Sequence record: PQ850618.1
Direction: 5' to 3' (one strand)
Source of the DNA: Escherichia phage ManiWeber_Bas99
DNA length: 64,000 bases
The notes beneath the pieces are model-generated. The model saw nothing but the letters and a program-made list of their open reading frames with translations, was not told the origin of the DNA and did no database searches. Position numbers and translations under genes: made by a program. Shown here in pieces: positions 1-64,000 of the stretch; positions within the stretch are counted from its first letter, which is position 1; each line of letters begins with the position of its first letter.

Positions 1-267
1 GGTCCAAATCTGAAGTCGCCGAAAGTCTTTATCGTGAACCAAAACGATAACTACTCTGGCGAGTTTGATGAACACAAGTGTATGCTTGGATTCGATTCAG
101 CAGAAGAAGCGAAAGAAGCTTATCAAGCATCATTTGGTAACGGTTGGAACGGATTCGACTCAATCCACGAATTAGATGTGAACTCATTCAAGGAGTGGTT
201 GAAGGGTGATTGCTCTCAAGCATACGGAGCACTCAATAATCCTACTAATTCACCGAAGCAAGGTTGA
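1..267 (+). CDS. 3' end of a gene continuing upstream of the window (possibly portal, by position only)
   Basis: Frame is open from base 1 to the stop at 265-267; sits directly upstream of the head morphogenesis gene. Confidence 0.35.
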   Translation, partial: GPNLKSPKVFIVNQNDNYSGEFDEHKCMLGFDSAEEAKEAYQASFGNGWNGFDSIHELDVNSFKEWLKGDCSQAYGALNNPTNSPKQG

Positions 268-268
268 T

Positions 269-1120
269 ATGGCTTTTAAAGCTTCGAAAAAACGTGAACG
301 CCGCTCACCCGATAGAGTCGGGCGCGGCAGTCCGATAATCCCATCCAACGCTATTGCGATGGCCTATCGTCGTGAGATGAAAGGTCTTTGCTATGCGATG
401 ATTGACGACTATCAAGCAGGAATTGCTGAGTGGCTTGAAAAGAAGCAGGTTAAAAAGTTCTTTGCGCAAGACTCTGCTGATTCAACTTTTCAGACCTTGA
501 TGAAGCGACTGCAACTGAAATGGGCAAAAGCTTTCGCCCGTGTCGGGTCAAAGATTGCCGCAGATTTCATCAAGTCAGTTGAAAAGGGTGCCACTTCTGC
601 TACATTTGCAAGTCTTAAATCTGCAGGAATAGAAGCGCCAAAAGCCACATATAATAAATTCGTTGAGAACACTCTTAAAACAAGCGAGACGTTCAACACG
701 ACTTTAGTGACTAAGGTTGGCGAAGATATTCACAACAGGGTGTACGAAGCGGTGATGCTTTCGCTGACTTCGCCAGACCCAGCGCAACAAGGCACGTCAG
801 GCATTCAGGCGGCATTAAGAAATGTAAAACACTTCTCTGCAAAACGCGTAGACCTTATCGCTAAAGACCAAACGAGCAAACTTTATTGCGTATTAAGTGA
901 TGAAAGGATGCGACAGAATGGCGTTGAGGAATTTGAGTGGGCGCATTCAGGAGCAGGCAAAGAGCCGCGAATATCGCATGAGCATGTCGATGGAATGAGA
1001 TTCAAGCTTGATGACAAACGCTTATGGGAAGTAGGTGGAGAACTTAAGTTCAAAAAGGGTGACATCGGTCCTCCTGGATGGGCGATACACTGCAAGTGCA
1101 GAAAAATACCAATTATCTGA
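269..1120 (+). CDS. Head morphogenesis protein (Mu gpF / SPP1 gp7-like)
   Basis: ATG at 269 follows AAGG; about 284 aa; C-terminal W..G..HCKCR motif resembles the Mu F-like family; sits in the head module. Confidence 0.55.
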   Translation: MAFKASKKRERRSPDRVGRGSPIIPSNAIAMAYRREMKGLCYAMIDDYQAGIAEWLEKKQVKKFFAQDSADSTFQTLMKRLQLKWAKAFARVGSKIAADFIKSVEKGATSATFASLKSAGIEAPKATYNKFVENTLKTSETFNTTLVTKVGEDIHNRVYEAVMLSLTSPDPAQQGTSGIQAALRNVKHFSAKRVDLIAKDQTSKLYCVLSDERMRQNGVEEFEWAHSGAGKEPRISHEHVDGMRFKLDDKRLWEVGGELKFKKGDIGPPGWAIHCKCRKIPII

Positions 1121-1127
1121 GGTCATT

Positions 1128-2048
1128 ATGACGATACCAATCAACACATTCCCTCTATCTGGACAAACTCCAGTCTTGCCTGCGGTGTATGCTAATGGCT
1201 TGGCGATTGTCTCAGAATTCACTTCTGATAAAAACTTGATTGTTCCACTGAGCCCGCCGCTTGCATCGGGGTACAACTCAGTAGGTCAATTCTTTATGAT
1301 TGGCAATGATGGCGATTCGACCAGCAAGCCTAATCTGACATTGTCTGTACCTAAGATGAACATCACCGACGTTCAAACTGGCTTGACTGCATCAACAATC
1401 ACCATTGCTTTTGGAGAAGCAGTGATTATAGGAATGGAGTCTGGAGGGTCCAAGAATGCTGTCGCCGTTAAGGTAGTCAAATCCAGCGACAACCAATACA
1501 CTTTACCAGCTGCGACGGCTTCCGTTCTCGGCGGCGTCAAAATAGGAAGCGGAATAAGCGTCGCAGGTGACGGTACAATTAGCGTCACTCAATACTCATT
1601 GCCGATTGCGTCAGCATCTACTTTAGGCGGCGTAAAGGTCGGTACAACTCTATCAATTGATGGTTCCGGTGTGCTTAACGCAGCGGCAAGCACCGTCCAG
1701 AATGCCACGAACAGTGTTAGCAATCCTCCAACCACTTTGGTTAATCTGGCAACATTAAACCTTCCTGCAGGCAAGTGGCTGGTCACGGCAAGCCAATTGA
1801 CCGTTGCAACAGCAGGCGTTCAAGCGAATACCGGAATTACAGTCAAATTGTCAACAAGCAATTCAGATATTACGGATGATGCATTTACCATGTCAGCTGG
1901 CATTCGGGCTGCAGGTCGTTTCGGCGGCAACATCCCAACAAAAGTAATTACTCTTGCCGCGCCTGGTAATGTGTATTTAAACTATCAGTGCACCGACGCG
2001 TTGACATCTACCGTTTACGGACAGATCACCGCAATTAAGCTGAACTAA
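1128..2048 (+). CDS. Fibre-like repeat protein (virion-associated)
   Basis: Internal ATG after GAGG; repeated LGGVK(I/V)G..(I/L)S(V/I).G.G motifs as in phage fibre repeat domains. Confidence 0.4.
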   Translation: MTIPINTFPLSGQTPVLPAVYANGLAIVSEFTSDKNLIVPLSPPLASGYNSVGQFFMIGNDGDSTSKPNLTLSVPKMNITDVQTGLTASTITIAFGEAVIIGMESGGSKNAVAVKVVKSSDNQYTLPAATASVLGGVKIGSGISVAGDGTISVTQYSLPIASASTLGGVKVGTTLSIDGSGVLNAAASTVQNATNSVSNPPTTLVNLATLNLPAGKWLVTASQLTVATAGVQANTGITVKLSTSNSDITDDAFTMSAGIRAAGRFGGNIPTKVITLAAPGNVYLNYQCTDALTSTVYGQITAIKLN

Positions 2049-2222
2049 AGAGGAAGTTATGCAAAAGATTATTCAGTCACGTTATGTTAAAGTGCGAAAT
2101 ATTAATTGCAACTCTTTGCTTTCTTGGAAATGGGCTGTTTATGACTCGATGTTGATTGGCGTTTTAGTGGCAGGAGTGCTATTTAATATTCACTGAATTC
2201 ATCGGCAAAGGATTGCCGAGAG

Positions 2223-2505
2223 TTTTATACGTATAATGACGTATCATCCGTATCAAGTAAGTTGTTGTTTTCAAAAGAATCTTACGGATGATACGGATGA
2301 TACGCGTTGCCGCCGTACTATATAGGAATTCAAATAAATTAATTTAAAATTATATATCTAATTTAATTTTATTTTTTTATAAACTCTTATATGTGAAAAG
2401 TATCCGTATCATCCGTATCATCCGTATCACACCAGTGATAGCGCGGCTTATACACCGATACGGATAAAAATACGCCTCATTTTATCCGTATCATCCGTAT
2501 CACAC
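2223..2505. repeat. Iteron module A: inverted arrays of the 9-mer TCCGTATCA flanking an AT-rich core
   Basis: GTATCATCCGTATCA about 2241-2255; reverse copies about 2282-2304; about 70 bp of more than 85% AT at about 2325-2395; three tandem copies at about 2401-2430 and two at about 2482-2503. Confidence 0.7.
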
Positions 2506-2611
2506 TAATAAAGGCGCGGCTATATCGGTTGTTATACATATTCAAACCATAATTATTGTTTGCCTAAGTTTTTTTCATTAGATATAATACACAATACTTA
2601 TTTGAGGGTGG

Positions 2612-4030
2612 ATGCGAATGCAAACGGCACGCGAAATTGACAAAAATGGATTCTTGACGATTATGGGTTGTCCGATTTCGTCATTTGGCATTTTTGATTA
2701 TTCTGCTGGTCAAGTTGGTCTTGATGGTGATCCGAATCGCATCGTAAAAGTCTATCGCCCTGAGTCAGCGGTGAAAGACCCCGAAGCGATAGATTCATTC
2801 AAAAATATCCCTTTCATCGACAATCACGAAATGCTTTCTGGATTTGAAGGTGATGAGGATAACACAGCACCCGAAGAGTATGGCGTTGATGGCGTTCTAA
2901 CTGGCAATGTTTATTATGACAAGCCATGGATGCGCGGCGACCTTAAAGTGTTTAGCCGTCGTCTGAAGAAGGCCATTGATTCTGGAAAGGTTGACTTGTC
3001 TTTGGGCTATGACTGTGAATTCATCATACAGTCTGGAGAGTTTGACGGGCAGCCGTATGAAGTGGTACAGACAACTCTTCGCGGCAACCACATTGCTCTC
3101 GTGGACGTTGGTCGAGTACCAGGTGCACGGGTGCTGGATGGTCGTTGCTTTGACCATCTTTGTTTGACGACTGTAACACCATCCAACGAGGATTTAGACA
3201 TGCCAAAACCGTTAAAAGGTAAAGCGCGTGATAATGCTGTTGAACAGCTGAAATCACTGATCCCTGCGCTCGAACAATTTCTGAATGAAGAGAGCACCGA
3301 AGCGGCTCATCAGGACGAAGTTGAAGTGAAAGCAGAAGAGAAGGATTCAACCGAAGAACGTGAAGAAGTGATGGTTGATCCAGAAGTTAAAGCAGAAGCT
3401 GAAGAAACTCCAGAAGGTGAAGAGAAGTTTGAAGTTGAAACTGAATCTCACGCTGGCGGCGAGCTTCCGCAACTGATCAGCCAAATCGAAGCACTTATTG
3501 CAAAACTGAAAGGTGGCGCGGTAGGTGATGAAGAAGAAGTTGAAGCCGAAGTCAAAGACGAAGAAGTTGAAGTCAAGGCTGAAGATGTATCACCTTGCGA
3601 CAAAGCTGAAGATGTGGTTAGCGGCCTGCAAAACAGCAACGTAAAGGGGGCTTCGGTCGAAAAAGATGACAAACCGACAAAAGCGGCGAAAGCGTCGCCA
3701 GGTCCAGCAAAAGGGGAACACTCAATGGCATCTGATTCAGCAGTTGCTGCTTTCTACGCTGATTCTGCTCGTAAGAATAGCCTCTACCAGCGCCTGTCTA
3801 AAGTTGTTGGTGCCTTTGATCATGCAACTATGGACTCCAAGTCCGTAGCGAAATATGGCGCTAAAAAGTTAGGCTTGAAGTGCGTTGATGGTGCTGAGTT
3901 TGACGTGGTGGATAATTATCTGCGCGGCGTTGAACACGGTCAAAAACAGCGTGTAGTCGCAAAACAAAAGGCCGCTGCGGATTCTGCAGCGACTGACGAA
4001 GCATTTGAAGCTTGGTTGAAAGGGGAATAA
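2612..4030 (+). CDS. Putative prohead protease / scaffolding protein
   Basis: 472 aa; highly acidic E/V/K-rich central region typical of scaffolds; sits between morphogenesis and capsid genes; RBS GAGGG. Confidence 0.4.
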   Translation: MRMQTAREIDKNGFLTIMGCPISSFGIFDYSAGQVGLDGDPNRIVKVYRPESAVKDPEAIDSFKNIPFIDNHEMLSGFEGDEDNTAPEEYGVDGVLTGNVYYDKPWMRGDLKVFSRRLKKAIDSGKVDLSLGYDCEFIIQSGEFDGQPYEVVQTTLRGNHIALVDVGRVPGARVLDGRCFDHLCLTTVTPSNEDLDMPKPLKGKARDNAVEQLKSLIPALEQFLNEESTEAAHQDEVEVKAEEKDSTEEREEVMVDPEVKAEAEETPEGEEKFEVETESHAGGELPQLISQIEALIAKLKGGAVGDEEEVEAEVKDEEVEVKAEDVSPCDKAEDVVSGLQNSNVKGASVEKDDKPTKAAKASPGPAKGEHSMASDSAVAAFYADSARKNSLYQRLSKVVGAFDHATMDSKSVAKYGAKKLGLKCVDGAEFDVVDNYLRGVEHGQKQRVVAKQKAAADSAATDEAFEAWLKGE

Positions 4031-4032
4031 AC

Positions 4033-4650
4033 ATGACTTTCCAAACTAGTGTAGGCCGTCAATATACAACTGGCTTTCCTGGCGACATCGTTCGCGACGG
4101 CCCACAGCGTGGGAAGCCAGGCCGAATTGCCAACGCTAACGAAGGCGCAAACGTAAACGCCATCAGCCGTGTGTTCGGTTTTAAGACTGACGTATCCTTA
4201 ATGGGTACTGGTCAAACCAAAACTTTGGGCGCGCAGGACTTTGAAGTTGAGCTGGGCGGCACTAACTACTACGGCATCCTCGGCAATAGCAAGCGTTACG
4301 CGCTGTATGGCAACTCTACTGGTCCTTTGGGTGCCAGCATGGTCCTGCCTCAATATAGCGAAGGCGAGTTCTATGATATGTGCACGGGCCTCGTAGTTGA
4401 AGTATTCAACCCAAGCACCAGTCCGCAGACGCTTAACTATGGCGACCTGCTTGCTTATGTACCTAAAGGCATTTCCAGCGGTAACAACCCGAACAACTTG
4501 CCTATTGGTGCAATTATCGCCTATACTGGCTCATTGCCAACTGGCATGGTTGCCATCCCAGGCGGTATTGTGATTGACCCGACGACTATTGCCCTTTCCG
4601 GCCCAAGCGTCCAGTCTTCCACTTATACCATTGTACAATTGACTCGTTAA
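4033..4650 (+). CDS. Putative head decoration / structural protein
   Basis: Internal ATG after AAAGGGG; about 205 aa; Gly/Thr/Ser-rich; immediately upstream of the capsid gene. Confidence 0.3.
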   Translation: MTFQTSVGRQYTTGFPGDIVRDGPQRGKPGRIANANEGANVNAISRVFGFKTDVSLMGTGQTKTLGAQDFEVELGGTNYYGILGNSKRYALYGNSTGPLGASMVLPQYSEGEFYDMCTGLVVEVFNPSTSPQTLNYGDLLAYVPKGISSGNNPNNLPIGAIIAYTGSLPTGMVAIPGGIVIDPTTIALSGPSVQSSTYTIVQLTR

Positions 4651-4664
4651 TAGGCAGGTGAATA

Positions 4665-5804
4665 ATGACTCGCATTAGCCAAACACACTCTCGCCTCCCA
4701 GCGAGCAAGGTGCGCCCTTTTGATATGCAATCCGTGACCGACGCGGCTGTTTCCCAGCTTGCGCGTATCGGTATTGTGTTTGATTCCGCGATTGTGCGTG
4801 ATCAGATTGAGCACTTAAACCGTGCAGGCGCTTTCCGCGTAGGTGACGCCGCATTTACTGCGCCGCAGACCACGCCATCAATCCCGACCCCGCTGCAGTT
4901 CCTGCAACAGTGGCTGCCTGGCTTCGTCAAAATCATGACCGCTGCCCGTAAAATTGACGAGCTGGTTGGTATTGACACCGTTGGTCAGTGGGAAGATGCA
5001 GAAATCGTTCAGGGCATCGTTGAACCAGCTGGCACCGCAGTTGAATATGGTGATTTCACCTCTATTCCTCTGGCAAGCTGGAACGTGAACTTTGAACGCC
5101 GTTCCATCGTTCGCGGTGAAATGGGCATGGCAGTCGGCATGCTGGAAGAAGGCCGCGCGTCTGCGATGCGTCTGAACTCTGCAGAGACCAAGCGCCAGCA
5201 GGCTGCTGTATCTCTGGAAATCATGCGTAACGCAATCGGCTTCTATGGTTGGTATAACGGGAACAACCGCACGTTCGGCTTCCTGAATGATCCAAACCTG
5301 CCAGCGGCAATGACTTCAAACACCACTTCCGGCTGGGCTACTGCGACCTTCCAACAGGTGACTGCAGACATCCGTTTGATGGTTCGTCAAATCCGTGTCA
5401 ACTCTCAGGATCAGATTGATCCAGAGAAGGTTGATATGACTCTGGCGCTGCCGACCAACTCTATTGATTGGCTGTCAAACACCACCGACTTCGGTATTTC
5501 TGTACGTGACTGGATCACCCAGACTTATCCGAAGATGAAGATCAAATCCGCACCGGAACTCAACGGCGCACTTGGCAGTGACCCGACTTTCCTGAATGTG
5601 GCATATCTGTACGCTGATCACATCGATTCCTCAATTGATGGCTCAAGCGATGATGGTTCCGTATTCAGTCAGCTGGTCCAGACTAAGTTTATGACTCTGG
5701 GCGTTGAGAAACGCGCTAAGAGCTACGTTGAAGACTACGCAAACGCAACAGCAGGCGTTCTGCTCAAGCGTCCTTTCGCAGTCGTCCGTATGACTGGTAT
5801 CTAA
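4665..5804 (+). CDS. Major capsid protein (candidate)
   Basis: 379 aa ORF after the scaffold-like gene; RBS AGGTG; followed by a strong hairpin; size and position typical of an HK97-fold capsid protein. Confidence 0.55.
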
Positions 5805-5827
5805 TTGCTGTGATTACACAGTAAAAC

Positions 5828-5862
5828 ACATGGGGCGTGGTCGAAAGGCTTCGCCCCATATC
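5828..5862 (+). other. Strong stem-loop directly after the capsid gene (no clear T-run)
   Basis: ATGGGGCG-(14 nt)-CGCCCCAT, 8-bp GC-rich stem; may attenuate or stabilise the capsid transcript. Confidence 0.4.
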
Positions 5863-5919
5863 AATAGACCTCAAGGGCTGTAGGGGCTTATCTGAGGCTT
5901 ATATAAATAGGACTACAAA

Positions 5920-6384
5920 ATGCCAAAATACATCGTTTCAACTATGTCTATGTCAGTCAACTACACTTTCTATACGGAAGTGAAAGAAAACCCGAATGCA
6001 AAAGCTGGTTCAGGCGCTCTTCCAAATATTCGCAAACAGATTCTGATCAAGGGCGGTGCTGGTCTTACTTCGGCAACTTCCGGCTTTGGTGAAATGGCAA
6101 AAGGCGCTGATGGTGCACCTTTGTGGACTCCTGAAGGAATCGTCACCGTTGTAAGCGATGCTGATTTTGAACATTTAAAAGATCATCACGTATTCAAGCA
6201 GCACCTTGAAAAAGGTCTGGTTAAAGTGGTTAACCACGACATCGTTGGCAATCATAAAGCTGTCGCTAAAGAAGTGCGCGGCATGTCAGATGACCCGTTC
6301 GCGCCTATGACGCGTGAGACGGCTGACAAGCGCATCAAGGTTAAATTGAGCGGCGAACAAGAAGATGATTTGTTCCGCGTTTAA
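5920..6384 (+). CDS. Hypothetical head/neck protein
   Basis: 154 aa ORF in the structural operon; no recognisable motif. Confidence 0.3.
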   Translation: MPKYIVSTMSMSVNYTFYTEVKENPNAKAGSGALPNIRKQILIKGGAGLTSATSGFGEMAKGADGAPLWTPEGIVTVVSDADFEHLKDHHVFKQHLEKGLVKVVNHDIVGNHKAVAKEVRGMSDDPFAPMTRETADKRIKVKLSGEQEDDLFRV

Positions 6385-6398
6385 ATAAGGTGAATGCC

Positions 6399-6854
6399 AT
6401 GTCATTAGATTACGAAAAGTTCAGAATAAAATTTCCACAGTTTGCTGATCAGGTAAAATTCCATGATACAACGCTTCAAGTATTCTATGACATGGCATGT
6501 GAATTTATTGAATCACAAGACAGTCCTTGTCGTGTTTTAAATGGCAGTAAATTGGAGCTGGCATTGGAATATATGACGGCTCATCTTTTATGCATAGCCA
6601 CAGACCAACAGGTGTCTGTGTCTTCTGGTGACGGAGTTGAACAAGGCGGCTTCGTGACTGGCGCAACAATTGGTGACATCACAGTAAACAAAGTCGCGCC
6701 GCCTGCGAGTGATGGCTGGGAATACTGGCTATCAAGCACTCCATATGGAATGGCGCTGTGGGCGCTTCTTCAAGCACTGGCCGTTGGCGGCTTGTCATTC
6801 GGCGGTCTTCCAGAGCGTGAAGGATTCCGTAAAATTGGTGGGGTATTCTGGTGA
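6399..6854 (+). CDS. Hypothetical head-tail joining protein
   Basis: ATG after AAGGTGA; tightly packed with neighbours. Confidence 0.3.
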   Translation: MSLDYEKFRIKFPQFADQVKFHDTTLQVFYDMACEFIESQDSPCRVLNGSKLELALEYMTAHLLCIATDQQVSVSSGDGVEQGGFVTGATIGDITVNKVAPPASDGWEYWLSSTPYGMALWALLQALAVGGLSFGGLPEREGFRKIGGVFW

Positions 6855-7237
6855 GGATTCCTGGCGTAAACTTATATCGAGTGGCGACAAAGGTTATCGG
6901 TCGCCAACCGATTCAATATTACATGTACAAGGGGCGCACCCTTGATAAGATGCGCAACTATGTCACTACATATGAAAAACCAATCACCTTGCTTGCTTCG
7001 GTGCAGGCTGTACTTCGAAACCAATACGTTGAGCTTGGTTTAGAGCTTCAAAAGAACTATGTTAAAATCTGGGTGGACAAAGACGTTGTTGACCTTGACC
7101 GCGACGCTTCCGGCGACTATTTTGTGTTTGGTGGCAAAACGTACAAGATGGAAGATGAAACGACATGGTTTGACCAAGATGGTTGGACGACTTGCCTTGC
7201 CGTGGAAGTAAAACAAAGCTTTCCAGTGTCTACTTGA
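6851..7237 (+). CDS. Hypothetical neck protein
   Basis: 4-nt overlap with the upstream gene (translational coupling). Confidence 0.3.
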   Translation: MRIPGVNLYRVATKVIGRQPIQYYMYKGRTLDKMRNYVTTYEKPITLLASVQAVLRNQYVELGLELQKNYVKIWVDKDVVDLDRDASGDYFVFGGKTYKMEDETTWFDQDGWTTCLAVEVKQSFPVST

Positions 7238-7244
7238 GGTGTAT

Positions 7245-7820
7245 ATGACAGATGTCGACCTGATTGACATGCTGGCAACGCGAATTGAAGAAGGTCTGGC
7301 GACGTATAGTCGTGCAGACCTTTCTGCTGTTCCAGTCCAGAAAAAATACCAACCGACTCAACAGGGCATTCCGACTGGTGATCAGATTTGGTTTAACCTT
7401 TTATTCTCAGTCCCATTCGGTTGGTCAATGAGAAAGAATGAATTTGTCAATGATGAATCTCAATTTGTTAATGGCAAATTTAAAGATATTGAAGATCAGA
7501 TATACGCAACACGTTTTCAAATTAGCGGCTTATTTCCAGAAGTTCCTGGCAATCCAGAAAAGCCTACGGCTAATGACGTTTTGACTTATTTAGCAAGATT
7601 CATAACCCACAAGGCTAATTTGAGGGATTGGTTTAAAAGGCATCAAGCTTCAGTATATAGAGTCGACATGAACAACAATGAAAAGTTCTATGACGACATG
7701 TCTCAGTTTGAATCGTTTCCTTCTTTTGATTTGGTGATCCTTCACAGAAACGCAATTTCAATTGACACGCCTGCTGTTGCAAGAGCTGTTAATAACGATT
7801 TGGGCGATATTCCGGTGTGA
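7245..7820 (+). CDS. Hypothetical neck/tail completion protein
   Basis: ATG after GAGGTG; structural operon context. Confidence 0.3.
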   Translation: MTDVDLIDMLATRIEEGLATYSRADLSAVPVQKKYQPTQQGIPTGDQIWFNLLFSVPFGWSMRKNEFVNDESQFVNGKFKDIEDQIYATRFQISGLFPEVPGNPEKPTANDVLTYLARFITHKANLRDWFKRHQASVYRVDMNNNEKFYDDMSQFESFPSFDLVILHRNAISIDTPAVARAVNNDLGDIPV

Positions 7821-7821
7821 T

Positions 7822-8307
7822 ATGACAAAATCAAAAATGATAGAGAAACAGATAAAGGCGCTTCAATCAATGAAGGGTCTTACTGTTGAGGCAGGATGGT
7901 TTGACTCTACCAGATACCCTTCAGAAACTGGTGGAGAAGGTATTCTGGTGTCAGAAGTTGCGCGGCTTAATGAATTTGGTCACATAGCCGTTTTGAACTT
8001 TGGACAAGGACCAGTCAGGGTAGAAGTGCCACCCAGACCATTCATGAGATACGCCTATGAATTATTCGTTAGTGAGCGCAGTGAAATAGAGAATAAAATT
8101 GCTAAAAAAATTTTTTCCGGTAAAATAGACGCTAGACAGGCATTGGGTCAAATTGGGCTTGCGATGGAAGCAAAGATTGTCGAATCAATTAAAAACGGAC
8201 CGTGGCAGCCAAACGCCAGATATACTGTACGTGTGAAGGGATTCGACAAACCTTTGATTCACACCAGCCTCATGTGGCAATCTGTCAGCAGCCAAGTCAT
8301 TAAATAA
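7822..8307 (+). CDS. Hypothetical neck/tail completion protein
   Basis: ATG at 7822 directly after the upstream stop. Confidence 0.3.
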   Translation: MTKSKMIEKQIKALQSMKGLTVEAGWFDSTRYPSETGGEGILVSEVARLNEFGHIAVLNFGQGPVRVEVPPRPFMRYAYELFVSERSEIENKIAKKIFSGKIDARQALGQIGLAMEAKIVESIKNGPWQPNARYTVRVKGFDKPLIHTSLMWQSVSSQVIK

Positions 8308-8319
8308 GAGGACACCGAC

Positions 8320-9858
8320 GTGATCAGTCAATCTCGTTATATTAAAATTGTATCAGGGGTCGGAGCAGGCGCGGCTGTTGCAGTTCGCAAACTGTCGCTT
8401 CGCGTCATGACTTCTAATACAGTTCTGCCGCCGGGCATTGTAGCAGAATTTTCAACGGCTGATGCTGTTGGATCATATTTCGGTTATTCTTCCGAAGAAT
8501 ATAAGCGCGCAGCATTATATTTTGGATTCATCAGCAAGCAAATCAACTCGCCTGATTCAATCAGCTTCTCGCGTATTGTTTCAACTGCGATTCCAGCAAT
8601 GGTCATCGGTGATACTGAGCCTAAAGTGCTTGCTACGTTTCAAGCATTCACTGGCGCTATTTTAAGCATCACTTATGATGGCACAGACTACCTGACTGAC
8701 GCAATTAACCTTTCAGCGGCAACAAGTCTGGCGAATGTGGCTGAACTTCTGGAAACGGCAATCAATACTAAATTTGCAGCAGAAGGTGGCACGTCGGTGC
8801 CTGCACTTGCTGATGCAGAAGTGTATTGGAACGCTAATACTCAGCAGTTCACGCTGGAAGCAGCGCCGTCGACCGCTGGCGCAGGCAACCTGTCTATCAA
8901 CGTCACAGGCCAACCGACCGACCCGTCTCAAGCATTGGGTTGGACCACCACTGGCACCGTAACCGTTGCAGGCCAGGGCGTTTCAAGTCCGGTAGAAGCA
9001 ATCGCAGCATCTGTGGAAATCTCCAACAACTTCGGCTCATTCCTTTTTGCTGGGGCTGACCGAACTCTGGAAGAAATTACCGCTGTGGCAGCGTGGAATC
9101 ATTCGCAGAATAATATGTACATGTATTTATTCTCGACTTCGTTCGCTAATATCGGGTCATACTACACCGCTCTGAAAGGGTACTCAGGCGTTGGCATGAT
9201 GATTCGCGCCACTAACCTTGCAAACGATTACATCGACCAAGCGCCTGCTGAAATCCTCGCGGCGACGAACTATAATACTGTGAATGCGACTCAAAACTAC
9301 ATGTATTATCAGTTTGATACTCGCAACGTGACTGTTTCAACTGACTCTCGCGCAGATACTGCTGATCAAAACCGTGCTAACTACATCGGTGCAACTCAGC
9401 AGGCCGGACAAACCTTGGCATTCTTCCAGCGCGGCGTATTGATGGGCGGGTCTACCGCAGCAGTTGACATGAATACTTATGCCAACGAGATGTGGCTTAA
9501 ATCTGCTATCACTTCTCAGCTGTTCAGCATGTTCTTGAATCTTGGTCGCGTGCCTGCAAACGAAGAAGGTAAAGCTACTGTACAAGCCATGATTCAAGTT
9601 GCTGTTGACAATGCGAAGGTTAACGGCACCATCTCTGTTGGCAAGGCGCTGACTGAGATTCAGAAACAATACATCACGCAAACTTCCGGTGACAACACTG
9701 CTTGGCGGCAGGTTGAAACTATCGGTTACTGGCTGACTGTAGATTTTGATACTGAAACCACTTCCGATGGGCGCACCGAATACTATGCAACATACACGCT
9801 AATCTACTCTAAAGATGATGCTGTGCGTCGCGTTGAAGGTCGTGACGTCCTTATCTAA
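8320..9858 (+). CDS. Tail sheath protein (candidate)
   Basis: 512 aa; GTG start after AAGAGGA; immediately precedes the tube-like gene; baseplate J-like gene downstream. Confidence 0.5.
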   Translation: MISQSRYIKIVSGVGAGAAVAVRKLSLRVMTSNTVLPPGIVAEFSTADAVGSYFGYSSEEYKRAALYFGFISKQINSPDSISFSRIVSTAIPAMVIGDTEPKVLATFQAFTGAILSITYDGTDYLTDAINLSAATSLANVAELLETAINTKFAAEGGTSVPALADAEVYWNANTQQFTLEAAPSTAGAGNLSINVTGQPTDPSQALGWTTTGTVTVAGQGVSSPVEAIAASVEISNNFGSFLFAGADRTLEEITAVAAWNHSQNNMYMYLFSTSFANIGSYYTALKGYSGVGMMIRATNLANDYIDQAPAEILAATNYNTVNATQNYMYYQFDTRNVTVSTDSRADTADQNRANYIGATQQAGQTLAFFQRGVLMGGSTAAVDMNTYANEMWLKSAITSQLFSMFLNLGRVPANEEGKATVQAMIQVAVDNAKVNGTISVGKALTEIQKQYITQTSGDNTAWRQVETIGYWLTVDFDTETTSDGRTEYYATYTLIYSKDDAVRRVEGRDVLI

Positions 9859-9905
9859 ATAATTGCCGCCGTAACTGGCGGCCATCTCTCTGAGAGGAAT
9901 CTGTA

Positions 9906-10373
9906 ATGATTAACGTTTCCGGTTTTGGCGCTTCGATTCGTTTAGTGGCATCAAACACTTTTCCAAATGGTGTAACTCTTTCTGATTTCGCAGATGATGC
10001 TGATCCGATTGACGCGCCTGATCTTCAAATCTCTGAAGCGGCAATGGGATTGAACGGTGACTTGGTAGTCTGGAACCGTGCCAACCCTCTTGAAGTAGGC
10101 GTCAACATCATCCCTACTTCTGAAAGCGATGTAAACTTAGATGTTCTGGCAGCGGCTAACCGTGTAGGCAAGCGCAAGAACTCTGCGAAAGACGTGATCA
10201 CCCTTATTCTGACCTACCCTTCTGGCATGGTCATCACACTGAATAAGGGAACTTTGACGACTGGTTCAGTGATTCCTGGCATCCAGTCTCAGGGTCGTGT
10301 AAAAACACGTCAATATCGCTTTAAGTTTGAGAACGTAGTCAAAACTGGCGTGAGCAACCAAGAGATTTTATAA
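9906..10373 (+). CDS. Tail tube protein (candidate), paralog 1
   Basis: 155 aa; RBS GAGAGGAA; clear paralog of 11324-11821 (M(I/V)N(V/I)SGFG(A/T)SIR(L/I)VA...F(A/S)DD). Confidence 0.5.
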   Translation: MINVSGFGASIRLVASNTFPNGVTLSDFADDADPIDAPDLQISEAAMGLNGDLVVWNRANPLEVGVNIIPTSESDVNLDVLAAANRVGKRKNSAKDVITLILTYPSGMVITLNKGTLTTGSVIPGIQSQGRVKTRQYRFKFENVVKTGVSNQEIL

Positions 10374-10702
10374 TGTATCAAATACCACTTGACAGCGTAC
10401 CTAACCAGAATATCAGCTTTAACGTTGACGGTGCTTATTGGCAGCTGCACATATTCGCCGCAATTGAGCACATGTGCGCAGATGTTTACCGCAATGGCGA
10501 ATTGTTGATTCAGGGGGTACGTTGTTTTGGTGGTATACCAATGGTGCCTTATAAATATCTCATGATTGGGTACGGCAACTTTATTTTTGACAGCGTACCC
10601 GATTATGAGCATTTTAACTCTGGCGGCTGTAATTTATATTACATGTCAGAATCTGAGTTGGCTGAATTCCAGAAAACTGCTGAAGCGGAGTTTGCAATTT
10701 GA
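10373..10702 (+). CDS. Hypothetical tail protein
   Basis: 109 aa ORF coupled to the upstream gene. Confidence 0.3.
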   Translation: MYQIPLDSVPNQNISFNVDGAYWQLHIFAAIEHMCADVYRNGELLIQGVRCFGGIPMVPYKYLMIGYGNFIFDSVPDYEHFNSGGCNLYYMSESELAEFQKTAEAEFAI

Positions 10703-11055
10703 CAACTCTAACGATTGAAGTTAATGATAACAATGACCTGTTTCTGCCTGATGGAAGAAATTTGAATATTCTGTCAGGAGAAAAGGCCATGGTACAAGTT
10801 ATCAAGGCGGCGCATCAAATGCGACTTGGTGAAGACTTGTACGATGTTGAAAACGGAGTCGATTATTTAGGCACTGTTTTCAAATCGCCCGTTGATGAAG
10901 ACGGTGCGAGAAAGTCGATTGCAGATGCTATTCTGAAGAAAGCAGACGTTGCCGGAATCGACTCATTGACTGTCACCATCCAAAACGGTATTCTTGGATT
11001 CACCGCTGAAGTGGTGACTATTTATGGCGAACGTATAAAGGTGAGTAATCAATAA
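10699..11055 (+). CDS. Hypothetical tail protein
   Basis: 118 aa ORF with 4-nt overlap upstream. Confidence 0.3.
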   Translation: MTTLTIEVNDNNDLFLPDGRNLNILSGEKAMVQVIKAAHQMRLGEDLYDVENGVDYLGTVFKSPVDEDGARKSIADAILKKADVAGIDSLTVTIQNGILGFTAEVVTIYGERIKVSNQ

Positions 11056-11321
11056 TGGCACAAGTAATTCATTTTGCTAATGGCGTCATGAAATTTGGCG
11101 AAAAATTTGAAGACGCATCGGAATTATTCAAAAAGACTTCAAACCCTGTTGCGGAGAAGAAAGAACAGGTTGAAGAGAAGGCAGTAGAATCGAAAGTTGA
11201 TTTCGATTCAATGAGCGTCTCTGAATTGAAGGCTTATGCAAAGGAACATGAGATTGACATCAAGGGTCTTTCTTATAAGGATGAAATTCTTGCTGCAGTT
11301 AAATCTGCATCTGCGGAGTAA
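11055..11321 (+). CDS. Hypothetical protein with Rho-N/SAP-like C-terminal motif
   Basis: 88 aa; C-terminal ...SVSELKAYAKEHEIDIKGLSYKDEILAAV resembles Rho N-terminal / SAP helix-extended motifs. Confidence 0.3.
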   Translation: MAQVIHFANGVMKFGEKFEDASELFKKTSNPVAEKKEQVEEKAVESKVDFDSMSVSELKAYAKEHEIDIKGLSYKDEILAAVKSASAE

Positions 11322-11323
11322 AC

Positions 11324-11821
11324 ATGGTCAATATTAGTGGATTTGGCACAAGCATTAGAATTGTCGCTCTTCAATCTTTTCCTGTTGGGCTGAATATCAG
11401 TTCTTTTTCTGATGACCAGGATTCGCTAATTATTGAGGAAGTTGAATCAGTAGGTTATCAACTTACTTACGACGGCAGCATTTGCATATACGACAAAGCC
11501 GCCGTCGTTCGCGTATCCATTGCGGTCATTCCAAACACTGAAGATGACATAAATCTTAAGCTTTTATTATCTGCCCGTAAAGGTGGATTCAAGTGGTTGC
11601 CAATTCAGGATGTGACATCAATGCTTATTACATATCCTGACGGTGGAAGGGTGGCATTCTCTAACGGAACAATAATCAGCGGTCCGCTTGGTGACTCCAT
11701 AGAGCAATCAGGCCGTCGCAAGACAAACCGATACACATTTGTGTTTGCCAGCTACGGCGGCGCGCAGAGCACGTCTCAAATTGCCAAGGGCGTGGTGCAG
11801 AGCATATTGGGGTCCATTTAA
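11324..11821 (+). CDS. Tail tube protein paralog 2
   Basis: 165 aa; N-terminal and overall similarity to 9906-10373. Confidence 0.5.
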   Translation: MVNISGFGTSIRIVALQSFPVGLNISSFSDDQDSLIIEEVESVGYQLTYDGSICIYDKAAVVRVSIAVIPNTEDDINLKLLLSARKGGFKWLPIQDVTSMLITYPDGGRVAFSNGTIISGPLGDSIEQSGRRKTNRYTFVFASYGGAQSTSQIAKGVVQSILGSI

Positions 11822-12354
11822 TGGCTATCGATTTACTGTCATATAGTCTATCAAACAGAAGCTTCACGATAAAGAGCTTCAACCTTGGAGAAGTATCCAC
11901 GCTTGGATGGGCCATAGTCAACGTCAAAATAAGACTCCAAGCGAAGATATTCAAAAACCAAAGGGAAGACGGCAGCTATATTGTCGATGGCAGAGTAAAG
12001 ATGCCGCGAATACTCACTGTCACCGTGATAGCGCAAACGAAAAGTGCATCAGATGCAATAGCTAAAATGCTGCAAAACAGGTCGACTATATACACAATTA
12101 ATTCCCGTGGTCTAATATTCGAACGTATGGTGCTGCAAAATAACAACTTCAGCCAGGACGCTGACAATATAACGTCTCAGCCCATACAATTGGTCTTCCA
12201 TGAGATATTAACACAGCAGGATGTGTCTATTCAAACAGCGCAGGCAGGCGACTCAACAGTAATAGAGCGCGGCATTGCATACATAAAAGAAACTTCTGCC
12301 AGCGTCACTGGCGTCGCTACAAAGGTGATGAATGGTATCAAGGGGATGTTCTGA
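11821..12354 (+). CDS. Hypothetical tail protein
   Basis: 177 aa ORF in the tail operon. Confidence 0.3.
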   Translation: MAIDLLSYSLSNRSFTIKSFNLGEVSTLGWAIVNVKIRLQAKIFKNQREDGSYIVDGRVKMPRILTVTVIAQTKSASDAIAKMLQNRSTIYTINSRGLIFERMVLQNNNFSQDADNITSQPIQLVFHEILTQQDVSIQTAQAGDSTVIERGIAYIKETSASVTGVATKVMNGIKGMF

Positions 12355-12914
12355 TGGACTTCGTTTCGATTCTGCTTTCTGGTCAATCTTTGACCATAAC
12401 GAATGAGTCAACAGGTCTTCCTGTCTGGACAAGGCTTTCACCTGTTTCTGCAGAAATAACATCCCCAGCAGAAACAACTCAATTCCCTCTTGCTGGTACA
12501 GCCATGCAGGTTGTCGAAGTATCAAGCACGTCATCAGTAAGCAATTTACAGGCGGCAAAGGTTGTAATGCCAGCCCATATGGCGTTAAACGTAATTTGCA
12601 ATGACCAGTCTACAATTGAAAATATCATAAATTCATTTGATGATGACGAAGTCACATTTTCAATAACTTCACGAAGCATCATTGCCAGTAAAATGTCGAT
12701 GTCCGACGTTGAAATAACCCAGTCAGAAGAAAACTTGAATGGAGTCTCAATAGTAATAACCTTCGAGCAAACGTCATTTAGCATTCAAGGAAGCTTCGAC
12801 CCTAAACAATCTGCAGACGAATCATCAAATGGTGTTGCTATTAAAGAACCAGTCAGTTTGACTACAACTGTGAGTTCGTTATATAATAAAATAAAATCAA
12901 CAGTAGGAATATAA
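12354..12914 (+). CDS. Hypothetical tail protein
   Basis: 186 aa ORF in the tail operon. Confidence 0.3.
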   Translation: MDFVSILLSGQSLTITNESTGLPVWTRLSPVSAEITSPAETTQFPLAGTAMQVVEVSSTSSVSNLQAAKVVMPAHMALNVICNDQSTIENIINSFDDDEVTFSITSRSIIASKMSMSDVEITQSEENLNGVSIVITFEQTSFSIQGSFDPKQSADESSNGVAIKEPVSLTTTVSSLYNKIKSTVGI

Positions 12915-12915
12915 A

Positions 12916-13332
12916 ATGAAGATCACCAACAAACAAACTGGTCGTACAGTAGAAATTAAAATCAGCAAAATGACTGCGATGGAAGGCTGGAATATTCAGC
13001 GTCGCTTTGTCGAATTTGCAATGTCGAAAGACCCTGCTTTTCGTTCAGAGTATACGATGGAAGTGTTGAGCTTCGCAAAAGTCGAGCTTGATGTGGGCCA
13101 AGAAATCCCATTAAGTACTGGTGCACTAATTGACAACCATCTTGGTGACTGGGAAAACCTTAAAGAAGTCTTCGAAGCAGTCCTCATGGAGAACGGTATA
13201 AACCCAGATACTCACGCCGAGCGTGAAGGCTACTGGGAACAAGCTGGCGGCGAAATGGCTGCAGCATTCATCGGCGAATCGATGCGATTAATCGCGCCAT
13301 TCCTCAGCGGCGAGACTCCAAACAAGGGGTAA
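12916..13332 (+). CDS. Putative tail assembly chaperone
   Basis: 138 aa acidic protein immediately upstream of the tape measure gene; call is by position only. Confidence 0.35.
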   Translation: MKITNKQTGRTVEIKISKMTAMEGWNIQRRFVEFAMSKDPAFRSEYTMEVLSFAKVELDVGQEIPLSTGALIDNHLGDWENLKEVFEAVLMENGINPDTHAEREGYWEQAGGEMAAAFIGESMRLIAPFLSGETPNKG

Positions 13333-13335
13333 ACT

Positions 13336-15516
13336 GTGTCTGACTCATTAGAAAAATTTGTGCTTCAATATACGGTGGACTTGAAAGAGTCCATCAATCG
13401 TCTTGAGCAATTGCAAGATAAAGTTGATCAGACAAACAAAAAGGCGAAATCCGCTGGCAAAGATTTCTCTGGAGCATTCAAAGATGTTTTTGGCGAGCTA
13501 AAGCCGCTTACTGGTGAGCTAGGGTCAATTGACGGAATACTTGCGCGGCTGACATATCGTTTTGCCGCGCTCGTTCCTGTTGTCGCAGGATTGGCAGTCG
13601 TCGTCAAATCCATCGTTGATGTTCGAAAAGAATACGAAGCGCAAAGAAAGCTTGGTTTTGAAGCCGGACTCTCTCCAATGGGTGTCGAACAACTACAACG
13701 ACAGTTGAATGAAAGTTCAGGTGGCATCCTTGGCGCACAGGGGTCGCGAGACTTAATCAGCAAAGCTTCTAATCTGGCATTCAATGCATACACCAACCCC
13801 GATGTGATGAACAAGGACAACTTGTTGTTGAACAAGATGGGGACAAGTCCTTTCAACAGTAACGGCGGCATCAAAGACACGAATCAGCTGCTTGATGAAA
13901 TTGGAACAAAGCTGAGAAGTGTTAATGAGCAAACCGCTCGTGCCATTGGTGCTCTGGCAGGTTTTACCGCCGATGAAGTCCGCGCCCTTCGCGAGCGCAA
14001 CCAGTCTGTGAAAGAAAGCACACGCATAAGCGATGAGGAAACGGCAAAGCTGCAGCGCCAACAAGCTGCTCTTGAGACTATACGAAATAGTATGGGGCAA
14101 ATTCAAGAAGATTGGCGACGTATTGAATTGGTCATCGGTGAAAACGTTATGCCTGCATTCTCGACGCTTGTCAGCAAAACCGCCGATACAGTCGAAGGAT
14201 TCCAGATGATGTTCCAAAGAATGTCTGACGGATGGAGCGAATTTGTCGACAATTTCATTGCTGACTTGAAACACCCGTTTGATAAACAGGCGGCTGTTAA
14301 CGAGCGTCACGAGCGTGCCGTTGATAGATGGATCACGCAGATGGCCGAAGGCGATGTGAAACGCCAGAGGAACCAGGAGCAAAACGCAGCTGAACAACGT
14401 TCTGCGCAAGCACTTTTCACTCGCGATATAAACCTGTTTTCAAGCGCCGTTTCAACATTTGCTGGCGTCATTGATGAGCGACAAGCATGGGCTGCATGGG
14501 CTGGTGAAATAGGACGAAGCGCAGGTCAATCTGCCATGCCTGGAACACCAGCACTAAGTACTGGCGCGACCGTAGGCAACAACTTGGGATCAGGCAATCC
14601 GACCGCTTACGACTCAATCTATGAGGAAGCATCCAAGCGTTATGGAATCCCTGTTGCGATGATGAAGGCCGTAACAGAAGTCGAATCTGGATTCAACCCC
14701 AATGCCGTAAGCGGAGCAGGTGCGACCGGACTGATGCAAATCATGCCTTCCAACTTCAAGGGTCTTGGTATCACAGACGGCAACGACCCTAGACAAAACA
14801 TTATGGGCGGCGCTCAACTGTTGAAAGAGTATTTAAACGCTGCCAACGGCGATTGGAATCTTGCGCTGACGATGTATCACGGTGGCTACGACCGCAGCGG
14901 CTGGGGCAAGAATACACGCGCTTATCCTGGAAAGGTCATGGCCGCTCTCGACCGACAATCCAATGGTGAGTATGCCACGGCAGCGCCGCAAGGTGCACCA
15001 GTTACTCCAGTGCTTAGCGGTAGCGGAGCGGAAGCACCAAAGGGCAGCTATGCACCAGTACAAGGCCAATCGCGCCAAACGGTGCAATACAGGCAATTGC
15101 AAGAAGCCATTGCAGGATACCTGAACGTACCAGTTGAGCAGTTGATGCAGGGACAAGTCAACAAAGGCGATATTGACTTTGCTCAAACTTACCTTAAGCT
15201 TGGAACGCAAAGGGATTATATTAAAAACATGCAACTGGCTTCAACTCCAGGTGTAAGACCGAACATTCAAGCCGAAGCGATGAAAAACGCTCGTCTTGCT
15301 GCATTCCAACTTGAAGCATTCCAGAAATACGGCGGCGACCTTTCCGCGAATAGTCGACCTGGTGGGCGTGATATTACTATGGGTCAGAAAAACGTTGTCA
15401 TCAACGTCAACGGCGCTCAAGACCCACGCAGCACGGCATTCGAAACGAAACGAGTGCTTGAACAAGATGATATCAACGACATAAACAACCTTACTGCTAC
15501 ACCTTTGAAGTGGTGA
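13336..15516 (+). CDS. Tail tape measure protein with lytic transglycosylase (SLT) domain
   Basis: 726 aa; GTG start after AAGGGG; coiled-coil-like N-terminal half; SLT motif ...AMMKAVTEVESGFNPNAVSGAGATGLMQIMPSNF. Confidence 0.7.
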   Translation: MSDSLEKFVLQYTVDLKESINRLEQLQDKVDQTNKKAKSAGKDFSGAFKDVFGELKPLTGELGSIDGILARLTYRFAALVPVVAGLAVVVKSIVDVRKEYEAQRKLGFEAGLSPMGVEQLQRQLNESSGGILGAQGSRDLISKASNLAFNAYTNPDVMNKDNLLLNKMGTSPFNSNGGIKDTNQLLDEIGTKLRSVNEQTARAIGALAGFTADEVRALRERNQSVKESTRISDEETAKLQRQQAALETIRNSMGQIQEDWRRIELVIGENVMPAFSTLVSKTADTVEGFQMMFQRMSDGWSEFVDNFIADLKHPFDKQAAVNERHERAVDRWITQMAEGDVKRQRNQEQNAAEQRSAQALFTRDINLFSSAVSTFAGVIDERQAWAAWAGEIGRSAGQSAMPGTPALSTGATVGNNLGSGNPTAYDSIYEEASKRYGIPVAMMKAVTEVESGFNPNAVSGAGATGLMQIMPSNFKGLGITDGNDPRQNIMGGAQLLKEYLNAANGDWNLALTMYHGGYDRSGWGKNTRAYPGKVMAALDRQSNGEYATAAPQGAPVTPVLSGSGAEAPKGSYAPVQGQSRQTVQYRQLQEAIAGYLNVPVEQLMQGQVNKGDIDFAQTYLKLGTQRDYIKNMQLASTPGVRPNIQAEAMKNARLAAFQLEAFQKYGGDLSANSRPGGRDITMGQKNVVINVNGAQDPRSTAFETKRVLEQDDINDINNLTATPLKW

Positions 15517-15520
15517 TAAT

Positions 15521-16393
15521 TTGAAAAAGAGAATCCTTAAAGTCACCTTATCTATGCCGGATGGCACAAGCCAAGTGCTTGATGAAGGATTGATGCTTAG
15601 ATGCCGAATCAAAAAGGCAGCACTTTCCGTGCAAAATAAGGCCACAATCGAAGTCGCAGGATTGACAGGGTACTTGAGAGAGTACCTGCTTTCCAACTTC
15701 ACCGCATTCAACAAACGTCTGCGTGATCAAGGCCAATTGGCGGCGAATTACGTCAACGTAACAATTGAAGCTGGATATAGAGAAGGCAACGTTGTTAGCA
15801 GCAACTTGGTATACAAGGGACAGGTGACGACTGTCGAGATAACAGCGCCGCCGCCGAACATCGTCATACGCATCACTTGCTACACCAACCAGATAAACAG
15901 GACTAAGTTTATCACTCAAGCTGCACCGTCAAACCCAACCTTCAAAGAGTTTGTGGAGTGGTCAGCAAAGCAAATGGATATTGATACTGTTATATGCGAT
16001 ACGTCGATTAACAATCAGCGCCTTGTTAACCCAGGCCGCACAACATATGTTGCAGCAGCCTTGCTGCTTGAGATTCAGAACTATCAAAGGAACTCTATTG
16101 CGGCATATATCGATGATGATACGCTCATCGTCAAGGATAAAGACAAAATTCTGAATCCAGAACAGATAACGGTGATTGAGGAATTTGTCGGAATACCGAT
16201 GTGGAACGAGTGGGGCGCTGACTTCACTTGCATGTATAACGCGGATTTGAAGCTTGCCCAAGGTGTGAAATTCAAATCAGTCTTAAACCCAAGCTTGAAC
16301 GACACCACATTCGTCATCATGCAACTTGAATATGATTTAGCAAGTCGTGATGACATATTTACGGTGACGGGCGGCGTTGCACCATCGGCCTAA
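15521..16393 (+). CDS. Tail/baseplate protein
   Basis: 290 aa ORF directly after the tape measure gene; TTG start. Confidence 0.35.
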   Translation: MKKRILKVTLSMPDGTSQVLDEGLMLRCRIKKAALSVQNKATIEVAGLTGYLREYLLSNFTAFNKRLRDQGQLAANYVNVTIEAGYREGNVVSSNLVYKGQVTTVEITAPPPNIVIRITCYTNQINRTKFITQAAPSNPTFKEFVEWSAKQMDIDTVICDTSINNQRLVNPGRTTYVAAALLLEIQNYQRNSIAAYIDDDTLIVKDKDKILNPEQITVIEEFVGIPMWNEWGADFTCMYNADLKLAQGVKFKSVLNPSLNDTTFVIMQLEYDLASRDDIFTVTGGVAPSA

Positions 16394-16395
16394 AT

Positions 16396-16917
16396 ATGAG
16401 AAAGAATAAAGTAATTGAGTTGTTTGGAGTTACTTATGAAATACATCAATTCAGCGCAATAGATGCGTTTGAAATGGTTGATGCGATAAGCATATTAACT
16501 CCACTTGAATTATTAAGTGAATGTCATGTTATTAAATATGACGGAACTAAAGTCAGGTTGAATTCTGAGAAGGCCATCAGTGAAGAAGTGAAAAGTGTGC
16601 CAAATCACTTGCCGCCCAACCTTGTATTGAAAGTTCTAATGGAAGCGGTAAAGAAGCACAATTTTGGATTCCTCAGTGATTGGAAAGGCACTAAGATTCC
16701 AAATAGATTCTTGGCTGACGTTCCGACCGTGGAGCCTAATTATCTTGAGCCGATGGTTGCAAGCCTAATAAACAATGGTCTTGCTTCGTTAAAAGAATTG
16801 GAAGAATATTATTCATTGCGTGATGCATTCGCCATGTTTGATGGACTAATAGCAAAATCACTTAATGAAGCCTACTCAAACGAAGCTGCCATTAAAGAAT
16901 CAAAGTCAAATCGCTAA
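16396..16917 (+). CDS. Hypothetical baseplate-associated protein
   Basis: 173 aa ORF. Confidence 0.3.
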   Translation: MRKNKVIELFGVTYEIHQFSAIDAFEMVDAISILTPLELLSECHVIKYDGTKVRLNSEKAISEEVKSVPNHLPPNLVLKVLMEAVKKHNFGFLSDWKGTKIPNRFLADVPTVEPNYLEPMVASLINNGLASLKELEEYYSLRDAFAMFDGLIAKSLNEAYSNEAAIKESKSNR

Positions 16918-16974
16918 AATATTGCTTATAGACTCCTTATAGATTATAATTTGTTGATCAGATATAAGGAGTCT

Positions 16975-17703
16975 ATGATGGCAGAAAAGTTAACCCAACT
17001 TACAAGCCCCAACCAAACTGACAAATCAAGTATGTTTGCCGCGCTGCAGGGAATGCTGGACCGTGGCAAGTATACCACTGACGGCATGATTCCTGCACAA
17101 GTAATATCTTATGACCGCAAACAGAATTTAGCAGTCATAAAGCCTGTTATTCATTTCGTAAGTCTTGATGATAGACCAGTGGAGCGTCAACCACTGGTGT
17201 CAATTCCTGTATTGGCAATCGGCGGCGGCGGCTTCGTAATCAACTTTCCTCTGAAAGAGGGTGATTTGGGCTGGATATTCGCTGGCGACCGCGAGTTGTC
17301 GACATTCCTTGAAGAATTGAAGCCGACCGCGCCTACCAATGGCCGCGCGAAAACTTTCGCTGATGGACTGTTCATACCGGATGTATTTAGAAAATACACC
17401 ATAAGCGGAGAGGATGCAGGCTCAATGGTAATCCAGTCACTCAGCGGCGCTGTCCGCATTGCATTAAGTGATGACTCGATAAACATAACTGCATCGGCTG
17501 GAGTAAATGTGAAAACACCAATAACCACTATCGACCAACAATTGATAGTTAATGGAAAGGCAACGTTCAATGGTGGTATAGAAGGGAAAGAAGGAACGAC
17601 GGCAACGCTTCCGACTGGCACAACAATCGGCGGCACAAATGTATCCACTCACGGTCACATAGGTAACGGACCTGGAAACAGAACTGGGGATATGATAGAA
17701 TGA
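16975..17703 (+). CDS. Baseplate central spike (gpV-like) candidate
   Basis: ATG after AAGGAG; Gly-rich C-terminal region with THGH motif; immediately upstream of the J-like gene. Confidence 0.4.
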   Translation: MMAEKLTQLTSPNQTDKSSMFAALQGMLDRGKYTTDGMIPAQVISYDRKQNLAVIKPVIHFVSLDDRPVERQPLVSIPVLAIGGGGFVINFPLKEGDLGWIFAGDRELSTFLEELKPTAPTNGRAKTFADGLFIPDVFRKYTISGEDAGSMVIQSLSGAVRIALSDDSINITASAGVNVKTPITTIDQQLIVNGKATFNGGIEGKEGTTATLPTGTTIGGTNVSTHGHIGNGPGNRTGDMIE

Positions 17704-18971
17704 GTGCACAATATTCTTACATAGTAAGCACTGGTGTAATAACCATCGACACAGCCGATTTGCTGGCTGACGTTCAAAGTGAATGGATTGAGTCATTAGG
17801 GGTCGGGCTTGACGTTGATGCCTCGACACCGCAAGGCACCCTAATCGCGACAGAGACTTTGGCAAGAACTTCAGTCATGAAGAACAATGCCGAGCTGGGA
17901 AGTCTCATCAACCCTAATTATTCATATGGCGTATACCTTGATGCCATCGCGGCGTTGCTTGGTATTGAGCGAACGAAAAACATCAGCACGATGTTGAAAG
18001 GAATTACCGCAGAAGGAACGCCGCTGTTGGAAATTCCTGCTGGAAGTTTGCTGACGGATTCAAACGGTACATACTGGTATGTTCTTGAAGACGTTCAAAT
18101 CACTTCGACTGGCAAGACAGGCAATATGACTCTTGCATCAAAAGAGTATGGCTCATTTACTGTTGCGCCTGATGAAGAGTTTACCGTGGTGCAAGGATAT
18201 GACGTCATCGGATGGTCAAGAACGTATTCAACATCAGCAACGACGACCGTACCAGGTACGCAATACATGGGCGACGGAGCGTTAAAGGCCGCTCGCGTTA
18301 AGCGCCTTTACCAGCAGGGAATTGCATCGCTTGGTGCTATTCGCGCTCGCGCCATGTCGGTCGACGGCGTGGAATCGGTGATGGTCGTGGAGAACGACAC
18401 GGGATTGCCTGGAACGGTGCGCGGCATCACCTTTTCAACGCCTAACGGTGTCTGGGTGTGCGCAAGCGGAACGTTCGATAAGCAAGTTTTTGCTGAGACT
18501 ATTTTCAAGGCAAAGATGGGTGGCCAGCCGTGGGACTTTGGTGCTACCAACCAGGGTGATCCAGTCAACTCGCCTGATGGAATAGAAGTTGTCGACGAAG
18601 AATCGCAACTGTCTTATTTCGTAAAGTTCAACACTGCTGTCATATATGACTTGTATGTCGACATTACTGTTGTAAGAGGCACCGCAACCGCCGATGCCGA
18701 ATCTATTATTGCCGCTGTGTTGAATTACGGTAATGGAAATTTTAACGGCGAGCAAGGATATGCAGTGGGCCAATCTCAATCTTCTTTTGAGATTGCTTCA
18801 GCAGTGTCTTGCGAGTATCCAGGTCTGTACATTAAAGATTGCAAAATTGCAGCAGTAAAAAGCGGACAGGCAGCGCCAAATTATCCATCCGATTACGGCA
18901 GCGAGTGGATTGCCAATCCTTGGGATAAGGCTAATACTATGCGCGGCTTCATCAACGTTAAATTTGTGTGA
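17700..18971 (+). CDS. Baseplate J-like protein
   Basis: 423 aa; 4-nt overlap with the upstream gene; position and size typical of the gpJ/gp47 family. Confidence 0.45.
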   Translation: MSAQYSYIVSTGVITIDTADLLADVQSEWIESLGVGLDVDASTPQGTLIATETLARTSVMKNNAELGSLINPNYSYGVYLDAIAALLGIERTKNISTMLKGITAEGTPLLEIPAGSLLTDSNGTYWYVLEDVQITSTGKTGNMTLASKEYGSFTVAPDEEFTVVQGYDVIGWSRTYSTSATTTVPGTQYMGDGALKAARVKRLYQQGIASLGAIRARAMSVDGVESVMVVENDTGLPGTVRGITFSTPNGVWVCASGTFDKQVFAETIFKAKMGGQPWDFGATNQGDPVNSPDGIEVVDEESQLSYFVKFNTAVIYDLYVDITVVRGTATADAESIIAAVLNYGNGNFNGEQGYAVGQSQSSFEIASAVSCEYPGLYIKDCKIAAVKSGQAAPNYPSDYGSEWIANPWDKANTMRGFINVKFV

Positions 18972-18977
18972 GGAACT

Positions 18978-21716
18978 ATGCAAAAGTTTGACACAAACCT
19001 GTTGCAAAACCTTAAGTGGATGCAGAACAATGCGCCAAACATCACATCTTTGGTGCAAAAGAAAAGTGACTGGTATGAAAGATACCAAGATCAGTTTTGG
19101 ACTGACTGGTACAATAACATTTTTAACATTGACACTTGTGATGCAATGGGCATTTATATTTGGTGCGACATTCTTTGCATACCAAGAGACTTTGTGGACT
19201 TAAGCAATTATGAGCACAACTGGGCGTTTGGACCGACGCGCGACAACTTTGAAGGTGCGGACAACATCGGCGGCAACTTCTTTGGTGCTGGCGGGAAGGT
19301 TGTAAAGAATATCGAAGAAGCGCGCATACTTCTTAAGCTTCGTTATCTGACGCTTACAAGTGATGGCCGCATCGAAAGTATCAACCGCATGCTTAAGTGG
19401 ATTTTTAACCGTGGAGAGGCTTGGGATTACTCTTCATCACGCTACGCATATGTGACCGACAATACTCAAGGTGCGGTGTCTTCATCTGAATCAACAAATG
19501 GCTCATTCCTTCTGTACGACTGGCAAGGGTCAACTGAGATTCAGCATGATTATAAGCAGATACTTTTAAGCCATGGCAACAACGCCGGGCTGACCATCAG
19601 CGGAGTGTCAGGCACCGTGTCACGGATGGCGCACCCAGATTGGTACTCATGGGGAAATGGTTCCGGCACAGGGATTGTCGGCGGCGACACCAGACAGTAT
19701 GGTGGGCCTGATTACTATGGGCAGTTGTGTGGTGATTACCCAGGCGAGGCCATAGAGAATTTTGCCAACGCAGTAAGGGTCATCAAGACGGCTTCAAGCG
19801 GTGAGCCTGTGTATTCTTTGGCCAATAAACCAAGTGCCAAATCAATTTCGCTTCCTTCGCAGGCTGGCGTCAACGTTTGCTATAGCTTCTACATAAAGGT
19901 GCTTTCTGAAAATGTCGCTTCTGTTTCTGTTACAGAGAATAGTGATGCATCGAGTAATGGAAAGCTGTTTGACCCCGTCACTGGCCAGTTCAACTTGGAC
20001 CCGTCATTGAGCTATTTCATCAAAGGTAAATTCGATGGAGTAAGAAGGGAATCAAACCGTGGTGGCATAAAAGCAATTGGCGGCGATTGGTATCGAATCT
20101 GGATTGTAGAGCAGACGGCAACCGCTGCTTCTGGAGTAAGTACCAGCTTTTCAATAGAGTTGAAGGCGACTGCCGCTGGATCAACTCAAACTCGTGAATT
20201 GCCTGAAGGGTCTGATGCTCTTTTGTTTGGATACTCGATTTGCGTCTGCGACCCTGTTCAGAATCCAAATGGACCTGAGCCTTATTTTTATGGAACGCAA
20301 AACCCTCCTTCTGACGGAACAGCAATCCTGTCTGTAACGGCGGGAACGCTCAATAACATCTCCTGTGCAAACGGACCGCTGACGACAAGAAACGGTGTAG
20401 TTGGCGAGTCATTCATGCAACCTGGCTCATCACTTGCATACTCTGGCTCAATCGGCGGCTACCCGTACCCAGGGAACGCCACGCTGATTGCAGAGACTGA
20501 TGGAATCAGACGCTCATGGAACGTTAGCAGGCTGGATGGAGTACCGCCGCCGCCGACCGCCGACTATTACATGGAATACGTCATCGGACCTTATTTCGCC
20601 AACAACCTGTCTGACAACTTTAAGACGCTAGTTGGCGACAGGAATGAAGGATTCTTGCCAGCAAATGCCGGAATACGCTGGCAGCTTTACCAAGAAGTCG
20701 CAGACTTATCTGATATCGATTTGACTGTCAGCGACATAACAGACACGCGCGTAGGATTTGAAACGGAAGGTGTTGCGTGGATTAACACTGACGGTATCAT
20801 CAGAGTTGGCGGCATTAACGAGTGGCCACTGAACAACTTCAACGGTGTGATACGCCAGCTTGAATCTTTGAAAGGTGTAAACCAGGTCGTCGACGGCGCG
20901 CTTGTCAACGACTATTCAATCTCAAAAGCATCAAGAGATGACTTTGGTCGTGAAATACCACGCGCGGCAATCACTAACTATTGGCGCTACACACAGCCAA
21001 ATGACGGTACATCTTTTGGCAATATCATTGAGGATGGCGCAAACACTGTCACAGCGACGCCAATCAGCGGTGCGCCCAACCAGTTCCCATCATTCAAGCT
21101 TTCCGCTACAATAGGGACTGTGCCAGCATCCGGTTATGCACGCGCTGTACTTGCTACTAAATACACTGGCACCCTGACCGGCCCTTTGTCATTTATCGCG
21201 ATAGTCAAAAACAACACGGTTAACGGTCAAAAACTTTTTGTAACTGTACCGGACGGGATGGGCGACTATATCCCTAAATTCTACAACATAGGCGCAGGTG
21301 ATTTGCAACGTATCGAAATTGACCTTGCCGCTGAGATTGTTGAAGGCGCTACCTGGGATGGATCAACAGGTGGCATCAGCATCGGTTTGATATCAGGGAA
21401 AGACTTGCCGACCGAAGTTGGTACGACTCTTGAACTTGATATTTTAAGCTTGATGCTTGTGTCTGGTAATACGATGAATGCGCTTGCAATTTCAACAAGC
21501 GAAGATTTCGCAAAGAAAACTGCGACTTCTATATACATCAAAAACCCAGGATCACTTGCCACTGGAGTTCAATTGATTGCTTCTAATGGTGATGTTGTAG
21601 CAACAGTAAACTTTCCGAGAAGTGCTGCTGGTGGTTATGTTTCAAGCATGAACATAACTGACTTAACTGGTGATTGGGCATCAACCCTTTTATCAAAAAT
21701 TAAATACATCGTGTAG
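18978..21716 (+). CDS. Baseplate wedge / tail fibre protein
   Basis: 912 aa; Trp/Tyr-rich N-terminus followed by a long Gly/Ser/Thr-rich fibre-like region. Confidence 0.45.
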   Translation: MQKFDTNLLQNLKWMQNNAPNITSLVQKKSDWYERYQDQFWTDWYNNIFNIDTCDAMGIYIWCDILCIPRDFVDLSNYEHNWAFGPTRDNFEGADNIGGNFFGAGGKVVKNIEEARILLKLRYLTLTSDGRIESINRMLKWIFNRGEAWDYSSSRYAYVTDNTQGAVSSSESTNGSFLLYDWQGSTEIQHDYKQILLSHGNNAGLTISGVSGTVSRMAHPDWYSWGNGSGTGIVGGDTRQYGGPDYYGQLCGDYPGEAIENFANAVRVIKTASSGEPVYSLANKPSAKSISLPSQAGVNVCYSFYIKVLSENVASVSVTENSDASSNGKLFDPVTGQFNLDPSLSYFIKGKFDGVRRESNRGGIKAIGGDWYRIWIVEQTATAASGVSTSFSIELKATAAGSTQTRELPEGSDALLFGYSICVCDPVQNPNGPEPYFYGTQNPPSDGTAILSVTAGTLNNISCANGPLTTRNGVVGESFMQPGSSLAYSGSIGGYPYPGNATLIAETDGIRRSWNVSRLDGVPPPPTADYYMEYVIGPYFANNLSDNFKTLVGDRNEGFLPANAGIRWQLYQEVADLSDIDLTVSDITDTRVGFETEGVAWINTDGIIRVGGINEWPLNNFNGVIRQLESLKGVNQVVDGALVNDYSISKASRDDFGREIPRAAITNYWRYTQPNDGTSFGNIIEDGANTVTATPISGAPNQFPSFKLSATIGTVPASGYARAVLATKYTGTLTGPLSFIAIVKNNTVNGQKLFVTVPDGMGDYIPKFYNIGAGDLQRIEIDLAAEIVEGATWDGSTGGISIGLISGKDLPTEVGTTLELDILSLMLVSGNTMNALAISTSEDFAKKTATSIYIKNPGSLATGVQLIASNGDVVATVNFPRSAAGGYVSSMNITDLTGDWASTLLSKIKYIV

Positions 21717-21726
21717 AGGAACGGCA

Positions 21727-23511
21727 ATGCCAACACTTATTAACAGACCTTTCGCGCAAAGCGGTGATGTATCCGTGGTGCCGGATGCAAGTCCAAGCGG
21801 TTATGTGAACTTCCAGCGCGGCTACACCCCTGACTATGCACTTGCCCTGGAAGCCGGAAACGTCGCCGCGAAAGCGGTTGAACGTGAGTCGATGAACTGG
21901 TTGCTGAATCTGATCACCGACAACCTTATGTTCATCCAGGACCACGGCGCTCAACAGTATTTCTCGTCTGACTTGAAGCCAGATGGATACCCGAAAAATG
22001 CCATCGTTGTCAGCAACTCTGGCACCCCTTCAGCGCCTGAATGGCGCATTTTCCAGAGTGTGGTAGACGGCAACACCAGCGCAGTCCCAGCTAACGGCGA
22101 AACGGAATCTTGGCAGGAATTGACGCTGCCTAGCGAAGCGAGAAAATATATTCCTATGCCTGCTGGCGGCGATGCGCAAAACCCGTATTTTGTTCGCGGA
22201 CTGATTTCAAACTTTGTGGACTTTGATAATATCACGACTTCCACAACTATTGTCATCCAATCTGACGCCGTTGCCGCTCTCTGCTCTAACATCCCGAACG
22301 CGGTTGGTGCGACGAAGGTTGCAGGTCGTCTCCAGGTTTGCGCTTGGCAGGTTGATGCGCAAACTTTTGCCCTGCAGCAATACACATCAATGAACGGATA
22401 TGTTTTCACCCGCTCTTATACTTCTGGTGCTTGGAGTGCCTGGATTCAAAATGCTACTGTTCAAGACGTGCAAATTGGAACGCCGAATCTTGCATCAGGT
22501 AAAGGCGCACAAGATATAATCCTTACCGTTCCAGCAGGTTATTCATGGCCTCCGTCAGCAGGTAGTCGCCTGACAATCGTCAATGATGTGACGACTACCG
22601 GACCTGTCACCGTGACCATTGGTGTAAACAAAGTTGCCGTTCTTGGATTCGACGGCAGCGAGTTGCCAGCTGGCGCTATCGTAGGCCTGTTGCCATTCAC
22701 CATCATCTATGACGGCACTGTTTGGCGTCTTCTTCAGGCATTCGGCGCGGCGCAAATCGGCGTTGATGCTACGGAGCCGCAGCAGTTTGTTACCAAAAGG
22801 CAACTTGACGCGCTTGCCGCGAAGTTGATTACCATGGGCGACGTATTCGAAGTTGGTGAGACTCGATTCCTTACCAACGGGACCAACCCAAATACTAAAC
22901 TGGGCGCTTACGGTCAGGTATGGACAAGGTTGCCTGATAACATGGTGATTCGCACGTCTGGAACGGCGCGAAACGGTCTTGATACAGGCGGTGCAGACTC
23001 TGTTACTCTTACCGCCGCAATGCTTCCACTCCACAATCACAGTGTGAACATTACCACGCGACAAAGTGGTCCATGGTCCAATACCACTGGAGACGCAGGC
23101 AACCATAGCCACACAGGCGATACAAGCCAAAACGGTGCTCACTCTCACGGTATGGATGCAGCTGGTAACCACCATCACGACAGCGGATGGGGCGAGGCGT
23201 ATGCCGACCAAGCTCGATACGGAGTTTATGATGGAACAAACAACAACATTGGAAGCAGAAAGACGGATTATGATAACTACAAGTTCAACACTTCAACTAA
23301 CGGCAACCATGTCCACAATATTCAATCTTCTGGTTCACACACCCATGGCTTGAATATTCAATTTTCCGGCAATCACAGCCACGGCTATACACTTCCCGCT
23401 CACACTCACGATGTGGTCGGTAACACTGGCGATGCAGGGCAGTCGGTGCCAACGGCTGTTTCAACTCTGCCGCGATACGTTGTTTTGAATGGCTGGTACA
23501 GAAGCGCATAA
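21727..23511 (+). CDS. Tail fibre distal / receptor-binding protein with His-rich tip
   Basis: ATG after AGAGGAACGG; C-terminus carries seven HxH-type motifs (NHSH, AHSH, NHHH, NHVH, SHTH, NHSH, AHTH) like the metal-binding needle domains of T4 gp37/gp12-type fibres. Confidence 0.6.
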   Translation: MPTLINRPFAQSGDVSVVPDASPSGYVNFQRGYTPDYALALEAGNVAAKAVERESMNWLLNLITDNLMFIQDHGAQQYFSSDLKPDGYPKNAIVVSNSGTPSAPEWRIFQSVVDGNTSAVPANGETESWQELTLPSEARKYIPMPAGGDAQNPYFVRGLISNFVDFDNITTSTTIVIQSDAVAALCSNIPNAVGATKVAGRLQVCAWQVDAQTFALQQYTSMNGYVFTRSYTSGAWSAWIQNATVQDVQIGTPNLASGKGAQDIILTVPAGYSWPPSAGSRLTIVNDVTTTGPVTVTIGVNKVAVLGFDGSELPAGAIVGLLPFTIIYDGTVWRLLQAFGAAQIGVDATEPQQFVTKRQLDALAAKLITMGDVFEVGETRFLTNGTNPNTKLGAYGQVWTRLPDNMVIRTSGTARNGLDTGGADSVTLTAAMLPLHNHSVNITTRQSGPWSNTTGDAGNHSHTGDTSQNGAHSHGMDAAGNHHHDSGWGEAYADQARYGVYDGTNNNIGSRKTDYDNYKFNTSTNGNHVHNIQSSGSHTHGLNIQFSGNHSHGYTLPAHTHDVVGNTGDAGQSVPTAVSTLPRYVVLNGWYRSA

Positions 23512-23519
23512 GGTGATTT

Positions 23520-24164
23520 ATGATTAATGCAAACGTAATATCTAAAGGGACCGGATGCAGCATGGATGTTGCTGAAAAATGGGTCGACCCCTTCAAGCAG
23601 GCTTGTGAGCACTACGGAATCAAAAGCAAGAATGCCATCGCGGCGCTGCTTGCAAACGTAGGAGTGGAAACAGGCAGTCTGAAGACCTTTGTGGAAAACC
23701 TGAATTATTCCGCTCAAGGTCTTGCTAATACGTGGCCTAGCCGTTACAGCGCCAGCGGTCGTTTCGGTGGCGCACCAAACTCCTTGGCATTGTCGATTGC
23801 CCGTAAACCAATGGAAATCGCCAATAATACATATGCAAACCGAATGGGAAATGATTCGGTAGCATCTGGCGACGGTTGGAAGTACCGTGGCCGTGGTGCC
23901 ATTCAGCTGACTGGAAAGGCTAACTATGCAGAGTATTCAAAACAATCAGGGTATGACGCATTGAATAACCCTGACATTTTGACTGAGCCGAAATACATCG
24001 CTGACAGCGCGGCGTGGTTCTTCAAGAACAGCGGTTGCATTCCACTTGCCGATGCGGGTGCATTTGATTCGACCGTGAAGCGGATTAACGGGGCCGCGCC
24101 GAATACGGCCAACCACGGGGATTTGCGACGGAAGCGTTACAAGGATGCACTAGCAGTTATGTAA
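23520..24164 (+). CDS. Endolysin, glycoside hydrolase family 19 (chitinase-like)
   Basis: 214 aa; motifs ...VGVETGSL... and ...YRGRGAIQLTGKANY... match GH19 lysozyme-like endolysins. Confidence 0.6.
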   Translation: MINANVISKGTGCSMDVAEKWVDPFKQACEHYGIKSKNAIAALLANVGVETGSLKTFVENLNYSAQGLANTWPSRYSASGRFGGAPNSLALSIARKPMEIANNTYANRMGNDSVASGDGWKYRGRGAIQLTGKANYAEYSKQSGYDALNNPDILTEPKYIADSAAWFFKNSGCIPLADAGAFDSTVKRINGAAPNTANHGDLRRKRYKDALAVM

Positions 24165-24167
24165 GAA

Positions 24168-24192
24168 AAAGGCCCATATGGGCCTTTGTTTA
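24168..24192. terminator. Bidirectional rho-independent terminator
   Basis: AAAAAGGCCCATATGGGCCTTTGTTTATTTT: palindromic GC stem with A-run upstream and T-run downstream, between convergent genes. Confidence 0.6.
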
Positions 24193-24420
24193 TTTTACGG
24201 CTTCAACCTGGACGGGTGGCGCGGAACTTGTATCAATGTCTGGCAAGTCGAAGTAATACCCCGCCATGCCAATCACGCCAACAATCGCGGCCCGTGCCAC
24301 CTTGTTGCTAATTGACTCCCCAATAAGCTTTACCAACAGGGACAAGATTTGAGACGTCAAAGCCTTTTTCAGCCTTTTGTTTTCTTCCAAATCTTTCTGC
24401 ATAACTACCACCCATGTCAA
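24190..24420 (-). CDS. Small membrane protein (weak holin candidate)
   Basis: 76 aa; TTG start; one hydrophobic segment AAIVGVIGMAGYYF; convergent with the endolysin gene. Confidence 0.3.
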   Translation of the reverse strand: MTWVVVMQKDLEENKRLKKALTSQILSLLVKLIGESISNKVARAAIVGVIGMAGYYFDLPDIDTSSAPPVQVEAVK

Positions 24421-24959
24421 CGCACATCCTGTGTCTTAACATTACCTGAAGCATCTCTTAAGGGCAGTGGATAGTAGGCCATTTGGTAGTCTGATACGCC
24501 TTCAACATGATAAAACACGATTACGTCTTTGCTGTTGATGAGCATGTTAACGACATCTGATTTATCTTCTGGAGTGAGTATGAGTGCGCCGCCTGTCCTG
24601 CTGTCTACTGCAACAGGGTATGTCTTGTCGACAAGGCCGCTGTCCAATGTATTATACCTGACAACGATTTCAGCGGCATCAACTTTTGCAATTGACATTC
24701 CGAACACAAACGAAACGACTTGGCGACCGCGATCATTCATTACGCACATCTTTTCCTTATCAAACCTTTCCTTTATCACATCATATTTGTTCCAGCAAAA
24801 TTCGAACGATTGGCCGTTGTTAAAATATCTCGTTAACACTTTGGCATTACTATTTGGTGGCGTAAACATACTTTCAGCCGCTGCACTTTTGGTGAAGAAC
24901 AAGACTGTCAGCATAGCCATGATGGTGATCAAAACAATCTTTAAAGTTTTCGATTTCAT
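24417..24959 (-). CDS. Secreted/periplasmic protein
   Basis: 180 aa; N-terminal signal peptide MKSKTLKIVLITIMAMLTVLFFTKSAAA. Confidence 0.4.
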   Translation of the reverse strand: MKSKTLKIVLITIMAMLTVLFFTKSAAAESMFTPPNSNAKVLTRYFNNGQSFEFCWNKYDVIKERFDKEKMCVMNDRGRQVVSFVFGMSIAKVDAAEIVVRYNTLDSGLVDKTYPVAVDSRTGGALILTPEDKSDVVNMLINSKDVIVFYHVEGVSDYQMAYYPLPLRDASGNVKTQDVR

Positions 24960-25039
24960 TATAATTCACCTTTTGATTACGAATATTAATAGTATAGGCC
25001 GAAGGTTTTGAAAGTAAATAAGGCGAAAGGTAAATAAAA

Positions 25040-25064
25040 GAAAAGCCGGAGATTTCCGGCTTTA
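25040..25064 (-). terminator. Rho-independent terminator (likely bidirectional)
   Basis: AAAAGCCGGAGATTTCCGGCTTTAT hairpin with flanking A/T runs, downstream of the ligase gene. Confidence 0.55.
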
Positions 25065-25135
25065 TGTATACACTGTATATTAAATTCTATAAAACGACGA
25101 GATAGATTATCCGCACCAATTATTTATCTAGTGTC

Positions 25136-26098
25136 TTAAAAATACTCCATATCGGTAATATCACGGAAGCATTTATACAAAGCAGAGCGCGGCACGTCGA
25201 CGATGCCAAAGTTAAAGAATTTATACGTTAGGTATTTATCGCGATAGTTCTCGCGATTCTCCCAAAGCATTTTACGCTCTGCCATAGGCATTGAACCAGC
25301 GGAGACGCGGAAAGGAATCATTTCACCTTTCTCATCCACATATTTTGGATTGACGACTACGAATGAGCCAAGGCATCCTTTCGCAACTAAACCTTCAGCC
25401 TCTTTTGAACGTTTGGTGCGACCCAATTCGTCAATGAATGCTTCGTTGTTGTTCTCCATCATCTCAACGAAGTCTATGATCAACCCTTCTTCATCGGTCC
25501 ACGGCTTGTCCTTCCACACATCACGTGACTTCGGCGTCGCGCGCCCATGCTTATATTTGCCCGTCCAAGACTTGCCATACAAGCCTTCATATCCAAGCTG
25601 GTCTGCTTCGATTTGCATCGCCGCGTACTGTTCCATATTTTCGATGTTTCGATATTCGAGAGCGCGAAGGAATGGGCGTCGACCATGGTTGATGAGATGT
25701 TGATTAACTTCAGCAACTCTAGCTCGATAGTTTGCATAACGCTTTTCAAAAGGCAGATCAGGGTCGCTGAAGTCATCAAACACCCACCATGTAAAGTTAG
25801 TGATTGCATCAGTATTCATGCATGCAGTATAGGCCTGTTGCATGACGTTCTTATCATTTGGATTGCCGTCGATTAGCTCTCCATCAAGTCCGTGAATTAG
25901 TTCACCCAAAAAGAGGAACTCTTTTTTGATTTGAACGTTGCGCAACGGCATGCCGGAAGTGCCCATTGGCAAGTTGTCATACGCCATTGCACGTATGCCA
26001 TCGACCTTGAATGACAGTCCGCAAGGCAGCGGCACGTCCTCGCCGCGCTCGATAATCTGCTTACGTTGGCAACCCTTCATTGGTTTTAATGCTGTCAT
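25136..26098 (-). CDS. ATP-dependent DNA ligase
   Basis: 320 aa; nucleotidyltransferase motif I KVDGIR, motif III LDGELI, motif IV-like EGLYGK. Confidence 0.7.
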   Translation of the reverse strand: MTALKPMKGCQRKQIIERGEDVPLPCGLSFKVDGIRAMAYDNLPMGTSGMPLRNVQIKKEFLFLGELIHGLDGELIDGNPNDKNVMQQAYTACMNTDAITNFTWWVFDDFSDPDLPFEKRYANYRARVAEVNQHLINHGRRPFLRALEYRNIENMEQYAAMQIEADQLGYEGLYGKSWTGKYKHGRATPKSRDVWKDKPWTDEEGLIIDFVEMMENNNEAFIDELGRTKRSKEAEGLVAKGCLGSFVVVNPKYVDEKGEMIPFRVSAGSMPMAERKMLWENRENYRDKYLTYKFFNFGIVDVPRSALYKCFRDITDMEYF

Positions 26099-26100
26099 AA

Positions 26101-26724
26101 TTATTGTCCTGTAACTTCTCTGATCACACGGTCTTCAAGTTCCAGCTTCTTTACCATTTTGCAGGAGTGCTCATAAGCCTGATCAGTCGATTTGATGAAT
26201 GTGCCGTTGTACATGACACCTTTTCGGTCTTTAATGTCTTCGTAGGCAGCTTGCGCACAGTCGGATAAGCGAAGGCCATAATCATGAGCTACGCCGGAAA
26301 GGTAATCGACTGCGGCCATGATGGTCACGTCAATATCCATGGTCTGATTCTTAGCGATTGCATCACCAAGTCGTCCAAGGGTCTTTGCCAGGCGAAGGAT
26401 AAATGAATGAGGGTGAGCACCTTTATCAGCGCAACCGCCGCCATTAATGTTTTCGATTTCAGTACCGTTTTGCGCTGCCAGGATGGTCAACACAACAAGG
26501 CAATCGCCGATGTCATCCTTAATTGCGGCCTGCAAGTCACAGATGGCCTGCTCTGTATATCCAATTTCAGGGTCAAAGAACACAAGGTCATGTAATTGAT
26601 CAACGTGGTCTGTCAACTCCCCAAACTCGCTAATAAGCTTCGGGTATTGGTCCTTAAGGTCGCAGCCTTGGATGATGTTACGGTCAGAAGCCCACTGGCG
26701 AATGTTTGCATAAATCTGGTTCAT
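26101..26724 (-). CDS. MazG-like nucleoside triphosphate pyrophosphohydrolase
   Basis: 207 aa; EFGELTDH and DIGDCLVVLTILA motifs typical of all-alpha MazG-family NTP-PPases. Confidence 0.5.
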   Translation of the reverse strand: MNQIYANIRQWASDRNIIQGCDLKDQYPKLISEFGELTDHVDQLHDLVFFDPEIGYTEQAICDLQAAIKDDIGDCLVVLTILAAQNGTEIENINGGGCADKGAHPHSFILRLAKTLGRLGDAIAKNQTMDIDVTIMAAVDYLSGVAHDYGLRLSDCAQAAYEDIKDRKGVMYNGTFIKSTDQAYEHSCKMVKKLELEDRVIREVTGQ

Positions 26725-27239
26725 TTATTTTCCTTTGATGCATTGAATTGATCGATTTTAATTTTAGCCTGATTATAAGTATCAATCAAGCTATTAACTT
26801 TCTCTTTTAATCGATTTGTTTCTGCGGCGAACTGAACAAGAAATCTGACATCCTCTTCTGATAGTCCACAGTTTCCTTCTGGGATAGAGAGGCGTCCAGT
26901 GGTCGCAGAGTCGGGCACACTCCTGAGTAACTCACGGGAGCAGCTGAGTTGCTCGCGCAACTTGACATTCCCAGACTTGTAACGAGCAATAGTGCCATCA
27001 GCAACCAGTTGCGCTTCCTGGCGACCCTTCTCATATGCCGATGCCGATTCAACCTGTAAAGTTGCAATTTGCTCTTCGAGTGCATTTATCTTGTCCTTAC
27101 GCTCATTAAGCGATGTCAGATATTGATTATACTTGGCCAGTGATGCGTTGGTTTGCTGCAGGTCTTCAACGTATGATCCAGCGGCAAACGCGCCAACAAG
27201 GGCCAGAATCTTCAGGAGCGGTACAATTCTTTCTATCAT
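26721..27239 (-). CDS. i-spanin (Rz-like)
   Basis: 172 aa; N-terminal transmembrane helix, central coiled coil, Rz-like C-terminal region; contains an embedded out-of-frame ORF. Confidence 0.55.
   Translation of the reverse strand: MIERIVPLLKILALVGAFAAGSYVEDLQQTNASLAKYNQYLTSLNERKDKINALEEQIATLQVESASAYEKGRQEAQLVADGTIARYKSGNVKLREQLSCSRELLRSVPDSATTGRLSIPEGNCGLSEEDVRFLVQFAAETNRLKEKVNSLIDTYNQAKIKIDQFNASKENK
26807..27034 (-). CDS. o-spanin (Rz1-like) embedded in the i-spanin gene
   Basis: Alternate frame wholly inside 26721-27239; from an internal Met: MRRVARKRNWLLMALLLVTSLGMSSC..., a signal-like helix with Cys (imperfect lipobox), Pro-containing mature part. Confidence 0.4.
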   Translation of the reverse strand: MRRVARKRNWLLMALLLVTSLGMSSCASNSAAPVSYSGVCPTLRPLDASLSQKETVDYQKRMSDFLFSSPQKQID

Positions 27240-27254
27240 GATGCACCAGATAAA

Positions 27255-27283
27255 TAAAAGGCCGCCAATCGGCAGCCTTGTTG
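27255..27283 (-). terminator. Rho-independent terminator (minus strand)
   Basis: Minus-strand reading AAGGCTGCCGATTGGCGGCCTTTTATTT: hairpin plus T-run after the SSB-like gene. Confidence 0.5.
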
Positions 27284-27296
27284 ATTTGATTGTCGA

Positions 27297-28157
27297 TTAA
27301 AACTCTTCTGCGTCGGTCGGAGTTTCATTGACAGGACCAGCGGCACCGCTTGCTTCTTCCTGCTTGCTGCGGTCAATGTTAACATTGCCGCCAACTACGT
27401 CGTTGTGGAATGCCTTGGCGACTTCGTACAGGCCTTTGTCCTGCACCAGACCTTCCAGCTCAAACTTCAGAACAGACCAGGTGTTGCCGTCTTTGGACTG
27501 GGATGCAGTGCCCATGCGAACGATGTTCATAAAGGTCGGCGGCGTTTTCAGACCCTGCGGAGTCTGAACTTTCTTCTGCTGCAGAGCGGTCATCAGCATG
27601 CGAGACGGCTTGATCATGGAAGAAGTCAGAGACAGCATTGCGCTACCAAATTCACCAGTTTCTTCGTTCAACAGAATTACGAAGTGGTTGCGTGTATCTG
27701 CGTAGTAAGGAGATTTCTTCTCGTGCACCTTGCCGTTTTCGTCCGGCACGAATACCTTACCGTTGATCTCAACAGCGCGGCCTGCTGCGACTTCTGCATC
27801 AACGTGCTCTTTGGTGAATTCACCTTTAAAGCCTTTATCGTCGGACTCGCGACCGCCCCAAAGAATGAAGGTGCGTTTGAATGCGCAAGGGATGATCTGC
27901 ACGCCTTTCTTGCCGTCATACAACTCACCAGTAACGGTGTTGTAAAGCATGCCAGCTTTTGCGCCAGGAACGTGTTTCGGATCATCTTCGTCGACCATAG
28001 GAGACATCTTCTGCAGTACGACGATAAAAGGAATGGCATACGCATCGGCATCGGCACCTTCAAAACCAGCGCCAAAATCGGTCATGTCGACAAAATCAGC
28101 CATAGCGGACATCTGGGTGTTTTTCACTGCAACTTCGGTGGTTTCTTTCTTAGACAT
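27297..28157 (-). CDS. ssDNA-binding protein (gp2.5-like) candidate
   Basis: 286 aa; acidic C-terminal tail ending ...TDAEEF, a hallmark of phage/bacterial SSB C-termini; sits in the replication operon. Confidence 0.4.
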   Translation of the reverse strand: MSKKETTEVAVKNTQMSAMADFVDMTDFGAGFEGADADAYAIPFIVVLQKMSPMVDEDDPKHVPGAKAGMLYNTVTGELYDGKKGVQIIPCAFKRTFILWGGRESDDKGFKGEFTKEHVDAEVAAGRAVEINGKVFVPDENGKVHEKKSPYYADTRNHFVILLNEETGEFGSAMLSLTSSMIKPSRMLMTALQQKKVQTPQGLKTPPTFMNIVRMGTASQSKDGNTWSVLKFELEGLVQDKGLYEVAKAFHNDVVGGNVNIDRSKQEEASGAAGPVNETPTDAEEF

Positions 28158-28216
28158 TTGATATTTTCCTATAGTATCAAGTTTCGTGGCAACCTGATTT
28201 CAAGATAAAGGTTAAA

Positions 28217-28774
28217 TTACTTTTTGCTTTTAGGCAAGGTTATTTTAGCTTCTTTGTATTCAAAAACGCTAATATCTTCACTAACTGGATTGCCCGCTTC
28301 CAGCTGTTCTTTTACAAACGACTTCAGTGTAGCAGAATGAACGCCTTGTTTCAACGTGGCTTCAACACCATCTTCACGCAGCGCGGCAACAATCTCTTGC
28401 GCCTGTTCGATTTCTTCGCGACCGAACTCAGCCGTGACGCTGGACTTGATCAAGCCGCCGTAACCGTTGTTGACAAGCCAATCGAAAACTTTTAATTCGT
28501 TTTCTTTCTTGATTGAAGCGTTCACCTTGGACTCGACCTTGATTTTGGTCTTGTCCTCAAGCTTGATTTCGGACACGCCAAGCTCATCCATAACGCCAGG
28601 AAGCAGAACAGTTTTGATTTCACTGATTCGCTGCTTTTGCATATCAGCTTCATCTTCAAGCTCTGTCAAAGCTTCTTGGCGTTCTGCCAGTTCAGATACT
28701 AAGCGCGCAAGGCGCTCTTGAATGCTCTCAGGAGCGACCTGCGGCAAATCATCTTCCCAATTAATATTGCTCAT
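28217..28774 (-). CDS. Hypothetical replication/recombination-associated protein
   Basis: 185 aa, coiled-coil-rich; coupled to neighbours. Confidence 0.3.
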   Translation of the reverse strand: MSNINWEDDLPQVAPESIQERLARLVSELAERQEALTELEDEADMQKQRISEIKTVLLPGVMDELGVSEIKLEDKTKIKVESKVNASIKKENELKVFDWLVNNGYGGLIKSSVTAEFGREEIEQAQEIVAALREDGVEATLKQGVHSATLKSFVKEQLEAGNPVSEDISVFEYKEAKITLPKSKK

Positions 28775-29091
28775 ATTTTACCTTCTTGCATTAGCCCTTC
28801 AACACGGGTCATTTGATAACGTTCAGGTTTCCAAGCCGCCAAAGCCTTCTCAGCGCCTTTCAATGTTTTATATGCCTTGATGCCAGGCATAATAACGGTA
28901 TTCACCCCAGCACCGTTGCCATAATCAAACTCTTTAACAACGCGGAACATCCCGTCAATTTCTTTGACCAAAAGACGTTTGAAAGCGATTGCACCAGTAG
29001 CTTCATTTTTTGTAACGTTCAAGGATGCGTACCATTTTGTATTCCTCTGTTTCGTTTCGATGAAGTAATTATGACTCATCTTCCGTGACAA
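28771..29091 (-). CDS. Hypothetical protein
   Basis: 106 aa ORF with 4-nt overlap. Confidence 0.3.
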   Translation of the reverse strand: MSRKMSHNYFIETKQRNTKWYASLNVTKNEATGAIAFKRLLVKEIDGMFRVVKEFDYGNGAGVNTVIMPGIKAYKTLKGAEKALAAWKPERYQMTRVEGLMQEGKI

Positions 29092-29109
29092 GTCAAATTA
29101 TTTTTGATA

Positions 29110-30633
29110 TTAATTCATCTTTTTGCCGTCGAGGATGTGATCAGCAAGCATAGACTTCATACTTAATGAACGCTGAATTTCTTCGTCGATGGTATCAACA
29201 CCAATAAAATCAACATACAACACGCTTGATTTTGTGCCGATTCGGTGATTTCGGTCTTCAGATTGCTTGCGCAACTCGTTGTCATAGTTGCAAGAATAAT
29301 AGATTGCCAAGTCGGCGGCGGTAAGCGTGATACCGATTCCTGCCGCTGCAGCGTGACAAACAAGCACTTGCGTCCCACCGTTCTCGACTGTGTTCTTCTG
29401 GAAGTCATCAATCAAGAACTCGCGCTGCTCTTTTGACGTCTCACCGTTATATACACCAGTGACCACTCCTTCAGACTCAAGCCAATCCTTAATCTGGTTC
29501 ATCTCTTCCTTAAAGATGGCCCAAACAATGAATTTGCGCTCTGGGTCGTCTTCCAGCACCCCTTCCACATAGTCCTTAAAGGCCGTGAATCGTGGGTTGT
29601 CTTCCATGTAGACCATCTCATCATACACCTTAACAAAGCCTGATGTAACCTGCTTCATCTTAGTGCGAGATGCGATCATCTCAAACTTAACGTTTTCTTC
29701 TTCGCCCTTGTATTCCATCAAATAGTTGTACTCATTCTTGAGTTCATCGTAGACATCGCGTTGTTTAGGCGACAGCTCGAAGTCGATAAACTTATACACC
29801 TTCTCTGGAAGGTCAGGCAAGTATTCCGCTTTTGTCGCACGAAAATAGTGCGGTTCCATCAGCCGGATAAGCTTGTCAAGGTTTTTGTACATCGGTCGGC
29901 CAAACTGGTCTTTGCGCGGCACTTGCGGAATCCCATAGCCATTGCCGCCGATTTTCTTGAGGATGGCTTGCATTTCTGGGTCGTGCGCTTCAAGTAGCAC
30001 AGTGAATTCAGAGTTGAAGGCGCGGAAAGATTTGGTGCCGAGCAAGCCTGCTTCAAGGAAGTGATATTGCATGTAAATATCCGCAGGCGAGCGCGGCAGC
30101 GGCGTGCCAGAAAGGATTCGACGGGCCTTTGCCAGCCGACCCAATTCCACGACCTTGATGGAGCGTTTTGCTGTGTTATTTTTGATGCGAGTCGATTCAT
30201 CAATGATCATCAGGCAGCGGTATTTCTTCAAGACCGACTCGATGTGTTGATAACCTACTGGTGTGTTGACGGTATCGATGTTGAATGAGAAGATGCGCGC
30301 AGGCACTTCGCCTTCAGGGTAGTGATCAGCAAACATCTTCTCCCAAAGCGCCTTGCCCTTTTTAGTCTTCATCTTGTCGTTGCCGCGCCAGTAGTGCCCA
30401 ATCCACTTGATGGAAAGGTGTTCTGGTGCTTCACGACGAATCCAGTTGGAGTGGACACCGTTTGGAGCGATGACGACCATGGCATCGAACGCGCCAGCAG
30501 TGAAGTGCTTTTCAAACTCTGCCAAAGCGGTCCAAGTTTTACCAAGACCCTGTTCCATGAAATAGGCAAAGTATTTTCTGCGGCCTGCTTTATCAAGCGC
30601 CAGAAGCTGGTGGCGCATCCCTTGTGTTTTCAT
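29110..30633 (-). CDS. SNF2-family DNA helicase/ATPase
   Basis: 507 aa; Walker A GLGKT, SNF2-type DESTRIKN box, C-terminal helicase domain. Confidence 0.75.
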   Translation of the reverse strand: MKTQGMRHQLLALDKAGRRKYFAYFMEQGLGKTWTALAEFEKHFTAGAFDAMVVIAPNGVHSNWIRREAPEHLSIKWIGHYWRGNDKMKTKKGKALWEKMFADHYPEGEVPARIFSFNIDTVNTPVGYQHIESVLKKYRCLMIIDESTRIKNNTAKRSIKVVELGRLAKARRILSGTPLPRSPADIYMQYHFLEAGLLGTKSFRAFNSEFTVLLEAHDPEMQAILKKIGGNGYGIPQVPRKDQFGRPMYKNLDKLIRLMEPHYFRATKAEYLPDLPEKVYKFIDFELSPKQRDVYDELKNEYNYLMEYKGEEENVKFEMIASRTKMKQVTSGFVKVYDEMVYMEDNPRFTAFKDYVEGVLEDDPERKFIVWAIFKEEMNQIKDWLESEGVVTGVYNGETSKEQREFLIDDFQKNTVENGGTQVLVCHAAAAGIGITLTAADLAIYYSCNYDNELRKQSEDRNHRIGTKSSVLYVDFIGVDTIDEEIQRSLSMKSMLADHILDGKKMN

Positions 30634-31052
30634 GACAATTCCTCTAAATACTTGATGATGTGATGGATGGACCCGCTCGCGGCGACCATAGCCAGAATCT
30701 CATGCTTAGTATATTCTTTTAATCGCAATGAAGGGTGAACTAAATAATAAGCCTTTTCAGAGTCCACCTTCAGCAACACGAATGACGAGAATTTCCAATC
30801 ACTCCAAGAAGTCAAAAAGCTTTGTTGACCTTTCTCAAATGCGCTCTTGAAAGGAAGAGTGGTGGCCCTTGCAGGCCACGATTCAAAGAACTTCATTTCA
30901 AGCCAAAAGCCGCGCCCTTTCCGGTTGGTGCCGATTACGTCCGGCACACCATCACCCGTCATTGATTCGATTCTTTGAAGCTTCAAGATTGATTCTGAAT
31001 GCTTCTTCAAAGGCACGAATATGTATTTCTGTTCACGGTTATTTGTTGCCAT
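30630..31052 (-). CDS. PD-(D/E)xK nuclease (VRR-NUC-like)
   Basis: Internal start MATNN...; motif GVPDVIG...GRGFWLEMK fits PD...ExK. Confidence 0.5.
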   Translation of the reverse strand: MATNNREQKYIFVPLKKHSESILKLQRIESMTGDGVPDVIGTNRKGRGFWLEMKFFESWPARATTLPFKSAFEKGQQSFLTSWSDWKFSSFVLLKVDSEKAYYLVHPSLRLKEYTKHEILAMVAASGSIHHIIKYLEELS

Positions 31053-33936
31053 CTGGATACACCTGTTTGATAACGTCGACGATGAACATGTCAATGCCTT
31101 CAAGTTTGCGGCCTTTCATCAGGAAGAATGCGCCGTTCCCGACGTTCTCTGCAATGTATTTCCCGTATTTCTGGAACTTCTCTGGACGAATCCTGAAGCG
31201 CATTGGCGAGTCGGTCGAATCGTCCTTGCACATAAGGTCAATGAACTGAGTCTCAAGCTTGTTTCCATACTGGTCAAACTCTGCGTAGCGGCCATCAGCT
31301 TGAAGACCCTTTTTAAGTTTGCCGTGCTTTGTATAAATGCCGCGCTCAAGACGTTTACGGATGCGTGTCGCTTCGTTCTCGTCAGCCAGCACTTTCTTGG
31401 TCAACTTGCCGATCACTATTGCACGCTCGTCATCGCCGACTTCCTTCATCTGGCGTATTGAAGCACCGGAAGTAACGCCAATCAGATAGGGGTCATTATA
31501 TGCCCATCCGAACTTTGTGTGCATCTCTGTAAGGTCGCCGTATTTGACTTCAGCATTGGCCAATGCATCCTTTTGCTTTTGCGTTAAGGTTCCGGCTTCA
31601 CGTGCTTCGATATACTTCATTGCCTTCACCATGCCATATCCTTTTGCGTTCATGATGCCGCCGATTAGCTTTCCGTTAGCGATGGTCCAGTTCATTGAAG
31701 AGTGGTCAGGGTCGATTGGCACATAATCCACGCCTTCCTTCGCAAGTTCACGTAATATCGCAATCGTCTGGTCTTCGTCCTTAGCAGCGCGTAAGCAGGC
31801 AGCGGCAAATTCCAACGGGTAGTGTCGCTTAAGCCACAAGGTCCAGTAGGTCACGACCGCGTATGATACGGAGTGTGACTTGTTAAAGCCCCATGACCCG
31901 AACGTCGCCATCGCTTGCCAAAGCTTTCTTGCATCCGCTTCCGGTACGCCGTTATTTATTGCTCCTGCAACGAAGTCTTCGCCAAGCTTGTTAAAGTATT
32001 CCTCACCCTTACGACCTGACATCGCCTTACGTACAGCGGATGTTTTCGCCCAGTCAAATGAACCAATCTCTTTAACCACGGCCATGATTTGCTCTTGGTA
32101 AAGAAACACGCCGTAAGTCTCTTTTAAGTACGGCTCAAGCTGCGGCACGTCGTACTCAATCGGCGCACGTCCTGCCGCGCGTTCAATGTATTTCTGGGCC
32201 ATACCGGACGACAACGGGCCAGGTCGGCCAAGTGCTGTCAGGTTATCGATTTTGTTAAAGTTATCAACGTGCACAAAGTTGGTTACTGAGCGTACAGCGT
32301 CGCCTTCAAACTGGAAGATGCCTGACATCTTGTTTTCGTTAAGGATGTCAAGGACGCTTTGGTCATCAAGCTTGATTCCGTACAGCGTTTCAGCATCTAT
32401 CACGCCAGTATCAGAAATGATTCCGAGAGTACGAAGGCCCAGCGCATCAAGCTTCAAAAGGTTTAGGTATTCGCTGTCAGGCTTATCGATTTGCGCAATA
32501 CCTTCTGCAGTTACAGTACAGTAATCAGAGATTGGGTCATTACACACAATGATTCCCGCTGCGTGAACACCTGTGTGAGACGGGTGAATCTCAAGGTCAC
32601 CCATGCAACGCGCGGCGTCAGGATATTTCGCCACAAACTCTTGGCCCGTGGTCGTTGTTGCAAAGGTATCCTCCAGGCCGTGACCATAACGGGCGTCACC
32701 GGATGAGTATTCAAGCAGTGCGTTTTTAATGTTGGCCGTTTCGTGGTATCCAATGTTGAACTTCTTACCAACCTGCGCCATTACTGAGTTGGCCTTAAGC
32801 GTGTTGATGTTGCCAAGCTTTGCAACGTTCATTTCGCCATATTTCTCTTTAAGATAATCAAACACCATGTAGCGTTTGGTATCTTCAAAGTCGATGTCGA
32901 TGTCAGGAAGGTCGGCGCGGCTTACGTCGATGAATCGGGCAAACAGCAGCTTATACGGGATTGGGTCCACTTCCGTGATGCCGAGGCAATAGCAAACAAG
33001 TGAACCAGCCGATGAGCCGCGCGCAGGACCGACGAGCATTTTTGTTTTTGCGAATCGCACAAGGTCCGCTACCACCAGAAAGTATGAGTCGAAATCTTTC
33101 AGCTGAATCTGGTGAATCTCTTCGTTGAAGCGGTCCTCATATTCCTGAGTCCATTCTTTGATGTGACCTGCTTTTAGACGGTACTCCATCCCCTCACGAG
33201 CAAGCTTTACCATGTCACCAGCAAGGTGAATAATCGGTGCCTTACGCAATTTCAAGTCAAGTCCGACTATGCCGTTTGCTATGTCAACAGCATTGGCCGT
33301 TGCCTGATCAAGTTCATCTTCAGTCAAGATGCCTTTAAGCTGTTTGCGCAAATCTTCCACGTCAACGATGCAATGCGGCTTGACCGTGTCGCGCACTTCC
33401 CAAGCATAAGCAAAGTCAACGTGCTCAGGTGAAGGCATGTGGTTGTATCCGGTTAAAACCAGCGGCCTTCCACCGCTACGATGAGCCAATGCCTGGCGCT
33501 TTGCCAAAAGGAACGATGATGGGTTGACGTCTATATAGTCGTAGTCCTCTGGCCGCAGCAACTCCACGGCACCGCCACAGAATTTAACGACGCCATCGAG
33601 CGCACCGAACTCTGCACGGGTAAGCCCACCGCGCTGCGTTGAAAGTGTTGTAGCGTTGTAAAAAGATTTTAAGTCAAGGGCCAATATCCAAGCCTTCGGT
33701 TTGAATCCCTTTTTCGGGTCCGCATCAGGGTCGATGATTGGAATCTCCATCCCAAACATAGGCTTAATATCATTTTTCTGGCATTCCTTTTCCCAGCGAA
33801 CGTGACCCCATGTGTTGTTATCAACTAATGCCGCGACTTCGCAGCCCAACTCTTTGAGCCGTGCTATAATTTCAGGATGCCGTCCATAAACTTCTTTGAA
33901 CGTGTAACCGCTGCGAACTCTCAATTGTGGAAACAT
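31039..33936 (-). CDS. dnaE: DNA polymerase III alpha-subunit homolog (DnaE-type)
   Basis: 965 aa; NKSHSVSYAVVTYWTLWLKRHYPLEFAAACL matches the conserved DnaE palm motif; N-terminal PHP region lacks the usual His pair. Confidence 0.85.
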   Translation of the reverse strand: MFPQLRVRSGYTFKEVYGRHPEIIARLKELGCEVAALVDNNTWGHVRWEKECQKNDIKPMFGMEIPIIDPDADPKKGFKPKAWILALDLKSFYNATTLSTQRGGLTRAEFGALDGVVKFCGGAVELLRPEDYDYIDVNPSSFLLAKRQALAHRSGGRPLVLTGYNHMPSPEHVDFAYAWEVRDTVKPHCIVDVEDLRKQLKGILTEDELDQATANAVDIANGIVGLDLKLRKAPIIHLAGDMVKLAREGMEYRLKAGHIKEWTQEYEDRFNEEIHQIQLKDFDSYFLVVADLVRFAKTKMLVGPARGSSAGSLVCYCLGITEVDPIPYKLLFARFIDVSRADLPDIDIDFEDTKRYMVFDYLKEKYGEMNVAKLGNINTLKANSVMAQVGKKFNIGYHETANIKNALLEYSSGDARYGHGLEDTFATTTTGQEFVAKYPDAARCMGDLEIHPSHTGVHAAGIIVCNDPISDYCTVTAEGIAQIDKPDSEYLNLLKLDALGLRTLGIISDTGVIDAETLYGIKLDDQSVLDILNENKMSGIFQFEGDAVRSVTNFVHVDNFNKIDNLTALGRPGPLSSGMAQKYIERAAGRAPIEYDVPQLEPYLKETYGVFLYQEQIMAVVKEIGSFDWAKTSAVRKAMSGRKGEEYFNKLGEDFVAGAINNGVPEADARKLWQAMATFGSWGFNKSHSVSYAVVTYWTLWLKRHYPLEFAAACLRAAKDEDQTIAILRELAKEGVDYVPIDPDHSSMNWTIANGKLIGGIMNAKGYGMVKAMKYIEAREAGTLTQKQKDALANAEVKYGDLTEMHTKFGWAYNDPYLIGVTSGASIRQMKEVGDDERAIVIGKLTKKVLADENEATRIRKRLERGIYTKHGKLKKGLQADGRYAEFDQYGNKLETQFIDLMCKDDSTDSPMRFRIRPEKFQKYGKYIAENVGNGAFFLMKGRKLEGIDMFIVDVIKQVYPDGNK

Positions 33937-34478
33937 TATTTACTCCAGATGTCATATACGCCAATTTGTTGGCAGACTTTGTGCAGTAATATTACGTCGT
34001 CTAATGCACGGTGTTTCTGTTCATATTTTCCGAAATATAATTCATACAGCTCTTGAAGCTTAACTCTTCGGCCAAAAATAGGCAAGGTTTGCTCAACTGT
34101 ACAAATGTTTATTTCTGGAAAATTAACATCATCAAGCGTAAGTCCTTCGCGCTGTAGTGCATAATCAAGAATGTTTTTATCGAACGCATGGTTGTGCGCG
34201 ATAGTGGCATCCGTCTTCTTGAAGATTTCTTTTAGCTGCGGGACAAAATTGATGAATGGTGGATTGCACTCAAGGTCTTCATTTGTTAATCCGGTAATCT
34301 TTGTGATAATTTCTTCAATCACGATTTCAGGATTAATTATGAATTCAAACGTTTCAAGAATCTCTTTGCCGTCTGTCAACAGACCTGCAAATTCAATAGG
34401 GCGCGGCTGCATCCCAAGCGGCGCTTTCGGGTGCACGGTCAATCCGGTTGTTTCGAAGTCATAAGGGAGAAATAACAC
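33936..34478 (-). CDS. DEDDh 3'-5' exonuclease (DnaQ/epsilon-like proofreading subunit)
   Basis: 180 aa; Exo I YDFETTG, Exo II HNHAFDKNIL, Exo III HRALDDV; 1-nt overlap with the polymerase gene. Confidence 0.8.
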   Translation of the reverse strand: MLFLPYDFETTGLTVHPKAPLGMQPRPIEFAGLLTDGKEILETFEFIINPEIVIEEIITKITGLTNEDLECNPPFINFVPQLKEIFKKTDATIAHNHAFDKNILDYALQREGLTLDDVNFPEINICTVEQTLPIFGRRVKLQELYELYFGKYEQKHRALDDVILLHKVCQQIGVYDIWSK

Positions 34479-34491
34479 ATTAGCCTCCTAC

Positions 34492-34522
34492 AAAAAGGCC
34501 GCCCATTAGGACGGCCACAGAT
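34492..34522 (-). terminator. Hairpin with T-run between the VOC gene and the exonuclease gene (minus strand)
   Basis: Minus-strand reading GGCCGTCCTAATGGGCGGCCTTTTTGTAGGAGG: stem GGCCG/CGGCC then T5, followed by AGGAGG RBS. Confidence 0.4.
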
Positions 34523-34532
34523 TCACGATTTG

Positions 34533-35084
34533 TTATACAGTGTACGGAGTACCGTCTTGATTCAACCGCACGATGAATTTAAGGTCGACACCGATGATTT
34601 CACGAGTATCAAAGATTACATAGTTGTAACGACGCTGACCAGCAATGTTTGGGTTGGTGTGAGAGTCGGTCACAACTTCCTGCGCAACCTGAATGCCTTC
34701 TTCTTTAAAGAACTTGCGCCATTCAGCAAGTTCAGCGGCAGTCACGTGCATACCAAGATGGCTAACCTGATTGTCGTGCGCATCGATGTATTCGATGTTT
34801 TCGTGAATCCAGTTGCAACCTTTTGTATAGTCAAGAATTTCAAGCTCAAGAGGCTTACCAGCGCCGCCATCGGTGCCGTTGCCAGCCTGATAGTTGAAGC
34901 GCAAGTCAGCTTCGTTGGTGCAATCGCCGCGCTGACCCTTAAAGACATCAGCTTCAAATACGCGACCAGTAGCAACAACGTGATCATGGAACCATTCTGT
35001 CAGGCCGATTTTAGCCAGGAAATTCTGTGCGCGCTGAGCACCTGGAATTGACAGGGCGATTTGTTCAATTTTAAAATGTGGCAT
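34533..35084 (-). CDS. VOC (glyoxalase/bleomycin-resistance/dioxygenase) family protein
   Basis: 183 aa; N-terminal MPHFKIEQIALSIPG...F.AKIGL... and ...HLGMHV... resemble VOC beta-alpha-beta-beta-beta modules. Confidence 0.4.
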   Translation of the reverse strand: MPHFKIEQIALSIPGAQRAQNFLAKIGLTEWFHDHVVATGRVFEADVFKGQRGDCTNEADLRFNYQAGNGTDGGAGKPLELEILDYTKGCNWIHENIEYIDAHDNQVSHLGMHVTAAELAEWRKFFKEEGIQVAQEVVTDSHTNPNIAGQRRYNYVIFDTREIIGVDLKFIVRLNQDGTPYTV

Positions 35085-35104
35085 TTTGTTTCCTTAATTA
35101 AATA

Positions 35105-35275
35105 TTATTGATTAATTACTGTGTTGCCTTCGATGGAATAAGTCTCAATGGAACCGACGCGCTCGTGGTTAATCTTTGCGTTTTCGATTCTTATTACTTC
35201 AAATCCAACACCTTCTTGATCAATCTTCACTTCTGCTACGTCGCCAATCACTTCTACAACAACTTTGATAGTCAT
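35105..35275 (-). CDS. Small ORF (about 56 aa) not in the ORF track
   Basis: ATG three bases after the SDR stop (TAA-ATC-ATG); translation MTIKVVVEVIGDVAEVKIDQEGVGFEVIRIENAKINHERVGSIETYSIEGNTVINQ. Confidence 0.3.
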   Translation of the reverse strand: MTIKVVVEVIGDVAEVKIDQEGVGFEVIRIENAKINHERVGSIETYSIEGNTVINQ

Positions 35276-35278
35276 GAT

Positions 35279-35962
35279 TTATTTCCCAAATGGAATATCA
35301 GTACCAGACATAAAGCGCCATGCGCCCGTAATTAAGATATGGCGAATGAAGTCAGCAATTACTTGCGGCTCAGTCTCCAATCCATTCATCAGCGCCTTTT
35401 TCTGGTATTCAGCAGCATACTCAGGAGTCCAGCCGCGAGTCGCGCAAACAGCATCTTCAATCTGTTTGGACATGCCAGTACCACGTAGCTTATTAGGACT
35501 AATAGAAAATACCGTGATCCCGTATTTAGGCGTAAGCTCGTGAGCCATCTGCTTGCTAATCATGAGCGCAGCAGCCTTGGAAGCATTATAACACAAGCTG
35601 GATGTCATAGGAATATGCGCAGCGTTGGAAACGATATTGATCACAAAACCTTTGTTGTCGATAAGACTTTTCAGCGCGGCTTGAGTCGTGTTGACGAAAG
35701 AGAAGGCGTTGGTGTGCATAACGCGATTGAACTCTTCGTAGTTAACATCTTCAAACCAGTTGTTGGAGTTGACGCCAGCACAGTTGATCAAGCCTTCTAC
35801 ATCATATGGGCTTAAAATTTCTTTCATCTGTTTCGCGTCGCGGACGTCATATCCGTATGCTGAATCGATTCCAAGCACGTTATGACCGTAAGCGCCAAGG
35901 GTGTCAAAAATAGATTTACCAAGACCGGAATTGGAACCTGTTACAACAATTACTTTTTTCAT
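35279..35962 (-). CDS. Short-chain dehydrogenase/reductase (SDR)
   Basis: 227 aa; cofactor motif VTGSNSGLGKS, catalytic YNASK. Confidence 0.75.
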   Translation of the reverse strand: MKKVIVVTGSNSGLGKSIFDTLGAYGHNVLGIDSAYGYDVRDAKQMKEILSPYDVEGLINCAGVNSNNWFEDVNYEEFNRVMHTNAFSFVNTTQAALKSLIDNKGFVINIVSNAAHIPMTSSLCYNASKAAALMISKQMAHELTPKYGITVFSISPNKLRGTGMSKQIEDAVCATRGWTPEYAAEYQKKALMNGLETEPQVIADFIRHILITGAWRFMSGTDIPFGK

Positions 35963-36027
35963 TTATTTATCCTTTTTGGACTTCGTTTCAATGAGATAAA
36001 TATAACTCATCGAAACGCACAAGTAAA

Positions 36028-36900
36028 CTATTTATTGAAATTAATATTGTGGGTGTTGACGAGACGTTCACACATGGCGCTGTAAACACCATCGTCGTGT
36101 ATAGAGTCTTCGTGCTTCAGGCCGCTGATTGCAAAGCGTGTAAGCTTGACAATCTTAAGCTCGAACAGATGCCACATGTGGTAGTCTTCCGGCGTTTTCA
36201 ACGTTACGCCATTAGGGAAAAGCACCTGCATAACCTGGCCAACCATCACGGCATTATCGCCATAGACAGCGTTGCGCTCACGGAAGGTTGCTGCCATTGC
36301 ATCAAGAATATCGGCGGCAGTTGCCGGAGATTGTTCAACTTCCACAGCCTTAGTCTCTTCTTGCCCTGTTGCGCTTGGATCAATTGCTAATTGTTGCACC
36401 ACTTCACCTGCCTTGCAAAGATTAAATGTAAAAGCGATTTTATTTTGAGCAACGGAATTATAATACAATGCTTCATCTTGCATCCGCGCGAGCACGTCTT
36501 GTCGGTCGTCGAATACATTGATGATTCGATAATCGCCGTGCCGCAATGCGTGCGATAGCCATGCAGATTTCATAATAGTTGATGGACGTTTGTCGCCATA
36601 GTCTCTCATCTTGATTGTAAATTCATCAAAAGGAAAAACATTGTCCAGACGTTCAAAAGTCACTTGTCTGTATTTTTCTGGCCTTGCAGTCCAATATTCA
36701 ACCGCCTCACCGCGAAGAGATGCCGACTCTACTGCTGATGCAATGTGAGGATAGAACTGATCATAACCAATACCGCTGTGATAGTCATCATAGTCTGACA
36801 ACGGACCTGCCACCTTGATGCGGTCTAAGCGCCAACGGTCATCAAACAGCGTTCCGTCAAGGTCGAATACGTTTAATATTTGGTTATTTTTAATACTCAT
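36028..36900 (-). CDS. HAD-superfamily phosphatase-like protein with C-terminal all-alpha domain
   Basis: 290 aa; HAD motif I FDLDGTL near the N-terminus, later VFDDRQDV; C-terminal half helical, possibly MazG-like. Confidence 0.45.
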   Translation of the reverse strand: MSIKNNQILNVFDLDGTLFDDRWRLDRIKVAGPLSDYDDYHSGIGYDQFYPHIASAVESASLRGEAVEYWTARPEKYRQVTFERLDNVFPFDEFTIKMRDYGDKRPSTIMKSAWLSHALRHGDYRIINVFDDRQDVLARMQDEALYYNSVAQNKIAFTFNLCKAGEVVQQLAIDPSATGQEETKAVEVEQSPATAADILDAMAATFRERNAVYGDNAVMVGQVMQVLFPNGVTLKTPEDYHMWHLFELKIVKLTRFAISGLKHEDSIHDDGVYSAMCERLVNTHNINFNK

Positions 36901-37706
36901 CCCTTTGACACTCCATCTTTAGCAACTGGATTGTTTGTGATTGGCGCGGCATCCCAAAACTGGATGCGCAACTCTTCTTGCTGTGCCGTGGTATCCATCC
37001 AATCACGATACCACGGGCAATGGGCTTTGCCATGACGAGGAAACGCGCATTTACCCATACCGATGCATTGCGGCTGTAGTAAAGGATTAGCCCATGGGTG
37101 CACCTTGAGGACTTCCGCAACCATTGCGCGAAATACTTCTTGATACTCACCTTGTGTGCGCGTGCACAAGCGGTTTGACGCCATCTGCTGCAGCGTGCGC
37201 AAGTTGAACTTTGCCATGATATGCGTTTGCATATTAGAAGGCAACACGGCACGTGCATCCTGAATCTCTGCGCCAGCCGCGCGAAGTTCTTGATACAAAG
37301 CATCGATAGTCGCCATTGCATCATCCCATTTCTCTGCCAATGAGTGATGTCTTATGTGCACATCATCAAATGCATTTTCATCATTGCAGTCAGAAGGGTG
37401 CTCGAATGCCTTCGGACGAATCGCATCAAATGCAGAAGATTCCTGAGCGCGGCTGGTGCGTTCTTGGTATGCACCTGTGCGTGTGCGTACCATCTGATGA
37501 GTCATATTCTTTGATACAGCGGTGATGTCAAAGATATAGTCCACAAAGTCAAAAGGCGACTTGATGGTGTCAAGCATGTAGCGCCAATGCTCTTGCTTCT
37601 CTGATTCCGTCATCTCAGAGACAGGCTTACCAGTCATGCGCGTGTTCTTTGTTTCCAGCAAAAGGTCAAGTGCATCTTGGGTGTATCGAATTAATTCAAC
37701 TTTCAT
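36897..37706 (-). CDS. ThyX-like (flavin-dependent thymidylate synthase homolog), divergent
   Basis: 269 aa; ...SPFDFVDYIFDITAVSKNMTHQMVRTRTGAYQERTSRAQ... aligns with the ThyX RHR...S.RY block but reads RTR; ...AVLPSNMQTHIMAKFNLRTLQQM... matches the second ThyX block. Confidence 0.55.
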   Translation of the reverse strand: MKVELIRYTQDALDLLLETKNTRMTGKPVSEMTESEKQEHWRYMLDTIKSPFDFVDYIFDITAVSKNMTHQMVRTRTGAYQERTSRAQESSAFDAIRPKAFEHPSDCNDENAFDDVHIRHHSLAEKWDDAMATIDALYQELRAAGAEIQDARAVLPSNMQTHIMAKFNLRTLQQMASNRLCTRTQGEYQEVFRAMVAEVLKVHPWANPLLQPQCIGMGKCAFPRHGKAHCPWYRDWMDTTAQQEELRIQFWDAAPITNNPVAKDGVSKG

Positions 37707-37719
37707 TTTAATTATCCTA

Positions 37720-38166
37720 TTAACGGTAATTTACTAGTTGCTGATCACCAGAGAAGGTGCAATGATAAACGAATTGTGCGTTATAAAGCAACTGAAAACT
37801 TTTCTTTGGTTCATTATTAGAACTCATTGATGTAAAGATTTCTGCACCAGAACGATTTTCACCAATCAGGTTGATAAAGCCGCCAGTTGAACGAGGCTGA
37901 ACGAAAGTGAAACGTTGCATCCACGGAGTGCGGTTGGCACCTTTCCCTGTGAATCCTTGAATCTGAATATTCAGGCCTTCTTGCTCGTTCACACCGATGT
38001 AAGTGGTAATTGTTGCGCCAGTCGTTGCTGCGGTCTTGCCGTCCATCGCTTCGCAATCGTAAACAGCGATTGAATCTGAAGTACGGACAGCGGCTTCAGT
38101 CGCTTCCATATACATGGTTCCGAGAATAGCAGTTGCGGCAAGCGCGATTCCAGTGATTCGTTTCAT
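37720..38166 (-). CDS. Secreted protein
   Basis: 148 aa; signal peptide MKRITGIALAATAILGTMYMEATEAA. Confidence 0.4.
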   Translation of the reverse strand: MKRITGIALAATAILGTMYMEATEAAVRTSDSIAVYDCEAMDGKTAATTGATITTYIGVNEQEGLNIQIQGFTGKGANRTPWMQRFTFVQPRSTGGFINLIGENRSGAEIFTSMSSNNEPKKSFQLLYNAQFVYHCTFSGDQQLVNYR

Positions 38167-38231
38167 TTTCGTTTCCTCTATGAGTTCTGCTTCAATGATT
38201 AAAGTATACGCCCATTGAAGCAGAAAGCAAA

Positions 38232-39227
38232 TTATTTATTAGCAATATAAGCAAATTTTTGATAGTTATTTGCTTTGATGAGTTTTTCAACTTCAACAAG
38301 GTCATGAGCAACGTCATCAAGCAAAATGTTTCGCCAAGTAGCGAATCGACCGACACTAAATACGTTCAAATCCATGGTCAGCTGTAGGAGTAGAGCGTGT
38401 CGCAAGTCTTTCGGAATGTCGACAATCTTGCCATACTTCTGGTCGACCTTTTCAACTTCTTCGAGAGCGATGTCACTCCATGAGAGGCCAAAGGCCGTCA
38501 ACACTTCGTCGACTTCTGCGCGCAGCTTGATGTCACGGTAACGAGTAATGCCGCCAGCGGCTTCAACTGCGGCTTCACTTACGCTAACCAAAGGAATTGT
38601 TTCAATGATCAGCGTGTCACCAGTGATTGATGCGCGGTAAGTTCTGACGGAGTAGTCAGGAAAGTAAATGGTTTGATACAGTTCACACTTGCGTTTAATC
38701 TTAAAGCGGTAAACACGAATGTTTGCCTTGTCGAATGAGAAATCAATCTTTTGATCAATCCCAGCAAGCTTCATTATGACTGGCAGCGGCGATGTGTTGA
38801 TGATTGGCGTCTCGCTATAGCCGCAAAGAGTATCAACAGGAGTATTAAAGAATATGCGGTCACCCAGTTTGTCGACAAGCTGATCATAAAAGTCATCAGG
38901 CGCAATATAACGCGTTGCAGTTTTAAGCTTCATGATTGAACGGCTGCCAAACTGATTGGTGACCTTCATGGAATACATATTGGCAAGGTTGATTGGGCAA
39001 TGGTCGTGGTAGTAGTTGCCGCGAAAATACACAGCCTTGTCAACTGTCACGGCTTTAAAAGGGATTCCGGTAATACGGCTTACTTCTTCGCTGCGAAAGC
39101 GTAGCAATGCCTTGTGCTGTGGCGCTCGCTCCCCTGCTTCGTACACAATAGAGTTCGGGAAGTGACACGCGGTAATAAGTCCTGCCAAACCGCCGCCGAT
39201 AATCATTACAGGTTGTTTCATGTTCAT
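38232..39227 (-). CDS. FAD/NAD(P)-binding oxidoreductase (possibly Glf-like)
   Basis: 331 aa; N-terminal Rossmann motif VMIIGGGLAGL; C-terminal ...GRFATWRNILLDDV... resembles UDP-galactopyranose mutase-type flavoenzymes. Confidence 0.5.
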   Translation of the reverse strand: MNMKQPVMIIGGGLAGLITACHFPNSIVYEAGERAPQHKALLRFRSEEVSRITGIPFKAVTVDKAVYFRGNYYHDHCPINLANMYSMKVTNQFGSRSIMKLKTATRYIAPDDFYDQLVDKLGDRIFFNTPVDTLCGYSETPIINTSPLPVIMKLAGIDQKIDFSFDKANIRVYRFKIKRKCELYQTIYFPDYSVRTYRASITGDTLIIETIPLVSVSEAAVEAAGGITRYRDIKLRAEVDEVLTAFGLSWSDIALEEVEKVDQKYGKIVDIPKDLRHALLLQLTMDLNVFSVGRFATWRNILLDDVAHDLVEVEKLIKANNYQKFAYIANK

Positions 39228-39311
39228 TTGTCCTTTGTGGGTGATATGAGAAGTATAATAGCTAAATTATTTTACAGCAACAAGTCATTTCTATTTAGTA
39301 CAGACGAAAAA

Positions 39312-39338
39312 AAGACCCACAACAAGTGTGGGTCAATT
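39312..39338 (-). terminator. Rho-independent terminator (minus strand)
   Basis: Minus-strand reading GACCCACACTTGTTGTGGGTCTTTTTTTC: 8-bp stem plus T7. Confidence 0.6.
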
Positions 39339-39362
39339 ACCGCTATATAACCGTCCTACAGG

Positions 39363-40208
39363 TTATTCCGCTTGATCACCGTCTTCAGCATCGTCGTTGG
39401 ATTCAACATCGACAAACTCGATGTGACCCATCTCTTCCAGCTTGCTCAGGTAGGAGCGAACGGAAGCGCCAAACAGTTGATCTTTAACTTTTTCGCCCAG
39501 CTCATCGATAGACTGTGCCACACCAACTTCGCCTTCTTTGATCGCCGCCAGAACGCGTCCACGGGTGGAATGCTCTTGCGGCTGGCTCAGGCCGTTGCCA
39601 GTGTAGATGAAGTGAGTGGCTTTTGCACGACGCTGACCGTTTGCCTTTTTAGCAGCCTTACGTTCTGCGATGGCTTTGCGACGTTCTTCAGCTTCTTTCT
39701 TACGCTGTTCTTTCTGCTGTTCTGCAGCTTCTTTAGCCGCAATCTTAGCAGCTTCACGCTCTGCCTTGCGTTTCGCTTTAGCTTCTTCTTTGGCCTTTTC
39801 TTTTTCGGCCTTCGCTGCAGCACGGGCTTGATCACGCTCTGCTTTCTTGGCCGCAGCCTGCTCAGCTTTCAGGCGCTTGGCTTCTTCTTTAGCCTTTGCC
39901 TTTTCGATTTCTTTTGCTGCTTTAGCGGCTTCACGCTCTGCTTTCTTAGCAGCAGCCTTTTCTGCACGCTCTTTAGCTTTCTTAGCTGCTTCTTCAGCAC
40001 GCTTCTGAGCCTTCTCATCAGCAGCCTGCTTGCGTTTCAACGCAGCTTCTTCACGCTTGGCTTGTTTTTCCTGCTCACGCTTCTGGCGTTTTTCTTCGGC
40101 TTCTTTCTTTTTAGCCAGGCGTTTTTCTTCAGCCACGCGACGACGTTCTGCTGCGGCTGCTTGTTTTTCTTCTTTAGATAATACTTTGATTGCTTCGGCC
40201 ATATTCAC
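39363..40208 (-). CDS. K/E/A-rich charged helical protein with small C-terminal globular domain
   Basis: 281 aa; about 190 aa of (A/E/K/R)-only repeats consistent with a single long alpha helix or TolA/histone-H1-like tail. Confidence 0.5.
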   Translation of the reverse strand: MNMAEAIKVLSKEEKQAAAAERRRVAEEKRLAKKKEAEEKRQKREQEKQAKREEAALKRKQAADEKAQKRAEEAAKKAKERAEKAAAKKAEREAAKAAKEIEKAKAKEEAKRLKAEQAAAKKAERDQARAAAKAEKEKAKEEAKAKRKAEREAAKIAAKEAAEQQKEQRKKEAEERRKAIAERKAAKKANGQRRAKATHFIYTGNGLSQPQEHSTRGRVLAAIKEGEVGVAQSIDELGEKVKDQLFGASVRSYLSKLEEMGHIEFVDVESNDDAEDGDQAE

Positions 40209-40269
40209 AGTCCTTAAATAAATTAGTTTATTTTATATTCCCCGTTTGGGATAACTTAATTATGCCTTC

Positions 40270-40308
40270 AGTTGCCGCCAGTAGCAACTAAAAACTATGG
40301 CGGCAATG
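40270..40308. promoter_or_regulatory. Inverted repeat TTGCCGCCA-(17)-TGGCGGCAA (operator or terminator candidate)
   Basis: Perfect 9-bp inverted repeat between the helicase gene and the K/E-rich gene. Confidence 0.3.
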
Positions 40309-40361
40309 CCACTTTAATTAAACTGATTTTCAGTTTTATTTTTCGTAAATTTACGTCAACA

Positions 40362-41546
40362 TTAACGCGCTTTCAAATCACGGTACACGGTCAGATTCTT
40401 CTTAGCACGGGTGATAGCGGTGTACATCATCTTGGAGTACGGAACGCCGCGCAAGATTTCTTCCAGCACGCACACATTGTCCCACTCGCTGCCTTGCGAT
40501 TTGTGCACCGTGATGACATAGCCGTAGTCCATCCCGCCAACAGCACGTTGCGCTTCTTTGCGCACTTCCTGATCAGTAGAGAAGGAAAGAGGATTAATCT
40601 TTACCTTTATATCTTTACCATCAGTCAATGAACGCAAGTTGACATACATTATTTCATTCGACTCATCTTCATCCCTTTCAAAGTCCGGCACTGGCTCATA
40701 GCTAATAACAATCCCTTGCTCGCCATTACAGAATCCTGGCCCGTGCTGGTTGAAGGTGCAAATAACTTTCTCGCCGATTCCTGGCATTGGCGTTATACGT
40801 CCGCTCACTTGCCGTAATAATGAATTCCATTTATCTTTGGTGCTATTATAGGAGCAAATAATTTGATCATCTTCGCCCATGAATTTCTTCAATGCAGTAA
40901 CGCGCGGCGATTCTGCCAATACTTTGACGTCATCGTATTCACGCGGAGGAAGGCGGTTGCCTTGGCGCACGAAGAAGGAGGCGCGGATTATATTGGACTC
41001 TTTCCCTTGCCGCATGATTTCTGTTAACAGTACGTCAACGGCATCTTCAGTAAAGTAGGCGGCGGCTTTTACCGGAGGGACTTGTCCAATGTCGCCTAAT
41101 GCCAGGACAGGGATGCGGTGATCAAGAAGGCGCTCTGTGTCCCACTCGCCAACCATCGACGCTTCATCGAGTACAACAAGGTGCGGCCTTTCATCCAGCT
41201 TTGACTTTCTCGAAAAGATTGGCTCATTGTCGTCATTTACGCCGCGCACGTTATAGATGAACTGGTGAAGGGTCTTAGCGCCACGACAGCCTTTTTGCTT
41301 TAATCGGCTTGCAGCCTTTCCGGTCGGCGCAATATAGATAGCTCCATACTCACCGACACAACGGCGCACAATCTCGCGAGCAATAGAGGTTTTACCAGTT
41401 CCTGCATAGCCAGCGATGAAAAACACGCGCTTCGTCGTTTTACCGTCCTGCAATCGCTTGTACCATGCAACGGCTTTCTCGATGGCGTCGATTTGTTGCG
41501 CGTTAAACTGAATCACTGGCTCATCATTAAATTCTGGAATGTTCAT
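40362..41546 (-). CDS. Dda/RecD-like SF1 DNA helicase
   Basis: 394 aa; Walker A GYAGTGKTS, Walker B VVLDEASMV, C-terminal VITVHKSQGSEWD motif. Confidence 0.75.
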   Translation of the reverse strand: MNIPEFNDEPVIQFNAQQIDAIEKAVAWYKRLQDGKTTKRVFFIAGYAGTGKTSIAREIVRRCVGEYGAIYIAPTGKAASRLKQKGCRGAKTLHQFIYNVRGVNDDNEPIFSRKSKLDERPHLVVLDEASMVGEWDTERLLDHRIPVLALGDIGQVPPVKAAAYFTEDAVDVLLTEIMRQGKESNIIRASFFVRQGNRLPPREYDDVKVLAESPRVTALKKFMGEDDQIICSYNSTKDKWNSLLRQVSGRITPMPGIGEKVICTFNQHGPGFCNGEQGIVISYEPVPDFERDEDESNEIMYVNLRSLTDGKDIKVKINPLSFSTDQEVRKEAQRAVGGMDYGYVITVHKSQGSEWDNVCVLEEILRGVPYSKMMYTAITRAKKNLTVYRDLKAR

Positions 41547-41872
41547 TATAACTCCACTACGCTTTCAAGGTCCAGATATACTGGAATAAAATGGCAATCT
41601 TCTTTTCGTTCAAACATCTCACCATCAACATGGCTGAAGAAAACAGTCGTGTTTGGTATCTTCCATCCTTTCTCGTCGCGCACTAAGTACGCCATGGATT
41701 CAACAGGGATGTACAGCGATACCGGATTTGCGGCAAAAATAAATTTGATTCTGTCTGGCTGACCCAGGAATCGCATGATTGTTAGGCTTGAGTTCATTCG
41801 GGTATTAAGGAAGGACTCAACGATGCCGACGTGTGTTGCACGTTCGCGTTGCTTCGTATCTTTTTCGTTCAT
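41546..41872 (-). CDS. Hypothetical protein
   Basis: 108 aa; coupled to the helicase gene. Confidence 0.3.
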   Translation of the reverse strand: MNEKDTKQRERATHVGIVESFLNTRMNSSLTIMRFLGQPDRIKFIFAANPVSLYIPVESMAYLVRDEKGWKIPNTTVFFSHVDGEMFERKEDCHFIPVYLDLESVVEL

Positions 41873-41973
41873 TTCAGGCGACCTTTGTTAGTGCGGAAAT
41901 ATTTTCTGATAGTATAATTGCAGATATAGTATAAAGCAAAGTAAATCGAAATTGTGAACTAAATGGTAAATAT

Positions 41974-42006
41974 TGTTGACTTTGTATCACTCAATATTAT
42001 ACTGCA
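41974..42006 (+). promoter_or_regulatory. Sigma70-like promoter for the primase operon
   Basis: TTGACT-(16)-TATACT in the divergent intergenic region upstream of 42033. Confidence 0.45.
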
Positions 42007-42032
42007 GGTATTGATCACCGAAGGAAAGAAAG

Positions 42033-43115
42033 ATGGCTAGTTTAAGAGAAGAAGCAAAAATAATCGAAGAGTTTTTAACAGAACTCCAAAGAGGCATTCC
42101 AGAAGATGAGCGCGTCATGACGGTGTTTGCGCCTGAAGCAACGGTGCAGACTGACGAGCGCGGCAAGAAGATTAACAGCAGCTTCTGGCCTAAGCCTTGG
42201 AAGTTGGGCAAGCCGCTCATGCAGCACCAAAACGGCTATGCCTGCATCAGTTCAATGCGTAAGTCTCCCAACCCGAAGACGGGTGAGATGCGATACTGGC
42301 GTACAGAGTCAGCCTTTGGTCACGGTATGGCGATGATGGTCGACGACATCGGTCACGGTAAAGGGTCCAAAGGCGATTTAGATTTGGAATTCTTTTTCGA
42401 GCGACTGAAGCCGACTGTCATTGTCGAGACGTCACCGAACAACCACCAGCTGTGGTACTTCTTTAAAGAACCAATTGACCATCTTATTCAGTTCAAAGCA
42501 TTCCTTGGGTCTTTCGTAAACATGGTACTCAAGAAGGGCGGCGACAACACGATTAAAGACGTAACGCGCGTGGGCCGTGTTCCTGGGTGCATCAACAACA
42601 AGCGCGTGACTCACGACGGCCCCTATAAATATGTCGATGAGAACGGCGACCCGTTCCGCTGCCGACTTGTCCATGCAGATTACTCCTTGCGCTACACCAT
42701 CGAAGACATTTGTCAGGCATTCGGCTTTCACGTTGTAATGCCGCAAAAGCGTGAGATTCAAATTGACGTCGATGAATACAAATACGATGCTGTTTGGTAT
42801 AAGATAGCCCAGCAGATTCTAGCGCGCAACAAGATGGGTGAAGGGTCTGATGGCGACGTTATCGAGAATATGTCAGGTAAGTGTCGCATAATCTGTCCTT
42901 GGGGTGAAGAGCACACCAACGGCGACCCGTATGGCGCTTACTTTCGCGGCCCTATCCCTGGTGCAGAACATGAATTTGTGTTCGGTTGCGCCCACGACTG
43001 TCACCGGAAAGGGGAAGGCAAGAAAGGTTGGACCGCTTTTGTTGAAGCAATCGTCATGCCTTATATTGAGAATCAACTTGACATGATAAATCGTCGTGCA
43101 GGTGGCATAAAATAG
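42033..43115 (+). CDS. Primase, archaeo-eukaryotic (AEP/PrimPol-like) type
   Basis: 360 aa; acidic MMVDDIGHG motif, ETSPNNHQLWYFF motif, C-terminal Cys/His cluster CPWGEEH...CAHDCH. Confidence 0.5.
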   Translation: MASLREEAKIIEEFLTELQRGIPEDERVMTVFAPEATVQTDERGKKINSSFWPKPWKLGKPLMQHQNGYACISSMRKSPNPKTGEMRYWRTESAFGHGMAMMVDDIGHGKGSKGDLDLEFFFERLKPTVIVETSPNNHQLWYFFKEPIDHLIQFKAFLGSFVNMVLKKGGDNTIKDVTRVGRVPGCINNKRVTHDGPYKYVDENGDPFRCRLVHADYSLRYTIEDICQAFGFHVVMPQKREIQIDVDEYKYDAVWYKIAQQILARNKMGEGSDGDVIENMSGKCRIICPWGEEHTNGDPYGAYFRGPIPGAEHEFVFGCAHDCHRKGEGKKGWTAFVEAIVMPYIENQLDMINRRAGGIK

Positions 43116-43173
43116 TTTGCTTTTATTTTTATAGCAACTATAATCATTTTATGAACTGAAGCAGAGGTGGTTT

Positions 43174-43320
43174 ATGCAAAGCGAAGAATTGAACATCGAG
43201 GTTGAAGGTCTGTTAAAGGCGTTAGAACCTAAACCAGTAGAGCTTCCGACCCTTCAAGGCGTCATGGCTCACCATCAAGCGGCTGCGGCCCAATACTACT
43301 CTGAATTTGTTAAGGAATAA
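43174..43320 (+). CDS. Small ORF (about 48 aa) not in the ORF track
   Basis: ATG after AGAGGTGG; fills the gap before 43324; coordinates approximate. Confidence 0.25.
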   Translation: MQSEELNIEVEGLLKALEPKPVELPTLQGVMAHHQAAAAQYYSEFVKE

Positions 43321-43323
43321 AAG

Positions 43324-43614
43324 ATGAACGAACCAAAAATGATGACTGTTGAAGAAGCGCAAAAGCTTCGTGTTGAAAACGAGCTTAAGCTTGTCAACCA
43401 GATTCTTCCCTTGTTTGCAGGCTACGCAGTGGAAGAAGTTGTTGGTGCAATCCTTAACGTATCCACGCATGTAGCTATGAATCTCCAGGCCGAACGATTC
43501 AACACGCTGCTGACTATTAAAAACCTTACGGTCAGTGCAACATTCACCGTTGAGCCAGTCAATTTTGACGAAGCTTCAGCCGCGATTCAACAGCAAAGAG
43601 ATCAAGAGGTGTAG
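43324..43614 (+). CDS. Hypothetical protein
   Basis: 96 aa ORF. Confidence 0.3.
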   Translation: MNEPKMMTVEEAQKLRVENELKLVNQILPLFAGYAVEEVVGAILNVSTHVAMNLQAERFNTLLTIKNLTVSATFTVEPVNFDEASAAIQQQRDQEV

Positions 43615-43615
43615 C

Positions 43616-43879
43616 ATGGGCGCTTTCCGTAACGAGTTCATCTGGAACGTTACCAGCAATCTCTCGACTTGTCCTAACTGTGCGAGCGATGTTATCAAGG
43701 TGCGGCAGCATCGCAACGCGGAGGAAGGTGCCTGGGAAGATGGCGACCTTGTAGAGTGCCAGTGCTGCTCTCATGAAGGTGTTGTTGAGCTTCAAGCTGG
43801 TGAAGGTTGCCCACCAGCAGAACGCACGGCACGCGTTGAATGGGATGCGACAGACTCCATTGGTGATCCTCAACAGTAA
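43616..43879 (+). CDS. Zinc-ribbon protein
   Basis: ATG after AGAGGTG; CPNC...CQCC Cys pairs. Confidence 0.35.
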   Translation: MGAFRNEFIWNVTSNLSTCPNCASDVIKVRQHRNAEEGAWEDGDLVECQCCSHEGVVELQAGEGCPPAERTARVEWDATDSIGDPQQ

Positions 43880-43998
43880 ATTTAGGTATAGATACTTATG
43901 AAAGCCGTAAAGAAATACACATTAATCATTTCCCTTGTCATCATCCTGGGGCTATTATATGTATTGGATATGGCATATTATTTGGCAGGGGTGAGTGG

Positions 43999-44289
43999 AT
44001 GAATATTGTAATTCTTTATGGTGAAAATATCAGCGATGACGACATCGAAGTTGCCGTTGATGTTTACGGTATCGATGAGGTGAAACGTGTTGAAGAAATT
44101 AGTGGCGCAAATCTCAATGAGATTGTCAAAGAAACTGGCTGCCCTTCGGAAGAGATTCTGGTGGTTACTAACGATGACCTGTCTTCTATGGATCATTTGC
44201 GCCGCATCTTCACCGATTGCCAATACCTTCATGCTGTTCAATCAGTAAACAAATTGAGAAAGGCATACGCCAACCAATTTCCTTGCTGA
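43999..44289 (+). CDS. Hypothetical protein
   Basis: 96 aa ORF. Confidence 0.3.
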   Translation: MNIVILYGENISDDDIEVAVDVYGIDEVKRVEEISGANLNEIVKETGCPSEEILVVTNDDLSSMDHLRRIFTDCQYLHAVQSVNKLRKAYANQFPC

Positions 44290-44425
44290 TAGTTCACCAG
44301 TTATATTGCTTTAAATTGAGTTTTACTATATTAATATACAACGCCAGATTTCTGGCGTTTATTTACCGCACCCTGAAAGGATATATCCATGCAACAATAT
44401 AACAAAGCCGTATCAGGAGGATTAA

Positions 44426-46096
44426 ATGTCAATTAATAATGACAATCTTCCAGAGGATACAGGTGATGAATTTGGTGCAATCTTTGACGAAATTCAAGAT
44501 GCAGGCGTTTCGGAAGAAATGCAGGCAGCAGAGCAGCAAGGCACCAGAGCTAAAATCAGCCTTCAACATAAAGCCGTTGAAAAAGATTCAGAGCGCATGG
44601 AATGCTACGGTGAAGAAGACTTGGTTGAAAGAGCACGCTTGCTCGCCTCACTTCAGGTAATCAAGTTCCCTCACTACAAGCCTACCAAAGATGACTTCGT
44701 TCTACAGGCAGACCGGACGAGTGACATGAACCGTTATGCGGTTTTCGACGCGTTGTTTGATAAGGGAAGTGGCATTGTTCCATTCCCTCACAAAGATACT
44801 TTTCGTGGGCGCTTAGTCGACCATCGCGGCGAAACATTCACTGACCGTACCTTGGAAGTCACAGAGATAGTTGCCGCTGTCGACGCAGCAGGGCTGTCCA
44901 ACCCAAACTCACGTCAGGTCGCTCAATCCTATAAGGAATGGGCCATGCGTTATCAGCGCGACGACCTGATGGACTTCTTCTACAAGAAGCTGCCTGAATG
45001 GGACGGTACTGCGCGCATCGAGAAATACCTTATCGAGCTATTCCGACCGTTCGATACAGAGTTAAACCGACGAATCGGTGTGTATTTTTGGCTATCGCTC
45101 TATAACCGCCTGACCAACCCTGGCTGTCAAGCGCCAATCTCCATCGCGCTCATCGGCGGCCAGAACGCAGGGAAGAGTTATTTTAGCAAGCTGCTTTGCG
45201 AAGCTATTATGAACGACCGCCACGCAACACCGATTCCGTTGAACTTAGCCGCGCAAAACTTCAACCCGTTCTTGCGCGCCATCACGGGTCGCTCCATTAT
45301 CGCGAACGTTGGCGAGATGACAGGCTTTAAAAAGGCTGACATCGAAAACATGAAAGCATTCCTGACTAAGACGGAAGACGACCTGGACTTCAAATTTGAA
45401 GATACACAGGTTAAACCACGCCAGTGGATTGCTATTATGGACGGCAACGAATACGCAGGCATGCAGCGTGATGACACGGGCAACCGTCGTGTGTATCCTA
45501 TCTTTGTTGGCCAACTTGCCGACAAGGACGGGCAGCCGAACTGGTCGAAAGACTTCCAAGCTGACCTTTCCACTTTGAAAGAAGACGTTTGGCAGTTGAT
45601 GGCTGAGTGCGCTGCGTGGATGGAGAAGCACGGCGAAGCAGGCTATAACGCGTTTGTTGGTGAAACATCTCGCATGCTTACTGAGTTCAGTAAAAACGAA
45701 ATGGAACGCGCTCGCGGCGTTATCCGTGATGAGATGGTTGACAACGACCTTGTTGAAGTCGTCATCACCGCGCCTTATGACCGACATCACAGCGGACGCT
45801 GGCACATCACCAGTGGTGCTATTGCTATGGGATTCAGAGCGAAGTGTGGCAAGTCGCCTTTCTCTCGTACCCTTGCGCCACACATGTCGAAGCTTGGTTT
45901 TGAGCCTGCAACCTATCGCAACCAGCGCGGTTACTTTACGCCGCTGATTAAGAATGAAGCAGGAGAATACATTTCTGATTTGATGACCATCTTAGCGTAT
46001 CTTATTCGCGATGAGTCTGACCCTGAAGATATTGAATTCTTGAAGAAGGTTATCGAGCGTAAACGTTCTTTGGGAAGAGATAAGGATGAATTCTGA
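44426..46096 (+). CDS. VirE-like / primase-associated P-loop NTPase
   Basis: 556 aa; Walker A LIGGQNAGKS; size and architecture resemble VirE/D5-type helicases. Confidence 0.5.
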   Translation: MSINNDNLPEDTGDEFGAIFDEIQDAGVSEEMQAAEQQGTRAKISLQHKAVEKDSERMECYGEEDLVERARLLASLQVIKFPHYKPTKDDFVLQADRTSDMNRYAVFDALFDKGSGIVPFPHKDTFRGRLVDHRGETFTDRTLEVTEIVAAVDAAGLSNPNSRQVAQSYKEWAMRYQRDDLMDFFYKKLPEWDGTARIEKYLIELFRPFDTELNRRIGVYFWLSLYNRLTNPGCQAPISIALIGGQNAGKSYFSKLLCEAIMNDRHATPIPLNLAAQNFNPFLRAITGRSIIANVGEMTGFKKADIENMKAFLTKTEDDLDFKFEDTQVKPRQWIAIMDGNEYAGMQRDDTGNRRVYPIFVGQLADKDGQPNWSKDFQADLSTLKEDVWQLMAECAAWMEKHGEAGYNAFVGETSRMLTEFSKNEMERARGVIRDEMVDNDLVEVVITAPYDRHHSGRWHITSGAIAMGFRAKCGKSPFSRTLAPHMSKLGFEPATYRNQRGYFTPLIKNEAGEYISDLMTILAYLIRDESDPEDIEFLKKVIERKRSLGRDKDEF

Positions 46097-46743
46097 TGAA
46101 TAAAGCAATCAACATCGCTAAATTCTTTCAACATCTTGGTGAACTGAACAAAGAAAGTGATGTTCATGGCGAAGAAATGAACCGGATGATTTCAACCGTG
46201 TTGCGTGGCTTTGGTTATGATAAGGACTCAATCACTTGCAAGCGCACAAAGCTTGTCGATGAGTCTTATCTTTACTACGTAGAGTTGCGCATCGGGAAAG
46301 ATGTGATGATCATTGACCCTAAACTGGAAGGGGCGCACTGTTTTGGCGCTCACCCTCGTGCGAGTGAATTCAAGGGTCGCGGTCGCAACCGAATCCAAAA
46401 GCTTGATGATGCAGGCGACTTGAACATTGCTATGTTCCTTAAAGAGTTCCTTGCGCTACCGAAGGTTGCATCATCCACTGGTCGTGATGACCCTTGCAAG
46501 ATTGGATTCCGAACTAAAGATTTGCGCAATGCGCTACGCAAGAAGGGATTTGTGCCTTCTTATGACAATGTCGCCGCGCTGATGGCTTCAATGGAGGAAG
46601 CTGAAGCGATGGACAAGGTGCGCGGCTATTTCCTGAATACAGGCTTCACCATGTATGAATGGCACACGAAGGGATTGACTGTCGCCGACTTCATCTATTC
46701 ATTAGAGCAGAAGTATGTACGCAATATGCAGGCCACAGGATAA
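46096..46743 (+). CDS. Hypothetical protein
   Basis: 215 aa ORF coupled to the upstream gene. Confidence 0.3.
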   Translation: MNKAINIAKFFQHLGELNKESDVHGEEMNRMISTVLRGFGYDKDSITCKRTKLVDESYLYYVELRIGKDVMIIDPKLEGAHCFGAHPRASEFKGRGRNRIQKLDDAGDLNIAMFLKEFLALPKVASSTGRDDPCKIGFRTKDLRNALRKKGFVPSYDNVAALMASMEEAEAMDKVRGYFLNTGFTMYEWHTKGLTVADFIYSLEQKYVRNMQATG

Positions 46744-46782
46744 TTATCATCAAAATATTTGCTTTTCTGACGAGGTGATATT

Positions 46783-47007
46783 ATGATTAATTTAGACAGG
46801 ATTGAGTTAGCACTTAGTACCTTAATCAAATATTACCAGTTTGCTTTTAAGGCTAGTTTGTTTGGCTTGTTCAATCCTCATCAAGCAGCAAAGGCGCGAA
46901 GCAATGCCAACCGCCTGCGCTGCACTGGTATAGTCATCCATGACCGGATATTGACAGAGGGTAGATTCAGCCATGAATACACAGGGGAGAATAACAAATC
47001 AACGTAG
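46783..47007 (+). CDS. Hypothetical small protein
   Basis: 74 aa ORF; overlaps the next ORF by 35 nt in another frame. Confidence 0.25.
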   Translation: MINLDRIELALSTLIKYYQFAFKASLFGLFNPHQAAKARSNANRLRCTGIVIHDRILTEGRFSHEYTGENNKST

Positions 47008-47182
47008 GGCTTTACAAGTCCTCATCCACTACCTGTCACGCCTTTATCCAACGGCGCACGAGCAGAATCCAGAAACTGGTCATCTGTTTAAGCGCCGTAA
47101 CCTTTCGCTAAAAACATTCGCTTTAATCCAATATGACCGCTACCTGGACGGGCGCTACTGCGGCCCGAAGGATTCTCTATGA
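46973..47182 (+). CDS. Hypothetical small protein
   Basis: 69 aa ORF; RBS-like GAGGG upstream. Confidence 0.25.
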   Translation: MNTQGRITNQRRALQVLIHYLSRLYPTAHEQNPETGHLFKRRNLSLKTFALIQYDRYLDGRYCGPKDSL

Positions 47183-47457
47183 TTACTACATACAAAGTAT
47201 TCTTTGTCAAGTGCACATCATCTATTGATGACCAATTTACTGCTGGCAAGAATTATCCCGTGATTTCTGAGTCAAAGCTAGATATAATCTTGAACGATCA
47301 TGAAATCTATGAGCCGATGCCAGCGACTGCGTTTGATGTTATCGGTCACGTTCGGATTAAGACTAATGTTGATACGATGCATGATCCGTTGTTCAAGAAG
47401 CAAATCAAGAATGCCATGCAAGACTTTTGCGCGGCCATGTTTAAATATTATAAGTGA
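47179..47457 (+). CDS. Hypothetical early protein
   Basis: 92 aa ORF. Confidence 0.3.
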   Translation: MITTYKVFFVKCTSSIDDQFTAGKNYPVISESKLDIILNDHEIYEPMPATAFDVIGHVRIKTNVDTMHDPLFKKQIKNAMQDFCAAMFKYYK

Positions 47458-47464
47458 GTTGAAG

Positions 47465-47686
47465 ATGAGCAAGAAAACCCTTAAGGCTGGCGACCGTATC
47501 CGTTGGGTGTCAGGACAGCACATGCGTGCCGGCACCATCCTTGAGCTGGATGAATACCTTACCGATTCTCGCGGTCGCAATCATTACCGTGTAAGAATCG
47601 ATACAGTAAAAGAAGATGACAAATCAATGGTTGGTGAAGTGGTCATCGTTACTCCACGTCAAATTAAGGCGGCTTGTGAAGCATGA
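47465..47686 (+). CDS. Hypothetical early protein
   Basis: Internal ATG of track ORF 47300-47686; about 73 aa. Confidence 0.35.
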   Translation: MSKKTLKAGDRIRWVSGQHMRAGTILELDEYLTDSRGRNHYRVRIDTVKEDDKSMVGEVVIVTPRQIKAACEA

Positions 47687-47835
47687 ATAAATATCAATTT
47701 AGCGATAATAAAATCAGTAAGGCAGATGCAATCAAGCAGCTTCGCCGCGTACTTGAAGCCAGCGGACATACGAAAGAGCGTGCACGCGTCCTGGCCAAAG
47801 AGCATTATAAACGTTTTGTGTCACAAATCAGAGGT
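47683..47835 (+). CDS. Small ORF (about 50 aa) not in the ORF track
   Basis: ATGA overlap with the upstream stop; ends just before the 47841 start. Confidence 0.3.
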
Positions 47836-47840
47836 TAATT

Positions 47841-48332
47841 ATGATCATTCATCGCCCTTTAATGTTAAACAAAGAAGAGTGTGAAGAAATTTTACACGCA
47901 TTGAGACGTGCAGAGGCAGATGTCAACATTCGTGTAAAGGTAAGAAACTTTATCATGAATGAGTTTAAAAGTTTTGATGTTGACTATGCCATCGATGAAT
48001 TACTGAAGCGAAACGTCAAGGGTGCAACAAGACCTATTCACCATCAATCACGTTGCGTAAGAGTTCCTATTAAAACTTATGTTGATAAAAAGCCGCGCCT
48101 TAAGCCAATTGACATATTTGACATAAAGAACGGCGACTCAATCATAAGCAAGGACGCGGAAGAGGGTGCAATTCCTGTCAATGGCCGAGTGATTCACGTG
48201 TCGCACGATGCTGATCAGACTTTAATTCAATGGGTAAGGTTTGATAACACTGGCGGCGGCAAATATCGCTACTATGGCGACGAGCGATTCACCACTAAAT
48301 TCTATAAGGTACTCGACCATGGCTCATGTTAA
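47841..48332 (+). CDS. Hypothetical early protein
   Basis: 163 aa; RBS GAGG. Confidence 0.3.
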   Translation: MIIHRPLMLNKEECEEILHALRRAEADVNIRVKVRNFIMNEFKSFDVDYAIDELLKRNVKGATRPIHHQSRCVRVPIKTYVDKKPRLKPIDIFDIKNGDSIISKDAEEGAIPVNGRVIHVSHDADQTLIQWVRFDNTGGGKYRYYGDERFTTKFYKVLDHGSC

Positions 48333-48666
48333 AGACGAAGTGTTGTTTGGCGCAGAGATTAAGAAACGTGTCAGAGAAATGGCAGGAGAAGAAAGAATGA
48401 AGTTGCTGCGAAAAGGTTTTGATCACATCAATGGCGTATCCGGCACGAAGGAGATGGGCGTGTTGGTAAAAGACATTCGCATTGGCGATGTCATGGTCAT
48501 CGACCGACAAGCGCGCGTCGTTATCCAGGTACAGCCGAACGATGATGAAGGTTGTGTCCTATTGAAGTTGAAGAAGCTTTCATCAAGCCCAGCGAAGGCC
48601 GTCATCAAGAAGGTATGGCCCGAAGGATTGCGCAAACTCATTCGTCGACCAGTGGAGAATGTATAA
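48322..48666 (+). CDS. Hypothetical early protein
   Basis: Internal ATG overlapping the upstream stop. Confidence 0.3.
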   Translation, partial: AHVKDEVLFGAEIKKRVREMAGEERMKLLRKGFDHINGVSGTKEMGVLVKDIRIGDVMVIDRQARVVIQVQPNDDEGCVLLKLKKLSSSPAKAVIKKVWPEGLRKLIRRPVENV

Positions 48667-48902
48667 TGGAAGATTATATCAACGCTATGTATATGGCATT
48701 CTATGTCGTGCAACTTCCGAATGGCGCGGTATTCTATGGCGAGTATACCTTTGACGTTCAATATGACGTTTCAGAGCGTACAGTGTTAACAAGGGAGTTG
48801 ATTGCGGACCTTAAGGACGACATCAAACGCGTCGCGCGGCAGCAGTTCAATTTGGATGACACGGTCATCGTTCGAATTACCGGAATAACAGAGGTGCAGT
48901 GA
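48666..48902 (+). CDS. Hypothetical early protein
   Basis: Internal ATG of track ORF 48552-48902. Confidence 0.3.
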   Translation: MEDYINAMYMAFYVVQLPNGAVFYGEYTFDVQYDVSERTVLTRELIADLKDDIKRVARQQFNLDDTVIVRITGITEVQ

Positions 48903-49231
48903 TGACCCGTGATCAGATACTCGCCGCGCATGAGCGTGAAAAGGTGAAAGAAATCTGGAAAAGACACAACGCCTTTGCCGAGTCCTATTACTTCTTAAAG
49001 AGGTGCATAAAAGAGAATGTGAGGATGGGCGATACCGTTTTGACATTTAACATTTTGTCTTATGGTAATAAGCTTAATGCAATATATGCTTGTCGACTAG
49101 CCAACATGAAGTTCGATAGAGGAGGTGACGGAGAGTTGACCATCTATCGATTCTCTCACCGGACGGGTGATACAAAGATAACAAGGACACGTGACCAGAT
49201 AGAGATTGACCTACTCCACTATGTAAAATGA
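48899..49231 (+). CDS. Hypothetical early protein
   Basis: 110 aa ORF. Confidence 0.3.
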   Translation: MMTRDQILAAHEREKVKEIWKRHNAFAESYYFLKRCIKENVRMGDTVLTFNILSYGNKLNAIYACRLANMKFDRGGDGELTIYRFSHRTGDTKITRTRDQIEIDLLHYVK

Positions 49232-49236
49232 ATATC

Positions 49237-49290
49237 AAAAAAGGTGAGCTAAATGCTTGCCTTTTCTTTTATCAATACTTATACTCTTTT
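49237..49290 (+). promoter_or_regulatory. Early promoter copy 1 (conserved upstream block, -35 TTGCCT, -10 TATACT)
   Basis: AAAAAGGTGAGCTAAATGCTTGCC then 17-bp spacer and TATACT, followed by TCATCAAG and an RBS; near-identical block at 50487-50540. Confidence 0.5.
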
Positions 49291-49316
49291 CATCAAGATG
49301 AAAAGCGAGGTGAATT

Positions 49317-49634
49317 ATGATTTACTTAGGAATGGACGAAGATGCGCACAAAGACCTTTCAAGGGTGCCAAACGTTAAGTTAGACACAGCTGTACACATC
49401 AAGCCTTGGCCAATCGCCCACCCTGACGTAGTTGTACCAGTCGCGCCTGGCACGCGTTACGTGGCCATTGATGACGACGGAGTGATTCACTGTTATTCGG
49501 AAAAACCAAAGTATATAAAGCAATATCACGGTTGGTTTTTGGACGAGCGTGCAATGGCGCGTTACTGCGGCGAAGTCGGACTGGAAGGCTGGAGCTTCGA
49601 GGCTAGTGAATCGTGTGTCGAGGTGCAATTATGA
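49317..49634 (+). CDS. Hypothetical early protein
   Basis: 105 aa; first gene after promoter copy 1. Confidence 0.35.
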   Translation: MIYLGMDEDAHKDLSRVPNVKLDTAVHIKPWPIAHPDVVVPVAPGTRYVAIDDDGVIHCYSEKPKYIKQYHGWFLDERAMARYCGEVGLEGWSFEASESCVEVQL

Positions 49635-49849
49635 ATGCCGCGCTGGGTAAGTTGTCTTTCAATAAACGCAACGAGTTGCGCATGGTGTCGGCTTTTCAGC
49701 GCACCCTTAATGCCATGTCAAGCGTTGCCATCACGATGCTTCGCGCTGATTGCCCTGCTGAAAAGCGTGAGACTTTATTCGAACGTCACCAACAATTACA
49801 AAAGGCGGCATTTAAGCTGCAGCAATATGCCATGGAGTATGCAAAATGA
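49631..49849 (+). CDS. Hypothetical early protein
   Basis: ATG after GAGGTG. Confidence 0.3.
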   Translation: MNAALGKLSFNKRNELRMVSAFQRTLNAMSSVAITMLRADCPAEKRETLFERHQQLQKAAFKLQQYAMEYAK

Positions 49850-50229
49850 GAATGAAGCGTTGCCCTTACTGCCACGATGTAATGCACCTTCCACACGAAG
49901 AGTTTGTGCAGCACATGACTAACTGTGATAAGAATCCTAATAGCGAAAGCCAACTTGAAGAAAGAATGTTCTTGGTGTCATTCAAAGCTTCTGCTTATGA
50001 AGTGCAACGTTCTTACGGCGCACCAAGTACGATTTACTGTCCAACAACATTGAGAAGCGACATCGACTCAATTCAGCTTGCGGCCTGGATTAACGTTAAG
50101 GAAGGAATCACGCCGCACTTTATTGCGCGCATCCAATCTCAGATTCTACAAATCAAGCGCGAATACAACCGTGACATCACTGAAGTGAAGGTGTTGTCTA
50201 TCACGCCTATGAATAAGGAGTTGCCGTGA
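49846..50229 (+). CDS. Hypothetical Cys/His-containing protein
   Basis: 127 aa; N-terminal CPYCHD...H...H...C. Confidence 0.3.
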   Translation: MRMKRCPYCHDVMHLPHEEFVQHMTNCDKNPNSESQLEERMFLVSFKASAYEVQRSYGAPSTIYCPTTLRSDIDSIQLAAWINVKEGITPHFIARIQSQILQIKREYNRDITEVKVLSITPMNKELP

Positions 50230-50486
50230 ACAAGGGTCCGATGACTAAGTTAGCCGTTGCCGCGCGGAAGCTTCGACAAGCCGTTAATGGGTCACGGCCC
50301 GTGGTGTTAACACTCGACGACGCAAAGGAACTGGTAGAGCTACTCGACGAGCACAACCGACGCAAGAATAGAGAGCGCACATTAAAGTACCGCGTCACGC
50401 CAGCCGGACGCGAGTGTGAAAAGAAAGCTTACTTGCGGCGGAAGTTAAGGTCGGTCGGTCTACACGAAGAAGCCGATCAGATTTAA
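50226..50486 (+). CDS. Hypothetical basic protein
   Basis: 86 aa, Arg/Lys-rich. Confidence 0.3.
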   Translation: MNKGPMTKLAVAARKLRQAVNGSRPVVLTLDDAKELVELLDEHNRRKNRERTLKYRVTPAGRECEKKAYLRRKLRSVGLHEEADQI

Positions 50487-50540
50487 TTCAAAAAGGTGAG
50501 CTAAGTGCTTGCCTTTTTATTTGTCTGTATTATACTTAAT
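50487..50540 (+). promoter_or_regulatory. Early promoter copy 2
   Basis: AAAAAGGTGAGCTAAGTGCTTGCC then 16-bp spacer and TATACT, followed by TCATCAAG and RBS AAAGGAGAGG. Confidence 0.5.
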
Positions 50541-50564
50541 TCATCAAGCAAAGGAGAGGTTATT

Positions 50565-50870
50565 ATGAGTACCGAAGCGATGAAGAGCAAGTTGTTGAAG
50601 GTTATGCAAGCCGCTGTCGAGTGCGGTGCTATTCAGGAGTTCAAAGAGACGCAAGAAGGCGGTGAGCCAGTATTCTTCTTTAAGAACAAGAAAGGTGCGG
50701 CAGCTGCTGTTATGCTCTTGAAGAACAGCGACATGACCTTTATTCTTTGCGCAGGCGGTTATGACCTTGTTGCCGATGACGCTTACATCACCTGCGCGAC
50801 GGGCCTTAATCCTATGTTAACGTTTGAGCGTCGCGGTATTCGTGTTGCGACATTTGGAGGCGTTTTATGA
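50565..50870 (+). CDS. Hypothetical early protein
   Basis: Internal ATG after AAAGGAGAGG; shares an LKVMQAAVECGAIQEF-like motif with the N-terminus of 51562-52062. Confidence 0.35.
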   Translation: MSTEAMKSKLLKVMQAAVECGAIQEFKETQEGGEPVFFFKNKKGAAAAVMLLKNSDMTFILCAGGYDLVADDAYITCATGLNPMLTFERRGIRVATFGGVL

Positions 50871-51052
50871 GTACCGAAGTCCACAACGCATCAGCACTGG
50901 TAAGCTTTTACCGCAACAAAGGCGTGTCTCTCGTTAAAACGTCGCAAGGCATGCTGTTCTTTGGCACGCGATTCCTTAAAGCTTCGGAGCGTGAAACGCT
51001 GTCCAAGTTTGATCAGAAAACATTACAAGCAGTTTGGAGACGACAACAATGA
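50867..51052 (+). CDS. Hypothetical early protein
   Basis: 61 aa ORF. Confidence 0.3.
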   Translation: MSTEVHNASALVSFYRNKGVSLVKTSQGMLFFGTRFLKASERETLSKFDQKTLQAVWRRQQ

Positions 51053-51345
51053 AACTAAGTTTAGCACAAGTCCAAACATTATACCGTATGGAAGACGGGA
51101 CGCGATATATGTTGCGTGGCGATTGCAAGAAGGCTCATGAGAAGCGCCCATCGCTGTTTCATGACGTCAATGCACCATCAATCCCTGTTTTGTTTCGCCT
51201 TGGGCTTGTTGATTGGGCGGTTCAAGGAGAAAAAGACCCAAGGCTATATTCATTTGTGGTGATGACAAAGAAGGGTCGCGAGGCATTACAAGGAATTAAA
51301 GAGAATATGAGAGGAGGAAAATACTATTATGACATCCAATCTTAA
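51049..51345 (+). CDS. Hypothetical early protein
   Basis: Internal ATG of track ORF 51034-51345. Confidence 0.3.
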   Translation: MKLSLAQVQTLYRMEDGTRYMLRGDCKKAHEKRPSLFHDVNAPSIPVLFRLGLVDWAVQGEKDPRLYSFVVMTKKGREALQGIKENMRGGKYYYDIQS

Positions 51346-51565
51346 AGCCCGTTTATTATTCATCAAGCCGCATGTGCCGTATAAGATTAGTAAGCGCACC
51401 TGGCTTAACATTTACAACCGCAGCGGCGACCGTTGTTTGTACAAGGCAAAGCGGCGCAAGAAGGTATATTTAAAGGCGGTGATGTCCCAGCCCGTCGATG
51501 CATTCAACATCGGCGAAAATGAATTGTCAATCGGCTATCAAATTGAACTAGGAGCAAAGAAATGA
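51329..51565 (+). CDS. Hypothetical early protein
   Basis: 78 aa; RBS GAGGAGG. Confidence 0.3.
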   Translation: MTSNLKARLLFIKPHVPYKISKRTWLNIYNRSGDRCLYKAKRRKKVYLKAVMSQPVDAFNIGENELSIGYQIELGAKK

Positions 51566-52062
51566 AAATCGAACAACTCGAAGCAGTATTGGAAATGGCT
51601 GTAAAGGCAGGCGCAATCAGAAGCTATAGCCGCGAGAAGTCGGATGATGCTGCGCACTTTTGTCGCAACTTCTATATTGTCGGCAACCTTAACGACCACT
51701 ACACCATCGAGTGGTATACTAATATGATGACGCTTAAGTCGCGCACCATGGAGCTTTGGTGCAATGACATTTGCTTATCCAACACTCATCCATCCTACGA
51801 CGTGGCATTGGCATTCTATTACGGAAGTCATCAACCAGTAGCCCACATTGGTGAGAAGCATGAGCACTTGAAGAAGCCAGAAGAATCTCATGAAGGTTGG
51901 ATTGAATGGTCTGGCGGCAAGAATCCGGTGCCTGGTAAAAAGGTCATGTTGATGTGGAGGAATGAAGAGAAGTCTTCTTATTCATCCAATTCAGAAGGAT
52001 GGCTATGGCAGCACAACGGAAGCATTTATGACATTATCGCTTATCGCGTCGTGGAGGAATAA
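51562..52062 (+). CDS. Hypothetical two-domain early protein
   Basis: 166 aa; C-terminal W.EW.GG.NPVPGK.V module shared with 52944-53369. Confidence 0.35.
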   Translation: MKIEQLEAVLEMAVKAGAIRSYSREKSDDAAHFCRNFYIVGNLNDHYTIEWYTNMMTLKSRTMELWCNDICLSNTHPSYDVALAFYYGSHQPVAHIGEKHEHLKKPEESHEGWIEWSGGKNPVPGKKVMLMWRNEEKSSYSSNSEGWLWQHNGSIYDIIAYRVVEE

Positions 52063-52403
52063 TGGAAGAGCAAGAAGGCCGTGAGCTAACGTTCGACGAG
52101 CAAATGCAAGAGCTTCAGCGCACATCGCCGCTGCGCGGTAAGGTTGTTGACATCGAGGCGAGCGAATCCAATCTCACCCAGTGGCGGCTTAAGTGCACCA
52201 GCACAAGCAAGGATATGTTAAGCTTCAAGGTCGGTCAGACCTATTTGCTTTATGAGGCAAAAGGACTTATTATTGATGGAAGGCAAATTGTCTTCACGGT
52301 AGTCAGCGGAATGCGTTGGTTTGTGAAGCGTGATGTCGAGGGCCGTGACATGTTTGTCGCAGGCTTTCCAGAAACAAGATTCCAATTGGAGAAGGTTAAA
52401 TGA
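52062..52403 (+). CDS. Hypothetical early protein
   Basis: 113 aa ORF. Confidence 0.3.
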   Translation: MEEQEGRELTFDEQMQELQRTSPLRGKVVDIEASESNLTQWRLKCTSTSKDMLSFKVGQTYLLYEAKGLIIDGRQIVFTVVSGMRWFVKRDVEGRDMFVAGFPETRFQLEKVK

Positions 52404-52732
52404 AATTGAAATGGTATGTGGACCCTGAGCCGACAGGCTCATACAGGTCATTCCAACGTCGCGGCTGGCCGATTTGTTACAGCGGCAATCCCGATAAAGA
52501 AGACTGCGAGGTGCTTGCCGCGATAGTAAGTCTTAATCATGACGGCTATGAAGGCCACTACGCGAGAGCAACCAACCTTCGTCTCAAGGTGCGCATCCAT
52601 TTCAAGGTCGCAGGCGAGGACCGCACCGGACTCTCCAAGGAAGAGTTCAGCAGCATTGCCGAAGCAAAGGCATGGCTCAAGGCGTTCTACAAGAACAATC
52701 CTAAATTTTATCCAACTAAGGGTGCATTATGA
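52400..52732 (+). CDS. Hypothetical early protein
   Basis: 110 aa ORF. Confidence 0.3.
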   Translation: MKLKWYVDPEPTGSYRSFQRRGWPICYSGNPDKEDCEVLAAIVSLNHDGYEGHYARATNLRLKVRIHFKVAGEDRTGLSKEEFSSIAEAKAWLKAFYKNNPKFYPTKGAL

Positions 52733-52947
52733 CCGATAATCAATACGCAGTCGGGCAACGTGACATCGAGCAACTCGACGAGGGCGGCTATTATACGCGC
52801 CACATCTATGCCATGACTCATGAAGGACTTTACAGCAAGTCGGACATCGCCGCTGAACTGGCCCATCGTGACTTGCAAATTGACCTTCTCAAGATAGAAA
52901 TTCAAAACTTACGCAACACCCTGTTAAACACCTGGAGCTTAAAATGA
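52729..52947 (+). CDS. Hypothetical early protein
   Basis: 72 aa ORF. Confidence 0.3.
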   Translation: MTDNQYAVGQRDIEQLDEGGYYTRHIYAMTHEGLYSKSDIAAELAHRDLQIDLLKIEIQNLRNTLLNTWSLK

Positions 52948-53369
52948 TACAGCGTTACGACCTGACATATGACGTGGCATCAGACGATTTCGCCGTCACT
53001 CCCGTTCCAGAAAGTCATGAAGGACGTTTTGTTGCATATGAGGACTATGAATCACTACTCAAGCTTAATGAGTCGCTAACAAAAGAGATTGAGCAATACC
53101 GCGAGCGCATCAAAGCCGCTGAAGATGTTATCAAGCTTTTTAGCGAGGCTGTTGAGAAATACAAGGAGCGAAACGTACCGATTAAGGAGGAAGCGTGGAC
53201 CGTGTGGTTTGGTGGCGTGAATCCGGTGCCTGGGAAGATGGTTGAGTTTGAATTACTCAACGGTTATAAGTCAAAAGGTGCTGTTCCTTCGGATAGTTTG
53301 ACATGGGATAAAGTCACAAGCCCGACTGGTGCAAAGATTGTTGCTTATCGGGTCGTTAAGGAGGGGTGA
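52944..53369 (+). CDS. Hypothetical two-domain early protein
   Basis: 141 aa; C-terminal WTVWFGGVNPVPGKMV...IVAYRVVKEG module shared with 51562-52062. Confidence 0.35.
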   Translation: MIQRYDLTYDVASDDFAVTPVPESHEGRFVAYEDYESLLKLNESLTKEIEQYRERIKAAEDVIKLFSEAVEKYKERNVPIKEEAWTVWFGGVNPVPGKMVEFELLNGYKSKGAVPSDSLTWDKVTSPTGAKIVAYRVVKEG

Positions 53370-53818
53370 TGGGTAACAAGCTTATCGCCGCTGGTTGGGC
53401 CATACCGAAGTGGGCTCATCGTGCGCACTACTTTGATGAAGGAGAAGTGCAAAGCCTTTGCGGTCGCGCAACGTATTTCGGTGATGAGCGCGTCAGCGGC
53501 GATTACATTGACTCGCTTTTAGGTAAAGGTGATTGCAAGAAATGTCAGGATATATTAAGAGATATTCTGACGCAAAAAGGATTGCTTGAGCTTGATGAGT
53601 CGGAGGAAGTAATAGAGCTTAAGCTTGAAGCCAATCACCTTATTAATATGTTCAAGAATTATTACTTAACGAATATGCGCTCAAAGATGCGTGAGGAAGT
53701 AATAAAAGAGGTGCTCACTTACAATCCGTTAAGGATGAATAAAACTAAACTGAAGAAGTTTAATGCAATGGTAAGAAAGGAATTTAGACGGCTTGGAGTG
53801 AAGAATTTTATATTTTAA
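53366..53818 (+). CDS. Hypothetical early protein
   Basis: 150 aa; last gene of the + early operon. Confidence 0.3.
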   Translation: MMGNKLIAAGWAIPKWAHRAHYFDEGEVQSLCGRATYFGDERVSGDYIDSLLGKGDCKKCQDILRDILTQKGLLELDESEEVIELKLEANHLINMFKNYYLTNMRSKMREEVIKEVLTYNPLRMNKTKLKKFNAMVRKEFRRLGVKNFIF

Positions 53819-53833
53819 TTATGATTAATGTTA

Positions 53834-53860
53834 AGAGGGCCAATCGGCCCTTTTTATTTG
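53834..53860 (+). terminator. Rho-independent terminator ending the early operon
   Basis: AGGGCCAATCGGCCCTTTTTATTTG: 6-bp stem, 4-nt loop, T-run. Confidence 0.6.
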
Positions 53861-54349
53861 CCTGTGTAATGGGAGGCTTTTGTGGTTATTTACGATTCAA
53901 GGCTGTAATTTAAGAGAGCGAAAATATTATAATAATTTATCAAGATTATTGCATATTGTGGCAATCAACGTTTATACGTATTTATGACAGTTTAATCCAC
54001 TAAATAATACGGATAGAACAGTGAGGAAAATACAGCGGTGTATTTTAGTGTAAATATTGAATCAAAAATAAATAATTATGGTGCTATTATATACGCAGAT
54101 TGTTTGTAATTTATAGGATATTTTATCGTGGAGTATTGGCTAACGGTGCGTTAGCCGTGGGTCTTGGTGCTTGTGGTGTTGATGCTCAGAATTTTAATAA
54201 TGTTTTTAGTTTTAGTAATCGTAGTCAATGATGATACGTATAAGAAAATGAGAGTCACCCCTTCACAGGATATTGTACCGTGGCCCTGTGGCGCGCCGCG
54301 CCTGGGATTGCTGGTATACACTGGTGCTATTTTGCCGCGAAGGCAGTCA

Positions 54350-54685
54350 TTCATACGTATCATGACGTATCATTGGGCTATTGATTTATAAGGAAAAATA
54401 CGCTGATACGGATGATACGGATGCAAACATAATATATATAGAATTCCAGAAAATTAATTAACTCCATTTTGAATTAATTTAAATTAATTTTTTTCTACAT
54501 CCTCATACTTATACTAAACTTATATTTATACGTATTATCCGTAAGATATAAGTAAAAACAAAGACTTGCGGCAATACGGATGATACGTCATGATACGCTT
54601 CAACCAGCCAGCAGCGGCTAAGTCATTGATTTGCATAGCAAGCGGCGAAAGGGATGGATTTCTTTTATACGTATCAAACAGTACA
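54350..54685. repeat. Iteron module B: same repeat family and architecture as module A
   Basis: ACGTATCATGACGTATCAT about 54354-54373; reverse copies about 54404-54423 and 54574-54597; AT-rich core about 54424-54530; TTTTATACGTAT shared with module A. Confidence 0.7.
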
Positions 54686-54826
54686 CCACGCACCACGGTC
54701 CGTTATCCATTCAGCAATATGATTTGTGTACGTTTATAGCCATAATGAACATCAATCTGCACTTGAATATAATGTTCATCCATTGTATAATTCACACTAT
54801 TAATTTGCACTATGGGATTTTGCACT

Positions 54827-55300
54827 ATGAGTCAAGATTATGTAGCGATGCCTGAAGACTTTGAAGACCCGCGATTTGCAGAGCACAATCAGGCTTTATT
54901 CGATGAGTTCATTGACCTTGTTATTCAGGGCCATGACATGCGCGCAGCTTTTGCACTAGTATTTGGAATGGAAGTTGCAACGGATAACTACACTGGCCAG
55001 CGAATCCTTTGCACGCAACGCAATCCATACTACAAGATGCGCTTCAAAAAGCGTATGGAAGAGATGCCACTCAAGGATTTGTGGAGCGTAAAAGGTGCAA
55101 TTCACAATTTGGTTAAGCTTGTGCGTGATCCAGAAGTCGCAGCGTCAGCCAAGCTTAATGCTATTCGTGAACTGAATATCATCTACGGCATCACGATGAT
55201 TGATGAAAACGGCAATAGTAAAATGGGCCGTTCCATGGACGATTTCTACAAGGATTTTGGAGAGGCGGCCAAAGAAGGTGAGCAATTCTCCCGCCACTAG
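54827..55300 (+). CDS. Putative DNA-binding protein (possible terminase small subunit)
   Basis: ATG overlapping an 11-mer copy; about 157 aa; helix-turn-helix-like N-terminus; adjacent to iteron module B; assignment tentative. Confidence 0.3.
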   Translation: MSQDYVAMPEDFEDPRFAEHNQALFDEFIDLVIQGHDMRAAFALVFGMEVATDNYTGQRILCTQRNPYYKMRFKKRMEEMPLKDLWSVKGAIHNLVKLVRDPEVAASAKLNAIRELNIIYGITMIDENGNSKMGRSMDDFYKDFGEAAKEGEQFSRH

Positions 55301-55317
55301 CCAATTTGCACTATAAA

Positions 55318-55355
55318 ACGGCCCTAGAACACATCTTCTCCACTTCTAGGGCCAT
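55318..55355. other. Strong hairpin GGCCCTAGAA-(14)-TTCTAGGGCC
   Basis: Perfect 10-bp stem directly downstream of 54827-55300; weak T-tract on the minus strand. Confidence 0.4.
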
Positions 55356-55728
55356 CGGTAATACGACGGGGAAGGTTACAACCATAAACGCGTTAGAAAG
55401 TGTATTATTATAAGTCATCTTTTAGTCACTTTACGTAACAATTTACGACCTTCAGCCGTCCAATCGAACGACTCCACCAGCAGATTCGCACTATAACCTA
55501 AGATGATGCGCCCTTTCTCGTTATCGACCCGCCAACAAGTCTCGAATAGCATTCGATTTGCACTATTAACTATCGCCGCAACGCGCGTAGGGTAAACGCA
55601 ATTTGCACTATGGTCATAAAGGGATAAGGTGCGACCACTTCCGATGGACAACGTAGCGATGAGAATGAGCGTATTCATAAGCCACCAATTTGCACTATGA
55701 AAAGCGACCCCGAAGGGCCGCCATTCGA

Positions 55729-56355
55729 TTAGATAATCTGGAAGGTGTAGGACTTGTTGCCGAACTCGAAGTTCAAGCGCCCAGCTTCCTTAAGCTTCAT
55801 GCGGAAGCGAATGTGCTTGCTATCCGGTAATCCCAGCGCGGCGAACGCTACGCGGACCGATTTGAACTCGCCTACACCCTCGACCATGACACCGTTACGG
55901 GTAAGACGCTTTTGCGCCACTTCCTTATTATCCCAGCTTTTTGCAATACCTTCGCTATTCGAACGGCGATGGGAAGGAGTTCCATTTTGCACTACGCAAT
56001 TTGCACTATCGTTTAAACCGCTCTTAACGAAGGCTTCATATTCTTCGTCGGTCATCGCGTCGAGTTCTTCCTGGGTCGGCTCAGCCTTTTTAACGACCGC
56101 ACGCGCCTTATGCGTTTTTACATCGCTGGACACTTCCTCGCGCGACTTCGCGTCTGGGATGGGCGATTCGTTGGACGGCTCATCTAGCGCGTTTAAGGAC
56201 TCGATTAACGCGATGACGCGAGTCTCAGCGGTCCGGCGGTCCGAAAATTTCTTAATCGGCTTCGAACCGGAATTTGCATTATAAAATGCAACGAGGTCGG
56301 CGGTCTTAGTTGCGATAACGTCGCCGCTAGTCGAGAAACGATTTAAGCTAACCAT
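55729..56355 (-). CDS. Hypothetical protein in the CG-rich island
   Basis: 208 aa; strong RBS TAGGAG; codon and dinucleotide usage differ from the rest of the window; contains 11-mer copies. Confidence 0.4.
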   Translation of the reverse strand: MVSLNRFSTSGDVIATKTADLVAFYNANSGSKPIKKFSDRRTAETRVIALIESLNALDEPSNESPIPDAKSREEVSSDVKTHKARAVVKKAEPTQEELDAMTDEEYEAFVKSGLNDSANCVVQNGTPSHRRSNSEGIAKSWDNKEVAQKRLTRNGVMVEGVGEFKSVRVAFAALGLPDSKHIRFRMKLKEAGRLNFEFGNKSYTFQII

Positions 56356-56435
56356 AATAAACTCCTATTTGTTAGGGCGCTAGGCGCGAAAGAATTTTAT
56401 TAAAGCGCCGCGCACGACGCTCTAAAAATCCTCTC

Positions 56436-56720
56436 TTACGCTTCGACGAGGGAGAAGGTCTCAAATTCTTCTTCGCCCATAACGAGTAAGATATTACCGA
56501 TTTCGACCGCTTCGAAGAAATATCCGTTAACGTTTACTTCGAAGGCTTCGCGGTCCGATTCCGGTAGCGCCGCGTAAAGTTTAAAAGCCTCGGCGACCGT
56601 TACCCCACCCGCCTCGATAGTTTGGCCTACGTTCGCGGCGTAGACTTCGGATAAAATTTGTTTTACGCCGTAGTTCTCGACGATAGCGTTACGAATAGAA
56701 GAAACGTTAAGAATAGCCAT
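56436..56720 (-). CDS. Small acidic protein, island paralog A
   Basis: 94 aa; RBS AGGAG; paralog of 57355-57645 (NVNGYFFEAVEIGNILLV vs TINGFVYTITEIGGEYLAV). Confidence 0.45.
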   Translation of the reverse strand: MAILNVSSIRNAIVENYGVKQILSEVYAANVGQTIEAGGVTVAEAFKLYAALPESDREAFEVNVNGYFFEAVEIGNILLVMGEEEFETFSLVEA

Positions 56721-56744
56721 TTTAAACTCCTAGTTGGGAGAGGC

Positions 56745-56818
56745 GTTAACGACCTATTCGTTAACTCATCCCGTCCCGATATGAGTACATTATAATATAG
56801 TGTAGAAAAAAGTAAAGC
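56745..56818 (-). promoter_or_regulatory. Promoter and structured leader of paralog A (minus strand)
   Basis: Minus-strand -35 TTTACT (plus about 56811-56816), -10 TATAAT (plus about 56789-56794); leader hairpin TTAACGA-ATAGG-TCGTTAA (plus about 56746-56764). Confidence 0.5.
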
Positions 56819-56858
56819 ACTTTTTCGATAAAAATGCGATAAATTATTTTATCTTTTT

Positions 56859-56890
56859 TCTTTACTTCTTCGTACACTCGCGTATACTTG
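56859..56890 (+). promoter_or_regulatory. Promoter of paralog B
   Basis: CTTTACTTCTTCGTACACT block: -35 TTTACT, 16-bp spacer, -10 TATACT; back to back with the paralog A promoter. Confidence 0.45.
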
Positions 56891-56944
56891 TTTATATCGA
56901 GACGGGCGATGGCCCTTTCTTCTACTAGCATCGGGAGCTTTATT

Positions 56945-57247
56945 ATGACTACTTTAATCTCTTCCATCCTTACTTACGACGAAGACCGCTTAACCGTTCG
57001 CTCTCTTATCGCCGCCGTTAACGCGGAACTAGAATCTAGCGCCATTAAGGTCCGCGCGGTCGCCTTCATCGGCCTTTCCTTCGACGATATGAAGTATGCC
57101 GAACGTAGCGCCATCCGCTTCGCGAAGACCGACGACGAAGCCGTTACCCTTATCGAGACGGTTACGCCGCGCGGCGAAGCGTTAATTATCGTCGAGTATA
57201 TCGACGTAGAAGGCGATAAATCTTATAAACATTTTATCGCAGAATAA
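56945..57247 (+). CDS. Small acidic protein, island paralog B (distant)
   Basis: Internal ATG after GGGAG; about 100 aa; weaker similarity to A and C. Confidence 0.4.
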   Translation: MTTLISSILTYDEDRLTVRSLIAAVNAELESSAIKVRAVAFIGLSFDDMKYAERSAIRFAKTDDEAVTLIETVTPRGEALIIVEYIDVEGDKSYKHFIAE

Positions 57248-57256
57248 CGAAAAAGT

Positions 57257-57331
57257 GCTTTACTTCTTCGTACACTAAGACTATAATGTTTTATATCGAG
57301 AGGGGATGAGGTAGCGAATAGGTCGCTGCCC
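57257..57331 (+). promoter_or_regulatory. Promoter and structured leader of paralog C
   Basis: -35 TTTACT (about 57259-57264), 17-bp spacer, -10 TATAAT (about 57282-57287); leader hairpin GTAGCGA-ATAGG-TCGCTGC (about 57311-57329); about 80% identical to the paralog A leader. Confidence 0.5.
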
Positions 57332-57354
57332 TCCCGACCAACTAGGAGATTATT

Positions 57355-57645
57355 ATGATTACTTTAGCCGCTATCCGTTCCGCTCGCGTCGAGACTTCCG
57401 AAAACTCTAACGTATTTGGCGAAACCTTAGAGAGCGTTTATCTCTCTAACGTAGACGCAACTATCGAATCCATTTATGAGCCGATCAACTTCCTCGACCT
57501 TTACAAGTATCGCGATGAGGACATCGTGTCTTGCCGCGTAACGATCAACGGCTTCGTCTATACGATTACCGAAATCGGCGGCGAATATCTCGCGGTCCCG
57601 CAACTCGGCGGCGAAGTAACTTATTTTAAAATCGTCTCCTTATAA
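57355..57645 (+). CDS. Small acidic protein, island paralog C
   Basis: 96 aa; RBS AGGAG; paralog of 56436-56720. Confidence 0.45.
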   Translation: MITLAAIRSARVETSENSNVFGETLESVYLSNVDATIESIYEPINFLDLYKYRDEDIVSCRVTINGFVYTITEIGGEYLAVPQLGGEVTYFKIVSL

Positions 57646-57663
57646 TACCCTTCCGTTACTAAT

Positions 57664-57692
57664 AGGCCGCGCTTAGTCGCGGCTTTTCTTCG
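57664..57692 (+). terminator. Rho-independent terminator after paralog C
   Basis: GGCCGCGCTTAGTCGCGGCTTTTCTT: GC stem plus T-run. Confidence 0.55.
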
Positions 57693-57810
57693 CCCCTATC
57701 TCGGTGCGCTCCTACGCGAAAACTCCTTTATCCTTACCTTCGTCGTCGCATAATCTTCGTCGAGATGCTCCTTAGTTCGCATAACAGGTATTACGTTAAA
57801 TGGAGAACAT

Positions 57811-58095
57811 CGCGTAAGTCGTTGTTTTATATAGACACCTATATCGGACCGTTAGCGAGGGTCGCGTAAGTCGTTGTTTTATAAAGGCGCAAAACTTTCC
57901 CTTCGTTCCGAACTAAAACGAGGAATATGCCGACCCTTCGCCCGAAAATAGTACGCATGCGATATTACCGACATCTAGAATAATCCCTCCCGATATTATT
58001 ACGCGCTCAATCATTAGCTTTCGAATCATTATGCTGCATACTATTATGCGCCAAATCATTAGCCTTCGAATTGTAACGCTGGAAACTGTAACGTC
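57811..58095. repeat. Noncoding stretch dense in direct repeats
   Basis: 21-bp CGCGTAAGTCGTTGTTTTATA twice (about 57811-57831 and 57863-57883, 52 bp apart); AATCATTAGC(T/C)TTCGAAT twice (about 58008-58026 and 58053-58071); TGTAACG twice; no convincing ORF. Confidence 0.6.
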
Positions 58096-58351
58096 GATTG
58101 ATTATTGCGTTCGTGTGGTTTTTAGGACATGGGTCTTTTGGTGCGTTTTGCTACTTGATGGAATTTGCAGTACACTAATCAAAATACGACACATTTGGTC
58201 CACTAACTTTTCAAAGAAAAAGTCCTAGACAGTACCGTACTATTTTGTACCCACAGGAAATTTGCCGTACACTCCTGCGCGGCAGGCAAAAATAAAGGGC
58301 CGCACTAAGCGACCCACAACCCACGATTCACGGTTAAATCAGCAACACCCA

Positions 58352-58798
58352 CTATTCACTCTTATGGGCATCACCAAAGCCATCAGCAATCTGGCTGATC
58401 AACGACTCAATGGACACGGTTTTACCAATTGATCGAGCGGTAATAGCAAGCATATTATCAATCAAACCACGATTGACTTCACATGTTCCAGGCTTTGACT
58501 CATCTTTAGGACCACCAAAAAGCTGGTCGCGCAGACTTTCAAGAGAACGCTCAATATTTTCCAACTTCTCTTCTAAATCGGATTGGCGACGTAAAACCCA
58601 CGTCAAGTCACGGTTGCCAACTTCCAATCCATCAGAATAGCAAGGTGGAGCGTCAATTTTGATGCTGGAACCAAAAGCAATGCCGCTGCCTTTAGTATAT
58701 GTGTGGCTAATAGAATCATTTTTATTTGACATATCATTACCTTTAATATTTGGGTGATTAACAATAACTATAATAAAGCCGCATAGCGCGGCATTCAA
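58352..58798 (-). CDS. Hypothetical protein
   Basis: 148 aa ORF (possibly starting at internal MSNKND...); coiled-coil-like middle. Confidence 0.3.
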   Translation of the reverse strand: MNAALCGFIIVIVNHPNIKGNDMSNKNDSISHTYTKGSGIAFGSSIKIDAPPCYSDGLEVGNRDLTWVLRRQSDLEEKLENIERSLESLRDQLFGGPKDESKPGTCEVNRGLIDNMLAITARSIGKTVSIESLISQIADGFGDAHKSE

Positions 58799-58911
58799 AT
58801 CGGTTTGTTAATTGTAACGATTGAATTTACTTATCCAACCAATCAATAAGCGCAATCATGGCTACAACAAATACTGCACTTATTGCTAATATGATCAAAA
58901 ACATCACGAAA

Positions 58912-59148
58912 TCAACGTTCATCAATCGATACCAATTGTGCAGGGTCGCCGGATACAGTTGCGCCGATGATACCCATCTGAGAGAAAAATTCTGAATAAA
59001 CTTCCTTCCAGTACTTGCGCGCAGCTTTCTGGGCTTGACCTTTTCGCTTGTAGCTTTTACCTTGAAAGATGAAACGGTCGCTTGTCGCGCGATACTCCAC
59101 CACGCCTTCCAGCCATTGCAAGAATGCTGCTGATTCATTTTTATTCAT
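58912..59148 (-). CDS. Hypothetical protein
   Basis: 78 aa ORF. Confidence 0.3.
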   Translation of the reverse strand: MNKNESAAFLQWLEGVVEYRATSDRFIFQGKSYKRKGQAQKAARKYWKEVYSEFFSQMGIIGATVSGDPAQLVSIDER

Positions 59149-59155
59149 GTTAACC

Positions 59156-59551
59156 TCAATATTTTAATAAGAAAGCACCCAACCAACTTTCCTCAATCTC
59201 GCGGCCAGTAGCCACACGGTCGGTCTTGGCTATGGGTCTGGATTCGCCGCAGGGCAATCCGTATTGTAGTTGTGTACTATTGCCAATTCTCACCATGACC
59301 TTTCCATCAGGGTCGATATAAGCGCGACAACCCATGATTTCGAGTCGTTGTAGACACTGGCGAATCGTTTTCAGCCTTTCACCGGACCGGATTGAGCGCG
59401 GTCGCGACCGCTGACCGTTCTTGTTCACTGTCCGCTTAACGACCGGAATATCATTGCTGCGCTGCGACTTGGGTCGATAATAGGCTTCTTCGCCAGGAGT
59501 CGCACCTGGCGTCAATTCGCGCTTAAGCGCCTTTTCAATATCGATGATCAT
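59156..59551 (-). CDS. Hypothetical basic protein
   Basis: 131 aa ORF. Confidence 0.3.
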   Translation of the reverse strand: MIIDIEKALKRELTPGATPGEEAYYRPKSQRSNDIPVVKRTVNKNGQRSRPRSIRSGERLKTIRQCLQRLEIMGCRAYIDPDGKVMVRIGNSTQLQYGLPCGESRPIAKTDRVATGREIEESWLGAFLLKY

Positions 59552-59645
59552 GATTCATGCCGCTGCAGCGTAAACAATTGCATAAGCAATTCCAAACAGC
59601 GCGGCAATACATACCGTGCCCCAAAATGCAAAGCGTCGTGACTCT

Positions 59646-59855
59646 TTATCCATTGTCCACCGCCCCAATATCCTTCAAGAACTTGTGCAAGTCGCCTTTC
59701 TTATTAAGCTTTTGCATAGTTTTGATATCATCAAGTGATATGCCTTGATCGCTTTGTTGTTTGTCAATGCAGACAATGCCGCCTTTCTTAGCCTTGATTG
59801 TCATGCCTTTGGCTTCAATACTTTTTACGAAATCAGACAATAATTTAATTTCCAT
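59646..59855 (-). CDS. Hypothetical protein
   Basis: 69 aa ORF. Confidence 0.3.
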   Translation of the reverse strand: MEIKLLSDFVKSIEAKGMTIKAKKGGIVCIDKQQSDQGISLDDIKTMQKLNKKGDLHKFLKDIGAVDNG

Positions 59856-60145
59856 TAGAATCTTCTCCCATATCCATAAAAATTAAACACTAATTTTGCC
59901 ATGTCATCTTGTGAAACGACACTGTAGTGTTTAGGTAAATTGCTTTCTGACAATACCTTCTGGGCTTCTTCTGCTGTCTCAAACAAAGGGATGCACCAAT
60001 TAGCTGCGTCGCCAGATTCATTGCTATCAACTTGCTTTAAGAAAACCAAGCGGTTATCTTCAGGGTCAATACCACAGATGACATATTTAGGCAGCGCCTT
60101 TGCTTTTTGGGCCTTATCAATGTCTTCAAATTTCATTTCATTCAC
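59855..60145 (-). CDS. Hypothetical protein
   Basis: 96 aa ORF. Confidence 0.3.
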   Translation of the reverse strand: MNEMKFEDIDKAQKAKALPKYVICGIDPEDNRLVFLKQVDSNESGDAANWCIPLFETAEEAQKVLSESNLPKHYSVVSQDDMAKLVFNFYGYGRRF

Positions 60146-60219
60146 CTCACTTGTTAACGTATAATGAGTATAACTTAATAGTGCATAAAGTAAAGGCGCT
60201 TTTCAGCGCCTTGAGTGAA

Positions 60220-62553
60220 TTATTTCGCTGCTTTTAGCGCGGCTATCTCTGCCTCTAGTGACTCGACCTTCTTCATCAACTCCTGCACCACGTGCATCGT
60301 ATCCAAAAGCATAGGTGTTGTGTCAAGTTCTTTTTGTTCAACAATTTCTCCTGGATTGCTGCCAATATACTTACGCGTCTTAACATATAAAGGCTCAACG
60401 ACCTCTGCTTGCTGTGCAATAATGCCATGCCGAACTCGATTTTGTTCGTCATTGTCATAAATGAACTCTACAAATTCCAGTCCTTTAATATTAGAGTATG
60501 ATTTATCAACTCCAACAGGGGCGATGCCGTGTTTTACACGTGAGTCAGAAGTGCCATTTTTTGTATAACTGAAGTTACCGTAATCGGTTGAACCATATAT
60601 TTGACCATCAATGTCAAAAAAGTAACGGCAAAATTTTCCGTTATCTCCACCGATTACCACGCAAGCTATGCCGAATGCATCATTACCTGGTAAATACATA
60701 TGGTATCCAACCTTGGTTGGGTATCCATTAGGTTTGGTGGCACCGATAGAATAGCCGCGCACCAGCGTATCTGATCCACTCGCGATTGCCACCCTGTCCA
60801 TTCCGTTAGTGGTCAAGTTAGATACAGCGGCATCCGTTATTCCATTCCATGTGCCTAAAGGCGTATACATGCGGAATGGGTTGGTCTTCCCTGACTGTCG
60901 AAAGTCAACGGTGCCATCTTCATAGAATTTATAAGCGTGCTTGGAAGAACCCTCCGCCTCTACGACGGCAAAACTAGAAGAACCCCATGAAGAACTTGAG
61001 TACAGACGTGCAAACTGTGATGAACTAGGATTGCTATATTTTGACTCTACTTTGCCGCCGACAACCAATGTGCCTGCCACTGGTGCGCTTGAGTCTGCAT
61101 TTATTACGCTCCAAGACGTATTCGCAGCAACAAATCCACCCGATGCACGAATCACCCAAACGCCAACGAAGTTACGCGGAACAATTTCCGCTGCTGAACG
61201 GCCATAAACAGGACTGCAGCGAGAGGCGTCAAAGTTTGTTTGTATGAATCTTGACCCAGAGCCTGCTGCCGCAGGAGAGTCACCCGAAGTTATTGACTGA
61301 AAAGCACCATTAGTTGCCACTTGGCTTGGCAAAGAAGCCAATGTCACCATTGTGTGCGGCGCTGTGTAAGTTATATTTGGAGCGCCTGATTCAGACACAA
61401 CCCCGTTGGATGATGAATTCCCACCGTCACCCCTGCCGAATAAGGCCTGTATGGAACCAGTCTGCACCCCGTTGCGGTCTGGCACACGGAATGTCGTTGT
61501 TCCGTTACCCAGAGAATACTTGCCGCGTTTTGCTGGGTTGGCAAGCCAGTCAGCATCGGCAATAGGGGAAAGCATTTGCGCATAAGCCCACAGTTCAGGC
61601 CAGTCCGCACGGTTGAGTAACTGTCCGTCGGAGACAACTTCATACGGCTGAATGTATGCGCGACTGTCGCGCAGGTGAAAATCACCAACGCCATAGTTCA
61701 TAACACCGTTCATGCTTGGGCCAACGGTGCCTGTGTTAACTAAGTTTTCGACCCAACGCTTAGTTGCAGCATCGTAATCATTCACAGGGTCGCCAGCCAG
61801 CGGAGTTGACCCTTGTGGACGAATATTTAGCCAAGCTTGAGCATTGTCTGCTGAGCCAGTACCGCCCATGGAAGTCGGGACAATGTTTTGATCAGCGACT
61901 GCGCCAAATCCAAAAGCGGACTTCATACCCTGAATGGTAGTTTGCCCTGTGCCGCCGTTGGCGACTGGAATTATATCGCCACTCGTGAAAAACTTGCGCC
62001 ATTCTGTCCATCCACTTACAGAATCATATGTCCTGGTATAGTGAAATGGGAGGTTGTACGCTCTGTATATTTGCACGCAACCTTCTATCGAGTTAGCCTT
62101 TGTTTGCTGGACTTCCAACACGCCTGCACTATCAACAGGATAATTCAGGGCCGTGCTTGCCGCTGAGCTTATCGGTTGGGAATACTGTCCAAACCATGAA
62201 CCAGTCAAGGCATTAAGGTTGATGCCTGAAGGAATCTCTCCAAAATTTCGCACAGTATTGGTCAAGGATGCGGCAGTAGTTCGAATGGAAAGCATGTCAC
62301 CAGCCGCCCATGCACGCGCTGCAGTCCCTTCCTGTGCACGCTGAACGGTCAGGACATCACCAACGACAGCTGTTACTGTGACGATTTCGAATTGGAGGCC
62401 TGTTGCAGCGTCGACGATTGTCGCCACTACACGCTCGTTTGCGCCCAAGGTCGGAAAGCCTGACCCTGAGCGAATTGTGATTGTGGTGTCTGAAGTCGTC
62501 GTTGGTTGAGCCAGCGCGACCTCAAAGTTGTTTTTGAATATTAGCCTTGGCAT
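60220..62553 (-). CDS. Tail fibre/spike with C-terminal intramolecular chaperone (S74-like) domain
   Basis: 777 aa; fibre-like N-terminus; C-terminal ...GTSDSRVKHGIAPV... resembles the autoproteolytic Ser-Asp-x-Arg-x-Lys site of S74 chaperone domains, then a coiled-coil tail. Confidence 0.6.
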   Translation of the reverse strand: MPRLIFKNNFEVALAQPTTTSDTTITIRSGSGFPTLGANERVVATIVDAATGLQFEIVTVTAVVGDVLTVQRAQEGTAARAWAAGDMLSIRTTAASLTNTVRNFGEIPSGINLNALTGSWFGQYSQPISSAASTALNYPVDSAGVLEVQQTKANSIEGCVQIYRAYNLPFHYTRTYDSVSGWTEWRKFFTSGDIIPVANGGTGQTTIQGMKSAFGFGAVADQNIVPTSMGGTGSADNAQAWLNIRPQGSTPLAGDPVNDYDAATKRWVENLVNTGTVGPSMNGVMNYGVGDFHLRDSRAYIQPYEVVSDGQLLNRADWPELWAYAQMLSPIADADWLANPAKRGKYSLGNGTTTFRVPDRNGVQTGSIQALFGRGDGGNSSSNGVVSESGAPNITYTAPHTMVTLASLPSQVATNGAFQSITSGDSPAAAGSGSRFIQTNFDASRCSPVYGRSAAEIVPRNFVGVWVIRASGGFVAANTSWSVINADSSAPVAGTLVVGGKVESKYSNPSSSQFARLYSSSSWGSSSFAVVEAEGSSKHAYKFYEDGTVDFRQSGKTNPFRMYTPLGTWNGITDAAVSNLTTNGMDRVAIASGSDTLVRGYSIGATKPNGYPTKVGYHMYLPGNDAFGIACVVIGGDNGKFCRYFFDIDGQIYGSTDYGNFSYTKNGTSDSRVKHGIAPVGVDKSYSNIKGLEFVEFIYDNDEQNRVRHGIIAQQAEVVEPLYVKTRKYIGSNPGEIVEQKELDTTPMLLDTMHVVQELMKKVESLEAEIAALKAAK

Positions 62554-62591
62554 TTTACGGTCCTCGTTTTGTCGACAACCGTATTATAGCC

Positions 62592-63140
62592 TTAATTTCT
62601 TTTGAGAGGAATATGACGGTTGCTGTCATTATTTGGTTTAATAATGAGCATAAAAACGATTAGAAAGATGATGGCTGATATACTTAATTCAATCAGCGCG
62701 CCTTGAGATATAGATTGATCTTCATGATATTGCTTTTGCATTTCCGCTTTCTTCTGAGCGCAAACTTCAGGCGATATATAATCGCCTTTTGAGTTGCCAT
62801 AATAAATCTCGCCATTCTCAGAAATCAGCCTGCCGCAAATATCCGTTTCAGCCTTTGCACTTGACATCATAATAACGGTGCCGATGATAGCGGCGATAGT
62901 CCAGATTAACAGTTGTGATAAAGTGTTGTTCATGATAACCTCTTTAAATTCCCTTCCCATTTCGGGAAGGGTGATAATTATTTTACGCGAAAGAATAGGC
63001 GCGTGCCACACAGCGAGTCCCAACGGCCTTCGCCATCCCATACCGACCCAATGCCAGCGGTGATGACACCAGCAGAATTGGCGGCATTGGCCCAGGCGAG
63101 TCGTTTCAGCTTCCAACTGCACCAACGATTCACAGTTCAT
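62592..63140 (-). CDS. Membrane-anchored/secreted small protein (start probably internal)
   Basis: Internal MNNTLSQLLIWTIAAIIGTVIMMSSAKA signal/anchor sequence. Confidence 0.3.
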   Translation of the reverse strand: MNCESLVQLEAETTRLGQCRQFCWCHHRWHWVGMGWRRPLGLAVWHAPILSRKIIITLPEMGREFKEVIMNNTLSQLLIWTIAAIIGTVIMMSSAKAETDICGRLISENGEIYYGNSKGDYISPEVCAQKKAEMQKQYHEDQSISQGALIELSISAIIFLIVFMLIIKPNNDSNRHIPLKRN

Positions 63141-63393
63141 CTCCAGACTTCAAAATTAATCCCGCATAGATTATTGCCAAAGCTAAAGGCGCACCGCCGC
63201 CAGCCTCTCTATTCTCTTTGATTTGAAGAGTATCTTTTAGGAATTGAAGCTGAACGTTGAATTCATTTTCAATTCCAAGCACTCCGGCTAATTCTTTTAC
63301 AGAATCTGCATATGCCTTGTCTAGCACTTCTTTTGGCACCGTTAAGGTTAATTCATTTGCCATTTTCTTTCCACTCCACAAATGTGCTGTCAC
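63130..63393 (-). CDS. Hypothetical protein
   Basis: 87 aa ORF. Confidence 0.3.
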   Translation of the reverse strand: MTAHLWSGKKMANELTLTVPKEVLDKAYADSVKELAGVLGIENEFNVQLQFLKDTLQIKENREAGGGAPLALAIIYAGLILKSGDEL

Positions 63394-63574
63394 TTGTTTC
63401 TCTATTTAGCAGGTATCTGCCGCGCATTCCACGAAGGCTGAACTCAACCGTCGATGGATTAGATTTTGAAAGCCACATCACTTGACCGTCGAACGGTCCG
63501 CCAACGCATGTGTATTTGGCCTTTGGCTCACTCCTTTTGGGCCGTTTTGGCCGCTCTTTGATTGATAGTCTCAT
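63353..63574 (-). CDS. Hypothetical basic protein
   Basis: 73 aa ORF. Confidence 0.25.
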   Translation of the reverse strand: MRLSIKERPKRPKRSEPKAKYTCVGGPFDGQVMWLSKSNPSTVEFSLRGMRGRYLLNRETSDSTFVEWKENGK

Positions 63575-63789
63575 CAGTCTTCACCTTGAGATTCCAGACA
63601 AGTAAGGACAAGCCAAGTCATCGGAAGAATCAAAACCAGAGAAATGAGGGACCAGATAGACCAACACAAGATGACAGACTTGAATGTGTGAACGTCGCCA
63701 AACGCAGCAGCGAAACAAAATCCCATTACGAAAGCAATCGCTGTGGAGTGATTATCAATGGCTTTGATGGCGCGGTCGATGAGTTTCAT
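63574..63789 (-). CDS. Small two-transmembrane protein (holin-like)
   Basis: 71 aa; two hydrophobic segments (TAIAFVMGFCFAAAF; ILCWSIWSLISLVLILPMTWLVL) and a charged C-terminus. Confidence 0.3.
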   Translation of the reverse strand: MKLIDRAIKAIDNHSTAIAFVMGFCFAAAFGDVHTFKSVILCWSIWSLISLVLILPMTWLVLTCLESQGED

Positions 63790-64000
63790 ATTACCTCCGG
63801 TTTTGAGTTAATATGATTATAATGCAGAATTTCAGAAAGGCAAACTTTTTGTGAATTTAAATTAAAAAAATGGCCAGAAATAATCTGGCCAAAAAGATCA
63901 CCCTTTATCCACTAATAAGCTGGAATCACAATTTTACTTGATATAGCTGTCTCAAGCAAACTATAATATGAATAAAATATTAACACATAATTGGAAAGTC

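What the first reader, a model, noticed from the sequence alone, without database searches (positions are those of the whole stretch)
36897..37706. ThyX homolog with a substituted signature motif (RTR in place of RHR)
The protein aligns with both conserved ThyX blocks, but the phosphate-binding RHR...S.RY signature reads RTR...SRAQ. A change at a substrate-contacting residue could mean altered substrate or product (for example hydroxymethylation rather than methylation), or loss of activity.
Basis: partly seen in the sequence, partly recalled or inferred. Interest (0 to 1): 0.5.

Follow-up and report, generated by a model that had tools for sequence, protein, structure and literature searches.

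The report
Virus-type ThyX with divergent motif
This gene is the phage's flavin-dependent thymidylate synthase (ThyX) homologue, and its odd "RTR" motif is not a one-off mutation but the hallmark of a large, conserved, virus-specific ThyX subfamily that has never been tested biochemically.

Summary
ORF 36897-37706 (-) encodes a 269-aa ThyX-fold protein in a Wifcevirus (E. coli myovirus) genome. Its signature reads R74-T75-R76...T84-S85-R86-A87 where T. maritima ThyX has R78-H79-R80...S88-G89-R90-Y91.

The change is not idiosyncratic. RTR is invariant in the 120 closest homologues and is the commonest state (68 of 126) among the nearest 50%-identity clusters. The gene is under purifying selection (dN/dS 0.04-0.21), so loss of activity is unlikely.

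The residues reported to hydrogen-bond dUMP (R78, R80, S88, R90), plus R147 and R174, are kept. The His of RHR is not among them. The subfamily also lacks His53 (folate/flavin stacking) and Tyr91. About half of it, including this protein, has four all-or-none cysteines that suggest a metal site absent from solved ThyX structures.

The gene is linked to a HAD-DUF6378 phosphatase and an uncharacterised UDP-galactopyranose-mutase/amine-oxidase-fold flavoprotein. The same three genes recur in an unrelated 206-kb Rhizobium phage beside dUTPase and ribonucleotide reductase.

Most likely it is a working dUMP methylase of a variant kind. A different product or cofactor logic is not excluded.

The parts
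36897..37706 (-). ThyX-family gene (269 aa plus stop)
   Evidence: Pfam Thy1 E 1.2e-29. ThyX fold by Foldseek. 95-98% identical orthologues are annotated as thymidylate synthase in Wifcevirus genomes.
37446..37487 (-). Variant ThyX signature R74-T75-R76-T-G-A-Y-Q-E-R-T84-S85-R86-A87, equivalent to T. maritima R78-H79-R80...S88-G89-R90-Y91
   Evidence: HMMER alignments and coordinates. R74, T75, R76, R86 and A87 are invariant in 121 of 121 close homologues.
37563..37565 (-). I48, at the position of T. maritima His53 (folate/flavin-stacking histidine)
   Evidence: Alignments. This position is I, L or V in most of the viral subfamily. The role of H53 is taken from PMC11940539.
37497..37499 (-). 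H70, a subfamily-conserved His at the position of T. maritima R74
   Evidence: His in 120 of 121 close homologues and 108 of 126 cluster representatives.
37251..37253 (-). R152, equivalent to T. maritima R147
   Evidence: Arg in 126 of 126 representatives.
37170..37172 (-). R179, equivalent to T. maritima R174
   Evidence: Arg in 124 of 126 representatives.
37017..37166 (-). Four-cysteine set C181, C214, C220, C230 (C-x32-C-x5-C-x9-C), a putative metal site. It links the loop after R179 to the C-terminal extension.
   Evidence: Invariant in 121 of 121 close homologues. All-or-none across representatives: 64 with four, 56 with none, 6 partial. The region is modelled at pLDDT 90-93. No counterpart exists in any solved ThyX sequence. 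The geometry was not measured.
36900..37091 (-). C-terminal extension beyond the Pfam Thy1 domain (residues 206-269)
   Evidence: The Pfam match ends at residue 205. PDB ThyX alignments stop at about residue 206.
36028..36900 (-). Linked gene: HAD (PNKP-type) phosphatase fused to a DUF6378 domain. Its ATG overlaps the ThyX stop codon (ATGA, 36897-36900).
   Evidence: Pfam HAD_PNKP. C-terminal domain relatives carry PF19905 DUF6378. A HAD gene lies directly after ThyX in the metagenomic contigs L013 and L017, one small ORF downstream in PB1, and eight small genes downstream in a Rhizobium phage.
38232..39227 (-). Linked gene: 331-aa FAD-type Rossmann flavoprotein of unknown function (phrog_4828)
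   Evidence: No Pfam hit. AlphaFold pLDDT 86.9. Best folds are UDP-galactopyranose mutase, monoamine oxidase and nicotine oxidoreductase. Homologues lie next to the variant ThyX in four other lineages, and genus counts in phage records match those of ThyX.

Best explanation
The gene encodes an active flavin-dependent dUMP C5-methylase, that is, a thymidylate synthase of the ThyX fold. It belongs to a large virus-specific subfamily whose signature differs from the textbook RHRX7S...RY motif.

Shown:
- It has the ThyX fold.
- It keeps every arginine that in T. maritima ThyX holds dUMP and the reduced flavin (R78, R80, R90, R147, R174), plus Q75 and a hydroxyl at S88.
- It is under purifying selection.
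- It sits in the replication and nucleotide-metabolism module of the phage.

Inferred:
- It binds FAD and dUMP, receives a methylene on flavin N5 and passes it to uracil C5, giving dTMP to boost phage DNA synthesis in a ThyA host.
- The His to Thr change belongs to a coordinated subfamily signature: His53 to Ile, Arg74 to His, His79 to Thr, Tyr91 to Ala. The parts of the canonical mechanism that use His53 and Tyr91 (folate/NADPH stacking, gating of the reduced flavin, acid catalysis) must therefore be done differently.
- In the branch of PB1-like phages (Pseudomonas phage PB1 relatives, including Wifcevirus), four invariant cysteines probably bind a metal (Zn or Fe-S) that fixes the R179 loop to a C-terminal extension.
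- The co-inherited flavoprotein and HAD-DUF6378 genes probably work in the same pathway.
For: - Pfam Thy1 full-length match and ThyX fold.
- dUMP-contact residues R78, R80, S88 and R90, as listed in PMC3498832, are conserved as R74, R76, T84 and R86.
- Across 126 cluster representatives the arginine equivalents are nearly invariant: R78 and R147 126 of 126, R174 124, R80 123, R90 121.
- RTR is invariant in 121 of 121 close homologues down to 53% identity.
- dN/dS is 0.04 against Bas98 and 0.21 against WFH. Synonymous sites are saturated against MyoSmar and PB1, yet the motif is unchanged, with synonymous codon changes at T75.
- The gene is present in every Pbunavirus, Wifcevirus and Myosmarvirus record found, 480 records in all.
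- It lies next to DNA polymerase, helicases, ligase and a MazG-like gene.
- In Rhizobium phage RHph_TM2_3B the variant ThyX (RNR form) lies about 3 kb from dUTPase and ribonucleotide reductase genes, the classical dTMP-supply context.
Against: - No member of the non-His subfamily is known to me to have been assayed or used in complementation.
- The protein falls just below NCBI's ThyX equivalog cut-off (80.3 against 87.9 bits).
- It lacks Tyr91, whose mutation in T. maritima ThyX slows flavin oxidation about 1000-fold, and His53, which stacks on folate and on reduced flavin (PMC11940539).
- The gene is tightly linked to two enzymes of unknown function.
Confidence: 0.65

Rival explanations
1. 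The enzyme still activates dUMP at C5 through a flavin-methylene adduct but releases a different product, for example 5-hydroxymethyl-dUMP formed by water capture of the exocyclic methylene. That product would feed a DNA modification that protects the phage from restriction. The HAD-DUF6378 protein and the flavoprotein would process nucleotides in the same pathway.
For: - Tyr91 and His53, residues tied to the methyl-forming half-reaction, are lost.
- Wifcevirus restriction resistance is unexplained.
- The gene is consistently linked with a phosphatase fusion and a second flavoenzyme.
- A MazG-like pyrophosphatase lies elsewhere in the module.
- A remote ThyX-fold protein exists in Bacillus phage SP-15, which from memory has hypermodified thymine.
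Against: - No 5-hmdU kinase, amino-acid:DNA transferase, glycosyltransferase or other known hypermodification gene is annotated or was found among the genes examined.
- The same ThyX type sits beside dUTPase and ribonucleotide reductase in Rhizobium phages, as ordinary thymidylate synthases do.
- The subfamily is spread over many phage lineages in which no DNA modification has been reported.
- Wifcevirus remains very sensitive to EcoP1_I.
- No ThyX-family hydroxymethylase was found in the literature searched.
Confidence: 0.15
2. It makes dTMP, but as part of a multi-component system. Having lost the His53/Tyr91 apparatus, the ThyX variant would depend on the co-inherited UGM/amine-oxidase-fold flavoprotein, either for reducing equivalents (possibly through the Cys4 metal site) or for the one-carbon unit. 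The one-carbon unit could be formaldehyde generated in situ, which canonical ThyX can use according to the PDB 7NDW/7NDZ titles.
For: - The flavoprotein has the same genus-by-genus record counts as the T/N-type ThyX in isolated phages.
- It is adjacent to the variant ThyX in four divergent lineages, including a 206-kb Rhizobium phage.
- tblastn finds no flavoprotein homologue in any Gordonia or Mycobacterium phage record; the two actinophage ThyX genes inspected are RQR and carry N-terminal extensions.
- Many invariant Arg and Lys residues in the flavoprotein are suggestive of a phosphorylated substrate.
Against: - Much of the synteny could be inherited with a shared replication module.
- The Cys-less half of the subfamily also has the flavoprotein, so the metal site cannot be an obligatory relay.
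- The fold gives no specific function.
- There is no direct evidence of any interaction.
Confidence: 0.2
3. The protein is a catalytically dead ThyX relic kept for a structural or regulatory role.
For: Three residues of the extended ThyX motif are missing, and the score is below the equivalog cut-off.
Against: All substrate- and flavin-binding arginines are invariant over very large divergence. Purifying selection is strong. The missing residues are replaced by other conserved residues rather than drifting.
Confidence: 0.03

Closest known systems
Canonical flavin-dependent thymidylate synthase ThyX/FDTS (EC 2.1.1.148; Pfam PF02511, TIGR02170; T. maritima TM0449, M. tuberculosis Rv2754c, PBCV-1 A674R)
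   Same: Same fold. Same arginine set for dUMP and reduced flavin: R78, R80, R90, R147, R174. Also Q75 and a hydroxyl at S88.
   Different: His53 to Ile, Arg74 to His, His79 to Thr, Tyr91 to Ala. It adds a 64-residue C-terminal extension with a four-cysteine set that has no counterpart in any solved ThyX. It scores 80.3 bits against the 87.9-bit equivalog cut-off.
Actinophage 'ThyX-like thymidylate synthases' (SEA-PHAGES annotation, e.g. Gordonia phage ParvusTarda gp82, Mycobacterium phage Butterscotch gp67)
   Same: Same viral superclade. The middle residue of RxR is not His, Tyr91 is replaced, and the same four cysteines are present.
   Different: Their motif is RQR with Phe at the Tyr91 position. 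They carry N-terminal extensions and sometimes inteins. No linked flavoprotein homologue was detected in those phages.
Trichodesmium erythraeum ThyX with 'distinctive ThyX motifs' (Liu & Yang 2004, J Bacteriol 186:6316; cited in PMC6514825)
   Same: By its title, a precedent for ThyX proteins that depart from the RHRX7S motif.
   Different: The paper could not be read here. Whether its motifs match this subfamily is unknown. A scan of 185,579 species genomes with non-His Cys4 patterns found only 8 loci, all in metagenome-assembled genomes, and no Trichodesmium.
PolB, the UMP C5-methylase of polyoxin biosynthesis (a ThyX homologue with altered substrate; from memory)
   Same: Shows that ThyX-fold enzymes can change substrate while keeping flavin-dependent C5 methylation.
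   Different: It was not retrieved among PDB sequence matches at E <= 0.001 with either the protein or the family profile. No specific similarity was shown.
ThyA-family dUMP/dCMP hydroxymethylases of phages (SPO1 gp29, T4 gp42; from memory and PMC8989533)
   Same: An analogy only: a thymidylate-synthase-like enzyme that releases a hydroxymethylated instead of a methylated pyrimidine.
   Different: The fold and mechanism are unrelated (cysteine nucleophile, no flavin). No ThyX-family hydroxymethylase was found in the literature searched.

Membership tests
ThyX / Thy1 superfamily (Pfam PF02511) | Sequence match above the Pfam gathering score over the whole domain | tested here: met
   103.9 bits against 24.8; residues 5-205 match profile positions 2-191 of 191.
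ThyX / Thy1 superfamily (Pfam PF02511) | ThyX alpha/beta fold | tested here: met
   AlphaFold model pLDDT 82.9. Foldseek probability 1.00 to 1O26, 2AF6 and 6J61, with TM on the target 0.6-0.75.
FAD-dependent thymidylate synthase, equivalog TIGR02170 (thyX) | Score at or above NCBI's curated equivalog cut-off | tested here: not met
   80.3 bits against a cut-off of 87.9. A canonical-motif relative (P0253) scores 156.
FAD-dependent thymidylate synthase (ThyX motif of Myllykallio 2002, as cited in PMC2826268) | RHRX7S signature | tested here: not met
   The sequence reads R-T-R-X7-T-S. The His is Thr, and the aligned Ser88 is Thr with Ser one residue later.
FAD-dependent thymidylate synthase | dUMP hydrogen-bonding residues R78, R80, S88, R90 (PMC3498832), plus R147 and R174 | tested here: met
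   R74, R76, T84 (hydroxyl retained), R86, R152 and R179. All are invariant in the family.
FAD-dependent thymidylate synthase | His53 (folate/flavin stacking) and Tyr91 (hydrogen bond to His53 and R90; mutation slows catalysis about 1000-fold; PMC11940539) | tested here: not met
   I48 and A87 occupy these positions. The same loss is seen across most of the viral subfamily.
FAD-dependent thymidylate synthase | Binds FAD, forms a homotetramer, converts dUMP to dTMP, complements thyA | not testable with these tools
   Needs protein biochemistry or genetics. No published assay of a non-His member was found.
Phage thymidine-hypermodification pathways (5-hmdU based; PMC8989533) | dUMP hydroxymethylase together with 5-hmdU DNA kinase and amino-acid:DNA transferase (aGPT-Pplase) genes | tested here: not met
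   No such domains were found in the neighbouring genes or in 10 further ORFs scanned, and none is annotated in the closest genome. Not every small ORF was scanned.

The most novel reading that the evidence does not exclude
The variant ThyX, the UGM/amine-oxidase-fold flavoprotein and the HAD-DUF6378 phosphatase form a previously unrecognised three-gene viral pathway for making thymidylate or a modified pyrimidine nucleotide. In this pathway the ThyX has given up the His53/Tyr91 folate/NADPH apparatus and relies on a partner flavoenzyme. In PB1-like phages it would also rely on a Cys4 metal centre. This would define a mechanistically new class of flavin-dependent pyrimidine C5 transferases, present in all Pbunavirus therapy phages.
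Probability: 0.25. Interest if true: 0.7.

Novelty: new variant of a known kind. Interest (0 to 1): 0.4.

Why it matters
ThyX is an antibacterial drug target whose mechanism has been worked out on a handful of canonical enzymes. Here a very large viral subfamily does without three residues of the 'extended ThyX motif', including Tyr91, which is kinetically critical in the T. maritima enzyme. About half of the subfamily has also gained what looks like a metal site next to the catalytic Arg174 loop.

If these enzymes are normal thymidylate synthases, they show which parts of the accepted mechanism are dispensable. If they are not, they point to new nucleotide chemistry in Pbunavirus and Wifcevirus phages. 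Those phages are used in therapy, and the restriction resistance of Wifcevirus is unexplained.

The conserved trio of ThyX, flavoprotein and HAD-DUF6378 also gives a first functional handle on two widespread phage gene families of unknown function, phrog_4828 and DUF6378. The question can be settled with a simple complementation test and one enzyme assay.

Tried and rejected
1. One-off mutation or sequencing error: rejected. RTR is invariant in 121 of 121 homologues and is encoded by different synonymous codons in different phages.

2. Pseudogene or loss of function: rejected on dN/dS and on invariance of the active-site arginines.

3. Changed base specificity (dCMP): not supported. The Arg174 and Arg90 equivalents that read the uracil are invariant. 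This was not tested directly.

4. Cellular organisms that rely only on this variant, which would have proved thymidylate synthase function: a scan of one genome per species found only 8 loci, all in metagenome-assembled genomes. The clade is essentially viral and the argument cannot be made.

5. Literature on a metal or Fe-S cluster in ThyX, on ThyX hydroxymethylases, on the role of His79, and on DNA modification in PB1-like phages: nothing relevant was found. The only digest reported for the PB1-like phage JG024 used SacII (CCGCGG), which says nothing about thymine. Liu & Yang 2004 and Ulmer 2008 are not held in the library.

6. Fused domains in longer relatives as a clue to function: only inteins and unannotated N-terminal extensions were found.

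7. The afdb50 fold library was unavailable.

8. The HAD fusion's C-terminal domain is not detectably related to the dGTP_diPhyd_N protein of contig L013. It is a DUF6378 domain.
Full report
**What the window is.** The 5 kb around the finding is 95-96% identical to Escherichia phages HermannAdler_Bas98, FEC19, WFH, ECML-117 and others. The window is therefore a Wifcevirus genome, a 66-72 kb E. coli myovirus distantly related to the Pseudomonas Pbunavirus (PB1-like) phages (PMC11990801). In those records the ORF is annotated as 'thymidylate synthase'.

**Check of the observation.**
- ORF 36897..37706 (-) encodes 269 aa, with an AGGA ribosome-binding site 8 nt upstream of the ATG.
- It matches Pfam Thy1 over the whole profile (E 1.2e-29).
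- An AlphaFold model built on 43 homologues (pLDDT 82.9) hits only ThyX structures in the PDB (probability 1.00).
- HMMER alignments to T. maritima ThyX, with the single sequence and with the family profile, agree. After removing the 12-residue tag offset they give: I48=H53, H70=R74, Q71=Q75, R74=R78, T75=H79, R76=R80, E82=E86, T84=S88, S85=G89, R86=R90, A87=Y91, R152=R147, R179=R174.
- RHR does read RTR (nt 37479-37487).

**How common the substitution is.**
- Among the 120 closest 90%-identity clusters (53-100% identity, mostly on 60-74 kb phage contigs), R74, T75, R76, R86 and A87 are invariant.
- An exhaustive HMMER search of 1.84 billion cluster representatives gave 1585 hits. In the best 150, 126 cover all motif columns.
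- In those 126 the middle residue of RxR is T in 68, H in 28, Q in 13, S in 8 and N in 5.
- The arginine equivalents are nearly invariant: R78 and R147 126 of 126, R174 124, R80 123, R90 121.
- The His53 position is I, L or V except in about a dozen sequences. The Tyr91 position is V, T, A, F or I except in those same few. Position R74 is His in 108.
- The 'substitution' is therefore one element of a coordinated subfamily signature.
- By tblastn the gene is in 480 phage records. These include 292 Pseudomonas phage records (PB1-like in every listed row) at 49% identity, Wifcevirus, Myosmarvirus, Pantoea Kyle and Xylella MATE2. Rhizobium and Vibrio phages carry an RNR form, and the two actinophage genes inspected carry an RQR form.
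- A scan of one genome for each of 185,579 prokaryotic species with patterns from the non-His, four-cysteine group found only 8 loci, all in metagenome-assembled genomes. The clade is essentially viral.

**Is it functional?**
- Nei-Gojobori dN/dS is 0.04 against Bas98 and 0.21 against WFH.
- Against MyoSmar and PB1 synonymous sites are saturated, yet the 14-residue motif is unchanged or nearly so, with synonymous codon changes at T75 (ACA/ACT). Loss of function is rejected.
- The literature names R78, R80, S88 and R90 as the residues that hydrogen-bond dUMP (PMC3498832) and R78 as stabilising FADH- (PMC11940539). All are kept, with Ser changed to Thr. I could not find a source for the exact role of His79.

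**What is unusual.**
1. Tyr91 and His53 are missing. In T. maritima ThyX, Tyr91 hydrogen-bonds R90 and His53 and is proposed as a general acid, and its mutation slows flavin oxidation about 1000-fold. His53 stacks on the folate pterin and on reduced flavin (PMC11940539).
2. The protein scores 80.3 bits on NCBI's thyX equivalog model, below the 87.9 cut-off. A canonical-motif relative scores 156.
3. Four cysteines (C181, C214, C220, C230; C-x32-C-x5-C-x9-C) are invariant in 121 of 121 close homologues. Across representatives they are all-or-none: 64 with four, 56 with none, 6 partial.
4. C181 lies two residues after the R174 equivalent. The other three lie in a 64-residue C-terminal extension beyond the Pfam domain. 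That extension is modelled confidently (pLDDT 90-93) and has no counterpart in any solved ThyX sequence.

This pattern is what a Cys4 metal site would give, but the geometry could not be measured and Zn cannot be told from Fe-S by sequence. Two observations argue for a structural or accessory role rather than a catalytic one. The set also occurs in relatives with the canonical H53/RHR/RY signature (for example P0253). It is absent from half of the RTR clade. I found no literature on it.

**Genomic context.** On the minus strand the genes run in this order:
- flavoprotein, 39227-38232;
- a 148-aa protein, 38166-37720;
- ThyX, 37706-36897;
- HAD fusion, 36900-36028, with its ATG overlapping the ThyX stop (ATGA);
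- short-chain dehydrogenase, 35962-35279;
- then DNA polymerase and helicases.

*The HAD fusion.* It has an N-terminal PNKP-type phosphatase domain. Relatives of its C-terminal domain (65-75% identical, about 100 aa, stand-alone phage proteins) carry Pfam DUF6378.

*The 331-aa protein.* It has a GxGxxG motif but no Pfam hit. Its model (pLDDT 86.9) is a two-domain FAD Rossmann fold closest to UDP-galactopyranose mutase, monoamine oxidase and nicotine oxidoreductase.

*Linkage of the three genes.*
- PB1: flavoprotein 41% identical; HAD fusion one small ORF downstream of ThyX.
- A 39-kb metagenomic contig, L013: flavoprotein 39% identical, HAD 27%.
- Contig L012: flavoprotein 37% identical.
- A Cys-less RTR contig, L017: flavoprotein 32% identical.
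- Rhizobium phage RHph_TM2_3B, 206 kb, family Kleczkowskaviridae: the flavoprotein homologue is 34% identical (E 4.5e-61) and the HAD protein has the same C-terminal domain at 43% identity (E 1.6e-22). The variant ThyX there lies within about 3 kb of dUTPase and both ribonucleotide reductase subunits.
- In isolated phages the flavoprotein occurs in 361 records, with the same counts as ThyX for Pseudomonas (292), Escherichia (26), Serratia (9), Xanthomonas (6) and Pantoea (3). It occurs in no Gordonia, Mycobacterium or Sulfolobus virus.

Part of this synteny may be inherited with a shared DnaE-type replication module. The Rhizobium case is an independent genomic background, though.

**Interpretation.** The conserved dUMP and flavin arginines, the selection, the replication and nucleotide context, and the dUTPase/RNR neighbourhood in Rhizobium phages all point the same way. 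The gene most likely encodes a working flavin-dependent dUMP methylase that supplies dTMP (confidence about 0.65). Because His53 and Tyr91 are absent, the reductive and one-carbon half-reactions cannot run exactly as in T. maritima ThyX.

A partner-dependent variant is a reasonable subsidiary model (about 0.2). In it the flavoprotein would act as reductase or one-carbon source. The PDB entries 7NDW and 7NDZ show that ThyX flavin can take up formaldehyde.

A different product, such as 5-hmdUMP feeding a DNA modification, remains possible (about 0.15). Two things favour it: Wifcevirus phages resist almost all tested restriction systems with no known protection mechanism, and the linked enzymes are uncharacterised. 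Against it, no known hypermodification genes were found and no ThyX-family hydroxymethylase is described in the searched literature.

**Novelty.** The gene itself has long been annotated; PB1 ORF59 is listed as 'thymidylate synthase complementing protein'. A 2004 paper title indicates that ThyX proteins with 'distinctive motifs' were noticed before, but it could not be read. What seems undescribed is threefold:
- the extent and coherence of the viral signature (loss of H53, H79 and Y91, gain of H at R74);
- the four-cysteine set;
- the conserved trio with phrog_4828 and HAD-DUF6378.

I rate it a new variant of a known kind, with moderate interest (0.4). It is cheap to resolve experimentally.

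Noticed in passing
window 38232-39227 (-): A 331-aa protein with no Pfam or NCBIfam hit (phrog_4828, unknown function). Its model is a FAD Rossmann fold closest to UDP-galactopyranose mutase and monoamine oxidase. It has many invariant Arg and Lys residues. It co-occurs genus-for-genus with the variant ThyX in 361 phage records and lies next to it in five lineages.
   Followed up: partly
window 36028-36900 (-): A PNKP-type HAD phosphatase fused to a DUF6378 domain, annotated elsewhere as 'polynucleotide kinase/phosphorylase' although no kinase domain was detected. Its start codon overlaps the ThyX stop (ATGA). The DUF6378 domain is 65-75% identical to abundant stand-alone phage proteins of about 100 aa.
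   Followed up: partly
window 35279-35962 (-): A FabG-like short-chain dehydrogenase directly downstream of the HAD fusion. It is present in Wifcevirus but not at this position in PB1, so it is probably a lineage-specific addition. Its substrate is unknown.
   Followed up: no
window 37720-38166 (-): A 148-aa protein between the flavoprotein and ThyX, with what looks by eye like an N-terminal signal peptide (MKRITGIALAATAILGTMYM...). It has no hit in Pfam, PHROGs or NCBIfam. At this position PB1 instead has five annotated small ORFs (60-64).
   Followed up: no
window 39363-40208 (-): A 281-aa protein made largely of Lys/Glu/Ala repeats, annotated 'TolA protein' in some relatives (phrog_4765, unknown function).
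   Followed up: no
whole window; PMC11990801: [quoted passage not shown] No anti-restriction or DNA-modification gene was recognised among the genes scanned here.
   Followed up: partly
related proteins P0166, P0159, P0266: Some relatives carry inteins inserted in the ThyX domain, and several have unannotated N-terminal extensions of 100-350 aa. The two actinophage genes inspected are of the RQR/Cys4 type.
   Followed up: partly
BFVD hit A0A127AWA5: Bacillus phage SP-15, which from memory has hypermodified thymine, encodes a 413-aa 'thymidylate synthetase' that is a remote ThyX-fold match (E 1e-4, 12% identity).
   Followed up: no
window 26101-26724 (-): A MazG-like nucleotide pyrophosphatase lies in the same replication module. 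Related contigs carry dATP/dGTP pyrophosphohydrolase-type genes near ThyX (L013, L017).
   Followed up: no

What the first reader, a model, noticed from the sequence alone, without database searches (positions are those of the whole stretch)
39363..40208. Protein built of about 190 residues of A/E/K/R repeats
The protein is almost entirely alternating acidic and basic residues with alanine, the composition of a stable single alpha helix or a TolA/histone-H1-like domain. It is followed by a small C-terminal globular domain and sits between replication genes. It could be a DNA-compacting or spacer/ruler protein. The antisense strand gives an artefactual 269-aa ORF of F/L/S repeats.
Basis: seen in the sequence. 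Interest (0 to 1): 0.45.

Follow-up and report, generated by a model that had tools for sequence, protein, structure and literature searches.

The report
Charge-striped helical rod protein of phage
This is a real, expressed and highly conserved gene of a Wifcevirus-type E. coli phage whose protein is predicted to be a 26-nm single helix with one positively charged face, followed by a small winged-helix domain and an acidic tail; it most likely binds the phage DNA, but nobody has tested its function.

Summary
Residues 11-195 are 88% A/E/K/R with net charge +27, followed by a ~70-aa globular domain and an acidic tail. The antisense ORF is an artefact.

The window is a Wifcevirus, 98% identical to phages SP13, F13 and WFC. 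The gene is a core gene of the PB1-like phage lineage, always in the order Dda-like helicase, this gene, flavoprotein, ThyX. No copy was found in 185,579 cellular genomes.

The "TolA protein" label in databases reflects composition only.

New findings:
- AlphaFold2 predicts one unbroken helix, residues 10-185.
- K/R sit on one face and E/D on the opposite face, with an 11/3 (3.67-residue) period held in register over 16 repeats. Of 27 homologues scored, 26 peak at 3.64-3.70.
- Within the genus the helix is as constrained as the helicase (omega 0-0.03) and has no indels.
- The C-terminal domain has a winged-helix-like fold.
- Published proteomics found the protein prominently in CsCl-purified virions of a 98%-identical phage.

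The closest mechanistic precedent is the DNA-binding KER helix, winged helix and acidic region of CAF-1. My best reading is a non-specific DNA-riding architectural protein, possibly co-packaged with the genome. Confidence is about 0.45 and the function is untested.

The parts
40259..40287 (-). Sigma-70-like promoter candidate (TTGCTA, 17-nt spacer, CATAAT), about 56 nt upstream of the ATG
   Evidence: Consensus scan, 9 of 12 matches. Similar TTGCnn-17-nATAAT boxes lie 49-57 nt upstream in the FoX7 and Hera orthologues, with weaker matches in the LMA2 (TTCCCT, 50 nt) and Gekk3-15 (-10 box TAATAT, 75 nt) orthologues. Function not shown.
40211..40215 (-). Shine-Dalgarno AAGGA, 8 nt before the ATG at 40202
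   Evidence: Read from the sequence. It lies only 2 nt from the GTG at 40208, which argues for the ATG start.
39363..40202 (-). Coding sequence, 279 aa plus stop (PHROG 4765; orthologue of vB_Eco4M-7_83, Mansfield gp073, Bas98_0054, Pbunavirus LMA2 ORF66, 14-1 gp67 and Pa193 gp84)
   Evidence: Between relatives, third-codon-position changes dominate.
39648..40175 (-). Residues 10-185: predicted single continuous alpha helix (about 26 nm), 11/3 charge-striped. K/R occupy hendecad positions 0, 3, 7 and 10; E/D lie on the opposite face.
   Evidence: AlphaFold2. Periodicity and phase. Omega 0-0.026.
39615..39647 (-). Residues 186-196: basic linker with the family-invariant G-x-R-R-x-K-A-T-H motif (R191, R192 and A195 invariant)
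   Evidence: Alignments A1 and A2.
39411..39614 (-). Residues 197-264: winged-helix-like domain (beta-alpha-beta-alpha-alpha-beta) with the invariant helix R-S-x-L-S-K-L-E-E-x-G-H
39366..39410 (-). Residues 265-279: disordered acidic tail (net -7 over residues 266-279)
   Evidence: An acidic tail of 5-41 residues is present in 22 of the 25 homologues whose C-terminus could be compared.
39304..39334 (-). Intrinsic terminator (8-bp G+C-rich stem followed by T7)
   Evidence: Scan. Annotated as a terminator in Mansfield, WFH and LMA2. A hairpin plus T-run follows the orthologue in 6 of 7 lineages.
39372..40181 (+). Antisense 269-aa F/L/S-rich ORF: an artefact of the purine-rich sense strand
   Evidence: 15-35 non-synonymous against 2-5 synonymous differences, and a new stop codon in Mansfield.

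Best explanation
The gene encodes an abundant, non-sequence-specific nucleic-acid (DNA) architectural protein of the phage.

Shown:
- It is a real gene with its own promoter-like and terminator elements.
- It is under strong purifying selection.
- It is conserved in a fixed place in the replication module of all PB1-like phages.
- It is expressed, and it is found in CsCl-purified virions of a 98%-identical phage.

Predicted from sequence and structure:
- residues 10-185 form one rigid helix about 26 nm long
- K/R residues form a continuous stripe on one face (about 42 of the 64 basic residues) and E/D lie on the opposite face
- an invariant Arg-Arg arm follows, then a winged-helix domain and a disordered acidic tail

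Inferred mechanism:
- The winged helix and RR arm dock on DNA.
- The cationic stripe lies along roughly 75-80 bp of duplex and neutralises it. The acidic face points outward, keeps the protein soluble and stabilises the helix through i/i+3-4 salt bridges.
- The acidic tail competes with DNA for the basic surfaces and tunes binding. This is how the KER single helix, the winged-helix domain and the acidic ED region of chromatin assembly factor CAF-1 work together.
- Because the protein rides on phage DNA, some of it is packaged with the genome and may enter the next host with it.
For: Real and constrained gene:
- In 6 relatives there are no indels, and the 195 helix codons show 10-23 synonymous against 0-1 non-synonymous changes.
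- Omega is 0-0.026 for the helix, against 0.014-0.033 for the neighbouring helicase.

Architecture:
- AlphaFold2 predicts a single helix over residues 10-185.
- The K/R period is 3.68. None of 5000 shuffles reaches the observed power, and the phase stays within 282-325 degrees along the whole helix.
- K/R lie at 306 degrees and E/D at 130 degrees on the helical wheel.
- The same peak, at 3.64-3.70, appears in 26 of the 27 homologues scored, although their sequences and lengths differ.
- The C-terminal domain has a winged-helix-like fold.
- Invariant basic or polar residues are R191, R192, R214, R249, S250, S253 and K254.

Precedent: in CAF-1 a single alpha helix with 'a stripe of basic residues' binds DNA. 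It cooperates with a winged-helix domain that an acidic region autoinhibits (PMC10335832).

Context: the order helicase, this gene, flavoprotein, ThyX holds in nearly all of 37 viral loci and in six named genera.

Virions:
- vB_Eco4M-7_83 gave 7 peptides and a score of 1197.6, rank 7 of 33 and above the portal, in CsCl-purified phage. It was also found in ECML-117.
- The Pbunavirus orthologue is annotated 'putative structural protein'.
- It is absent from the 31 proteins of LiCl/DNase 'ghost' particles of Pbunavirus SCUT-S1, which fits loss together with the DNA.
Against: - No DNA-binding experiment exists for any family member.
- The globular domain itself is not basic (net -3).
- A fifth of the helix is acidic.
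- There is no modulation of about 23 residues that would match the DNA helical repeat.
- The virion preparations also contained obvious enzymes (glyoxalase-fold protein, helicase, reductase), so carry-over of an abundant sticky protein is possible.
- The main text of the Pbunavirus Pa193 cryo-EM paper does not mention its orthologue gp84; its mass-spectrometry tables were not available.
- The gene sits in the replication module behind a sigma-70-like promoter, not among the late structural genes.
Confidence: 0.45

Rival explanations
1. Replisome or recombination adaptor. The winged-helix domain binds a partner protein (for example the adjacent Dda-like helicase, the RepB-type primase, or host SSB or clamp). 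The rigid helix acts as a spacer or ruler that holds partners about 26 nm apart. Detection in virions is carry-over of an abundant protein.
For: - Invariant adjacency to the Dda-like helicase inside the replication module.
- No SSB or loader is annotated in positions 1-50,000 of the Bas98 genome, which cover the replication module.
- Non-structural enzymes are present in the same virion preparations.
- The zero-indel constraint on helix length within the genus fits a ruler.
Against: - A pure spacer does not need a continuous one-sided basic stripe conserved in 26 of the 27 homologues scored.
- Helix length varies from about 107 to about 195 residues between lineages.
- The gene is a separate transcription unit with its own terminator.
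- Its virion score exceeds that of the portal, which is high for a contaminant.
Confidence: 0.25
2. A true structural or internal virion protein whose job is not DNA binding. Examples would be an internal core, scaffold or ejection protein, or a length-determining strut in head assembly.
For: - 'Putative structural protein' annotation in Pbunavirus records.
- Strong signal in CsCl-purified virions.
- Scaffold and ejection proteins are often long charged helices (general knowledge).
Against: - The gene is encoded far from the head and tail modules, among replication genes.
- It is absent from SCUT-S1 ghost particles, which retain the structural proteins.
- It is not mentioned in the main text of the Pa193 cryo-EM paper, where gp24 was assigned as the scaffold.
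- A winged helix with an RR arm is not typical of scaffolds.
Confidence: 0.12
3. A TolA homologue or mimic, or a cell-envelope ('cell wall associated') protein, as several GenBank records state.
For: - Database labels 'TolA protein' and 'putative cell wall associated protein'.
- TolA domain II has a similar A/K/E composition.
Against: - No signal peptide or membrane anchor. The N-terminus is MAEAIKVLSKEEK.
- No Pfam or NCBIfam TolA hit.
- Composition-corrected BLASTP against E. coli TolA gives E = 0.17.
- TolA domain II lacks the 3.67 periodicity (power 1.3x expectation).
Confidence: 0.02

Closest known systems
CAF-1 large subunit (yeast Cac1): KER single-alpha-helix DNA-binding domain, winged-helix domain and acidic ED region (PDB 8DEI; PMC10335832)
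   Same: A K/E/R-rich single helix carrying a stripe of basic residues on one face that binds DNA non-specifically. It works with a winged-helix domain, and an acidic segment autoinhibits DNA binding. The phage protein has all three module types.
   Different: - No sequence homology.
- The phage helix is about twice as long (176 against about 90 residues) and has 30% Ala.
- The module order differs: helix, winged helix, acidic tail, all within 279 aa and a single polypeptide.
- There is no histone-chaperone context.
- DNA binding is untested for the phage protein.
- I could not retrieve the KER sequence to test for the same 11/3 period.
Classical ER/K single alpha helices (myosin VI, VIIa and X, caldesmon, drebrin)
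   Same: Long, hydrophobic-poor, highly charged helix predicted to be stable alone. Opposite charges are enriched at i/i+3-5.
   Different: - Classical SAHs distribute charge around the helix and do not bind DNA (myosin 7a control in PMC10335832).
- Here like charges recur at i+7, i+8 and i+11, giving two opposite faces, net +27 and 30% Ala.
TolA domain II (E. coli)
   Same: Ala/Lys/Glu-rich, long predicted helix. This is the source of the 'TolA protein' label.
   Different: No membrane anchor and no domain III. No significant similarity and a different periodicity. The phage protein is cytoplasmic or virion-associated.
Linker histone H1 and bacterial H1-like proteins (Hc1, AlgP); HMGB-type proteins with acidic tails
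   Same: A winged-helix or other small DNA-binding domain plus a long basic, Ala/Lys-rich extension. The acidic tail acts as a modulator, as in HMGB1 (general knowledge).
   Different: - The basic extension here is N-terminal, helical and 21% acidic.
- No Pfam linker-histone hit.
- Foldseek matches the H1 globular domain only at E = 2.4.
11-mer (11/3) amphipathic helices: apolipoproteins, alpha-synuclein, group-3 LEA proteins
   Same: A hendecad register that keeps one face straight over very long helices. The A/K/E-rich composition resembles LEA 11-mers (general knowledge).
   Different: Those helices have a hydrophobic face for lipid or interface binding. Here there is no hydrophobic face: 7 hydrophobic residues in 176, and Ala spread evenly round the wheel.

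Membership tests
PHROG 4765 (unknown function) / PB1-like 'ORF66' family | Full-length profile match | tested here: met
   E = 2.4e-84 over residues 1-279. The C-terminal domain is found in 356 phage records.
PHROG 4765 (unknown function) / PB1-like 'ORF66' family | Conserved position: Dda-like helicase, then this gene, then the UGM-like flavoprotein, then ThyX | tested here: met
TolA | N-terminal transmembrane anchor (domain I) | tested here: not met
   The N-terminus MAEAIKVLSKEEKQ has no hydrophobic segment. Residues 1-200 contain only 14 hydrophobic residues (M/L/I/V/F/Y) and no hydrophobic run longer than the C-terminal F198-I199-Y200.
TolA | C-terminal domain III (Pfam TolA_C) and significant sequence similarity | tested here: not met
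   No Pfam or NCBIfam hit. BLASTP against E. coli TolA gives E = 0.17.
Single alpha helix (ER/K SAH) | Long helix, high charge density, opposite charges at i/i+3-4, no hydrophobic heptad seam | tested here: met
   - AlphaFold2 helix over residues 10-185.
- K to E at +4, z = 3.2; E to K at +3, z = 1.7.
- 7 hydrophobic residues in 176, and no 3.5-residue period for Ala.
Single alpha helix (ER/K SAH) | Monomeric and helical in solution | not testable with these tools
   Needs CD, SEC-MALS and AUC on recombinant protein.
SAH DNA-binding domain (CAF-1 KER type) | [quoted passage not shown] | tested here: met
   Hendecad positions 0, 3, 7 and 10 are 56-75% K/R and 0-12% acidic. The phase is constant over 16 repeats. 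The feature is conserved in 26 of the 27 homologues scored.
SAH DNA-binding domain (CAF-1 KER type) | Binds DNA | not testable with these tools
   Needs EMSA or fluorescence anisotropy.
Winged-helix (wHTH) fold | alpha-beta-alpha-alpha-beta core with a wing | tested here: inconclusive
   - The model has beta-alpha-beta-alpha-alpha-beta with pLDDT about 90.
- Foldseek PDB best hit is E = 0.58.
- No Pfam winged-helix family is hit.
- Weak Csa3 wHTH hit, E = 0.014.
Linker histone H1/H5 | Linker_histone domain match | tested here: not met
   No Pfam hit. Foldseek matches Hho1p GII at E = 2.4, probability 0.11.
NA37 / YejK nucleoid-associated protein | Profile match above threshold | tested here: not met
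   Four homologues score 11-16 bits against a cut-off of 24.6. hhalign against E. coli YejK gives probability 8%.

The most novel reading that the evidence does not exclude
The protein is a genome-riding 'phage chromatin' component. It coats stretches of the phage DNA through its 26-nm cationic stripe, is packaged with the genome and is injected with it. There it shields the incoming DNA. [quoted passage not shown] It would be a bacteriophage counterpart of the CAF-1 KER/WHD DNA-binding mode that arose independently.
Probability: 0.1. Interest if true: 0.8.

Novelty: new variant of a known kind. Interest (0 to 1): 0.5.

Why it matters
The family is a core gene of the PB1-like myophages. These include Pbunavirus, among the Pseudomonas phages most used in therapy, and Wifcevirus. 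It is still labelled 'hypothetical', 'TolA' or 'structural protein'.

If the charge-striped helix binds DNA, it would be only the second described SAH-type DNA-binding domain. The CAF-1 authors state that the basic stripe was so far seen only in KER. It would also be by far the longest, and the first in a virus.

It would give a candidate for three things:
- a protein packaged with the genome
- the unexplained restriction resistance of Wifcevirus
- a simple, rigid, roughly 80-bp DNA 'ruler' module for protein engineering

If instead it is a replisome spacer, it still corrects a widespread mis-annotation.

Tried and rejected
- **TolA homology:** rejected.
- **YejK/NA37 relationship:** weak Pfam hits were not confirmed by hhalign.
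- **Histone H1 globular-domain similarity:** not significant.
- **DNA-level tandem repeats:** essentially none. A repeat finder failed on strand syntax.
- **DNA-turn periodicity in K/R density (about 23 residues):** none.
- **Canonical coiled coil:** no heptad hydrophobic pattern.
- **Membrane-binding 11/3 amphipathic helix:** no hydrophobic face.
- **Cellular or prophage homologues:** none in the GTDB species genomes.
- **PDB sequence search:** with the C-terminal profile and with the helix, nothing.
- **CAF-1 KER sequence (8DEI):** an attempt to pull it out through an MBP-fusion query failed.
- **The search for homologous proteins:** the C-terminal domain returned only one fragment, a limit of the word index. 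The full-length query gave 8 usable homologues.
- **afdb50 fold search:** not available.
- **Papers not held:** Ceyssens et al. 2009, the source of the 'structural protein' label, and the supplementary mass-spectrometry tables of the Pa193 and 14-1 studies.
- **Literature search:** 'TolA-like' phage virion proteins returned nothing. The TolA mentions in two phage papers were uninformative.
- **Defence-system profiles:** nothing except a weak Csa3 winged-helix hit.
- **First dN/dS run on the helicase:** used a wrong frame and was redone.

Full report
**What the window is.** A 4-kb stretch around the finding is 98% identical to Escherichia phages vB_EcoM_SP13, F13 and WFC (genus Wifcevirus). The finding lies in the minus-strand replication and nucleotide-metabolism module.
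- Upstream are a Dda-like helicase (40362..41546) and, beyond it on the other strand, a RepB-type primase (42033..43115).
- Downstream are a flavoprotein that other annotators liken to UDP-galactopyranose mutase (38232..39227), then ThyX, a PNKP-like phosphatase, an SDR, a glyoxalase-fold protein, Pol III epsilon and alpha, and a UvsW-like helicase.

**The observation.**
- The ORF is real and lies on the minus strand. I place the start at the ATG at 40202 (279 aa). An AAGGA lies 8 nt upstream of it, and every annotated relative has the same 840-nt CDS.
- Residues 11-195 are 87.6% A/E/K/R with net charge +27. Residues 196-265 are ordinary. Residues 266-279 are acidic.
- No other ORF in the window comes close: 92 A/E/K/R in the best 100 residues, against 52 for the next ORF and a median of 29.
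- At the DNA level there are no meaningful tandem repeats.

**Which strand is coding, and how constrained it is.**
- Six Wifcevirus relatives at 95-98% DNA identity all have exactly 840 nt.
- In the 195 low-complexity codons I count 10-23 synonymous but only 0-1 non-synonymous differences. Almost all changes are at third positions of the minus-strand frame.
- By Nei-Gojobori, omega is 0-0.026 for the helix and 0.05-0.11 for the C-terminal part. For comparison it is 0.014-0.033 for the helicase and 0.02-0.07 for the flavoprotein.
- The 'simple' region is therefore as constrained as an enzyme.
- The antisense 269-aa ORF takes 15-35 non-synonymous against 2-5 synonymous hits and a stop codon in one relative, so it is an artefact.

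**Family and distribution.**
- Pfam and NCBIfam give nothing. PHROG 4765 ('unknown function') matches at E = 2.4e-84.
- tblastn with the last 85 residues finds 356 phage records. They include Pbunavirus (293 Pseudomonas records), Wifcevirus, Kylevirus, Myosmarvirus, Carpasinavirus, and Burkholderia and Aeromonas phages.
- An exhaustive HMMER pass over 1.84 billion representatives finds only 27 clusters at E < 0.001.
- A scan of one genome from each of 185,579 bacterial and archaeal species finds none. IMG/VR gives 37 loci, and the complete contigs are 61-73 kb.
- In nearly all loci the order is primase (on the opposite strand), helicase, this gene, flavoprotein, ThyX.
- An intrinsic terminator follows the gene in 6 of 7 lineages. 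A TTGCnn-17-nATAAT box lies about 50-57 nt upstream in several lineages. This suggests a dedicated, host-RNAP-driven monocistronic unit, which is an inference.

**Anatomy of the protein.**
- With an alignment of nine family members, AlphaFold2 predicts one unbroken helix from residue 10 to 185 (pLDDT up to 97; 176 x 1.5 A is about 26 nm). A compact domain and a disordered tail follow.
- The helix has only 7 hydrophobic residues and no heptad signal, so a canonical coiled coil is unlikely.
- The charges are not arranged as in textbook ER/K helices. Like charges recur at i+7, i+8 and i+11, and opposite charges at i+3 to i+5.
- The K/R power spectrum peaks at 3.68 residues (11/3), and none of 5000 shuffles reaches the observed power.
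- Written in rows of 11, positions 0, 3, 7 and 10 are 56-75% K/R with 0-12% acidic residues. Positions 2, 5, 8 and 9 are Glu-rich.
- On the helical wheel K/R point to 306 degrees and E/D to 130 degrees. Ala is spread evenly.
- The phase stays within 282-325 degrees over all 16 hendecads. The rod therefore carries one continuous cationic stripe and an anionic stripe on the far side.
- The same 3.64-3.70 peak appears in 26 of the 27 homologues scored. This holds although their helices differ in sequence and in length (about 107-195 residues) and some carry His-rich N-termini.
- E. coli TolA domain II shows no such period.

**The C-terminal module.**
- The alignment shows an invariant G-x-R-R-x-K-A-T-H arm, an S-x-R-G helix cap and an invariant helix R-S-x-L-S-K-L-E-E-x-G-H.
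- The AlphaFold2 model (pLDDT about 90) is beta-alpha-beta-alpha-alpha-beta.
- Foldseek finds nothing significant in the PDB and only family members among viral models.
- A weak hit to the Csa3 wHTH (E = 0.014) points the same way.
- I call the fold winged-helix-like, with no assignable family.
- An acidic tail of 5-41 residues follows in 22 of the 25 homologues whose C-terminus could be compared.

**Expression and location.**
- In a published proteome of CsCl-purified vB_Eco4M-7 (98% identical here), the orthologue ('TolA protein', 31.1 kDa) gave 7 peptides, 25.8% coverage and a score of 1197.6. That is 7th of 33 proteins, above the portal, major capsid and sheath. It was also seen in ECML-117 (PMC7048862).
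- Trypsin would shred the K/R-rich helix, so about 26% coverage is probably close to the most that can be observed (inference).
- Pbunavirus records call the orthologue 'putative structural protein'. I believe this stems from Ceyssens et al. 2009, which I could not read.
- By contrast, it is not among the 31 proteins of LiCl/DNase 'ghosts' of Pbunavirus SCUT-S1 (PMC6521218).
- It is not mentioned in the main text of the Pa193 cryo-EM paper.
- This pattern fits a protein that leaves with the DNA. It equally fits a sticky, abundant contaminant, since glyoxalase-fold, helicase and reductase proteins were in the same preparations.

**Mechanism.**
- The closest working precedent is the large subunit of CAF-1. 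[quoted passage not shown]
- That helix binds DNA non-specifically with length selectivity. It cooperates with a winged-helix domain, and an acidic ED region autoinhibits that domain. A myosin SAH without the stripe does not bind DNA (PMC10335832).
- The phage protein combines the same three kinds of module in 279 residues, with a stripe twice as long.
- I therefore propose the following. The winged helix and RR arm dock on DNA. The cationic stripe lies along about 75-80 bp. The acidic face keeps the rod soluble and helical. The acidic tail tunes affinity.
- Bound to replicating phage DNA, part of the pool would be packaged with it. All of these steps are inferred.

**Rivals.**
- A replisome adaptor or ruler whose winged helix binds a protein partner (0.25).
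- A non-DNA structural or ejection protein (0.12).
- A TolA-like envelope protein (0.02; effectively refuted).

**Novelty and significance.**
- The gene family is known only as an unannotated or mis-annotated ORF. I found no functional study.
- The module combination has a eukaryotic analogue but no homologue, so I rate it a new variant of a known kind.
- The most novel reading not excluded is that the protein travels with the genome and shields it. [quoted passage not shown] I give that reading about 10%.

Noticed in passing
window 38232..39227 (-), with 36897..37706 (ThyX) and the genes downstream: The 331-aa protein next to the finding has an N-terminal GxGxxG motif (MIIGGGLAG) but no Pfam, NCBIfam or PDB sequence hit. 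Mansfield's annotators call it UDP-galactopyranose mutase by HHpred. It is always adjacent to the finding and sits near ThyX, a PNKP-like phosphatase, an SDR, a glyoxalase-fold protein and MazG. This could be a nucleotide or DNA modification pathway. It may be relevant to the unexplained restriction resistance of Wifcevirus.
   Followed up: partly
homologues P0005, P0006, P0007, P0009, P0013, P0021, P0023, P0024 (N-termini): Many metagenomic family members start with a His-rich segment (for example MSHGHHxHxxxDxGHxHG) ahead of the charged helix. This suggests a metal-binding head. Wifcevirus and Pbunavirus lack it.
   Followed up: no
relatives of the window: vB_Eco4M-7 genes 70, 71 and 77 (Bas98_0039, 0040 and 0046 by size and position): Three further proteins encoded in the minus-strand replication and lysis-side module scored 518-718 in CsCl-purified virions. 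They are two unknowns (31 and 21 kDa) and the glyoxalase-fold protein. Either a set of non-structural-module proteins is packaged, or these preparations carry abundant contaminants.
   Followed up: no
window 37720..38166 (-): A 148-aa ORF between the flavoprotein and ThyX begins with a signal-peptide-like sequence (MKRITGIALAATAILGTMYMEATEAA). It has no family hit in Pfam, PHROGs or NCBIfam. This is odd for a replication module.
   Followed up: no
window 40297..40312 (-): A short G+C hairpin followed by a T-run lies just after the helicase stop codon, upstream of the finding's promoter-like site. It may be a weak terminator that insulates the gene from helicase read-through.
   Followed up: no
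literature on the genus (BASEL study): Two Wifcevirus isolates were reported to go from adsorption to progeny release in only 3-5 minutes. The four BASEL Wifcevirus isolates form plaques on E. coli K-12 only poorly unless its cryptic prophages are removed. Neither property is explained.
   Followed up: no

What the first reader, a model, noticed from the sequence alone, without database searches (positions are those of the whole stretch)
49237..50540. Two near-identical early promoter blocks with a conserved upstream element
The 24-bp block AAAAAGGTGAGCTAA(A/G)TGCTTGCC occurs twice (about 49237 and 50487). Each is followed by a sigma70-like -35 TTGCCT, 16-17 bp spacer, -10 TATACT, a conserved TCATCAAG and an RBS. 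The conserved stretch upstream of -35 is longer than a UP element needs and may bind a phage or host regulator that times early expression.
Basis: seen in the sequence. Interest (0 to 1): 0.4.

Follow-up and report, generated by a model that had tools for sequence, protein, structure and literature searches.

The report
Terminator hairpin fused to a promoter, twice
The repeated 24-base block is most likely a transcription stop signal (an RNA hairpin followed by a run of U) whose second half also serves as the -35 box of a host-type promoter, a stop-then-restart cassette already described in other phages, so it is ordinary rather than a new regulator site.

Summary
AAAAAGGTGAGCTAA(A/G)TGCTTGCC occurs at 49238-49261 and 50490-50513 on the + strand, with none expected by chance. 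Each copy is followed by TTGCCT, a 17- or 16-nt spacer, TATACT, TCATCAAG, a ribosome binding site and ATG. The interpretation needs correcting. The "conserved upstream element" folds as GGUGAGC-UAARU-GCUUGCC, extended by A/U pairs and followed by a U-run. It lies 8-11 nt after the stop codon of the upstream gene, which makes it a canonical intrinsic terminator. The GenBank records of the relatives WFC and WFH already annotate these exact 19 nt as putative terminators at both sites. The 3' arm of the hairpin is the -35, so each block is a composite terminator/promoter cassette.

The window is a Wifcevirus coliphage. All 16 relatives examined carry both cassettes. Identity is 0.96 in the cassettes against 0.71-0.86 in the flanking genes. 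Changes fall in the loop, spacer, discriminator and leader. At least three further terminator-to-promoter composites with different hairpins occur in the window.

The closest described analogue is the PeSL cassette of T4-type phages. Nothing here has been tested experimentally. The invariance of TCATCAAG and of the two G-U pairs remains unexplained. I rate it a new member of a known kind, of low interest.

The parts
49229..49231 (+). TGA stop codon of the upstream gene (48899-49231), 11 nt before the G+C core of hairpin A
49237..49270 (+). Terminator A. The A-tract is 49237-49242, the 5' arm GGTGAGC is 49243-49249, the loop TAAAT is 49250-49254, the 3' arm GCTTGCC is 49255-49261 and the U-tract TTTTCTTTT is 49262-49270.
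   Evidence: Searches find 11 pairs. One search gives dG -13.8 kcal/mol with z -3.9. One search gives -8.7 kcal/mol for the core. The homologous 19 nt are annotated as a terminator in WFC and WFH.
49257..49285 (+). Putative sigma70-type promoter A, TTGCCT-17-TATACT. The -35 lies inside the 3' arm of the hairpin and the first T of the U-tract.
   Evidence: rank 21 of 3512. Invariant in 17 genomes.
49290..49297 (+). Invariant TCATCAAG block. The predicted transcription start is A at 49292, 7 nt after the -10.
   Evidence: The start position is inferred, not mapped.
49307..49319 (+). Shine-Dalgarno GAGGTGA and ATG of the first gene of the A-B module (49317-49634)
49317..50486 (+). Module of four small genes of unknown function bracketed by the two cassettes (49317-49634, 49635-49849, 49846-50229, 50226-50486)
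   Evidence: Only the PHROG family phrog_1972, of unknown function, matched.
50490..50522 (+). Terminator B. The A-tract is 50490-50494, the 5' arm is 50495-50501, the loop TAAGT is 50502-50506, the 3' arm is 50507-50513 and the U-tract TTTTTATTT is 50514-50522. The TAA stop of the upstream gene at 50484-50486 lies 8 nt before the core.
   Evidence: Searches find 12 pairs. One search gives dG -17.7 kcal/mol with z -4.7. Annotated as a terminator in WFC and WFH.
50509..50536 (+). Putative sigma70-type promoter B, TTGCCT-16-TATACT
   Evidence: (rank 40 of 3512)
50541..50567 (+). TCATCAAG (predicted start A at 50543), leader, SD AAGGAG at 50551-50556 and ATG at 50565 of the next gene (50565-50870)
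53833..53868 (+). Terminator that closes the + strand small-ORF block. It has a different hairpin (AAGAGGGCC-AATC-GGCCCTTTT) but a tail, TTTTTATTTGCCTGT, identical to that of cassette B in relatives. No -10 follows.
60134..60222 (-). Composite C, a diverged paralogue on the - strand after the tail-fibre gene. The TAA stop is 60222-60220 and the hairpin AAGGCGCT-GAAA-AGCGCCTT is 60212-60193. The -35 TTTACT at 60194-60189 overlaps the 3' arm. After a 16-nt spacer comes TATACT at 60172-60167. The leader TAACAAGTGAGGTGAAT is identical to the cassette A leader in relatives, and the ATG is at 60136.
24958..25063 (-). Composite D. The hairpin AAAGCCGGA-AATC-TCCGGCTTT is followed by the tail TTTTCTTTTAT (the same as in A). 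TTTACT-16-TATACT lies 23 nt downstream, followed by SD AAAGGTGAATTAT.
63800..63891 (-). Composite E. The hairpin TGGCCAGA-TTATT-TCTGGCCA with T7 is followed 27 nt later by aaaaagtTTGCCT-16-TATAAT.

Best explanation
Each block is a composite terminator/promoter cassette in the small-ORF region of a Wifcevirus coliphage. Transcripts arriving from the upstream genes form the hairpin GGUGAGC-UAARU-GCUUGCC, lengthened by A-U pairs, and are released in the following U-run. This is Rho-independent termination, 8-11 nt after the upstream stop codon. On the DNA, the 3' arm of that same hairpin plus the first T of the U-run is the -35 hexamer TTGCCT. The T-run forms most of the spacer, and TATACT lies 16-17 bp further on as the -10. 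Host sigma70 RNA polymerase would then restart at the A of TCATCAAG (49292 and 50543), giving a 22-25 nt leader with a strong ribosome binding site. The region is thus cut into separately driven units: the genes before A, a four-gene module between A and B, and the genes from B to the terminator at 53833. What is shown: the repeat, the fold and its strand asymmetry, the consensus matches, the position relative to genes, conservation above that of the coding flanks, and recurrence of the same layout with other hairpins. What is inferred: that termination and initiation actually occur, the start sites, and the early timing. The near-total invariance of the stem is best explained by double duty. 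The 3' arm is fixed by the -35, and the 5' arm must pair with it.
For: (1) Both blocks are the two strongest terminator-like sites in 45-56 kb, with 11 and 12 pairs followed by a T-run (independent scan). (2) The RNA fold gives -13.8 and -17.7 kcal/mol with z of -3.9 and -4.7, and a 19-nt core of -8.7 kcal/mol. On the opposite strand the two G-U pairs become C-A mismatches and an internal loop opens. (3) The WFC and WFH GenBank records annotate exactly GGTGAGCTAAATGCTTGCC as 'putative transcriptional terminator, -10.10' at both homologous sites. (4) The hairpins begin 11 and 8 nt after stop codons on the coding strand, and all neighbouring genes are on the + strand. (5) In 17 genomes (34 copies) the cassettes have mean pairwise identity 0.957 and 0.956, against 0.71-0.86 for the flanking coding DNA. 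Substitutions fall in the loop (TAAAT, TAAGT, TATAT), the spacer beyond the T-run, the discriminator and the leader. The stem (one exception, SP13 copy B), TTGCCT, TATACT and TCATCAAG do not vary. [quoted passage not shown] (7) The promoters are TTGCCT-17-TATACT and TTGCCT-16-TATACT, ranked 21st and 40th of 3512 candidates. Other intergenic promoter candidates of this phage also use TTGCCT or TTTACT with TATAAT or TATACT. (8) The window holds 6 terminator-to-promoter composites against 0-2 (mean 0.25) in 20 shuffles. Composite C has a different hairpin in the same register with its -35 and a leader identical to that of A, and its loop, not its stem, varies between relatives. This is structure kept while sequence is replaced.
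Against: No 5' or 3' end mapping exists for any Wifcevirus, so neither termination nor initiation is demonstrated. No compensatory change could be observed in the A/B stem. The cassette is confined to one narrow genus, and the next relatives are only 44-47% identical in the primase protein. The stem core is modest, with 4 G-C, 2 G-U and 1 A-U pair, so termination may be only partial. Mutations that would strengthen the stem (U-G to C-G, G-U to A-U) were never seen in 34 copies. The double-duty argument covers the 3' arm better than the 5' arm. The invariance of TCATCAAG is not predicted by a plain sigma70 promoter.
Confidence: 0.72

Rival explanations
1. The block upstream of the -35 is a DNA, or nascent RNA, recognition site for a phage or host regulator such as an activator, repressor or antiterminator. 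The regulator would time expression of the two downstream units, and the hairpin potential would be secondary.
For: The 29-nt hairpin block is identical between the paralogues A and B in nearly all genomes, although the spacer and leader have diverged. The two G-U pairs are never 'improved'. This is more sequence constraint than a terminator alone needs. TCATCAAG at the start site is equally invariant, and an operator could explain that.
Against: As DNA the repeat is an imperfect palindrome whose two mismatches are both G-U-compatible only on the coding strand. Taking 2 of the 12 possible non-Watson-Crick base combinations as G-U on a given strand, that is about 1 chance in 36 for two mismatches. 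The U-run, the distance from the stop codon and the independent terminator annotation are all explained without a factor. Only two sites exist in the 64 kb window. Analogous composites use unrelated hairpins. The overlap with the -35 already explains the fixed 3' arm.
Confidence: 0.1
2. The cassettes matter chiefly as PeSL-like recombination linkers. Short conserved regulatory sequences would let genes be inserted, deleted or swapped between co-infecting phages, for example through mini-circles, with the regulatory function as the reason they are tolerated.
For: All four cassette edges are indel or replacement junctions among 17 genomes. In WFC and SP13 an extra ORF is flanked by a 21-nt direct repeat, AAATGAATATCAAAAAGGTGA, made of the stop codon plus the 5' arm. 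EC150 and CWP003 have an extra ORF right after the ATG of cassette A. RCIP0319 has 1.45 kb inserted between the stop codon and hairpin B. At least four different genes follow B. Composite C adjoins a tail-fibre swap breakpoint and is partly shared with T5-like phages. PeSLs are documented to behave this way (PMC2839356, PMC4122927).
Against: About half of the other roughly 22 gene junctions in 45-53.8 kb also carry indels, usually at SD/start/stop microhomologies. The cassettes are therefore not demonstrably preferred: 4 of 4 against about 1 in 2. No genome has lost the A-B module, although it is flanked by 29-30 nt of identity. There are only two near-identical copies per genome, whereas the PeSL papers describe series of such motifs in the hyperplastic regions of T4-type phages (PMC2839356).
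Confidence: 0.1
3. The hairpin is mainly an mRNA 3'-end stabiliser or processing site within a long read-through transcript, there is no functional promoter behind it, and the -35/-10 matches are fortuitous.
For: The promoter match is only 9 of 12, and the tool's scan finds as many such sites as in shuffled sequence (18 against 19.7). The stem core is modest.
Against: TATACT and its 16-17 nt distance from TTGCCT are invariant in 34 of 34 copies, while the bases between and after them vary. The -10 island is one of only three blocks kept identical between the diverged paralogues A and B. About 4.5 kb of + strand genes lie downstream with no other good promoter between 49.3 and 53.8 kb. Composites C, D and E repeat the terminator-then-promoter layout.
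Confidence: 0.05
4. A small ORF or an N-terminal extension is translated through the cassette. The 5' arm AAGGTGA would act as Shine-Dalgarno for the ATG or GTG in the loop, and the conservation would reflect coding.
For: AAGGTGA-GCTAA-ATG is a good ribosome binding site. In cassette B the loop start codon is in frame with the downstream gene, without a stop, in 15 of 17 genomes. In WFC and SP13 the truncated arm does serve as the SD of an inserted ORF.
Against: In WFC and WFH the B frame is shifted and stops after 18 codons. In cassette A the frame is never that of the gene, and the ORF ends at five different places (18, 22, 26, 36, 41 or 72 aa). The 'peptide' (MLAFLF...) is simply the translation of the hairpin arm and T-run. 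At least four unrelated genes follow B. The predicted start site lies downstream of this ATG, and the hairpin would sequester both the SD and the ATG.
Confidence: 0.03

Closest known systems
PeSL (promoter-early stem-loop) cassettes of T4-type phages RB49/phi1, PST/T4 and nt-1/KVP40 (Arbiol et al. 2010, PMC2839356; Comeau et al. 2014, PMC4122927)
   Same: Both are intergenic composites with the order upstream stop codon, A/T-rich stretch, stem-loop acting as terminator or attenuator, sigma70-like -35/-10, Shine-Dalgarno, ATG. One of the five described subclasses has the stem-loop overlapping the -35, as here. G-T pairs in the stems are noted in the PeSL figures. The nt-1 stem consensus A3-4G3-loop-C3T3-4 has the same form as AAAAAGG...CCTTTTT. 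Both lie among small ORFs of unknown function whose content differs between close relatives, with indel junctions at the cassette edges.
   Different: The phage lineage is different (Wifcevirus, related to PB1-like phages, not T4-like). There are only two near-identical copies plus about three looser composites per genome, whereas the PeSL papers describe series of such motifs in the hyperplastic regions. The promoter is weaker than the near-consensus RB49 PeSL promoters. No preferential association with indels could be shown. Mini-circles, promoter activity and terminator activity are untested here.
Canonical Rho-independent (intrinsic) terminators of E. coli and its phages
   Same: There is a G+C-containing stem of 7 pairs (11-12 with the A-U extension), a 5-nt loop and 8 U in the next 9-10 nt. 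The element lies just after a stop codon and is strand-specific. The terminator prediction annotated in the WFC GenBank record (dG -10.10) finds it.
   Different: The 3' arm and U-tract are simultaneously promoter elements. The stem contains two conserved G-U pairs, so it may be a partial terminator.
T4 MotA-dependent middle promoters and the PmSL variant in nt-1 (TGCTT 'Mot box' plus a -10)
   Different: A regular -35 at the correct distance is present. Homologues of MotA and AsiA were not looked for.

Membership tests
Intrinsic (Rho-independent) terminator | Stable G+C-containing RNA stem-loop on the transcribed strand | tested here: met
   The 7-bp core folds at -8.7 kcal/mol. The extended hairpins give -13.8 and -17.7 kcal/mol with z of -3.9 and -4.7. 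The fold is weaker, with an internal loop, on the opposite strand.
Intrinsic (Rho-independent) terminator | U-rich tract immediately 3' of the stem | tested here: met
   The tracts are UUUUCUUUU (A) and UUUUUAUUU (B). These are the top two hits of the terminator scan.
Intrinsic (Rho-independent) terminator | Located downstream of a gene end, in the direction of transcription | tested here: met
   The hairpin core starts 11 nt (A) and 8 nt (B) after the stop codons of + strand genes.
Intrinsic (Rho-independent) terminator | Structure maintained in evolution (covariation, or loop-only change) | tested here: inconclusive
   Three loop variants and one stem-breaking singleton were seen in 34 copies, with no compensatory pair. 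The relatives are too close.
Intrinsic (Rho-independent) terminator | Transcript 3' ends or termination activity | not testable with these tools
   No transcript data were found in the literature.
Sigma70-dependent promoter | -35 and -10 hexamers with 16-18 nt spacing, A-11 and T-7 present | tested here: met
   The promoters are TTGCCT-17-TATACT and TTGCCT-16-TATACT, matching 9 of 12, and rank 21 and 40 of 3512.
Sigma70-dependent promoter | Promoter elements conserved while the spacer and discriminator drift | tested here: met
   The hexamers are invariant in 34 copies. Variable columns lie in the spacer, discriminator and leader.
Sigma70-dependent promoter | Mapped transcription start or promoter activity | not testable with these tools
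   The starts at 49292 and 50543 are predicted only from geometry (7 nt after the -10, CAT context).
UP element | A/T-rich alpha-CTD site between about -40 and -60 | tested here: inconclusive
   The A-tract lies at -55 to -50 (A) and -53 to -49 (B) relative to the predicted start. It also pairs with the U-tract, so its role cannot be separated. Other promoter candidates of the phage carry AAAAAGT(GC) directly before the -35.
PeSL composite promoter/terminator cassette | Intergenic composite: stop codon, A/T-rich stretch, stem-loop, sigma70-like -35/-10, SD, ATG, with the stem-loop in one of five positions including over the -35 | tested here: met
   The definition is taken from PMC2839356.
PeSL composite promoter/terminator cassette | Repeated motif, many copies, concentrated in hyperplastic regions of small ORFs | tested here: inconclusive
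   There are two near-identical copies in the small-ORF block and three looser composites elsewhere, making 6 composites against 0.25 expected. This appears to be fewer than the series of motifs the PeSL papers describe for T4-type phages.
PeSL composite promoter/terminator cassette | Sited at insertion, deletion or replacement junctions between close relatives | tested here: inconclusive
   All four cassette edges are junctions, one with a 21-nt flanking direct repeat. About half of the other gene junctions are junctions too.
PeSL composite promoter/terminator cassette | Recombination between copies yields mini-circles | not testable with these tools
   This needs inverse PCR on infected cells. 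No genome lacks the A-B module.
PeSL composite promoter/terminator cassette | Described only in T4-type myoviruses | tested here: not met
   The window is a Wifcevirus. Its nearest other genera are Myosmarvirus and Pbunavirus.
T4 MotA-type middle promoter | TGCTT box centred near -30, replacing the -35 | tested here: not met
   TGCTT (49254-49258) ends 21 nt before the -10, and a normal -35 is present at 17 nt. The reference spacing comes from established knowledge.
T4 MotA-type middle promoter | Phage encodes MotA and AsiA homologues | not tested
   Only the 10 ORFs around the cassettes were scanned, against PHROGs, and gave no functional hits.
Known structured RNA family (Rfam) | Match to a curated covariance model | tested here: not met
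   No match at E <= 1 in 48800-51000 on either strand.

The most novel reading that the evidence does not exclude
The hairpin, with its never-improved G-U pairs, SD-like 5' arm and loop AUG, and the invariant TCATCAAG at the start site could be recognition sites for a phage-encoded factor. Such a factor would switch the cassettes between 'terminate and restart' and read-through or shut-off, giving temporal control of two gene modules. The same conserved cassettes might also act outside the T4 group as PeSL-type linkers for gene exchange, including the tail-fibre junction shared with T5-like phages.
Probability: 0.1. Interest if true: 0.5.

Novelty: new member of a known kind. Interest (0 to 1): 0.18.

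Why it matters
The finding gives a concrete transcription map for the uncharacterised small-ORF region of Wifcevirus phages, several of which are candidates for biocontrol or detection of E. coli O157. It predicts three units, with start sites at 49292 and 50543 and 3' ends near 49270 and 50522. It also shows that composite terminator/promoter cassettes of the PeSL type occur outside T4-like phages. For engineering, the cassettes are compact natural insulator-plus-promoter parts of about 85 nt, and their edges are places where this genus naturally tolerates gene insertion. It does not reveal a new mechanism.

Tried and rejected
(1) I scanned IMG/VR with the promoter half alone (TTATACTNNNNTCATCAAG) to find cassettes with other hairpins. 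The pattern was too unspecific: 120 or more loci matched, nearly all of them single chance hits, and only ECML-117 itself had two.

(2) I looked for distant relatives to test covariation. A protein-anchored IMG/VR scan gave only 4 loci, all Wifcevirus. Sensitive blastn of the cassette against 50,697 phage records found it only in Wifcevirus. tblastn with the primase showed the next relatives at 44-47% identity. Serratia phage WR01 has a different gene order, and the 18 kb examined held no comparable repeated cassette. My composite scan did not actually run on WR01 because of a file-name slip; only the repeat search covers it.

(3) Rfam gave no family.

(4) PHROGs on 10 flanking ORFs gave only families of unknown function, so the 'early' label cannot be supported from gene content. 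One search failed because of a frame error on my part and was repeated.

(5) Literature searches for Wifcevirus promoters or transcriptomes found nothing.

(6) A shared upstream motif, AAAAAGTGCTTKMCT, linking the cassettes to the 56.8-57.3 kb promoters has only 2 matches, which is not above chance. I dropped it as evidence.

(7) I rejected the small-ORF reading because the frame is inconsistent.

(8) I rejected the MotA-box reading on spacing.

(9) I considered gene conversion between A and B as the cause of their identity. The singleton variants are each confined to one paralogue, and the A-type and B-type spacers are stably different in all genomes. Purifying selection therefore fits better.
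Full report
**1. Observation**

The 24-nt block AAAAAGGTGAGCTAA(A/G)TGCTTGCC is present at 49238-49261 and 50490-50513 on the + strand. No further copy appears at up to 3 mismatches, and none of 100 shuffles produced a match.

- Copy A: TTGCCT 49257-49262, 17-nt spacer, TATACT 49280-49285, TCATCAAG 49290-49297, GAGGTGA 49307-49313, ATG 49317.
- Copy B: TTGCCT 50509-50514, 16-nt spacer, TATACT 50531-50536, TCATCAAG 50541-50548, AAGGAG 50551-50556, ATG 50565.

Searching the two halves separately gives the same two sites. In fact the whole intergenic unit of about 85 nt is a diverged repeat with three identical islands.

**2. What the 'upstream element' is**

The block is an imperfect inverted repeat. 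GGTGAGC pairs with GCTTGCC around a 5-nt loop, flanked by A5-6 on the left and a T-run on the right.

The consensus scan ranks the two blocks first and second among the terminator-like sites of 45-56 kb, with 12 and 11 pairs. My own scan of the whole window agrees.

As RNA the + strand folds at -13.8 kcal/mol (A) and -17.7 kcal/mol (B), with z-scores of -3.9 and -4.7. The 19-nt core alone gives -8.7 kcal/mol. The two non-Watson-Crick positions are G-U on the + strand. On the - strand they become C-A mismatches, which open an internal loop.

All genes from about 44 to 53.8 kb are on the + strand. The hairpin cores begin 11 and 8 nt after the stop codons at 49229-49231 and 50484-50486. The single A/G difference between the two copies lies in the loop.

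This is the anatomy of a Rho-independent terminator. The last five bases of its 3' arm plus the first T of the U-tract spell the -35, TTGCCT.

**3. Identity of the genome and prior annotation**

The region is 84-92% identical to Wifcevirus coliphages such as WFC, WFH, ECML-117, FEC19 and vB_Eco4M-7. The GenBank records of WFC and WFH annotate GGTGAGCTAAATGCTTGCC at both homologous positions as 'putative transcriptional terminator, -10.10'. The hairpin half of the finding is therefore already in the public record as a prediction. I found no annotation or paper that describes the overlapping promoter, and no transcript mapping for the genus.

**4. Comparative evidence**

Sixteen relatives each carry exactly the two cassettes, at the same two positions.

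| Region | Mean pairwise identity |
|---|---|
| Cassette A | 0.957 |
| Cassette B | 0.956 |
| Flanking coding DNA | 0.71-0.86 |

The variable columns are the loop (TAAAT, TAAGT, TATAT), the spacer beyond the T-run, the discriminator and the leader. The stem does not vary except for one singleton in SP13 copy B. TTGCCT, TATACT and TCATCAAG do not vary at all.

A and B differ consistently from each other in the spacer, discriminator and leader in every genome. They are therefore old paralogues held identical only at the three functional islands.

No compensatory change could be seen, because the cassette is confined to this narrow genus. The nearest other genera are only 44-47% identical in the primase protein. 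Rfam has no match.

**5. The promoter half**

TTGCCT-17-TATACT and TTGCCT-16-TATACT rank 21st and 40th of 3512 PWM candidates on both strands of the window. The -10 has the critical A-11 and T-7. A CAT motif places a purine start 7 nt after the -10, at 49292 and 50543, giving leaders of 25 and 22 nt with strong ribosome binding sites.

Other good intergenic candidates in this phage use the same hexamer variants, for example TTGCCT-17-TATAAT at 2560, TTGCCT-16-TATAAT at 63843(-) and TTGACT-16-TATACT at 41976. No other good promoter lies between 49.3 and 53.8 kb to drive the 4.5 kb of genes downstream of the terminators. The start sites are inferred, not shown.

**6. The layout recurs with other hairpins**

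A generic scan for a hairpin plus T-run followed within 30 nt by a good promoter finds 6 composites in the window. Twenty shuffles gave 0-2, with a mean of 0.25.

- **Composite C** (60222-60134, - strand, after the tail-fibre gene) has a different, fully Watson-Crick hairpin, AAGGCGCT-GAAA-AGCGCCTT. Its 3' arm runs into the -35 TTTACT, followed by 16 nt and TATACT. Its leader TAACAAGTGAGGTGAAT is identical to the leader of cassette A in relatives. WFC annotates a terminator there too. Across relatives the stem of C is constant, while its loop is inverted to TTTC in Bas100.
- **Composite D** (25063-24958, - strand) shares the tail TTTTCTTTTAT with A.
- **The terminator at 53833** shares TTTTTATTTGCCTGT with B.

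A structure kept in the same register while its sequence is replaced argues for a hairpin function rather than a sequence-specific protein site.

**7. Relation to gene shuffling**

The region is hyperplastic, and all four cassette edges are indel or replacement junctions among 17 genomes:
- In WFC and SP13 an extra ORF is bracketed by a 21-nt direct repeat, AAATGAATATCAAAAAGGTGA (the stop codon plus the 5' arm). The truncated arm serves as the Shine-Dalgarno sequence of the inserted ORF.
- EC150 and CWP003 have an extra ORF right after the ATG of cassette A.
- RCIP0319 has 1.45 kb inserted between the stop codon and hairpin B.
- At least four different genes follow B.

This matches what was described for PeSLs. 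However, about half of the other gene junctions in the block also carry indels at SD/start/stop microhomologies. No genome has lost the A-B module. A specific recombination role is therefore possible but not demonstrated.

**8. Comparison with known systems**

The closest described system is the PeSL of T4-type phages. It is a composite of a sigma70-like early promoter and a stem-loop terminator between small ORFs, and one subclass has the stem-loop over the -35. The nt-1 stems have the form A3-4G3-loop-C3T3-4 (PMC2839356, PMC4122927).

The cassette here works like a PeSL. It differs in phage lineage and apparently in copy number. Its activity and mini-circle formation have not been tested. 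The MotA-box reading fails on spacing. The small-ORF reading fails on frame inconsistency.

**9. What remains unexplained**

TCATCAAG is as invariant as the -10, although a sigma70 promoter does not require that. The two G-U pairs and the SD-like 5' arm are never altered, even though stronger stems are one transition away. The overlap with the -35 explains the fixed 3' arm and, through pairing, much of the 5' arm, but not all of it. This leaves a small space, which I put at about 0.1, for a sequence-specific factor.

**10. Verdict**

The element is a composite intrinsic terminator and sigma70-type promoter present twice. The terminator half is already annotated in relatives, and the architecture is already known from PeSLs. 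I rate it a new member of a known kind, with interest about 0.18.

Noticed in passing
window 53820-54700: This is about 850 nt of A/T-rich non-coding DNA after the last small ORF. It contains many short GATGATACG / ATACGTAT-type repeats, for example near 54228, 54355, 54400-54420, 54575-54598 and 54668. Homology to all relatives is lost between about 53880 and 54404 and resumes sharply at 54404-54407. WFC is reported to have a terminal repeat of about 3.7 kb, so this may be the repeat boundary, an origin or a packaging region.
   Followed up: partly
window 56775-56830 (-), 56864-56915 (+), 57250-57305 (+): A second, unrelated family of three repeated promoter blocks has the form (AAAAAGTGC)TTTACT-TCTTCGTACACT-N5-TATAMT-GTTTTATATCGAGA(C/G)GGG. 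Two of the copies form a divergent pair. They are probably strong host-type early promoters near the terminal-repeat region.
   Followed up: partly
window 60195-60254 (- strand); L143: The last ~35 nt of the tail-fibre gene plus the 5' arm and loop of terminator C are 93% identical to the end of ltfB in the T5-like phages DT57C and DT571/2. Many Wifcevirus relatives lose homology upstream of 60254. This looks like a tail-fibre (host-range) module swap with a breakpoint just inside the gene's 3' end.
   Followed up: partly
window 58798-58765 (- strand): A promoter-like site, TTGAAT-17-TATTAT, has its spacer filled by a G+C hairpin, GCCGCGC-TAT-GCGGC. [quoted passage not shown]
   Followed up: no
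window 24168-24187, 25042-25063, 44340-44359: These are perfectly palindromic hairpins with A-runs on one side and T-runs on the other. They score as terminators on both strands and sit at points where gene orientation changes or between transcription units, so they are likely bidirectional terminators.
   Followed up: no
window 50505-50870; L011 4421-4513: The mechanical ORF list starts the gene after cassette B at a GTG in the hairpin loop (50505). The real start is almost certainly the ATG at 50565, which follows AAGGAG. The Bas98 record annotates a 30-aa CDS (Bas98_0076) lying across cassette A, which is probably spurious.
   Followed up: yes
L066, L072, L086, L096, L129, L135 (IMG/VR contigs of about 36-45 kb); L045, L103: The unspecific IMG/VR scan turned up an unrelated phage group with a terminator, AAAAATCGCA-TTTT-TGCGATTTTT, directly followed by TTGACT-17-TATACT-TTATTCATCAAG. 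A second group shares TTCATCAAGCAAAGGGGAGG with cassette B but has a different hairpin abutting the -10. These may be chance matches forced by the search pattern, or TTCATCAAG may be a recurrent start-site context.
   Followed up: no
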